Shown: one piece after another, positions 1 to 26,524 of the stretch
How positions within the stretch are numbered: the stretch's first letter is position 1
Layout: each line of letters starts with the position of its first letter
Notes under the pieces: model-generated
Told to the model about the DNA's origin: nothing
Databases searched by the model: none
What the model saw: the letters and a program-made list of their open reading frames with translations, nothing else
Program-made: the position numbers and the translations under genes
Virus genome (UHGV): UHGV-1483427
DNA: 26,524 nt
Source of the DNA: a virus
Direction: 5' to 3' (one strand)

Positions 1-55
1 ATAACGAGCCCCTCCTAAGGGCTAATTGCAGGTTCGATTCCTGCAGGGGACACCA
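1..55 (+). tRNA. argW: tRNA-Arg(CCU) 3' portion (argW-like), 5' part cut by the window start; contains the prophage attachment core
   Basis: Anticodon stem 7-11/19-23 (agccc/gggct) with loop ctCCTaa (anticodon CCT); T-stem 28-32/40-44 with loop ttcgatt; acceptor 3' strand, discriminator A and CCA ending at 55. Integrase gene follows on the same strand, as at argW-intS. Confidence 0.8.
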
Positions 56-216
56 TTTATCAGTTCGCTCCCATCCGTACCAGTCCGCAAAATCCCCAGA
101 ATATCAAGCCTCCCGGAAACTCACAGTTCGTCATGGTTCGCTTCAGATCGTTGACAGCCGCACTCCATGACGGGTAAAAAGTGGATAAAATAATTTTACC
201 CACCGGATTTTTACCC

Positions 217-1374
217 ATGCTCACCGTTAAGCAGATTGAAGCAGCAAAGCCGAAAGAAAAACCATACCGCCTTCTCGATGGTAATGGCCTGTACCTTTAT
301 GTCCCTGTATCCGGGAAAAAGGTATGGCAGCTTCGCTACAAGATTGACGGTAAGGAAAAAATACTGACCGTAGGAAAATATCCGCTTATGACTTTGCAGG
401 AGGCAAGGGATAAAGCATGGACTGCGAGGAAAGACATCTCGGTTGGCATCGATCCGGTAAAGGCGAAAAAGGCCTCGTCTAACAACAATTCCTTTAGTGC
501 GATTTACAAGGAATGGTACGAGCACAAGAAGCAAGTCTGGTCAGTAGGCTATGCAACTGAACTTGCCAAAATGTTTGATGACGACATTTTACCCATCATC
601 GGCGGTCTTGAGATTCTGGATATTGAGCCGATGCAACTGCTGGAAGTAATCCGCAGATTTGAAGATCGCGGTGCAATGGAGCGAGCCAACAAAGCCCGCA
701 GAAGATGCGGCGAGGTTTTCCGTTACGCTATTGTCACTGGTAGGGCTAAATATAACCCGGCACCTGACCTTGCTGACGCCATGAAGGGATACCGCAAGAA
801 GAACTTCCCGTTTCTTCCTGCAGACCAGATCCCGGCATTCAACAAAGCACTGGCAACATTTTCAGGAAGTATCGTATCGCTCATTGCCACCAAGGTTTTA
901 CGCTACACAGCCCTCAGAACAAAAGAGCTTCGTTCCATGCAATGGAAGAACGTCGATTTTGAAAACAGGATTATCACTATCGACGCCAATGTGATGAAGG
1001 GACGCAAAATTCATGTGGTCCCGATGTCAGACCAGGTGGTTGAACTTCTCACTACGCTAAGCTCCATCACCAAACCAGTATCAGAGTTTGTTTTTTCCGG
1101 GCGTAACGATAAGAAGAAGCCAATCTGCGAGAACGCGGTATTGCTTGTGATCAAACAAATCGGCTATGAAGGTCTGGAAAGCGGTCACGGATTCAGGCAT
1201 GAATTCAGCACGATTATGAACGAGCACGAATGGCCTGCTGATGCTATTGAAGTGCAACTGGCACATGCCAACGGCGGATCTGTGCGCGGGATTTACAACC
1301 ATGCTCAGTATCTCGATAAGCGCAGAGAAATGATGCAGTGGTGGGCGGACTGGCTTGATGGGAAGGCTGAGTAA
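217..1374 (+). CDS. int: Tyrosine recombinase / prophage integrase (IntS/CPS-53-like, P4-type family)
   Basis: 385-aa product from ATG 217 (the track ORF begins at an upstream GTG, 181). The MLTVKQIEAAKPKEK... N-terminus and C-terminal catalytic region (R..HGFRH..Y) match my recollection of argW-associated IntS. Sits immediately 3' of the tRNA. Confidence 0.9.
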   Translation: MLTVKQIEAAKPKEKPYRLLDGNGLYLYVPVSGKKVWQLRYKIDGKEKILTVGKYPLMTLQEARDKAWTARKDISVGIDPVKAKKASSNNNSFSAIYKEWYEHKKQVWSVGYATELAKMFDDDILPIIGGLEILDIEPMQLLEVIRRFEDRGAMERANKARRRCGEVFRYAIVTGRAKYNPAPDLADAMKGYRKKNFPFLPADQIPAFNKALATFSGSIVSLIATKVLRYTALRTKELRSMQWKNVDFENRIITIDANVMKGRKIHVVPMSDQVVELLTTLSSITKPVSEFVFSGRNDKKKPICENAVLLVIKQIGYEGLESGHGFRHEFSTIMNEHEWPADAIEVQLAHANGGSVRGIYNHAQYLDKRREMMQWWADWLDGKAE

Positions 1375-1690
1375 TTAATCTTTAATCAGAGGGTAACAAT
1401 GCATGGCTCAGTGAACTAAGCCAATCACTTGTGATCTCCAATTGTTAATCTTATTAGTTCTAGATACTGGATTTATGCCATGATGCTTGTAGATTAGAAA
1501 GCAGTAGACTATACAACACTGCGGTCAAATAATTATCAAGCATAATCACGGTATACACATTTTTTTGATAACGTAAGGATAGTGAGCCATCGATGCCATA
1601 TTCAATATTTATGCAATTTAAGCATGGTTTATATACACTAATTTTCTTAGTGCCCACAAAATCTTTGATTGTACAAAAAACACAGGGGTA

Positions 1691-2869
1691 ATGGAGATTT
1701 CTATGTTTGACGGATTTAATGGCTTTTTAATTGCTTCTTTATCGGTGATTACTTCACTTTCGGTTGCAAGAATATTTGTCACAGAAACACACTTATCACC
1801 TATCAAAGGAAGGAGTGAATCAATTGATGGGCTTAGAGGATTTCTTGCTTTAATGGTTTTCCTTCATCATTCCAGTTTCTGGTGGCAATACATACATACT
1901 GGGGTTTGGTCTGATCCTGATTCGTTATTTTATACTAATATTGGAAAAATAGCTGTTATTTTCTTTTTTATGATTACAGGCTTCTTGTTCTTCGGGAAAT
2001 TGATTTCGAATAAATCAGTAAATTGGGAAGATTTATTTTGGTCAAGAATAATGAGACTAACACCTATGTATCTGGTTTCGTTATCTCTACTATTCATAAT
2101 TGTGTTCTATGTTTCTGATTGGAAAATTAACACAGGAATTGCCAATCTCATAATATCTATGGCGAGATGGGTTCCTTTTTCTTTCCTTGGAATGCCTGAT
2201 GTTAACGGTCTTCACAAGACGTCGCTTATCATGGCCGGAGTTCCGTGGTCACTTGTTTATGAATGGTTTTTTTATTTATCTCTTCCTTTTATGGCTTTTA
2301 TAATGAGAAGAGACAAATTTAATACTTACACAATTCTTAGTATTGCGAGTGTATTTGCTTTTATTTTCTATCCATCATTAAAAATACATATTTTATCATT
2401 TGTTTTTGGTTATCTGGCAGCAAAAATAAATCACAAACTGCCTAACGGCTTGCCTTTCAATAAAATATTATCAAGCTTATTCGTCATCGTTATCTTATGT
2501 GTAACTTGTTTTTTAATTCCAAATCCTTACAATCCAATAACAATATCACTCTGTGGTATTGCATTTATTCTGATATCAAATGGATGCGATATTTTTGGAG
2601 TTCTTAAGATAAAAACCTGTCAAGTTTTTGGAGAAGCTACATATAGCATGTATCTTCTACATGGCATTATACTTTTTATAACATTTAAAATAATACTTCC
2701 GGTTAGCCATGTTAATCAAATTAACAGCCTTGTATTTTCAGCTATTATTATAATCCTCTCTGGGTTTATCACGCTTATATCATTGCTATGTTTTAGATAT
2801 ATTGAGACACCGTGTAGTAAGTTTAAAAAATTTAATGTACTAACATACACAAGAAGAAAACTTCAGTAA
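1691..2869 (+). CDS. oac: Integral-membrane acyltransferase family 3 protein (Oac-like O-antigen acetyltransferase, serotype-conversion candidate)
   Basis: 392 aa, strongly hydrophobic multi-TM protein with an N-terminal DGLRGFLALMVFLHH motif typical of acyltransferase_3. RBS agggg upstream of ATG 1691. Markedly AT-rich relative to neighbours. Positioned between int and tailspike as oac/gtr genes are in Sf6/CPS-53-type prophages. Confidence 0.8.
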   Translation: MEISMFDGFNGFLIASLSVITSLSVARIFVTETHLSPIKGRSESIDGLRGFLALMVFLHHSSFWWQYIHTGVWSDPDSLFYTNIGKIAVIFFFMITGFLFFGKLISNKSVNWEDLFWSRIMRLTPMYLVSLSLLFIIVFYVSDWKINTGIANLIISMARWVPFSFLGMPDVNGLHKTSLIMAGVPWSLVYEWFFYLSLPFMAFIMRRDKFNTYTILSIASVFAFIFYPSLKIHILSFVFGYLAAKINHKLPNGLPFNKILSSLFVIVILCVTCFLIPNPYNPITISLCGIAFILISNGCDIFGVLKIKTCQVFGEATYSMYLLHGIILFITFKIILPVSHVNQINSLVFSAIIIILSGFITLISLLCFRYIETPCSKFKKFNVLTYTRRKLQ

Positions 2870-2902
2870 AACCACCTCACAAATGAGATGGTTGTTGGTA
2901 AT

Positions 2903-2929
2903 AAAAAGGCGGGCGTGGACTCGCCTTTT
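2903..2929. terminator. Bidirectional intrinsic terminator between convergent oac and tailspike
   Basis: aaaaggcg / cgcctttt stem with a 10-nt loop, A/T-run on both sides; overlaps the tailspike stop codon. Confidence 0.5.
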
Positions 2930-5265
2930 CAGATTGGATAATTACTTACTCTAACATCAGCAAAACTAGTTGTTCCTGTCAAGGAAATATCCATGCGTTC
3001 ATCACAAGCAGGAGCAAGAAAAACCTCTACAGCTACACATTCTGATCTTTTAACATGATATATTGCCTGACGCTCAAGCCACGAATTATCAGATAATAAT
3101 TTTATTGCAGTATTAGATAACGAATTACCTGTAGAATCCAATTCGCGAAAAATGACCGCCGATGATATTGATGTTTCTGATAACGTCCATAGTCTTACAT
3201 AGACAGCGCTTCGTTGAGCTACTCGAAGTGTTGCCACTAATAAACTCTGTACTGATGCGGTATTCTTATCGTTAAGAGTGAATGCATAAGGCGTACCTAC
3301 AGGCTTTGTAGTTGCATCTGTTTTCTCTGGCGCAATAGATATAACAGACTGAAAAAATCTATCCTGATTAGCTAGAATATGACCAGCTATGGAACGCATC
3401 GGTAGAGGGTTAGTACTATGGACAGCATCACTTCTTCCAACACGAAAACCACCTCCTGTATTCTGGCTATTGGCAGTGATAAATACGTCTTGGTTATTGT
3501 CTACAAGCACTTCACCTGAACACGAACTAGTTATGATCTTACCTACAGAGTTAAATCTTGGTTTTATCTCTTGATTGTCAATTCCGCTAATTAGTCCAGG
3601 CACAAATTCGAATGATACACCAACACCGTTACAGCTAACAGCCGTGATATCTTCAACGTTGATGTCATACCCATTGACAATGCGTACCGCATTATTGTTT
3701 ACCCTTTCGACATAGACATTTTTAATTCGAATGTGCTGTGATTGGAAGTCTGTAGACTCAGAAGGATACGAGTAATTAGTCACGAATATACCAGCCAAGC
3801 CAGCCACACTGGTTGCTGCAGCAACATACTTTCCACCAAGAACATCAATATTCTCTCCTTGAATTTCAAGAAAATTTTTAGTTGCTTTTGATTTTCCTGT
3901 TTGAATTCCGATATTGCCAGCAAGGAATACACCACGGCGTGAACCATCCGTAGAGTGATGGCAATCGTTCATGTCGAATGTTTGGCATGCATCGATAACC
4001 CAATTTTCGCAACCTCTCTTAAAGTCATTCAATGTACGATGGCCGAAAGCAGTGTTGCCGAAACTGAAGATGTTTTTAATGGTATATGTACCGTATTCGC
4101 CAGGTGAATCAATAGAGCCATTCATACACTTAAATGCATTGAATCCAACAGCGGTAAGCATTGGGTCTGTTCCCTCTGATGAACAATACAAATAATTAAT
4201 ACCATCAATCATTCCACCATTAGTTGTGTATCCTTCCCATGCTTCATGTGGGCAGTTTTTGAAATGACATCTTAAAGCAGTAATATTGCGACCAATGGCA
4301 CCGTTATTGAAATGCCAGCAGAATGCGCGAATAATCTTCTGCGGCGCAATGTTATTTATTTCGTAACCGTCTTGGTATTGTCCATCAAAACAAATATCCT
4401 GCAGCATCGCAAAATATAGATCCTTGTCAGGGTTCTTACGGATGAACCAAGAGTAATAGCCAAAGCCATTATTCTCAACGTCTTGCTTTGTTAGTGAGAT
4501 TGGTCTGATAGTAGTACTTGACTTCCCTGCACCAATCCAATGAAACCAGTCGCCAATTTGCACACTACCACTAAACGAGATCACATCTATACCTCTAAAA
4601 TCTAGAGGAACCCTTTTATATTCTGATAATATTTGTAATTTATTTATTACCGATGCGCAGTCAACTCCGCTATGAATGTAGCGACTGCACATGATCGCAT
4701 CATTGAAATTAGAACCATCCATGACGCATAACCATTGACTATTAAGATTTGGATTTTCTGTTGGCGCTACAGTTTTCGGAAGGGAACCAAGCCATTGGTA
4801 ATAAAGTCCATCAGTGTATTTAAGGACCTGTTTTCTATTGGTAATAGTATATCCAGACGCAAAATCGCCATCAATTATTCGACTGTATTCTGATATTTCG
4901 AAATTTCCCTTTGCCCACAAGGAAAACTGATCAGGATCATACTTCAGAACATTCGGAAAATAGAACTGCTGCGCTCCATATGCATCATAAACAGCCATCG
5001 AATGACCTTGCACAGTTACAAACTTGGCAATCTGCCCGTTATATACAGGATATCCAGCAGCGTTAATGATGATTGGTTGCGATACAGGAACATGAGAGCC
5101 GTCTTCGTTCTCCACATAAACCTGGATCTGGTTTTCAGTATTTACCGGATCAGTGTCAATTTTTCCGATATAAATCTTTCCATTAGCTACGGCTTTAAAA
5201 GAACGAGCCATAGTGAAGAGTTGCGAAGGCATGCTTACCACAACATTTGCGGTGATATCTGACAT
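2929..5265 (-). CDS. Tailspike protein: P22-gp9-like head-binding N-terminal domain fused to a divergent receptor-binding/depolymerase domain
   Basis: N-terminus [42 protein letters not shown]...VLKYDPDQ matches my recollection of the P22 gp9 head-binding domain; remaining ~660 aa is Gly/Asn/Ser-rich (beta-helix-like composition) and AT-rich. Start set at ATG 5265 (RBS ggag 8 nt upstream) rather than track start 5313. Confidence 0.85.
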
Positions 5266-5386
5266 TTCATTACTCCAGACGAATGATATGATGCAACCAT
5301 GATGTGATTGCATACCGAAATGGTACTATTGAGTATTTATCCAGTAGGTTACGATGCCATTCCACCCAACTGGTGAGGCATCAAGG

Positions 5387-5653
5387 ATGTACAGCAAATA
5401 CGACGAGGCGCAGTTTCACTTGAGACTTCCGCATGAACTCCACGCGAAAATTAAGCAGCGTGCGAAGATGAATAACAGATCGCTGAACTCAGAGATAATT
5501 GCAGCGATTGAAGAATCGTTGACTAAACAAAGCTCTGCATCCGTTTACATTGACGATGCAGAGCGTATGGCAGAACAACAATCTGATATGGTTAAGAAAA
5601 TGGTTTTTGAAACGCTTAAGACCATGTATAGCAATAATAAAAAGGAAACATAG
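5387..5653 (+). CDS. mnt: Mnt-like ribbon-helix-helix repressor (Arc/Mnt family)
   Basis: 88 aa from ATG 5387. The NNRSLNSEIIAAIEESL (RHH) and DDAERMAEQQSDMVKKMVFETLK (C-terminal coiled coil) segments match my recollection of P22 Mnt. Divergent from tailspike, as mnt is from arc-ant-9 in P22 immI. Confidence 0.8.
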   Translation: MYSKYDEAQFHLRLPHELHAKIKQRAKMNNRSLNSEIIAAIEESLTKQSSASVYIDDAERMAEQQSDMVKKMVFETLKTMYSNNKKET

Positions 5654-5723
5654 AAATCTAGTTTCCGGATAAAATGGCATTGCCTTCATGATATCCTGTG
5701 AAAAACTAAGGAGAGTTAACCAT

Positions 5724-6209
5724 ATGAAAAAATCACTGTTAATTATCCCGCTTCTGCTGGTTGGATGCGCAAAAGTAAGTGACTATCAAGCAAGTTGCGA
5801 ACAACGCTATCAAAAGCTTAGCGATATGGCTAATTGCCTTGATGCCAGTGTGAAGAACGACTCACGCATGGCATCAGCACCAACACCTAAGCTGTATGTC
5901 CTTGCTGCAAAGATGCTCGGGCAAGGTGTCGATGAAGGCAAGATAAGTGACGCACAGGCAAGACTTGAGCTTCAGAATCTTTATGTTCAATTACAAAGCC
6001 AAGAACAAGCCCAACAAATAGCACAAAGCCAAGCATTCCAGCAGGCTTTATTGAATTATCAGGCTGTAAACACAATGCAAGCGATCGAGCAAAAAGCGCG
6101 CCAGCCTGTTATAACTCAACCTTACCCAACACGCGTTGACACATATACAAACTGCAATTCAGGGTTTGGAAATACAGTCACATGCAACAGTAGCAGTAAC
6201 ATAAGATAA
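5724..6209 (+). CDS. Predicted lipoprotein, Gln-rich, unknown function (candidate superinfection-exclusion moron)
   Basis: RBS aaggaga 10 nt upstream of ATG 5724. Signal peptide MKKSLLIIPLLLVGC with lipobox LVG|C; Q-rich central region; Cys-containing C-terminus. Occupies the sieA-equivalent position between ejection genes and mnt. Confidence 0.7.
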   Translation: MKKSLLIIPLLLVGCAKVSDYQASCEQRYQKLSDMANCLDASVKNDSRMASAPTPKLYVLAAKMLGQGVDEGKISDAQARLELQNLYVQLQSQEQAQQIAQSQAFQQALLNYQAVNTMQAIEQKARQPVITQPYPTRVDTYTNCNSGFGNTVTCNSSSNIR

Positions 6210-6299
6210 CAATCAGCAAAGGTATCGCCTATGCAGAGTGGTACGATAAACCTCGCGTTCTACATATTTGGTTTTTGCACGTTCCTGGTGTTTGAAAAG

Positions 6300-8297
6300 C
6301 TATTCTGACAACGCATCAGACTTAGCCCCCTGCGTCAGAGCGTTAATTGCCTTTTGTGCCTGCTGCATTGCTTTCTCAAAGGCTGTTGATCCGCGTGGGG
6401 TGTTTGCCATTCGGAGCATTGCATTTCTGAATGGTTCGCTCTCATAGGCGCGAGTAAGAAGTCCGTAGCTTACCGCTGCGCCAGTTGTCGCCGGGTTCAT
6501 TGCCGTCCCATACCCGATAATGAACGGGATGGTTTGCTGCCCTGTTGGTGTTGTTACTGCCGCTTTTGCAGCCTGCTGCGTGGATTGCAGGTAGTTTTTC
6601 AATCCTTTCAGATAAGCAGCGTCCTGCCCCTTAAATGTGATGCCAGTCTGGTTTTGCAGGATGTTAAGCTGTCGAAGGAACTGATCAGGGGAACCACCTG
6701 ATTTCTCCATCGCCTTTCCAATGATGCCATTGCGCATTTGCGCCCTGCCAACACGACCAACTGAGTTATACAGCGTCTTAATTTCCGATTTGTTCTTGCT
6801 GAATAGCATGTTGTTGACAACTTCCGGCGTCAGGTCGCCTTTCATGAGAACATTCTTCAGCCTGGTATTCTTTAGTTTCGCCGCTTCGTCAGCGTAGACG
6901 GCATTGGCCTGCTGATATTTACGGAGAGTATCGTTGCCAAGATTCTGACCAATGGCACCATTGATATCATCGGTCATCGCCTTGTAAACGCGCTGAATGG
7001 CAGCATCGGAACGGTTTGGTAACACTGGTCGCTCACCCTTCACGTCCATTCTGAACTGGCTGCGCAGATCGCTTAATTGCTTCAAATCCAGATTTACCGG
7101 ACCATCAGGACCAGCATTGCGAACAAGCTCATCACGATAGGACTGAAGTTTTGAAATAGTCTCGTTATCAGCAACCTTACCAAGCTTCTGCAGGTTAGAT
7201 ATTTCTGTATCAATCTGCTGAATTGCTCTTGCAGGCTGAATGTTTATTCCCGCCATAGCATTCTGAACCTGCTCCAGTCGATTTCCTGCAGCGCGACGAA
7301 TTCCTGATTTTTTCGCTTTAAGGCTGTCAATAACAACTGCCGGATCGTACTCGCCGAATTTATCAGCAAATCTCTGCACCAACTGGCTTCTCGCTTCCTG
7401 TTGCGTTGCTCTCATTCCACTTGTGCCAGCCAGAGGGATATTTTCTGCTGTAGTCTGCGCCATTTTTCCGACGCGGGAAGTTGGTTGTAACAGGTCTGTG
7501 GTGTGCAGAGGAACTCCTTCACGCTCTGAAAATCTGATAGCCTGTTGCGCTTCTGGTGCTATCGAACCACGAACACCACGATAAGCAGCACCTAATCCAC
7601 GTCCGGCAGCGTTAATAGCACCGCCAGCCAGCACACTAACGCCTAAATCGGTGGCGAGTGCTTCCGCATCATCTTTCGCACTGTTTGCAGCAAGTGATCC
7701 AACTGCGTTTTCTGCGAGAAGTCGTGTTGCCCCATGAGCAATTCGACCAGCAAGTGTTGGTGCCTGTGTTGCCGCTCTCTCAACGCCAGCAGGAGTGAGG
7801 TAAGGCAATGCTTCAGCAAATACCCTTCCCTCTGTCGTTTGTGGAGTCAACGCGCCTTGCTGAAGGCCAAAGTCCTGCTCTAATCCCTGCGTTGTTACTC
7901 GTGGCGCTGGTTGATATCTACCATCGCCAATGCCGAGTTTACCGCCAGCCCAAGCCGCCGCGCTTGTTACAGCATCTGCAACTGATGCAGGTATGTTTGC
8001 CACGTTCACGCCAGCCTGCACCAGTCCGCGACCAGTCTCTTTCACTGCTTCACCAAGATCAGACATAAATCCACTTTGCTGTGGTTGTTGCTGTGCTACT
8101 GGTTGCTGTGTATCCACTGGCTGCACAGATGGCAATGGATAGGCAGCATAGAAAGCTTGCTTAGCCTGCTCTGCATTTTCTCCGGCTTGCGGGGCCACGA
8201 CTTCATTGAAGTATTGCTCCTGAGCCTGCGCTTTTTGTTCTGGTGCTAACGCCTGATACTGTGGAGAGGCGATAACATCTTTCCATGCTTTAGCCAT
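6300..8297 (-). CDS. DNA ejection/injection protein (P22 gp16-like position)
   Basis: 665 aa, Ala/Gln/Gly-rich. Third of three consecutive ejection-protein-sized ORFs (230/451/665 aa) in P22/Sf6 order gp7-gp20-gp16. Start overlaps the upstream stop. Confidence 0.7.
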   Translation of the reverse strand: MAKAWKDVIASPQYQALAPEQKAQAQEQYFNEVVAPQAGENAEQAKQAFYAAYPLPSVQPVDTQQPVAQQQPQQSGFMSDLGEAVKETGRGLVQAGVNVANIPASVADAVTSAAAWAGGKLGIGDGRYQPAPRVTTQGLEQDFGLQQGALTPQTTEGRVFAEALPYLTPAGVERAATQAPTLAGRIAHGATRLLAENAVGSLAANSAKDDAEALATDLGVSVLAGGAINAAGRGLGAAYRGVRGSIAPEAQQAIRFSEREGVPLHTTDLLQPTSRVGKMAQTTAENIPLAGTSGMRATQQEARSQLVQRFADKFGEYDPAVVIDSLKAKKSGIRRAAGNRLEQVQNAMAGINIQPARAIQQIDTEISNLQKLGKVADNETISKLQSYRDELVRNAGPDGPVNLDLKQLSDLRSQFRMDVKGERPVLPNRSDAAIQRVYKAMTDDINGAIGQNLGNDTLRKYQQANAVYADEAAKLKNTRLKNVLMKGDLTPEVVNNMLFSKNKSEIKTLYNSVGRVGRAQMRNGIIGKAMEKSGGSPDQFLRQLNILQNQTGITFKGQDAAYLKGLKNYLQSTQQAAKAAVTTPTGQQTIPFIIGYGTAMNPATTGAAVSYGLLTRAYESEPFRNAMLRMANTPRGSTAFEKAMQQAQKAINALTQGAKSDALSE

Positions 8298-9652
8298 TAA
8301 TCACCCCATAGTGAAGAAAAGTTACTGCTGGCTGCTGGCTGTGATACCTGTGCAGGTTGAGATTGATGCCGCTGAGATTTACCAACATTAACGTTATATT
8401 GTTGGTTGTAATTGTTGGTGTATTCCTGAATCTCACGAATCGACTGTTGCATAGCCTCCGGGCTTGAATAGTCAACCTGCGGCATCCCCTGAAAATACAT
8501 CTTCGCTTCTGCAACAGTGTTAATACCACTGGCACCCATGTCCCTTGCTGCCGCCACACCCTGATTCTGCATTCTGCCCTGAATCCGTTGTGCTGAGTTA
8601 TATAACTGGCGCTGCTCTTTTCTTGTTAATCGGCTGCGAACATCAGCACCAATTGCTGGATTACCTGCACCGCCTGTCATTCCTGTCATGAAATCGAGAG
8701 CAGAAGCGTCTGCATTTGCGATCGCGTCGATATCCTTCTTCATGGCATAGTTTTGTGCTGATGCAGACGATGTTGCAGGCGCTGCGATTGAACTGGCAGG
8801 AACGCGAACCATATTCCCCTCGTTGTCGATGCCTTCGTAGAACGCATTAGCCCCAGCGCCATGAAGCTTCCCGCCGACAGTTACAGTTCTGCCATCTGAT
8901 AACTGAACTGTACGCTCATCATTCCCAGCAGTTCCTCTTGTTGACGATCGCTGCATTGCCAAATCCTGACCGCGCATCGTGATGTTCTGACCACGCGCTG
9001 TTAGTGCTTCTCCGGCCTGATTGCTGCGGATTGTCTCTGCCAGCCTGCCTCGGTCAATCTCACGACCAGCCATCTTGTCCTGAACATTAAAGTAGTCAAT
9101 CGGACCGAGAGCAGCCATCCCAAGGTGATCAACAAACTCACCAAATCCTGAAGGATTCTGCTGATACATCTGAGCAACGCTGTTAGGGTCAACACCGACG
9201 CGAGTCAGTTCCTTGGCGTTGTTTTGCAGCCATGATTGCATTGCTTCTGGAGACGATGACGCAAGGCGTGCGCCAGCCGCTAAGGTGCCGATAGAATTAC
9301 GCTGGTCTTCATCAATGAATCCCATGCCTTTACGAACGGATTCAATCTGGTCTGGATATTCAGTAGCTAACTGACGCAAAGCACCGCGATCACCAGACGC
9401 ATAAGCATTAGCGTATGCCTGCTGAAATTCTTTCTGCCGCTGAGCCTGCTTTTCCTGCTGAAACACCCCCGCAATACCTGAAAGGCCTTGCAAAGCAGTC
9501 AGCCCAACATTGTTAGCGCCTGAACGCTCAATATCATTGTTCTGCCTGATAAGCTGAAGCGTATTGCCGATGTCATTTACGTTCGGAGCGTTTGAGTTGA
9601 CACCACCGATACCAGCCAACAATCCGCCATTTGTTCCTTGCCAAGTAGCCAT
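8297..9652 (-). CDS. DNA ejection/injection protein (P22 gp20-like position)
   Basis: 451 aa, Gly/Ala/Gln-rich. Sits between the gp7-like and gp16-like ORFs in the same strand block. Confidence 0.7.
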
Positions 9653-9661
9653 GATTACCCC

Positions 9662-10354
9662 TTAAAACAACGATCCAAGCAGGCCAAGTCCGCCGCCAAT
9701 TGCCGCACCTAATCCAGTGCCAAGTCCTGGAACAATAGAGCCAAGAGCAGCGCCAGACATAGCCCCTGAAGCTCCGCCGCTAATTGCTGTCTGAAGACCT
9801 GATGGTTTATTGGCATTAGCAGCGGCAAGAGCCGCACTTTGCTGCGAAATCTGACTCATGTTGTTGGCATATGTCTGCCCGGCGTTTGCCTGACCTTGCA
9901 GTGCGCCAAGACCAATATTTGCCAGATTCTGGTAGTTGTTCATCTGACCAGACAGCCACTGCTGACCAAGAGTTGGTGCGATTGTTGCTAACTGATTACC
10001 GGTTGCAGTGGAACCCAATCCACCTGTTGCTTCCGCTGCAGCCAGACTCTGATAGCGAGCCTGACCAGCAAGATCTTTGTACTGCTGAGAGTTGTAATAC
10101 TGGTTAAGTGCCTGGCCTTGCCCCTGAAGAGAGGAAAGATTCTGCAATTGTGATACGTACTGCTGAGCGAGTGGCGTGAACGGAGCAAGGTTTTTCATGA
10201 TCGTCTGCCACTGCTGATTCTGCAGGTCTGCGGCATACTTCTGAGTTTCTGCTGCATACTTTGCGCTTTTATCGGAGCCACCTTTCCCGCCTTTTTCAGG
10301 GCACCAAGGTTCCTCGCCGCGCAGTTTTCTGCCCAGCTTAAATGCATATAACAT
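9662..10354 (-). CDS. DNA ejection/injection protein (P22 gp7-like position)
   Basis: 230 aa, Gln/Gly/Ala-rich with a Gly-rich hydrophobic C-terminus. Position and size match P22 gp7. Confidence 0.65.
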   Translation of the reverse strand: MLYAFKLGRKLRGEEPWCPEKGGKGGSDKSAKYAAETQKYAADLQNQQWQTIMKNLAPFTPLAQQYVSQLQNLSSLQGQGQALNQYYNSQQYKDLAGQARYQSLAAAEATGGLGSTATGNQLATIAPTLGQQWLSGQMNNYQNLANIGLGALQGQANAGQTYANNMSQISQQSAALAAANANKPSGLQTAISGGASGAMSGAALGSIVPGLGTGLGAAIGGGLGLLGSLF

Positions 10355-10356
10355 GG

Positions 10357-10812
10357 CTATCTCCCGTGATTCAGGAAGTCGATTAGTTCTTCGCGTGTGG
10401 CGCTGTAAAAAGTCACGTCATCCACGCCTTTGAAGTATTTCTTGATGGTTCCTACACGCTTAAGGCCAATCATTGCGCAATACATCTGCCCGTGGCGGAA
10501 TTTGCGTGCGGCGAACGATGTGACGCACTGAACGGTGGTGTTAGTCAGAATGTATCGCCAGAACGCCAGTCCGATTTCCTTGCTGAATCCACGAACCTCT
10601 GGCAGGTACATGGCGTGGCAATCGAATGTAAGCGGCTGAATCTCCTGATAGTAAACAATGCCGCCGAACTGCCCGTGCACGTTCACCTCAAAGTAACGGC
10701 AATCAGGTTTGTAGTCGTATCCATCACCGTTGTTGCTCCCGGCAATAATGTCATGGTGATTTCCGACTGCTTCGATCAGGTCGATGTTTCGCGTTGGTTT
10801 GAACTGAATCAT
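10357..10812 (-). CDS. Head assembly / DNA-stabilisation protein (P22 gp14-like position)
   Basis: 151-aa ORF between the tail needle and first ejection protein, translationally coupled to neighbours. Assignment by synteny only. Confidence 0.5.
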   Translation of the reverse strand: MIQFKPTRNIDLIEAVGNHHDIIAGSNNGDGYDYKPDCRYFEVNVHGQFGGIVYYQEIQPLTFDCHAMYLPEVRGFSKEIGLAFWRYILTNTTVQCVTSFAARKFRHGQMYCAMIGLKRVGTIKKYFKGVDDVTFYSATREELIDFLNHGR

Positions 10813-11660
10813 TACTGCTCCGCGATTATCTTGATGGTTGTAGCAGTAAACGCCGCACCATTTGACTGAATGGTTAACGCGCTGCCATTTGTGGCAAGAA
10901 ATCCGTCTTTATCCACGCTGAAGAACGTAGCTAACAGGATGTTATCGGTTGTTGTCGCCGAGTTGCGACTGCTTACCAGCGTGTCAGGAACAGCGCCGGA
11001 AAAGGTTAGCTGCATTGACCTGTTGGCGGTTCCGCTGGGCCACGTCCCGACAATCGACAGCTTGAAGAACAGGGTTTTGTTCTCGTTGAACACAACCATC
11101 TTGTTGTTAACGGTGTCGAAGAATGGTGTCAACGAGCCGGATGACGGCGTGAGCGTTTTCAGCAGGCTAACAAGGTTGGTCGGCGCTGTCGGGATGGTTA
11201 CTGATACGCCAGAGTAAACAACCTCTGACTTCTTGCGAGTAGTGGCATACTCCAGAGCATCGATGCGCGTTTCATGTTCTGAAACCTGCGATTCCAGCGA
11301 CTGAACTCTGGTATCAAGCGACGCAATATCGCTTTCATTCTGAGCGATTCGCGTTTCATGTTCCTGAAGAGTTGATTCTGCCTGGCTGATTCGCTCCTCA
11401 TGATTAACAAGCGTTGCTTCCGCAGCAGAAATTCGCTGCTCATGGTCAGCGAGAATCACATCCTGCTCATCGTTCCTGACTTGTGCATCATAAGCGCCCT
11501 GTCCGGCCTCGTTGGCCTTGTTAGCCACGTTACCAACATCAGTACCCTGTGCAATAACGTACAGCAGATATGACTGCGAGAAGATATTGCGTGGAAGGAT
11601 TGATGTATCGAGCCGCGTAGCTTGGATGATTACCGGCACATTGAGATTCGAATCCGCCAT
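10812..11660 (-). CDS. Tail needle protein (P22 gp26-like N-terminus and coiled coil, with C-terminal knob domain as in Sf6-type needles)
   Basis: N-terminus [43 protein letters not shown] matches my recollection of P22 gp26; heptad-repeat coiled coil ([33 protein letters not shown]...); extra ~90-aa C-terminal beta-rich domain. 282 aa. Confidence 0.85.
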
Positions 11661-13078
11661 TACTCAATCCTTATCTGGCAGCCAGACAGAGTGACAGGTG
11701 ACTTCGTGATAACGCGCAATTTGAAGCCAACATTTTTCCTGATTCGCCCGACACGCTTCCACAAAACGCGTTTGTCGTAAACGAACGGTTCATTTTGCTC
11801 AATCATCTGCTCACGCCCGTAATTGATGCCGTCAGTAGTTGCAGAGAGGAACAGGCGGTCAGCATACTGCGCAACGCCAGTTGAAGATTCAACTTCAAGG
11901 TCGAAAACTCTGGCGTTATCCGCTTTGAACAACGGAGTAAACAGCAGGTGTTCCTGTTGCTTTTCGTACTGGCTGCTGATATCGAATTGCAATTTCCCGG
12001 TCACGGACTCCAGCTTATCGCCGCACGTTATCTGATTGCCTTCGTAAATGAAGTCGATAGCGCGGTACACATCGTCATACAGGCCTGTTTTCAGTACACA
12101 CCATTGCGGACCATTGGCGCTTGAAGATGCGTCGTACACGAGAACATGGCGCGGAAGATGGATAATCAGCAGCTCATGCGCATCAAATCGCAGAGACTCC
12201 ATCACACCATCAGCCAGTTCATCAGCAGTGTAGGAGCGGAGAATTTTCTCAATGCTCGCGCTGGCGATTGGTGATACCTGACCGGATCCGATGATGTACA
12301 CAGACGGCGCACCTGTTGCCGGATTGCTGATGAACGCATAAGAATCAGCGAATGGCGTTTTACAGTAAGTCCCGGCAATGCCTTTCTGCACCATCAGTGA
12401 TGGCTGTGCGACATACAAAGCAGCACCAACAGTGGTTGCACCAGTCAGGGAAAAATATTCAATCGTCGATGAACCAAAGCAGACGATGAAGTCTCGCCAT
12501 GTTCCGATGCCGATGATGCCGTCAGGCTGAGACTCTGCGCGATATTGTGCGCTGTAACGGTCAGGATGAGATTCGTCTTCAAGGTCAGTGATAAACCATG
12601 AATCAGTACCGTCTTTTGACCACGCATAACGCCCACGTAAGCGCGTAATATCGCGGACTGAGCCTAACTCATACTGCGTGAATCCGCTGTCTGTAGGCCA
12701 GTTTGAGACGGTTTTAACCGTGCCATCATAGCGATACTCGACCAGTTGACCATTAACGCCTACCGCCTGTGATGTCCGACCATGCGCCATTGATACACGA
12801 CCACTTCCGGCAACATCACCGACTTCACTTTCTCCTTTGTACAGCTTGCCGCCACACACGCGATAAACAGCACTCTGCGCCATGTTGTACTCGACGCCGC
12901 GAGATACGCCGTTCACATCAGAGCGTTTGGCAATGCCCGGGAATGAGCGAAGATATCCGCTGCTGTTCAGGATTTCTTTGGGTGTAGCCAGCATATTCAC
13001 TGGCAGATAGTCGATATAGTCGGCGTTTCGGAAGTCTTTGCCGACACCTTTCATAAGCGGAAGTTGCTGAATAGGCAT
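11660..13078 (-). CDS. Tail accessory / head-completion protein (P22 gp10-like position)
   Basis: 472 aa, matching P22 gp10 size and position between gp4-like and needle. Confidence 0.7.
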
Positions 13079-13086
13079 TTATTCAC

Positions 13087-13569
13087 CTATGCGTTTGGGA
13101 TATCGCCATCAATCAGAGGGAGATCGCCTGGATAATATCGGTCAGATGTGAACACGTCATATTTATTACCCAGTCCTACAGGAAAATCTCCACGTCGTCG
13201 CATTGAAGGAACAACCAGAGTGTCGGTCATCAAGGCATCATATGAGCGTTGGGCGTTACTGAGAACTTGCGGAGTTGGCTCAAGGCTGTAATCAGATAGC
13301 ATTCTCAGCAATAACTGATAGCCTACTGCGTGTTTGTATTTTCTTGGAAGACCTGACTCATCATCTGGTAATGGCTGCTCATCTCCAGTTGCGAAAGCGT
13401 AACCAATGTCGCCGGGGTTAATCATCCACTCGGACATCATATCTTCCAGATCATTTACACCATCTTCAATTGATTGCGGCTCAACATCAGTCAGCGATGC
13501 ATTAGAAGCAATAGCAAACTTACGAAGCGCAAAAAGGACGATCTCACCCTTTGTCAGTACTGTTGCCAT
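13087..13569 (-). CDS. Tail accessory / head-completion protein (P22 gp4-like position)
   Basis: 160 aa, immediately downstream of the coat region in the P22 order 5-(small orf)-4-10-26. Confidence 0.65.
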   Translation of the reverse strand: MATVLTKGEIVLFALRKFAIASNASLTDVEPQSIEDGVNDLEDMMSEWMINPGDIGYAFATGDEQPLPDDESGLPRKYKHAVGYQLLLRMLSDYSLEPTPQVLSNAQRSYDALMTDTLVVPSMRRRGDFPVGLGNKYDVFTSDRYYPGDLPLIDGDIPNA

Positions 13570-13729
13570 TGTCTGCCGCCTTACGACCTCGCTTACTGGT
13601 CGGTTTCAATTCATCAACTGAGGCAACAAAGCCCAACTTTTCGAAAAACTGGAAGTCTTTTTCTGCGATAACGGCCTGTACATGCCCGGATTCGTTATCT
13701 GCGGCAAGGAATACACTCATGCGATCCAT
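13544..13729 (-). CDS. Small hypothetical protein between coat and gp4-like genes
   Basis: 61 aa; RBS aaggaaaca before ATG 13729; same strand as the operon; P22-like phages carry a small ORF at this position. Confidence 0.5.
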   Translation of the reverse strand: MDRMSVFLAADNESGHVQAVIAEKDFQFFEKLGFVASVDELKPTSKRGRKAADNGNSTDKG

Positions 13730-13740
13730 ATTGTTTCCTT

Positions 13741-13766
13741 AAAACATAAAAGGGGCGTAAGCCCCT
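13741..13766 (-). terminator. Intrinsic terminator/attenuator immediately 3' of the coat gene
   Basis: On the minus strand: aggggc-ttac-gcccct hairpin followed by ttttatgtttt, directly after the coat stop codon. Confidence 0.55.
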
Positions 13767-13771
13767 TGTTA

Positions 13772-15043
13772 TTACGGATTACCGAAGAACTGACCGCCCA
13801 TGTGAGGGTTAAAGCACACATATGCAGGCAGTAAGTCGAAGCGCATTTTTTGCACGTTGGCATCGCCATCTGCGTATTTATGTACGCGGATGGAGAAACC
13901 TTCATATGTTGCAACAGCAGAATCAATACTGTGCAGTTTCGGCAGTGGGATAGAGCCAAGTCCACAGAAGAACTTGTTATAGAACAGGTTTGGCTTCATT
14001 GTCTGGCTAGCAGTGCCTACTACAGATACGGCATCGCCTGCCGCTACATGACGACTTACAGAGTTGTACTGCGGGTTTGTAGTGTCATAAATCGGAACAC
14101 CAGAAAGCGTAACCGTCACATCGCCACTGCCGTCTGAATCAGCATCAGCAGTAACCGTTGCAGTGAAGCTAATTGGTGTGGCTCCGTTATACAACGCCTG
14201 TTTGGTCTGCTGTTGCAGCCAGTAGGTATTGGTGAATTTAACCTGATCACCAGCTTTCAGGAAACCTGTAACGCTGGTTGTCGCTCCGGTCAATGTTACA
14301 GTGAACTGGTATGAGTCTTTAACTGCGTTATAGGTAACAGTTGGCTGTGTTTTGACTGTCAGTGTTCCGCCAAATGCCCCCTGCGTACGAGAGGCAAGCC
14401 CATTAGACATCAGTGCGCGAATGCCGCCAAAATTGGTTGGGATCTGTGCATTCTCCCATGCAGTACGAACCAATTGATCTGAAGCGTGCAAACCAGTCTG
14501 CGCATCAGCAAGTCGCTGTGCAGACCATGGATCCATTACAGCATAGTTTTCACCTTCATTAACGCCGAGGTCTTTCAGGAAAGATGCCGTCTGCGCAACA
14601 TCAGACCATTTGGTGATTGGAGTATTGGGGCTACCAAGTGACAACGCACCGTTATTCATCATGAAGTGAGCAAGCTCTGTTTCAAGGTCGGTAACGATTC
14701 GCTGGCGAACCGGCGCGAGAATTTCTTCCAGTTGGTTAAGCTTGATCGCTTCCTCCAGTTGCTGATATTCAACAGCAACAGTGATGTAGTTACCTACACG
14801 CCCCGTAGCTTTACCTGAGATCAGGTTGTTTTTATTTTGCCCTGAAATATCACCAGTGGGAGTACGGAGGGATGAGAATTGATGCGGACGTTTAAAGCTA
14901 ACGCTATCGCCAGTGCTGGAGTTGATTTCACCTGCCAGCAACTGACGGTCTACGGTTTTCGCCAGAACTAAATCTGACATAAAACCCGGAAGGAATTTTT
15001 TCAGAACGATTTGACTGACGTTACTGTCGAGATTGTTAGGCAT
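13772..15043 (-). CDS. Major capsid (coat) protein, P22/Sf6 gp5-like
   Basis: 423 aa; position after scaffold and before head-completion genes; 3' terminator. Confidence 0.85.
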   Translation of the reverse strand: MPNNLDSNVSQIVLKKFLPGFMSDLVLAKTVDRQLLAGEINSSTGDSVSFKRPHQFSSLRTPTGDISGQNKNNLISGKATGRVGNYITVAVEYQQLEEAIKLNQLEEILAPVRQRIVTDLETELAHFMMNNGALSLGSPNTPITKWSDVAQTASFLKDLGVNEGENYAVMDPWSAQRLADAQTGLHASDQLVRTAWENAQIPTNFGGIRALMSNGLASRTQGAFGGTLTVKTQPTVTYNAVKDSYQFTVTLTGATTSVTGFLKAGDQVKFTNTYWLQQQTKQALYNGATPISFTATVTADADSDGSGDVTVTLSGVPIYDTTNPQYNSVSRHVAAGDAVSVVGTASQTMKPNLFYNKFFCGLGSIPLPKLHSIDSAVATYEGFSIRVHKYADGDANVQKMRFDLLPAYVCFNPHMGGQFFGNP

Positions 15044-15054
15044 TTATCTTTTCC

Positions 15055-15939
15055 TTATTCGATTTTTGCGCCGGGGCATAATTTGTTGAATTCGTCTTGT
15101 TTCGCATCAGCACCGCCACCACGTACTTCCGGCTCTGGCTTGATGGCTTTCTTTGGTTTTGGAGCAAGGCTTACCTGTTTGCTAATCTGCCCCAAGAGGA
15201 ATGCTGCGCGAATTGGATCTGTCTCAGCGGCTACACGCTGGCGTAATTGCTGGCTCTTACCTAAGCCATAGGCGAGTAGTTCAGAGCCTTCGTCTGCACA
15301 GTGAATGATGATTTCCTGCTGAATTGGTGGTAGCTCACTAAGAACAATGGCCTCCATTTCCTGATAATCTTTCACAGGAAGTTTGGCTGCCCGTTGTTTA
15401 TGCGCTTCTACCCTTTGCTGGAAACGCTGTTGGTATTCCTGTTGCTGACGTAGTTTTTGTTGCTGCTGCTGTTCGACACGGCCTTTTTTCTCATGCCAAT
15501 CAGTCAATGCCTGTTCAAACGCCTGTTCGTCATAATCACACGACTCAAGAGTCGGTTTTGGTGGAATAGCGTCTAGTTGTGGTTGCTGATGTTCCGCAGG
15601 CTTGGCTAATGCTTCCTCAAGCTGGCGGCGCAACTCACGGTTTTCTTTCTGTGTTTCTTTGAAGCCTTTGCGAAGATCTTTCACCCATTGCGGTGCAGGT
15701 TGCCCGTCAATGTGATCATCATCGTCAGCGTTAAGCTGAATTTCTTCATCACCAATACGCAAGGCGTAATCTTCTGGTGTCTCTTCGGTTTTTTCAGGAT
15801 CAGTTGCCATCTCTTTTCCGTTGTCATCCTGGCTTTTATTCTCAGGCTGTGACTCTGTTTGGATGATGGTTTCTTCTGCATTTTCCTGTGTTTCAGACAG
15901 GTCAATAACCTGACCGTCGATGATCAGTTCGTTTTCCAT
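15055..15939 (-). CDS. Scaffolding protein (P22 gp8-like)
   Basis: 294 aa, highly acidic and Gln/Glu-rich with predicted coiled coils; between portal and coat. Confidence 0.75.
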   Translation of the reverse strand: MENELIIDGQVIDLSETQENAEETIIQTESQPENKSQDDNGKEMATDPEKTEETPEDYALRIGDEEIQLNADDDDHIDGQPAPQWVKDLRKGFKETQKENRELRRQLEEALAKPAEHQQPQLDAIPPKPTLESCDYDEQAFEQALTDWHEKKGRVEQQQQQKLRQQQEYQQRFQQRVEAHKQRAAKLPVKDYQEMEAIVLSELPPIQQEIIIHCADEGSELLAYGLGKSQQLRQRVAAETDPIRAAFLLGQISKQVSLAPKPKKAIKPEPEVRGGGADAKQDEFNKLCPGAKIE

Positions 15940-15952
15940 TGATTACTCCTGG

Positions 15953-18088
15953 TTAACTCGGCATTAAGTCTGCCGGTGACTGTGGTGGTGACTGGAATTG
16001 CTGTTGTTGTGACTCGGCGACATCTTTCAGAAGGCGTATTGCCTCCATCACTGCTTTGTCATCGATGTTTCTGGCTTGAGCCAGTTTATAGACAGTGTTT
16101 GCCTGACTCTCCATCGCATCCTGCTGGGCAGTAAATGCTTTGATTTGAGTTTGAGCAGTTTCGTTAGTTGCTTTTTGCGCTTCTGCCTGCGCTGCTACCA
16201 TTTGCGCCTGAGCGAGAACCATTTCAGGATTTGGCTGGCTTTGTGCTGCCATTTGCGCCTGTTGAACAATCTGCTGCTCTTTCTCATTGCGTGGTTTTGC
16301 AATACCAGATATCAGCAGTTGGTTTCGGTTGTACTCTTTGAAGTCATCAAGGCCTTCGCCATCGATATTGTCCAGAATAATACCCTGAATTGCCGGGCGC
16401 ATTGGGTCTGTTGGAAGCATAGAGCTAAGGACATTTGTCAGTACAGAAACCGTTGCATCACGTCGTGCTGTGTAGCTTGGTCCAACATCAACCGTCACAT
16501 CGTATCGACCGACAGAAAGGTCATTTAACGCAACAACAGCCCCTGTTTGCCTGTCAACAACCTGTGCGCTCAGGACAGCGATATCATCACTTCCATCTTC
16601 GTTAACGATGCGCACTTCACGTTCTGAACCGTACACTTCACGCGCCATTGACAGCCATACTTCACCAGCGCGTTTAAGACTTTTCGCCATATTGTCCAGA
16701 TAGATAAACGAAGCCATATCTGCTCTGTTCATCAAGTTGTTAACCGTTTCCTGAGCAATATTACTTGGCATCTGCTGCATAGCCTGACTGCCGCCTGTAA
16801 CCTCCTGAATATCTGCACTGGTTTGCTGTAGTAATGCAGCCAATGCCTGATTCATAACCGCAGGCTGTGTATATCCTGCCGGGGTAGCTCCAGCGATAAT
16901 GTTGCCAGATTTATCTCTCACTTCGCGCAACGGCAAGAATGCTGGGCGTTTCTTGTTGCGAGCCTCCCAGTGCTTCTCAAGTCCACGAATTTGCTCCATG
17001 CCAACTATAGGGATCTGACCGGGGTCTTGCGCTGCAGTATCAGCCAGCATTGAAACCTGAAGGTTGTACAAACGCTGTGGATCCATTGCTTTTGCAATGT
17101 GCCCTTCGACACGCTCAATGTCATCAATGAACCAGCGTTTTCCATAAACCGGGATGAGGGGGATATGCTCACCAGGAATACGTCGAGGTTTCTCAAGGAA
17201 ACCATCACCATCCACTACGGATACATACACACGACGGCGCTTCACTGAGCGCCTTGCCACTTCCTGAAATCCAGCTATTGCCAGTTCATCTTCAATATCT
17301 TCAACCTGATCACTGTCGTATGTTGCAATCTCTCCAGTGATTGGATGTCGATAACTGATAACGTCAACAGACTCTTTACGAACTTCGTAATACTTCGCTA
17401 TGTAAATAACATCTGCATCAAACCAGTCATATTCCCAACTGGTCATAGACGTTACGTCCAGAGAAGCAGGAGGTTTCTTTCCGTATTCAGCCTCATATTT
17501 TTCAGGTGACAACGAATACATGCAGAACGCCCACAACGCGTCAGATTTGTCGTACTTCTTAGCGTCAGGGTCAAACCACACAGAGCGCGACGGGTCGTAT
17601 ATTGGTTCAATAGCAATACGCTGACGATCGTCCATGGGGTCGTATTCATTGACCAGCATCGACGTCAAACGGAAGCAACCGAAACCACCAGTAGCAGCGT
17701 CGTCAAATGCATTATCGCAAGCCTCACCGCCATCAGTTTCTTCGTAGTCAGCACGGAACAGACCATTTAATTTATTGGCTAACTCTTCGCTTGCCTCTCT
17801 GTCACCAGGACGAAACTTAACGGTGATTCTGTTATTGCGGTATTCTGCAATGATGCGGTTAAGTTCAGTTGCTACCTTATTGATTTCAAACTTAGGATAC
17901 TTCTCGAACTGCTCATCAAGCTTAGTTCCAGCCGCCGTTGCTCCTTCCCATTGACCTCCGGGGACACGAGCAAACCTCGTAGCTTCAATGCACTTTTCGC
18001 GCACTTCCTGCTGTGGAGAATAGGCGCGGTCAAACCTGAGCATGATCCGCTCATGTTTTTTCTCTAATGTCTCTGCCATGTTTACCAA
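15953..18088 (-). CDS. Portal protein (P22 gp1 / Sf6 gp3-like)
   Basis: 711 aa; directly downstream of TerL with a 7-nt overlap; long helical Gln/Ala-rich C-terminal barrel segment typical of P22-like portals. Confidence 0.9.
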   Translation of the reverse strand: MVNMAETLEKKHERIMLRFDRAYSPQQEVREKCIEATRFARVPGGQWEGATAAGTKLDEQFEKYPKFEINKVATELNRIIAEYRNNRITVKFRPGDREASEELANKLNGLFRADYEETDGGEACDNAFDDAATGGFGCFRLTSMLVNEYDPMDDRQRIAIEPIYDPSRSVWFDPDAKKYDKSDALWAFCMYSLSPEKYEAEYGKKPPASLDVTSMTSWEYDWFDADVIYIAKYYEVRKESVDVISYRHPITGEIATYDSDQVEDIEDELAIAGFQEVARRSVKRRRVYVSVVDGDGFLEKPRRIPGEHIPLIPVYGKRWFIDDIERVEGHIAKAMDPQRLYNLQVSMLADTAAQDPGQIPIVGMEQIRGLEKHWEARNKKRPAFLPLREVRDKSGNIIAGATPAGYTQPAVMNQALAALLQQTSADIQEVTGGSQAMQQMPSNIAQETVNNLMNRADMASFIYLDNMAKSLKRAGEVWLSMAREVYGSEREVRIVNEDGSDDIAVLSAQVVDRQTGAVVALNDLSVGRYDVTVDVGPSYTARRDATVSVLTNVLSSMLPTDPMRPAIQGIILDNIDGEGLDDFKEYNRNQLLISGIAKPRNEKEQQIVQQAQMAAQSQPNPEMVLAQAQMVAAQAEAQKATNETAQTQIKAFTAQQDAMESQANTVYKLAQARNIDDKAVMEAIRLLKDVAESQQQQFQSPPQSPADLMPS

Positions 18089-19494
18089 CCGGAGGATGAG
18101 GGAACGTATATTTCAGTTTCTTCACGGTCCAATGCCGGGCAATGCATACACATCATCAGCGCATCAGCCAGGTTAGGAGATGGAATACCGAGCTTCTGCT
18201 TCATTTCGACCTTAGTCATTAGCTCCAGCTTCCCGTTGTTATTGAATTTGCGCTGAATCTGCGTCAGTTCTGCAAACAGCTTCTCCAGCATATTCTCGCC
18301 TATTGCTTCTTTGTCGAAACTCAGCATGTCGTCGGGGTCTGCATACTCACCGTAGACAACCGCCCGATATGTCAGATACAGCCTGTCAGCCAGCGCGTAA
18401 TAGAATTGCGCTCGCTTATTGCGGAATACATCACCAATAGTGCGAACGTTGTCGCCCTGTACGACTTCATCAGCCCATGCTCCGGCTTGATACGGTGCAT
18501 CTTCATTGAATGGCGATTCGCTGCCCTTGAACATCGTGGCGGTGATTTTCTTGCCGGAGAACGCTTCCGTTGTCTGTCTGCGTAGCCCGGCACCAACACC
18601 ATCACCATCCCACAGGTAATGGTCAGCGCCGTCTTCAATCGCCAGCGAAGTAGCCCAGTCAGCGCCCTCGTTGATGTCCATCAGCAGACCTTCGGCAATG
18701 CGATTAACTACCGAACCGTGACGCGATGCATAACCTTTAGCATCTGGCCCTGTATCTGACGGGTCATGCGCAGAAACAACAGCGCCTTTCGCTTTCCATC
18801 CGAGTTTCTTGTGCGCATCGGTTGCGGCTTCAAGCCATTCACGTTTGATGATTGCCATATCACTTGCGCTTACTGGCTCACCAAGCCAGATGTGACGATA
18901 CAGTGTCGGATTTCTGCGTTTACACTCTTCCATCTCCAGACGGAGAACTTCAGGAAAGTGCGGGTTGTCGGTGTAGTTCACCGTCAGCAGACAAATATCA
19001 TCGGGAGGATTTACGACGAATCGCTGATAGGTATCGTCGAGTATGTTTTTCGGGTTAAAGCTCACCCATATTTCGGAAAACGGCTTGCGGATGGTTGGTA
19101 TCAGGATATCCCATGATTCCTTCGTTACCGCTTCCGCTTCTTCCACCCAGCAGATATCAATGCCTTCGAGCGATTTAATCTTCGTCGGGTTGTTTTTTAT
19201 GCCGTAGAACATGAATTCAGCATTCGTTCCGAGATGACGGATCATTGAACGCTGAATTTCAAACTCAGCCGAATACCCTTCACGCTCGATGGTATCTTCA
19301 AGCAACCGGATTACCGAATCGCTGATACTGTTTTGCAGTTCACGAGCGCAGAGAATACGCACTGGCTGACGACGCGCCGCTTCAACAAGCAGCCTCGCAA
19401 TTGCCCATGATTTGCCGCTACCTCGACCGCCTTTGGCGACTTTGTAGCGATGCGCCTCAATGAACGGTTCAAAGATAGGATTAATCGAGGTCAT
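18082..19494 (-). CDS. Terminase large subunit
   Basis: 470 aa; Walker A KGGRGSGKS near the N-terminus, C-terminal nuclease-like region; overlaps the TerS stop by 4 nt. Confidence 0.9.
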   Translation of the reverse strand: MTSINPIFEPFIEAHRYKVAKGGRGSGKSWAIARLLVEAARRQPVRILCARELQNSISDSVIRLLEDTIEREGYSAEFEIQRSMIRHLGTNAEFMFYGIKNNPTKIKSLEGIDICWVEEAEAVTKESWDILIPTIRKPFSEIWVSFNPKNILDDTYQRFVVNPPDDICLLTVNYTDNPHFPEVLRLEMEECKRRNPTLYRHIWLGEPVSASDMAIIKREWLEAATDAHKKLGWKAKGAVVSAHDPSDTGPDAKGYASRHGSVVNRIAEGLLMDINEGADWATSLAIEDGADHYLWDGDGVGAGLRRQTTEAFSGKKITATMFKGSESPFNEDAPYQAGAWADEVVQGDNVRTIGDVFRNKRAQFYYALADRLYLTYRAVVYGEYADPDDMLSFDKEAIGENMLEKLFAELTQIQRKFNNNGKLELMTKVEMKQKLGIPSPNLADALMMCMHCPALDREETEIYVPSSSGW

Positions 19495-20018
19495 TTTCCG
19501 AATAGAGTGCTCATCGGTGATGTTTCAATCTGTATTGCGCCGCCGTCTTTACCGGTTAGCTCGTGAGAAGCTTGTTCTTTAAATGCCTGAACGGAAACAT
19601 GCTTACCAAGAAGTTCGAGGTTTTTGACCTTATCAGGCCATTTGATTTTCTTCAGAAGTGCGGCACTATCTGCGGATACCATCTCCACGACATCCATTCC
19701 TGATAGCGTTGTGCGCCATACCTTAGGCCAGTCTTTAATGGGCTTTAACTCACCGTTTTGCAGGAGAATGTCGAGCACATCCATCTGGTCGATTTCAATA
19801 AGGCGGTTAAGTACATATTCTGCATTAATACCAACAAGATCATTGCGTTGCGCTTTCAGTTCGGAGATTCTTAACTTGATGTCAGGTTTTGACAGGTTTT
19901 CGGATGCGGTACGGTTAGCTGTCTTTGCGCTGTACCCCGCCCGAATAGCCGCTTGCGTGGCGTTTAAATCGATGAGGTACTCGCGACAGAACATTTCTTG
20001 CTTGTCAGTGAGTGCCAT
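19491..20018 (-). CDS. Terminase small subunit
   Basis: 175 aa; N-terminus MALTDKQEMFCREYLIDLNATQAAIRAGYS typical of the Terminase_2-type HTH small subunit; immediately upstream of TerL. Confidence 0.8.
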   Translation of the reverse strand: MALTDKQEMFCREYLIDLNATQAAIRAGYSAKTANRTASENLSKPDIKLRISELKAQRNDLVGINAEYVLNRLIEIDQMDVLDILLQNGELKPIKDWPKVWRTTLSGMDVVEMVSADSAALLKKIKWPDKVKNLELLGKHVSVQAFKEQASHELTGKDGGAIQIETSPMSTLFGK

Positions 20019-20044
20019 GTTTTCTCTTATGAAGGTGATTAGTT

Positions 20045-20257
20045 ATGAGCAAATCTTCGACTGTAAGAAAAGCGTTATTTAAAATTGGCGATTCCGTATA
20101 TTTGAAATCAGGCGGTCCTGAGATGTCTGTATACGAAATCCACGAATTCGGAGGTTCTTTTACTGGAACATACACATGCCAATGGTTTGCAGGGAAAAAA
20201 CTTGAGAAAGGACACTTTGCTGAAGAGTCTTTAACGGACACAAACCCAAAGCCATAA
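20045..20257 (+). CDS. Small DUF2158/YodC-like protein (unknown function)
   Basis: 70 aa; FKIGDSVYLKSGGPEMSV...YTCQWFAG pattern resembles the YodC/DUF2158 family as I recall it; RBS gaaggtga upstream. Opposite strand to the late operon, start only 27 bp from the TerS start. Confidence 0.6.
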   Translation: MSKSSTVRKALFKIGDSVYLKSGGPEMSVYEIHEFGGSFTGTYTCQWFAGKKLEKGHFAEESLTDTNPKP

Positions 20258-20301
20258 GCCCAAGCGCGTCTCATTTAAAAGTTGCTGATATAACAAAGTG
20301 G

Positions 20302-20541
20302 ATGATGTCCGCATTAGCAACTGACAGATGCCTTTATCAGCAAGATGTTGTCGATTACCTGATAAAGACAGGTAATGAGCAGCACCTGAAAGAAAATGCA
20401 GATGGCAACCAAGTACTTTCAACCAAAGTTATAAATGCATTTAGAGTTGATAGTGGCGATGATGTCGTTTGGGTTAAGCCAGATAAGTACTGGCGTTTCC
20501 GTGTGCCTGAAGACGAAAACGGTCGTGAAGCCCGCGGTTAA
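20302..20541 (+). CDS. Hypothetical 79-aa protein, downstream partner of the DUF2158-like gene
   Basis: Co-oriented with 20045..20257 and ends 18 nt before a hairpin terminator. No family recognised; weak RBS. Confidence 0.4.
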   Translation: MMSALATDRCLYQQDVVDYLIKTGNEQHLKENADGNQVLSTKVINAFRVDSGDDVVWVKPDKYWRFRVPEDENGREARG

Positions 20542-20550
20542 ACTTATCCA

Positions 20551-20579
20551 CGATAAAAGGCAGCATGCTTAGTGCTGCC
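20551..20579. terminator. Bidirectional hairpin terminator between convergent small-gene pairs
   Basis: ggcagca-tgcttag-tgctgcc hairpin (20559-20579) preceded by aaaa on the plus strand; on the minus strand it is followed by ttttatcg. Confidence 0.45.
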
Positions 20580-20604
20580 ATATTCATCTCACTTAATTGT
20601 CATT

Positions 20605-20784
20605 TCAGGTTGAGAACTCTTTTGCACCTTCAATCAATGACTGCTTCAGCAATTCGAGTGTGCCAATCGCCTCACACAAACTGATTTCACCATCGTAATC
20701 ATGAATAACGCTTTCAAGCCGCTCGTATAGCTCTTGAGTAATTGGGAATTTCTTCTCCTTACCCAAATTGATTACGCGGCTCAC
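20605..20784 (-). CDS. Hypothetical 59-aa protein (ORF B), GTG start, translationally coupled to ORF A
   Basis: Below the track's 60-aa cut-off; found by hand. GGAG 7 nt upstream of GTG 20784; open to stop at 20605-20607; followed by the terminator hairpin. Confidence 0.35.
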   Translation of the reverse strand: MSRVINLGKEKKFPITQELYERLESVIHDYDGEISLCEAIGTLELLKQSLIEGAKEFST

Positions 20785-20785
20785 A

Positions 20786-21028
20786 TCATGCTCCGGTGGT
20801 GAACAGGCCTAACGCTTCCTTCGATTTACGCACCGCTTCGATTGTGCGGGTCGTGATATCTGAATTAGCGCCGCCTGACTGGAAGTGAATTTTGAATAGC
20901 TCAAGCTTCAGTTCGTCAGTGCCAATGAATTGAAATGCTTCCTCTGCGGCTGCGTTCTGGTTCATGACCAGTTTGTAAATCTCTAACTGGAATTTCTGTT
21001 CTTCAGTCATGGGGATAATCTCTGCCAT
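20786..21028 (-). CDS. Hypothetical 80-aa protein (ORF A)
   Basis: Start set at ATG 21028 (MAEIIPMTEEQ...) with ccGGAGccaaca upstream; the track ORF begins upstream at 21058, inside the TerS-remnant homology. No family recognised. Confidence 0.45.
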   Translation of the reverse strand: MAEIIPMTEEQKFQLEIYKLVMNQNAAAEEAFQFIGTDELKLELFKIHFQSGGANSDITTRTIEAVRKSKEALGLFTTGA

Positions 21029-21044
21029 TGTTGGCTCCGGTTGT

Positions 21045-21296
21045 GGTGATGATGTCAAGCAAGCCCATCTTGACTATCTCAACTAGTCGATTCATGACAT
21101 ATGTCACATTTATACCAACCAGATCATTGCGTTGAGTTTACAACTCAATAATTCTTGGTTGGACGTCAAGTTTTGACGGTTTTTCGGGTGGCAGTTGATA
21201 GCAATCTTAGAACTGCCCCCGAATAGCCGCTTGTGTGGCGTTTAAATCGATGAGGTACTCGCGACCGAACGTTTCTTATTTTTCGGTAAGTGCCAT
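21045..21296 (-). pseudogene. Decayed duplicate of the TerS 5' end and upstream sequence (terS remnant)
   Basis: 21064-21296 aligns by eye with 19790-20018 (e.g. ccgaatagccgcttgTgtggcgtttaaatcgatgaggtactcgcgac shared nearly exactly) with indels; the remnant reads MALTEK then stop. Confidence 0.75.
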
Positions 21297-21325
21297 TGCT
21301 TATTCTCTTTATTTAGTTAAACTAT

Positions 21326-21599
21326 CTCCCTACGAGCCCATAGGGAGTGCCGGAAGCGATATCGTTCAAGTGGTGAAAAACATTACAGCAGTAGGACTTT
21401 TGTTTTATCCACTGATACCAAAAGCAGTAAAAGTTGTTAGCGATATAGCCAAAAGCAAGGGGGTTGCCATGAGGAAATATTCAGAAAAATTCATGAATAC
21501 GGTAAAACGCTTAACCTCGAATACCGAAGAACTCACCATGGTCGATGTCGCTCTCTTCTACCTCGGGGGCTGGGTTACGTTCCCACTCCCTATGGGCTC
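21326..21599. repeat. Local hairpin (21326-21347) plus a 16-bp long-range inverted repeat (21334-21349 vs 21584-21599)
   Basis: ctcccta-cgagccca-tagggag hairpin; gagcccatagggagtg recurs as its exact reverse complement cactccctatgggctc about 234 bp downstream. Confidence 0.6.
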
Positions 21600-22044
21600 A
21601 AATCCATCCTAAACTCAATATAACCAATTCGTTTCTGCCTCACATATTGTGCTTTTACTCATTGTCGAGACCACTCATTGAATGGCCTCTGCAATAACCG
21701 ATGTCTTTCCATCAGTCCGCCACCACAAAGAATCTTTTTTGCCATAAGGCTGGAGGTTCATCTTTCAGTGGCTGCCAGTGTTATTTCCCCACTTACTGGC
21801 TTGGGTTGTTTCGCGGTACTGCCGTAACTGGTTGCCCAGAATAAATTCCGGTTTCATTATCAAGCCCACCCGTAGATAGGCTTTGTAATGAACTGGCTCT
21901 TATCTCAACGCAGCCCCTTACCGCGCGCCAGATGCTCAACTTCAAGCATCAGCAATGAGATGTTTAATCTGGATTCACTCCAGAAGTGATCACCACCCTG
22001 TCTACAGAGCCAGATGTGAAGGATGATGAGTAAAATTATCGCTA

Positions 22045-22512
22045 TCATCGAAGGCATTGCGTCCTGATGTATTCCTGAAGAGTTCTCAGTGCTGTTTGGT
22101 CGCGGATAATTCCGTCCCGGACACCGAGAACGTTTCGTCCAGCAACTGGAGAGAGTTCGACGGTGGCATCATTGCCCATGCCGGAGGCGCCGGAGGTTTC
22201 GGCTGAGGATGGCACAGGGCATTTTCCTTTGACGAGCACCCTGCCACCATTATCAAGCTTGCGACGAAGAGCATCATTTTCAGCTTTCGCATCAGCTAAC
22301 TCCTTCGTGTATTTAGCATCGAGTACATCAGCAGCACGCTGGCGTTGCTGCATGTCAGTAATGGTGGCGGTCGCCTGCTTCAGCTCACTGACTTTTTTAT
22401 CACGCTGTTCTTTATAGGCGATGGCGTTATCACGGTAATGATTAACAGCCCATGACAGGCAGACGATGATGCAGATAACCAGAGCGGAGATAATCGCGGT
22501 TACTCTGCTCAT
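22045..22512 (-). CDS. Rz: Spanin, inner-membrane subunit Rz (lambda-type)
   Basis: 155 aa; N-terminus [31 protein letters not shown] matches my recollection of lambda Rz; contains embedded Rz1. Confidence 0.9.
22086..22292 (-). CDS. Rz1: Spanin, outer-membrane lipoprotein subunit Rz1 (embedded in Rz, +1 frame)
   Basis: 68-aa proline-rich ORF with lipobox MVAG|C, wholly within Rz in another frame. Confidence 0.8.
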
Positions 22513-22985
22513 ACCTCAATCTCTCTGACCGTTCCGCCAGCCTCTTTGAATTTTGCAATCAGGTTGTCAGCCTTATGCTCGAACTGACCATAACCAGCCC
22601 CCGGCAGTGAAGCCCAGATATTGCTGCAACGGTCGATAGCCTGACGGATATCACCGCGATCAATCATCGGCAAAGCGCCACGCTCCTTAATCTGCTGCAG
22701 CGCAACAGCGTCCTGGCTTTTGGGAGAGAAGTCTTTCAGGCCAAGCTGCTTACGATAGGCATCCCACCAACGGGAAAGAAGCTGATAGCGCCCGGCTGCT
22801 GTTGATTTGAGTTTTGGGTTTAGCGTGACAAGTTTGCGAGGGTGATCGGAGTAATCGGTAAATAGCTCTCCGCCTACAATGACGTCATAACCATGATTTC
22901 TGGTTTTCTGACGTCCATTATCAGTTCCCTCTGACCACGCCAGCATATCGAGGAACGCCTTACGTTGATTATTGATTTCCACCAT
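22509..22985 (-). CDS. R: Endolysin R (lambda-type lytic transglycosylase)
   Basis: 158 aa; [49 protein letters not shown]... appears near-identical to lambda R as I recall it. Confidence 0.95.
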
Positions 22986-23292
22986 CTTCTACTCCGGCTT
23001 TTTTAGCAGCGAAGCGTTTGATAAGCGAACCAATCGAGTCAGTACCGATGTAGCCGATGAACACGCTCGTTATATAAGCGAGATTGCTACTTAGTCCTGC
23101 GAAGTCGAGAAGGTCACGAATGAACCAGGCGATAATGGCGCACATCGTTGCGTCGATTACTGTTTTTGTAAACGCACCGCCATTATATCTGCCGCGAAGG
23201 TACGCCATTGCAAACGCAAGGATTGCCCCGATGCCTTGTTCCTTTGCCGCGAGAATGGCGGCTAACAGGTCATGTTTTTCTGGCATCTTCAT
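22969..23292 (-). CDS. S: Holin/antiholin S (lambda S107/S105 dual-start)
   Basis: 107 aa; [39 protein letters not shown]... appears near-identical to lambda S as I recall it, including the Met1-Lys2-Met3 dual start. Confidence 0.95.
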
Positions 23293-23295
23293 GTC

Positions 23296-23312
23296 TTACC
23301 CCCAATAAGGGG
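23296..23312 (-). promoter_or_regulatory. Stem-loop just upstream of the S start (sdi-like translational control element)
   Basis: On the minus strand: aatCCCCttattGGGGgtaagacATGAAGATG, a 4-5 bp stem overlapping the ribosome-binding region of the S dual start. Confidence 0.45.
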
Positions 23313-23584
23313 ATTTGCTCTATTTAATTAGGAATAAGGTCGATTACTGATAGAACAAATCCAGGCTACTGTGTTTAGTAATCAGATTTGTTCGTGACCG
23401 ATATGCACGGGCAAAACGGCAGGAGGTTGTTAGCGCAACCTCATGCCACCCGCTTTCACGAAGCCAGCCATTGCGCTGGTTTTCTTTTATGCAAAGCACA
23501 CCGCACCGTAGCCACAGCGGATAAGGTGATTATTTTTGTCTGTCTGGTATTTGGTTTGATGCGCTTTCAGAAAGGTCGTGCTTA

Positions 23585-23620
23585 AAACGCAAAAAGCCCC
23601 GAGCTATTAACTCAGGGCTT
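23585..23620 (-). terminator. Late-leader intrinsic terminator (tR'-like)
   Basis: Minus strand: gccctgag-ttaatag-ctcggggc hairpin followed by tttttgcgtttt, about 40 nt downstream of the pR' -10. Confidence 0.65.
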
Positions 23621-23654
23621 TATTTAACGAGTGCATTTATCCATCGTTGAGTCA

Positions 23655-23683
23655 AATTTACCCAACTTTATTCAAAAAGTCAA
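23655..23683 (-). promoter_or_regulatory. Late promoter pR' (-35 TTGACT, 17-bp spacer, -10 TAAATT), presumed site of Q engagement
   Basis: Minus strand reads ataatattgactttttgaataaagttgggtaaatttgactcaacg, directly downstream of the Q stop. Confidence 0.7.
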
Positions 23684-23725
23684 TATTATGCCGTTAATAT
23701 GTTGCCATCCGTGGCAATCATGCTG

Positions 23726-24349
23726 CTAACGTGTGACCGCATTCAAAATGTTGTCTGCGATTGACTCTTCTTTGTGGCATTGCACCACCAGAGCGTCATA
23801 CAGCGGCTTAACAGTGCGTGACCAGGTGGGTTGAGTAAGGTTTGGGATTAGCATCGTTACAGCGCGATATGCGGCGCTTGCTGGCATTCTTGAATAGCCG
23901 ACACCTTTGCATCTTCCGCACTCTTTCTCAACAACTCTCCCCCACTGCTCCGTTTTGGCTATATCAACCGCCCGACCTGTACCGTGGCAATCTCTGCATC
24001 TTGCGCCCGGCGTCGCGGCACTACGGCAATAATCCGCATAAGCGAATGTTGCGAGCACTTGCAGTACCTTTGCCTTAGTATTTCCTTCAAGCTTTGCCAC
24101 ACCACGGTATTTCCCCGATACCTTGTGTGCAAATTGCATCAGATAGTTGATAGCCTTTTGTTTGTCGTTCTGGCTGAGTTCGTGCTTACCGCAGAATGCA
24201 GCCATACCGAATCCGGCTTGTGATTGCGCCATCCCCATAGCAGCCATCACATCAGTACCGGAAAGAGAGTCAGAAGCCGTGGCCCGTGGTGAGTCGCTCA
24301 TCATCGGGCTTTTTGGCGAGTGAAATTTAGCTACGCTTTCGAGTCTCAT
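23726..24349 (-). CDS. Q: Late-gene antiterminator Q (lambda-type)
   Basis: 207 aa; MRLESVAKFHSPKSPMMSDSPRATASDSLSGTDVMAAMGMAQSQAGFGMAAFCGKHEL... appears near-identical to lambda Q as I recall it; Cys-rich zinc-binding motif present. Confidence 0.95.
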   Translation of the reverse strand: MRLESVAKFHSPKSPMMSDSPRATASDSLSGTDVMAAMGMAQSQAGFGMAAFCGKHELSQNDKQKAINYLMQFAHKVSGKYRGVAKLEGNTKAKVLQVLATFAYADYCRSAATPGARCRDCHGTGRAVDIAKTEQWGRVVEKECGRCKGVGYSRMPASAAYRAVTMLIPNLTQPTWSRTVKPLYDALVVQCHKEESIADNILNAVTR

Positions 24350-24534
24350 GGTCTTCCCCTCTTGCCCTGTTTGACCATCAGGACGCCGTTAACTATTACG
24401 TGACGCTCGCCTTTGCTGTCTCGGTTGTACTTGAGCACTGTTCCTCTTGCGCAGGAAAGCATCCTCGCCACTTCGGTCTGATTGCCTCGTGTCTGGATAA
24501 GAAGCTCTGGTATCGTTTGAATTATGGCGTTCAT
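24346..24534 (-). CDS. ninH: NinH-like small DNA-binding protein
   Basis: 62 aa; MNAIIQTIPELLIQTRGNQTEVARMLSCARGTVLKYNR has a Fis-like HTH; 4-nt overlap with the Q start. Confidence 0.8.
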   Translation of the reverse strand: MNAIIQTIPELLIQTRGNQTEVARMLSCARGTVLKYNRDSKGERHVIVNGVLMVKQGKRGRP

Positions 24535-24893
24535 GCGTTCTCCAGTTCGGTGATTTTTATTCCAAGCCTTCCGCCTGGTACTTTCACGCCACGAATTACG
24601 CGAATGTCATCGAATTGCTCGTCGTCTTCCGCAAATCCAGCGTGGATAAGGGAGTCGAGTAAACCTTTCAGGATGTTGTCGAGGTCGCGGCGGCGGGAGT
24701 CTGGAACGTCTGCGATGACTTTGATACGGAGTCGTGATTTGGTGAAAATGTCTAACTTGAGTTGGCGGATGATTTTCTGAACGTCTTTTCTGTATTTCTG
24801 GCCTTTATCGCTAATGTAATATTGGCTTCCTCGTCTTCGCCAGTAGGTATTCACCGACGGTGGGTATGGAAGCACAAACTGATATTCGTTCAT
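24531..24893 (-). CDS. rusA: RusA-type Holliday junction resolvase
   Basis: 120 aa; the LPYPPSVNTYW and DxRRRDLDN motifs are characteristic of RusA as I recall it. Confidence 0.85.
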   Translation of the reverse strand: MNEYQFVLPYPPSVNTYWRRRGSQYYISDKGQKYRKDVQKIIRQLKLDIFTKSRLRIKVIADVPDSRRRDLDNILKGLLDSLIHAGFAEDDEQFDDIRVIRGVKVPGGRLGIKITELENA

Positions 24894-25180
24894 GACTTAA
24901 TCTTCCCCTCCTTCAGCAGTATCGCCTGCGTCCTGATCACGCCTTCGAGGTGGTAAAGTCTGGCGTCTTTGTTGTCGAGGTTATGGGTGCGTCGGTCGAT
25001 TTCATCGTGACACGCGCTACAAGCCCATGCTCCGATCAGGTCGTCAGGTTTCATTCCCGTTCCGCAAATTCCAGCCATCCGGTAATGTGCCAGAACTGTA
25101 GTTTCAGGATTACCATTGCATACGCCGTAAATACGTACCTGGCATTCTCTTCCGCGCGCTTCTTTGCGTAGGTTAGCCAT
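24890..25180 (-). CDS. ybcO: YbcO-like (DUF1364) Cys-rich protein
   Basis: 96 aa with paired Cys/His clusters (CQVRIYGVC...CGTG...CSACHDEID); sits immediately upstream of rusA as ybcO does in DLP12-type nin regions. Confidence 0.65.
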   Translation of the reverse strand: MANLRKEARGRECQVRIYGVCNGNPETTVLAHYRMAGICGTGMKPDDLIGAWACSACHDEIDRRTHNLDNKDARLYHLEGVIRTQAILLKEGKIKS

Positions 25181-25385
25181 TTACCTTCCCTCGCAATTGA
25201 AGAATTGACTGAAGGTCTTTTTTAATAAATATGCGAGTGCGAATTGAGCAGTAGTTTTCCTTCATTCTGGCGTAGTAATAGTCCTTTCGTTGTTTAAGCT
25301 TGTTGGCATCCGCTGTCATCCAGTCTTTTACAGCAAACTTAATTAACCAGCGGTGGCAGAGATACCATTTCAGGTAATCATTCAT
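25173..25385 (-). CDS. Hypothetical nin-region protein (70 aa)
   Basis: ORF in operon context between NinF and the YbcO-like gene, overlapping both; no family recognised. Confidence 0.45.
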   Translation of the reverse strand: MNDYLKWYLCHRWLIKFAVKDWMTADANKLKQRKDYYYARMKENYCSIRTRIFIKKDLQSILQLRGKVNG

Positions 25386-25554
25386 CGTCTTCTTCCTCGT
25401 ACATTGAGCTATTCGGATCGCTCATCAGTTCTGCGCAGCAGTGCTCACACACGTGAACTTCCAGCACATGCAGCTTCTGGCCGCAGTTAGCGCACGTTAA
25501 AGCTCGCTCGACGCTTTCTTTCTGGTATTGAAGGGATTGGGATGGGCTAAGCAT
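25378..25554 (-). CDS. ninF: NinF-like zinc-ribbon protein
   Basis: 58 aa from ATG 25554: MLSPSQSLQYQKESVERALTCANCGQKLHVLEVHVCEHCCAELMSDP, with CxxC...CxxCC as in lambda NinF (track start 25611 is an upstream in-frame ATG). Confidence 0.75.
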   Translation of the reverse strand: MLSPSQSLQYQKESVERALTCANCGQKLHVLEVHVCEHCCAELMSDPNSSMYEEEDDE

Positions 25555-25948
25555 GGCTTTCACCATTAAAAAGTCGCTTGTAAGCATCAATGTCTCGTTT
25601 TGCTTCACCAAGCTTTCGTCTTAATTCCATGTTTTCTGATTCAAGCTTTTCCATGTCTTGTTGGTATCGATCGCGGTGTTCTTTCCATGCTTTTTGATAC
25701 GCCTTCATGTATGTCATGTTGGCCTTTCTCTTTGCCTGACGAACTGCGTGGTGGTTTTTCACAAACCAGTCAGGGTCGTTAAATGCTGCTCTGGCGCATG
25801 TATACCAATAATTTGTTGCCTCCCTGTTTAGCCAATAAATACTGATAAATGGCAACCGGATAGACACCATTTTTCGTTGTGACTCTTTCTCGCCAAACAT
25901 GTGGCCTTTTTTGAGGCTAAGTCCAAATCCAGGTTGAATTAAAAGCAT
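25547..25948 (-). CDS. Hypothetical nin-region protein with C-terminal coiled coil
   Basis: About 133 aa from ATG 25948 (GAGGAA 6 nt upstream); basic and coiled-coil C-terminus; lies between NinE and NinF; no family recognised. Confidence 0.5.
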   Translation of the reverse strand: MLLIQPGFGLSLKKGHMFGEKESQRKMVSIRLPFISIYWLNREATNYWYTCARAAFNDPDWFVKNHHAVRQAKRKANMTYMKAYQKAWKEHRDRYQQDMEKLESENMELRRKLGEAKRDIDAYKRLFNGESHA

Positions 25949-25950
25949 TG

Positions 25951-26127
25951 TCATTTCCTCGCACGATGTCTTAGCCACCGGATATCCCACAGGTGAGCCG
26001 TGTAGTTGAAGGTTTTTACGTCAGATTCTTTTGGGATTGGCTTGCGTTTATTTCTGGAGCGTTTCGTTGGAAGGTATTTGCAGTTTTCGCAGATGATGTC
26101 GGTGATGCTTCGTCGCTGTCGCCTCAT
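25951..26127 (-). CDS. ninE: NinE-like protein
   Basis: 58 aa from ATG 26127: [58 protein letters not shown] matches my recollection of lambda NinE; the ATG overlaps the upstream stop (ATGA). Confidence 0.85.
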
Positions 26128-26390
26128 GCAGCCCTGTCTTCCCATCGCGCTTTCATTGTTTCATTTGCAAATCGCCAGAATCTTCCTTTGTGATATGAGC
26201 TTTCGCCATTACAGCAACGACTAATTGACGAACTATCAAATCCTTCTCTGACAGCATCCATAGCTGCTTCATAATAAACCTCCTCCCCAGTTTTCATGTC
26301 AGTAGAAATAACAGCTTTACTGGCAGGATGGTCACCACTAAATTTACCTAGCGATATAGGTATTCTTCCATTTTGTTTATATCCGTGTTT
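26124..26390 (-). pseudogene. 3' fragment of a nin-region gene apparently truncated by the IS insertion (unknown product)
   Basis: Reading frame is open on the minus strand from the IS boundary (26390) to a TGA at 26124-26126 overlapping the NinE start (...[22 protein letters not shown]); no start codon with an RBS in the first 30 codons. Confidence 0.4.
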
Positions 26391-26524
26391 TGAATCGCCA
26401 CGGGTTTAACAGACACCTCAGAGTCATTTAAGATGGCTTAAAGAGAGGTGCCCATGAGCGGTAAGCGTTATCCCGAAGAGTTTAAAACTGAAGCAGTCAA
26501 ACAGGTTGTTGATCGCGGTTATTC
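26391..26524 (+). mobile_element. Left end of an IS3-family insertion sequence (IRL plus start of orfA), continuing beyond the window
   Basis: TGAATCGCCACGGGTTTAACAGACACC... resembles IS3-family terminal inverted repeats (TG start, TTTAAC-GACAC core) and is followed 60 nt later by an orfA start. Confidence 0.7.
26454..26524 (+). CDS. IS3-family transposase OrfA, N-terminal fragment (HTH region)
   Basis: gagaggtg RBS then ATG; MSGKRYPEEFKTEAVKQVVDRGY is typical of IS3-family OrfA N-termini (xEEFKxEAV HTH); truncated by the window end. Confidence 0.75.
   Translation, partial: MSGKRYPEEFKTEAVKQVVDRGY

Follow-up and report, generated by a model that had tools for sequence, protein, structure and literature searches.

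The window, the whole 26,524-nucleotide stretch of DNA analysed here, is an Sf6-like Escherichia coli prophage with a swapped-in two-gene cassette, made up of the receptor-binding body of a tailspike and an OacB-like O-acetyltransferase. The prophage is of the Sf6/HK620 type, integrated at argW, and the late genes around the tailspike are P22/Sf6/HK620-like. The integrase gene is followed on the same strand by a gene for an acyltransferase of the AT3 family, which converges on the tailspike gene with 59 nucleotides between them. The locus comprises:

181–1374, + strand: tyrosine integrase of the IntS/Sf6 gp16 type (Pfam Phage_integrase, Phage_int_M and Arm-DNA-bind_3)
1367–1702, no strand: left junction of the cassette and region upstream of the acyltransferase (Sf6 homology end at 1366; AT-rich)
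1703–2869 (alternative start 1691), + strand: AT3 acyltransferase (Pfam PF01757; phrog_3333)
2904–2929, no strand: hairpin resembling a bidirectional intrinsic terminator (RNA folding of both strands)
2929–5265, − strand: whole tailspike, 778 amino acids (open reading frame)
2929–4677, − strand: tailspike amino acids 197–778, predicted beta-helix body and C-terminal beta-sandwich
4678–4920, − strand: tailspike amino acids 116–196, linker and Tail_spike_N domain (Pfam PF18668 over amino acids 130–172)
4921–5265, − strand: tailspike amino acids 1–115, P22-type head-binding domain, the conserved right flank (Pfam PF09008)

On its left, the cassette is flanked by the conserved integrase gene, transcribed away from attL/argW; in a near-identical E. 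coli locus (L001) it is annotated as intS and lies after a tRNA-Arg gene. Positions 41–1366 share 96% DNA identity with the attP-int region of Sf6. Homology to Sf6 then stops at 1366 and restarts at 4925, from where the DNA is 86% identical to Sf6 and 93% identical to Sf101, and because of these two breakpoints we place the foreign cassette at 1367–4924. The original prediction had proposed an AT-rich module at 1375–5265; the AT-rich module stands, while its extent is redrawn by the breakpoints.

Base composition sets the cassette apart from the backbone. The AT3 gene has a GC content of 0.318 (GC3 0.262) and the part of the tailspike gene encoding amino acids 116–778 has 0.395 (GC3 0.309), compared with 0.477 (GC3 0.533) for the integrase gene, a GC3 of 0.435 for a gp16-like late gene and a GC content of 0.484 for the remainder of the window. 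Cassette GC3 values of 0.26–0.31 thus stand against 0.44–0.53 in the two backbone genes, in agreement with the earlier description of the acyltransferase gene and the C-terminal part of the tailspike as AT-rich. The region upstream of the acyltransferase (0.335 over 1375–1702) and the coding part for the head-binding domain (0.42) complete the profile. Horizontal exchange, also part of the original prediction, is upheld by the sharp ends of Sf6 homology, by the deviant composition and by the presence of the same convergent pair in lambda-like prophages.

The layout is that of known serotype-converting phages, with a putative O-antigen modification gene flanked by the tailspike gene on one side and the int/att part of the prophage on the other. 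In Sf6, gene 14 (tailspike) and a terminator are followed by oac (gene 15) and int (gene 16) on the other strand and by attP, an order and orientation identical to those of the window, and the argW integration site is of the same type. Unlike Sf6, the window encodes a spike body that is unrelated in sequence past amino acid ∼115, and the 333-amino-acid Oac of Sf6 is distant from the window acyltransferase. Sf101, a Lederbergvirus, also has its acetylase gene, oacB, converging on the tailspike gene, and OacB is an AT3-only protein of similar length; int is divergent from oacB in Sf101, whereas it is co-directional with the AT3 gene in the window, and the O-antigen of the window host is not built on the S. 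flexneri backbone.

A hairpin, AAAAAGGCGGG-CGTGGA-CTCGCCTTTT, occupies positions 2904–2929, its final base falling within the tailspike stop codon. It folds at −13.4 kcal/mol on the + strand (z −3.1) and −13.2 kcal/mol on the − strand (z −4.8), and U-runs flank it on both sides. Lying between convergent genes, the hairpin is predicted from its sequence to resemble a bidirectional terminator, and a terminator is annotated at the equivalent position in Sf6. A simple terminator scanner made no call at this hairpin, because its T-run is only 4. A promoter is presumed to lie 5′ of the acyltransferase within 1367–1702, the place equivalent to that of the putative oac promoter in Sf6; a promoter scan of the region upstream of the acyltransferase gave promoter-like matches no commoner than in shuffled sequence. 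Phase variation through Dam/GATC sites, as in gtr operons, was considered for the region 5′ of the AT3 gene and rejected, with a single GATC found by eye in 1375–1700.

The acyltransferase gene is intact and encodes 388 amino acids, or 392 from an in-frame upstream ATG at 1691; orthologues and RefSeq entries start with MFDGFNG. Pfam Acyl_transf_3 (PF01757) matches the protein over profile positions 3–318 of 326 (E 7e-29; 101.3 bits, with a gathering cut-off of 31), and its match to the phrog_3333 O-acetyltransferase family has an E-value of 9e-53. The nearest characterised enzyme is OacB of Sf101, with 40% identity across 95% of the protein. Sf6 Oac was not recovered in a tblastn search with the acyltransferase at E 1e-3, and Oac is only 24% identical to OacB in an alignment of the two with the orthologues; the protein has no close sequence relationship to Sf6 Oac. 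The earlier label of an "Oac-like" acyltransferase is therefore right in the family and wrong in the member, which is OacB-like. Seven OacB residues are essential by mutagenesis (PMC8952252), and six of the seven are kept in the window protein: R49, H60, W73, F100, R119 and R122 (392-residue numbering) correspond to OacB R47, H58, W71, F98, R116 and R119, while OacB S146 is replaced by G149. R49, H60, R119 and R122 are invariant across the alignment of the acyltransferase, OacB, Oac and the orthologues, and W73 and F100 are kept in all aligned sequences except Sf6 Oac, which has no equivalents of W71 and F98. These residues include the AT3 activity motifs R-X10-H, in the first transmembrane segment, and RXXR (R47/H58 and R116/R119 in OacB; R14/H25 and R69/R72 in OafA). 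The original prediction would have fallen had the catalytic Arg and His been missing, and they are present. Pfam finds the AT3 domain and no SGNH domain, so the protein is not an AT3-SGNH fusion of the OafA/OafB type. The protein is a predicted O-antigen acetyltransferase. OacB carries out 3/4-O-acetylation of rhamnose III (PMC4159516; PMC8952252); an identity of only 40% does not allow its acceptor sugar or position to be carried over to the window protein. In a minority of lysogens the AT3 gene is frameshifted or truncated, and it is thus dispensable for the prophage.

The tailspike is built from parts with different histories. Its first 115 amino acids form the P22-type head-binding domain of P22-like (Lederbergvirus) tailspikes, as had been recognised from the DNA: Pfam Head_binding (PF09008) covers amino acids 1–113 (E 2.6e-66), Sf6 gp14 aligns over amino acids 1–115 (E 9e-64) and P22 gp9 likewise over 1–115/125. 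In 950 to 955 E. coli genomes, the only match is to this segment of the tailspike gene (4921–5265). Matches to tailspikes of the Sf6, P22 and HK620 type among PDB sequences end at amino acids 115–126, and those of a PDB profile search are limited to the Tail_spike_N region or to other anchors, so that all PDB, Pfam and PHROG sequence matches fall within amino acids 1–∼200. Tail_spike_N is a small domain of the CBA120 TSP1 type. Siphovirus-type relatives align with the tailspike from amino acid 133, and L007 and Xenorhabdus relatives from amino acids 197–199 only, alignment limits by which residues 116–196 (linker and Tail_spike_N) are assigned as a second exchangeable sub-module.

The body has no PDB, Pfam, PHROG or NCBIfam sequence match, and PDB sequence and profile searches together with DNA and tblastn searches of a phage collection gave no homology between it and P22 gp9, Sf6 gp14 or HK620 gp9. 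An AlphaFold2 monomer model of the tailspike (pLDDT 91.7) shows the right-handed parallel beta-helix that had been expected, which would place the body in the beta-helix fold class with CBA120 TSP1–4, HK620, the Klebsiella K2 depolymerases and Det7. The CBA120 spikes share Tail_spike_N with the window tailspike at the sequence level, while these solved beta-helix depolymerases have no sequence-detectable homology to the body; against solved tailspikes, the modelled body gives at most 14% identity and TM-scores of 0.2–0.44. The original view that the C-terminal ∼660 residues are unlike P22 is thus sustained, as is the remark on length (778 amino acids, compared with 623 for Sf6; P22 has 667). 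Near-identity to a characterised tailspike would have overturned it, and the closest phage relatives of the body are uncharacterised tailspikes at 47–53% identity. The family comprises some 60 clusters in a set of 1.84 billion representatives, and assemblies with the spike fill at least 52 index blocks. Relatives with bodies 47–58% identical over ∼97% of amino acids 116–778 occur in the Enterobacter Kayfunavirus phages vB_VIPECLMC06 and vB_EholP_HHH, the Escherichia Braunvirinae phages TR3 and ZL19, and Enterobacter and E. coli prophages. Most share the Tail_spike_N domain but differ in their N-terminal anchors (T7-tail type, siphovirus type and others), and those of lytic phages have no adjoining modification gene.

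Across 41 family members, the acidic and histidine positions E215, D222, D294, E420, D434, H436, D440 and E467 are invariant, and an invariant motif spans amino acids 431–443 (window 3937–3975). These residues are candidates for the active site. The spike is a receptor-binding protein with a presumed depolymerase function, probably as a trimer with glycosidase activity. A body that only binds its receptor, or that removes acetyl groups as an esterase and has no glycosidase activity, we regard as scarcely credible: E420, D434, H436, D440 and E467 are strictly conserved in a cluster resembling an active site, and known deacetylating spikes have SGNH folds, not beta-helices.

The O-antigen clusters of the lysogens bear on the receptor. 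Lysogen 18KM2445 carries, between galF and gnd, a rhamnose-type cluster with the order rfbBDAC-GT2-GT4-GT2-wzx-ATPgrasp-GT4-wzy-galE, which is rare (3 of 5426 complete E. coli genomes). Only two complete genomes, 18KM2445 and 2017.17.01CC, contain the body family, and both have this cluster; in 2017.17.01CC, one of the three cluster-bearing genomes, the body is encoded in a different prophage beside a different AT3 gene. Five more assemblies hold the 18KM2445-type wzy together with the spike or the AT3 gene, judged by neighbouring accession numbers, a call that leans on NCBI numbering practice. The cluster wzy shares 76% identity with an "O48 family" wzy. A 51% homologue occurs in the Enterobacter cloacae complex, and at least six Enterobacter assemblies combine such a homologue with a 52%-related spike (same assembly by neighbouring accessions, the common locus-tag prefix LTW91 and equal-length contigs). 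The association could be partly clonal, as assemblies were counted without de-replication by lineage. The NCBIfam serogroup-specific Wzx/Wzy models had no match in the cluster, the O-antigen literature checked (OgN and E. cloacae) and strain names gave no serogroup, and a scan of the GTDB species representatives with the cluster wzy had no match. The glycan specificity had been held not to be deducible from sequence; this goes too far, as the lysogens share one rare cluster, which narrows the receptor.

These co-occurrences also speak to whether the two proteins act on O-antigen at all. The spike might instead target capsule, colanic acid or another exopolysaccharide, and/or the AT3 protein might acylate peptidoglycan, enterobacterial common antigen or capsule. 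AT3 proteins modify many surface glycans (PMC9558356). Capsule depolymerases are found among beta-helix spikes of related fold, and the best PHROG match of the tailspike is named "colonic acid degradation". That match covers only the head-binding residues 1–115, however, for which reason we rejected a colanic acid-degrading function. Different substrates appear very improbable, given that the nearest characterised AT3 enzyme is the O-antigen acetylase OacB, that the known O-antigen converters Sf6 and Sf101 share this gene order, and that the spike co-occurs with one galF-gnd cluster in E. coli and with a wzy homologue in Enterobacter.

Whether the acyltransferase is matched to this spike is a separate question, on which its neighbours in other phages are informative. 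Orthologous pairs in convergent orientation are found in lambda-like prophages of E. hormaechei (L002) and of metagenome contigs (L003/L004), with bodies 54% and AT3 proteins 65–67% identical to those of the window. A more independent history is conceivable, in which the AT3 gene is an O-antigen-modifying moron in its usual slot, each gene was gained or kept on its own and acetylation has no effect on the spike. The same body family adjoins three non-homologous modification systems, namely the window-type AT3, an unrelated AT3 (28% identity; L007 and L019) and gtrABC (L009 and L015–L018), so the modification slot is general and the particular pairing is kept by closer relatives only. Pairing is also not obligatory, since in L029/L030 an OacB-like AT3 gene (46% identical to that of the window, 52% to OacB) converges with an unrelated spike gene. 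One E. hormaechei assembly apparently contains two prophages with spikes of the body family; modification by one was then no bar to gaining the other, or the two arrived in an order that permitted both. Set against such a coincidence of position, AT3 orthologues at 65–67% occur only beside this body family, on three different phage backbones, and a single 2.8-kb DNA alignment between the window and the lambda-like prophages (64% identity) runs continuously through both genes and the intergenic region. There is also the precedent of Sf6, in which oac-mediated acetylation blocks Sf6 adsorption. On balance, we judge coincidence to be unlikely. From the architecture and by analogy, we infer that the AT3 protein modifies the very glycan bound by the tailspike and that acetylation blocks the cognate spike.

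Our preferred reading, and probably the correct one, is that the locus serves host recognition and serotype conversion at one end of a P22-like prophage of Sf6 architecture, where a foreign cassette has taken the place of the stretch from the end of int to about codon 115 of the tailspike gene. The cassette would work as follows. The conserved head-binding domain would anchor the tailspike to the virion, and Tail_spike_N with the trimeric beta-helix body would bind, and probably cleave, the O-antigen of the rare rhamnose-pathway E. coli cluster. In the lysogen, the OacB-like AT3 protein would bring an acetyl group through the inner membrane and attach it to the same O-antigen, plausibly on a rhamnose residue. 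Acetylation would alter the serotype, and the lysogen may become a poor receptor for phages with the same kind of spike.

A broader idea, which we put forward tentatively and with some doubt, treats the body and the OacB-like acetylase as one cassette, a "key plus lock-changer" whose two parts diverge together. It would move among podovirus and siphovirus backbones, pass from Escherichia to the Enterobacter cloacae complex or back, and target an undescribed O-antigen type encoded by homologous clusters in both genera. If so, the spike family would be an O-antigen marker readable from sequence and the acetylase an O-antigen-specific self-exclusion device.

The range of O-serotypes open to attack by podoviruses and prophages is set mainly by tailspike bodies, and new serotypes arise in large part through the modification genes beside them. 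The cassette leaves this known paradigm of serotype conversion unchanged. It adds an uncharacterised family of presumed depolymerases, and a receptor assignment, to a rare E. coli O-antigen cluster, that is open to test. Possible uses lie in phage typing, therapy design and engineered spikes, and the cassette would help explain how O-antigens and phages are shared across genera.

The original prediction described an AT-rich acyltransferase gene lying convergent with a P22-anchored tailspike, and the gene layout, Pfam domains and GC/GC3 composition of the region all agree with it:

181-1374, + strand: tyrosine integrase (ORF); GC 0.477, GC3 0.533
1691 or 1703-2869, + strand: AT3 acyltransferase (ORF; Pfam Acyl_transf_3); GC 0.318, GC3 0.262
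2929-5265, - strand: tailspike, 778 aa (ORF); aa 116-778, GC 0.395, GC3 0.309
gp16-like late gene: GC 0.507, GC3 0.435
6300 onward, rest of the window: GC 0.484, no GC3 value

The 59-nt spacer between the convergent AT3 and tailspike genes holds a hairpin (AAAAAGGCGGG/CTCGCCTTTT, 2904-2929) with folding energies of -13.4 kcal/mol (+ strand) and -13.2 kcal/mol (- strand); flanked by U-runs on both sides, it is a candidate bidirectional terminator. As a prophage the window is P22-like, of the Sf6/HK620 type, and its late genes are 94-96% identical to those of HK620, Sf6 and relatives. Sf6 is arranged alike, its gene 14 (tailspike) being followed by a terminator, by oac and int on the other strand, and by attP. 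DNA homology to Sf6 covers 41-1366 at 96% and returns at 4925-5281 at 86%, which delimits a foreign cassette at 1367-4924: the acyltransferase with its upstream region, the terminator, and the tailspike from codon ~115 to codon 778. In E. coli 18KM2445, a locus 99.2% identical adjoins tRNA-Arg and yfdC, and its integrase is annotated intS. The end of that prophage, otherwise 99% identical, differs in the immI-like region 5354-6209. There the window encodes a Mnt/Arc-like repressor (5354-5653) and, at 5688-6209, a lipoprotein-like protein with the lipobox LLLVGC that matches phrog_6067 (unknown function); 18KM2445 has ant/arc genes in this place. One further E. coli assembly (L023, 5397-8304) lacks the integrase, and its AT3, with a changed N-terminus (MRRGFDG..., 391 aa), adjoins yfdC, which looks like the outcome of a deletion at the end of the prophage.

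The tailspike carries the Pfam domains Head_binding (aa 1-113, E 2.6e-66) and Tail_spike_N (aa 130-172). Matches by sequence to the solved Sf6 and P22 structures end at aa 115-126, a PDB search with a profile of 41 family members matched in the anchor and Tail_spike_N regions only, all PHROG matches fall within aa 1-~200, and NCBIfam gave no match to the tailspike. The AlphaFold2 model made for aa 116-778 from the family alignment is confident (pLDDT 91.7, pTM 0.85); it predicts a small beta domain at the N-terminus, then a capping helix and a long beta-helix, and a beta-sandwich at the C-terminus. The beta-helix expected for this part of the protein was thus obtained in the model, and a Foldseek search with it ranks phage tailspike depolymerases first, led by CBA120 TSP4 (E 1e-11) and followed by K2 depolymerases, TSP2/3 and HK620. 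The predicted fold class is ordinary, and the spike has no close characterised relative, because these structural matches are all at or below 14% identity.

The best relatives in the phage collection, from two Enterobacter Kayfunavirus and two Escherichia Braunvirinae phages, are 47-53% identical, and the one paper on a phage with such a spike states that neither its receptor nor depolymerase activity was tested. Alignments with relatives begin at aa 133, Tail_spike_N included, or else only at aa ~197; the body proper is therefore aa 197-778, and the spike has two junctions at which parts are exchanged. Among the invariant residues are E215, D222, D294, E420, D434, H436, D440 and E467, several in or near a motif at aa 431-443; they are candidate active-site residues. 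We consider a spike that is not a glycosidase very improbable.

The body family is small: a word-indexed set of 5.8 billion gave 43 matches, a set of 1.84 billion representatives gave ~61 at E<=1e-30, and IMG/VR gave six contigs; of the GTDB species genomes just one has the family, at two loci. In one Xenorhabdus hominickii genome a 45%-related body is present twice (L020/L021, 5001-6689), with no AT3 or gtr genes detectable in the 5-kb flanks.

The acyltransferase (388 aa) has the AT3 domain only. Orthologues and RefSeq entries begin MFDGFNG, and GGAG lies upstream of the ATG at 1703. It had been called Oac-like: the acyltransferase assignment stands, but the protein is OacB-like instead, with phage Sf101 OacB as its closest characterised relative (40% identity over 95% of the sequence) and no match to Sf6 Oac at E 1e-3. 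Mutagenesis found R47, H58, W71, F98, R116, R119 and S146 of OacB essential (PMC8952252); the window protein has R49, H60, W73, F100, R119 and R122 in these columns, with S146 replaced by G149, so that the catalytic Arg/His residues are kept. AT3 is disrupted in a minority of lysogens. An IMG/VR contig (L014, 7055-8230) has homopolymer indels T7->T6 and A5->A6 with stop codons between (in the window, T7 is at 2267-2273 and A5 at 2422-2426), P0182 (247 aa, 4 contigs) is AT3 with the A6 frameshift, and P0181 (202 aa, 5 contigs) and P0186 (200 aa, 2 contigs) are shortened near aa 200. These copies may reflect errors of sequencing, decay of the gene or on/off switching at a low level.

An orthologous, likewise convergent spike-AT3 pair occurs in two lambda-like siphovirus prophages, one in E. 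hormaechei (L002) and one on metagenome contigs (L003/L004), where the pair adjoins thrS; identity to the window is 54% in the body and 65-67% in AT3. A single blastn alignment (2.8 kb, 64% identity) starts in AT3, crosses the intergenic region and reaches into the spike, which supports transfer of the two genes as a unit across phage morphotypes. Deeper in the family, an unrelated AT3 (28% identity) follows the body in L007 (E. coli) and L019, and gtrABC follows it in L009 and L015-L018. A more distant OacB-like AT3 (46% identity) adjoins a spike outside the family. The slot for a modification gene beside the spike is therefore general, and the pairing is kept in close relatives, with partners exchanged at greater distance. 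That the two genes are merely adjacent, their functions unmatched, would fit these exchanges; given the unbroken alignment, we consider it unlikely.

The E. hormaechei assembly GCA_036710555.1 (L002 and protein P0275) apparently has two prophages with body-family spikes, MEG6219957 paired with an OacB-like AT3 and MEG6219486 in the gtrABC-linked cluster. The spike of L007 (6001-9559, P0012 cluster; 824 aa) lies in a prophage not of the P22 kind, upstream of a holin/GH19 lysis cassette, and at >=90% identity is common to E. coli and E. cloacae/hormaechei, which suggests cross-genus phages or a shared receptor. In L031 (1822-4592), an OacB-like AT3 (49% identity) directly follows a Sulfatase-family, phosphoethanolamine-transferase-like gene and adjoins a phage lysis module, and may form a double O-antigen modification cassette.

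The galF-gnd cluster of the lysogen 18KM2445 reads rfbBDAC-GT2-GT4-GT2-wzx-(ATP-grasp)-GT4-wzy-galE (L011, 14521-26111), with a GC content of ~0.30, near that of AT3. Its wzx-to-wzy part occurs in 3 of 5426 complete E. coli genomes; the 3' half (GT4 and wzy) has 81% DNA identity to 'O48 family' clusters, the 5' half is unmatched, and NCBIfam serogroup models gave no match in the cluster. Downstream lie ugd and an NAD-dependent epimerase, a hint of a uronic acid, maybe with an amide-linked amino acid.

Only two complete E. coli genomes have the body family, 18KM2445 and 2017.17.01CC, and both are among the three with this cluster; the 2017.17.01CC spike is only 54% identical, in a different prophage and beside a different AT3. 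With the first genome taken as given, the other would carry this cluster by chance with a probability of ~2/5425, a figure that ignores kinship. Five more assemblies (HFX449..., HCU602..., HCU674..., EFP2414..., EFG645...) combine this wzy with the spike or AT3, judged by neighbouring accession numbers and hence resting on NCBI numbering practice. Homologues of wzy, 51% identical in the E. cloacae complex and ~40% in Vibrio, parallel the taxa with the spike family, and at least six Enterobacter assemblies have both the 51% homologue and a 52%-related spike, as judged from neighbouring accessions, a common locus-tag prefix (LTW91) and contigs of equal length; these assembly counts pool lineages. 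The most economical reading is that the body family recognises the O-antigen type of these homologous clusters, and with this association, substrates other than O-antigen seem quite improbable.

The module is present in public databases under the generic names 'phage head-binding domain-containing protein' and 'acyltransferase', carried by E. coli, E. albertii and one Shigella-labelled assembly. With an uncharacterised body family and receptor, its design is the one already known from Sf6 and Sf101, and its anatomy holds no surprises. We think it probable that this is an Sf6-style module, in which the spike would bind, and probably cleave, the rhamnose-pathway O-antigen of this cluster type. 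In lysogens the OacB-like enzyme would acetylate that O-antigen, which would change the serotype and make it harder for like phages to adsorb.

Follow-up and report, generated by a model that had tools for sequence, protein, structure and literature searches.

What does a small lipoprotein gene do in a prophage when it sits at the very place where phage P22 keeps sieA? The question is raised by a stretch of 26,524 nucleotides from UHGV virus genome UHGV-1483427 (the whole of which, at its full length, we call the window), where an initial annotation, made from the sequence alone, saw a Gln-rich, secreted lipoprotein and proposed that it might be a superinfection-exclusion or receptor-masking factor. 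In the account that PMC10883804 gives of its action, SieA blocks the injection of P22-type DNA via gp16 and gp20. No other inhibitor of the P22-type ejection-protein conduit has been characterised, and the way this conduit crosses the envelope is poorly understood. If the lipoprotein were an exclusion factor, it would offer an independent probe of DNA delivery at the level of the outer membrane or periplasm, and it would bring a new family into the exclusion repertoire; if it were not, we would still have a conserved, lysogen-expressed envelope protein without a Pfam family.

The locus and its gene

The window is a P22-like (Lederbergvirus-type) prophage of Escherichia coli, and the lipoprotein locus belongs to its left arm. 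An integrase gene (181-1374, + strand) and a low-GC Acyl_transf_3 gene (1691-2869, +) are followed by the tailspike gene (2929..5265, - strand; its ORF matches Pfam Head_binding from residue 17 on) and then by an mnt-type repressor gene of the Mnt/Arc kind (5387..5653, +; Pfam Arc and Repressor_Mnt, in an ORF open from 5354). The product of the latter is 47% identical to P22 Mnt, and the gene lies directly upstream of the lipoprotein gene, on the same strand. On the other side, convergent with the lipoprotein gene and in synteny with phages Gally and P22, comes a gene 16-type ejection protein gene (6300..8297, -), itself followed by gene 20 (Inj_translocase; 8297-9652, -) and gene 7 (P22_gp7; 9662-10354, -). 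The corresponding genes of P22 follow one another as 16, sieA, orf59a, mnt, arc, ant, 9, and both sieA and mnt run there against the late operon. The initial annotation had placed the gene at a position equivalent to that of sieA, and this is indeed where it is, between mnt and gene 16, in keeping with the P22 gene order; its orientation had also been read correctly, along with mnt and opposite to the tailspike gene, gene 16, gene 20 and gene 7. The region, of which the tailspike gene makes the other border, is the one that Villafane et al. (2008, PMC2629481), in the part of their article devoted to it, named the 'ant moron' and said to be in rapid flux. An o-spanin (Rz1) was considered and rejected, as the gene is far from the ORFs of the lysis cassette (~22045-23292, with a role inferred from position and size) and has no match to that family.

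The gene itself (5724..6209, +) codes for a lipoprotein precursor of 161 residues, plus a stop codon, that matches phrog_6067, a family of unknown function, from end to end (E=1.6e-110). Its GC content is 43%, against some 50% in the ejection genes. The strong ribosome-binding site that had been noticed at the outset is a Shine-Dalgarno sequence, AAGGAG (5708..5713, +), located 10 nt 5' of the ATG and kept in 75 of the 83 usable loci. An in-frame ATG at 5688 would allow an alternative, longer reading, with 12 further residues. In homologs that have unrelated upstream DNA (strain HUSEC2011, locus L014, and Proteus phage Brookers, locus L002) this extension either runs into stop codons or has no ATG; because it is closed there, and because the RefSeq annotation of the gene is 486 nt long, we take 5724 to be the start codon.

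Conservation and distribution

A search of 5.8 billion proteins returned 94 protein clusters, nearly all of them annotated 'hypothetical', of which every named member belongs to the Enterobacterales: Escherichia, Citrobacter, Serratia, Klebsiella aerogenes, Cronobacter, Yersinia, Pectobacterium, Morganella, Providencia, Tatumella and Symbiopectobacterium. The lipoprotein gene is therefore present in at least 10 genera of this order. Within E. coli it is found in 186 of 5426 complete genomes (about 3%), to be compared with the 1240 genomes that carry the gene 7-type marker of P22-like prophages, and many P22-like phages are without it. Carriers include the adherent-invasive strain AIEC LF82 and the O104:H4 outbreak strain HUSEC2011, and five phage records also have the gene: Gally, vB_EcoP-720R6, Salmonella VSe13, Salmonella 'MS2 LVA' and Proteus Brookers. 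A distribution of this breadth (some 3% of complete E. coli genomes, at least 10 genera) implies that therapeutic or typing phages could see their host range affected.

When the copies present in IMG/VR and in genome records were collected, all 84 proved to be an intact coding sequence of 483 nt, distributed among 55 nucleotide alleles and 30 protein variants, with a median pairwise dN/dS of 0.052 (1408 pairs); across genera of Enterobacterales, in the same slot, identity ranges from 50 to 87%. This low ratio, together with the invariance of the lipobox and of its cysteine, argues that it is the protein itself that matters, and not merely transcription of the region. By these measures of sequence evolution, we hold the lipoprotein gene to be genuine and under strong purifying selection, and not a chance ORF.

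Features and predicted structure of the protein

The lipoprotein signal reported in the initial annotation holds well. The N-terminus reads MKKSLLIIPLLLVG, followed by C, with lysines at positions 2 and 3, a 10-residue hydrophobic run (SLLIIPLLLV) and then Cys15, so that residues 1-14 make a predicted signal peptide and Cys15 the predicted lipid-modified residue (5724..5768, +) of an L-V-G-C lipobox identified by pattern match. The segment MKKSLLIIPLLLVGC fits a PROSITE-type lipoprotein pattern, whose criterion includes [LVI][ASTVI][GAS]C with the Cys at 15-35, and 29 close and 36 diverse members of the family all have the lipobox Cys. The following residues are Ala at +2 and Lys at +3; among 128 relatives with a detectable lipobox, not one has Asp at +2. 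According to the Lol sorting rule of E. coli, it is the residue at +2 that decides the membrane of destination, Asp at this place meaning Lol avoidance. Since Asp is missing there, sorting to the outer membrane is predicted, and the protein would be anchored in this membrane while facing the periplasm. The word 'secreted' of the initial annotation would be better replaced by this predicted location, which we derive from the +2 rule. The signal peptide, presumed to be cleaved, is the sole hydrophobic segment.

Five cysteines are invariant in 36 diverse relatives: Cys15, C25, C38, C144 and C154. As the last four belong to an exported protein, they suggest the presence of two disulfides in its mature form. 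That form is Gln-rich, as had been remarked, with 21 Q in 146 residues and as much as 33% Q in residues 90-125. An AF2 model built from a diverse alignment (mean pLDDT 89.3, pTM 0.60) predicts a soluble helical domain and a hairpin: four short helices (18-70) pack on the beginning of a helix of 51 residues (76-126), the distal, Gln/Ala-rich part of which projects, and strands 139-146 and 152-159 pair as the hairpin. We can therefore follow three parts along the gene. The helical head, residues 16-95 (5769..6008, +), with the invariant C25 and C38, is modelled with a pLDDT of 95-98, is conserved and is common to a wider superfamily, the matches of profile searches spanning approximately positions 1-100 of the protein. 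The long helix then continues into a Gln/Ala-rich stretch, residues 96-126 (6009..6101, +), which varies in length across the superfamily and is gapped in distant relatives. The C-terminal beta-hairpin, residues 139-159 (6138..6200, +), holds the invariant C144 and C154 in a motif T-x-C-x3-G-x4-C. A coiled coil was considered for helix 76-126; heptad analysis gave a weak register only, and we make no claim of this kind.

An alternative occupant of the sieA slot

We classified 85 loci with a protein panel, of which 83 were usable for the counts of leaders and promoters. In several of them (L039, L068, L085, L089, L094 and others) the arrangement is mnt of the P22 type, orf59a and then the lipoprotein gene, and the DNA is 91-98% identical to that of P22 throughout mnt and orf59a and across the terminator annotated for mnt and the promoter annotated for sieA (BK000583 13861-13891), down to AAGGAG. 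Homology with P22 ends 7 nt ahead of the start of sieA and 12 nt ahead of the ATG of the lipoprotein gene. At this junction P22 reads TTGGTACGTTTCCAATGTTAACTTTTTTCATGGTATCCTGCACAAAACTAAGGAG and continues with GTTGGTGTG into sieA, while L089 has the P22 sequence with one substitution and then continues with AGTTAATTATATG into the lipoprotein gene, the AAGGAG of which is the same as the Shine-Dalgarno sequence of P22 sieA. The entire 31-mer of the promoter was recovered, with at most 3 mismatches, in 15 of the 83 loci, and the leader 14-mer TTCATGATATCCTG, with at most 2 mismatches, in 60 of them, the window included. The window also retains a remnant of the sieA leader, CTTCATGATATCCTGTGAAAAACTAAGGA (5684..5712, +), 29 bp long and 86% identical to P22 in a blastn alignment against BK000583; its counterpart in P22 lies between the annotated sieA promoter and the start of sieA, and in the window it contains a TGnTATCCT extended -10-like motif.

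The case for this position goes beyond what the initial annotation could know: 15 of the 83 loci keep both the sieA promoter of P22 and its leader, with homology that ends at the Shine-Dalgarno sequence.

SieA itself is missing where it was looked for. A tblastn search with P22 SieA gave no match in the window or in loci L001, L002, L014 and L015, and a six-frame translation of all 85 loci and of the entire window was free of the motif FxRYPxEAxxFNK, for which the P22 control was positive; this motif is conserved among types A, B and C of SieA, as they are described by Leavitt et al. (2024, PMC10883804). Among phage records, 41 have a type A SieA, five have the lipoprotein and none has both, and the list of genera with sieA-like genes (PMC10883804) is nearly identical to that of the lipoprotein. 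In the loci examined, sieA and the lipoprotein gene are mutually exclusive. It is firmly supported that the lipoprotein gene is a non-homologous alternative occupant of the sieA slot, and the intuition of 'a different solution at the same locus' was sound: the protein differs from SieA in sequence, in motif and in transmembrane architecture.

The slot is versatile. In every one of the 85 loci the gene converges on the 3' end of gene 16, with gene 16 partners of at least three types that are less than approximately 30% alike (665-aa and 614-aa forms among them), and mnt, itself of at least three types in these 85 loci, is upstream and co-oriented with few exceptions. Lipoprotein loci occur with or without arc and ant, and with tailspikes that differ. 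Optional genes can be inserted between mnt and the lipoprotein gene, namely a homolog of P22 orf59a, a 104-aa protein with a Sec signal (HUSEC2011 type) or, in the Gally type, another lipoprotein gene, carried by the other strand. Orthologs from Morganella, Yersinia and Serratia (61-73% identity) and from Proteus phage Brookers (55%) occupy the same slot, and in a Morganella prophage the lipoprotein gene stands alone between the tailspike gene and gene 16. There are also 'empty' variants, where mnt abuts gene 16 and 46 bp take the place of the 609 bp that hold the gene. Break-points from megablast delimit the mobile unit at ~5685-5723 and ~6199-6209, which leaves the ORF and a leader of at most some 40 bp. 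Present in some and absent from others of these syntenic phages, the gene has in this the character of a moron. The prophage of E. coli B7A, which was part of the comparison in PMC2629481, carries it, and ant morons 'have non-identical functions' in the words that Villafane et al. use there (PMC2629481).

Expression in lysogens

The prophage Gally of AIEC LF82 has a 97.5% identical ortholog, LF82_138 (GALLYPH_13), for which strand-specific RNA-seq has been published (PMC9928086, tables S1 and S4; values in log2(fpkm+5), two replicates). Its expression was 6.29 and 5.96 in LB at stationary phase, 7.87 and 8.15 in the in vitro samples B1, 8.02 and 8.22 in the in vitro samples B6, 10.29 and 10.30 after 1 h in macrophages, and 8.70 and 8.54 after 6 h, with a log2FC of 2.55 relative to LB (q=4.7e-27), when the neighbouring gene 16 of Gally was only at 3.6-4.2 in every condition (PMC9928086). 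The ortholog is thus expressed in uninduced lysogens, where the structural genes are silent. The authors of the LF82 study reported Gally as devoid of morons because LF82_138 falls just under their 5-fold cut-off: in LB it is 4.5-fold over the prophage median (70.2 vs 15.6), and the cut-off would be 78.1 (PMC9928086).

The prediction that the gene would be expressed in the lysogen is accordingly supported by RNA-seq of the LF82(Gally) lysogen (PMC9928086), for an ortholog whose upstream region is unlike that of the window. The annotated sieA promoter of P22 precedes the gene in 15 loci, and the window keeps the promoter-proximal leader alone. A scan for promoters and terminators gave none above threshold in the window, either between mnt and the gene or downstream, and the stretch from the lipoprotein gene to gene 16 folds no more stably than its shuffles (z=0.59). 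As the scan detected neither a promoter nor a terminator, transcription in the window may come from mnt read-through or from an unrecognised promoter.

A wider superfamily

The initial annotation had called for a search of homologs and structures, and this search found no relative or fold among known exclusion proteins. Pfam gave no family at E<=0.1 and PADLOC none at E<=1, and scans of Pfam, NCBIfam and PADLOC with the protein and 10 distant relatives brought nothing above cut-off. Explored by sequence and by profile, the PDB gave a signal-peptide match to Llp only. Candidate matches to GspK, RcsF, TraV and T6SS-immunity proteins were rejected as weak, resting on the signal peptide or on composition. 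In the literature, we found no paper naming or testing the protein, and searches by accession, locus tag and PHROG id came back empty. The family is uncharacterised and would at most extend a known theme, in which prophages encode envelope proteins at loci devoted to exclusion.

The picture widened when 1.84 billion representatives were searched with a profile, which yielded 252 clusters (97 with E<=1e-10). Lipoproteins 120-140 aa long make up most of this superfamily: head and T-x-C-x3-G-x4-C hairpin are as in our protein, the linker is shorter, and the members scanned belong to no Pfam or NCBIfam family. Look-ups of the clusters indicate that the distant relatives are almost all metagenome proteins, to which a profile-based protein search added few distant named ones; a locus scan of genome contigs with a sub-alignment gave 2 loci only, and a scan of viral contigs for the distant subgroup found none. 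Five of the contexts are mobile (a small terminase with a polyvalent protein and MmeI; an integrase with HNH; a ddrB-ParB giant protein; an integrase with DnaB; an island with DUF551 and a transposase fragment), four are ordinary chromosomal ones, among housekeeping genes, and two further contexts are ambiguous. No conserved partner gene was found across the superfamily contexts examined. Contexts so mixed, with no conserved partner, suggest that the head domain has some general envelope-related activity that mobile elements have repeatedly carried along.

Which function for the lipoprotein?

It seems to us that the likeliest function is superinfection exclusion at the level of the envelope, a reading drawn from position and location to which we give a probability of roughly 0.4. 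It is favoured by the cassette swap behind the signals of sieA, by the mutual exclusion with sieA, by the envelope location and by precedent, that of SieA on the one hand and those of Llp and Cor on the other. The scenario would be the following. An accessory moron of P22-like prophages, transcribed in the lysogen, would give a product that is exported, lipidated at Cys15 and, for want of a Lol-avoidance signal, delivered to the outer membrane, in its inner leaflet; its disulfide-bonded helical head, its long Gln-rich helix and its C-terminal Cys hairpin would then face the periplasm, and the protein would interfere, from the outer-membrane or periplasmic side, with the DNA delivery of incoming phages. 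The target might be, and this is speculation, a secondary protein receptor or the trans-envelope conduit made of gp7, gp20 and gp16, with its gp7/gp20 part as the candidate. With a predicted outer-membrane location, the level of action would differ from that of SieA, which is in the inner membrane. In its most specific form, a new superfamily of outer-membrane lipoproteins would have been recruited by P22-like phages as a non-homologous replacement for SieA, blocking the gp7/gp20/gp16 conduit from the outer-membrane or periplasmic side. This form we consider unlikely; if it were true, no earlier example would exist of a phage ejection-protein channel being inhibited at that level. Against exclusion altogether, it must be said that moron slots can hold functionally unrelated cargo, that neither sequence nor fold relates the protein to a known exclusion protein, and that the scan detected no promoter or terminator for the gene in the window. 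The chromosomal members of the superfamily weaken any mechanism tied specifically to P22-type phages; together with those on non-P22 mobile elements, they point to a general activity at the envelope more than to one directed against the ejection proteins of P22.

The next explanation is lysogenic conversion, where the lipoprotein would bring to the host a benefit unrelated to phage, such as envelope robustness, serum or complement resistance, or interaction with host cells, in the manner of lambda Bor or plasmid TraT. This is possible, if on the unlikely side. Such a role would suit a protein that is predicted to be an outer-membrane lipoprotein and whose gene is expressed in lysogens, the superfamily has chromosomal genes, the gene is found in pathogenic lineages (AIEC LF82, O104:H4 HUSEC2011), and the ortholog is induced in DMEM and in macrophages (log2FC 2.55; ~16-fold at 1 h). 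However, this induction is not specific to the gene, as the five rightmost genes of Gally, the tailspike gene included, all rise in macrophages, and the survival of LF82 in THP-1 macrophages was left unchanged by deletion of Gally (PMC9928086). Moreover, the protein has no Pfam match to Lambda_Bor, to TraT or to any other family at E<=0.1, and conversion leaves the precise swap with sieA unexplained.

One may also think of prophage cargo of another sort, an orphan periplasmic immunity protein directed against an envelope-targeting toxin (a T6SS effector, a colicin or another bacteriocin), which we regard as distinctly improbable. Equally improbable is a role in the lytic cycle, which could take two forms. 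Llp of phage T5 is made early and stops progeny from being wasted on the debris of lysed cells, and the lipoprotein might protect progeny likewise; or else transcription of the gene, which is antisense in the path of late transcription between gene 16 and the tailspike gene, might modulate read-through of the late operon into the latter. The precedent of Llp, a phage lipoprotein guarding progeny, and this antisense location speak for such a role, yet a dN/dS of 0.052 with invariant Cys and lipobox indicates that the protein matters, the gene is expressed before induction, in lysogens with silent structural genes, and many P22-like phages lack the gene. Finally, a non-functional hitchhiker or mis-called ORF, which could invoke the want of a known function and an ortholog under the published moron cut-off in LB, is already effectively refuted by conservation (84 of 84 copies intact, 55 alleles, dN/dS 0.052, 50-87% identity across genera in the same slot), by transcription and by an AF2 pLDDT of 89.

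Comparison with known systems

Envelope-level exclusion, which we prefer, has now to be set against what is known of comparable genes. The other ant morons (PMC2629481) are, like this one, variable genes of unknown function between 16 and 9, but most of those that the article treats are described there as unique. The lipoprotein gene is widespread, and its product is part of a larger superfamily.

The lipoproteins Bor/Iss of lambda and TraT, encoded by prophages or plasmids, resemble what is predicted of it, as outer-membrane lipoproteins of mobile elements that are expressed in the carrier state. They provide serum resistance or surface exclusion. The present protein differs from them in having no Pfam match and a predicted fold that is unlike theirs.

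Llp of T5 and Cor of phi80, N15 and HK022 are exclusion lipoproteins that act by inactivation of FhuA. They too are small phage lipoproteins, predicted in the outer membrane and with a conserved Cys, and to block entry from the periplasmic side of this membrane would be plausible for the lipoprotein studied here. However, the likeness does not extend to the mature domain, with which neither shares homology: the match to Cor (phrog_1119, E=0.035) and that to Llp (PDB 8a60_B, E=0.097) both cover residues 1-31 only. The protein is, besides, twice as large and mainly helical by prediction, and the phages that carry its gene use O-antigen, not FhuA, as primary receptor.

With SieA, the two proteins have no sequence similarity, and what they share is of another nature: a slot between gene 16 and mnt/gene 9, opposite to the late operon and in the same orientation; a promoter, leader and Shine-Dalgarno sequence that are common in 15 loci; a size of 161 aa against 162-164 aa; prophage expression of what appears in both cases to be an envelope protein; and nearly the same host genera for the prophages that carry them. 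They differ in that SieA sits in the inner membrane, with three to four transmembrane helices, whereas the lipoprotein would be cleaved, lipidated and, as a soluble domain, held at the outer membrane, and in that exclusion is demonstrated for SieA and putative for the lipoprotein. We can therefore understand this gene, by comparison, as a good candidate for a new phage-exclusion factor, and plausibly as an analogue of SieA that owes nothing to it by descent.

Gene content of the ant moron

In the variable region that lies between gene 16 and the tailspike gene (gene 9) of P22-like phages, the 'ant moron', small envelope-targeted proteins seem to be accumulating in E. coli. Phage Gally of strain LF82 carries there a second lipoprotein gene, GALLYPH_14 or LF82_139 (L001 4447-4866, minus strand), flanked by mnt and by the gene for the Gln-rich lipoprotein, on the strand opposite to the latter. 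Its product begins with MKRIIGVVAGAILLSGC and has a weak PEGA-domain match. Genes of this type are present in about 11 of the 85 loci that carry the Gln-rich lipoprotein gene, and none is found in the window. In RNA-seq of LF82, expression of LF82_139 (log2) was 4.8-6.2 in LB versus 9.4-11.0 outside LB, where it exceeded that of the Gln-rich lipoprotein gene. A further protein, of 104 residues, with a Sec-type signal peptide and no Pfam match, is encoded between mnt and the lipoprotein gene in the prophage of E. coli O104:H4 HUSEC2011 (L014 5668-5982, plus strand).

The minimal form of the ant moron is that of a Morganella morganii prophage (L105 3955-8676), where nothing but the lipoprotein gene separates the tailspike gene from gene 16. 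As mnt is missing from this interval, the sole gene left there must be transcribed from a promoter of its own within the 108-bp spacer. In the window, an inverted repeat, GGAAAC-N11-GTTTCC (5645-5667), spans the mnt stop codon and is not accompanied by a U-tract; between these two genes, mnt and that of the lipoprotein, it may act in weak attenuation or mark a site of processing.

Neighbouring genes

The mechanical calls of the tailspike and mnt ORFs include stretches (window 5265-5313 and 5354-5387, respectively) that lie 5' of where translation probably starts: in the former ORF the Head_binding domain extends from residue 17 onward, and in the latter Mnt homology from about M12 onward. The gene 16 product (window 6300-8297, minus strand) has close homologs that RefSeq names 'lytic transglycosylase domain-containing', and its Serratia counterpart matches Pfam SLT; the protein encoded in the window itself gives no SLT match in Pfam at E<=0.1. 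An Acyl_transf_3 gene of about 30% GC (window 1691-2869, plus strand), located between the integrase gene (181-1374) and the tailspike gene, is probably a lysogenic conversion gene of the O-antigen acetylase type.

Distant relatives and related loci

The superfamily of distant relatives consists of small lipoproteins with five Cys, which fall into 252 clusters at 50% identity. Neither Pfam nor NCBIfam has a model for them, and they could be defined as a new domain family. A chromosomal relative in Pectobacterium peruviense (L020/L021 8001-8411), which lacks the C-terminal Cys hairpin, adjoins a holE-like gene for the theta subunit of DNA polymerase III, and Proteus phage Brookers (L002 2513-2806) and the Morganella prophage (L105 1295-1597) likewise have theta-like genes, next to their tailspike regions. 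The order integrase, Acyl_transf_3, tailspike is common to the window, EH031 and HUSEC2011.
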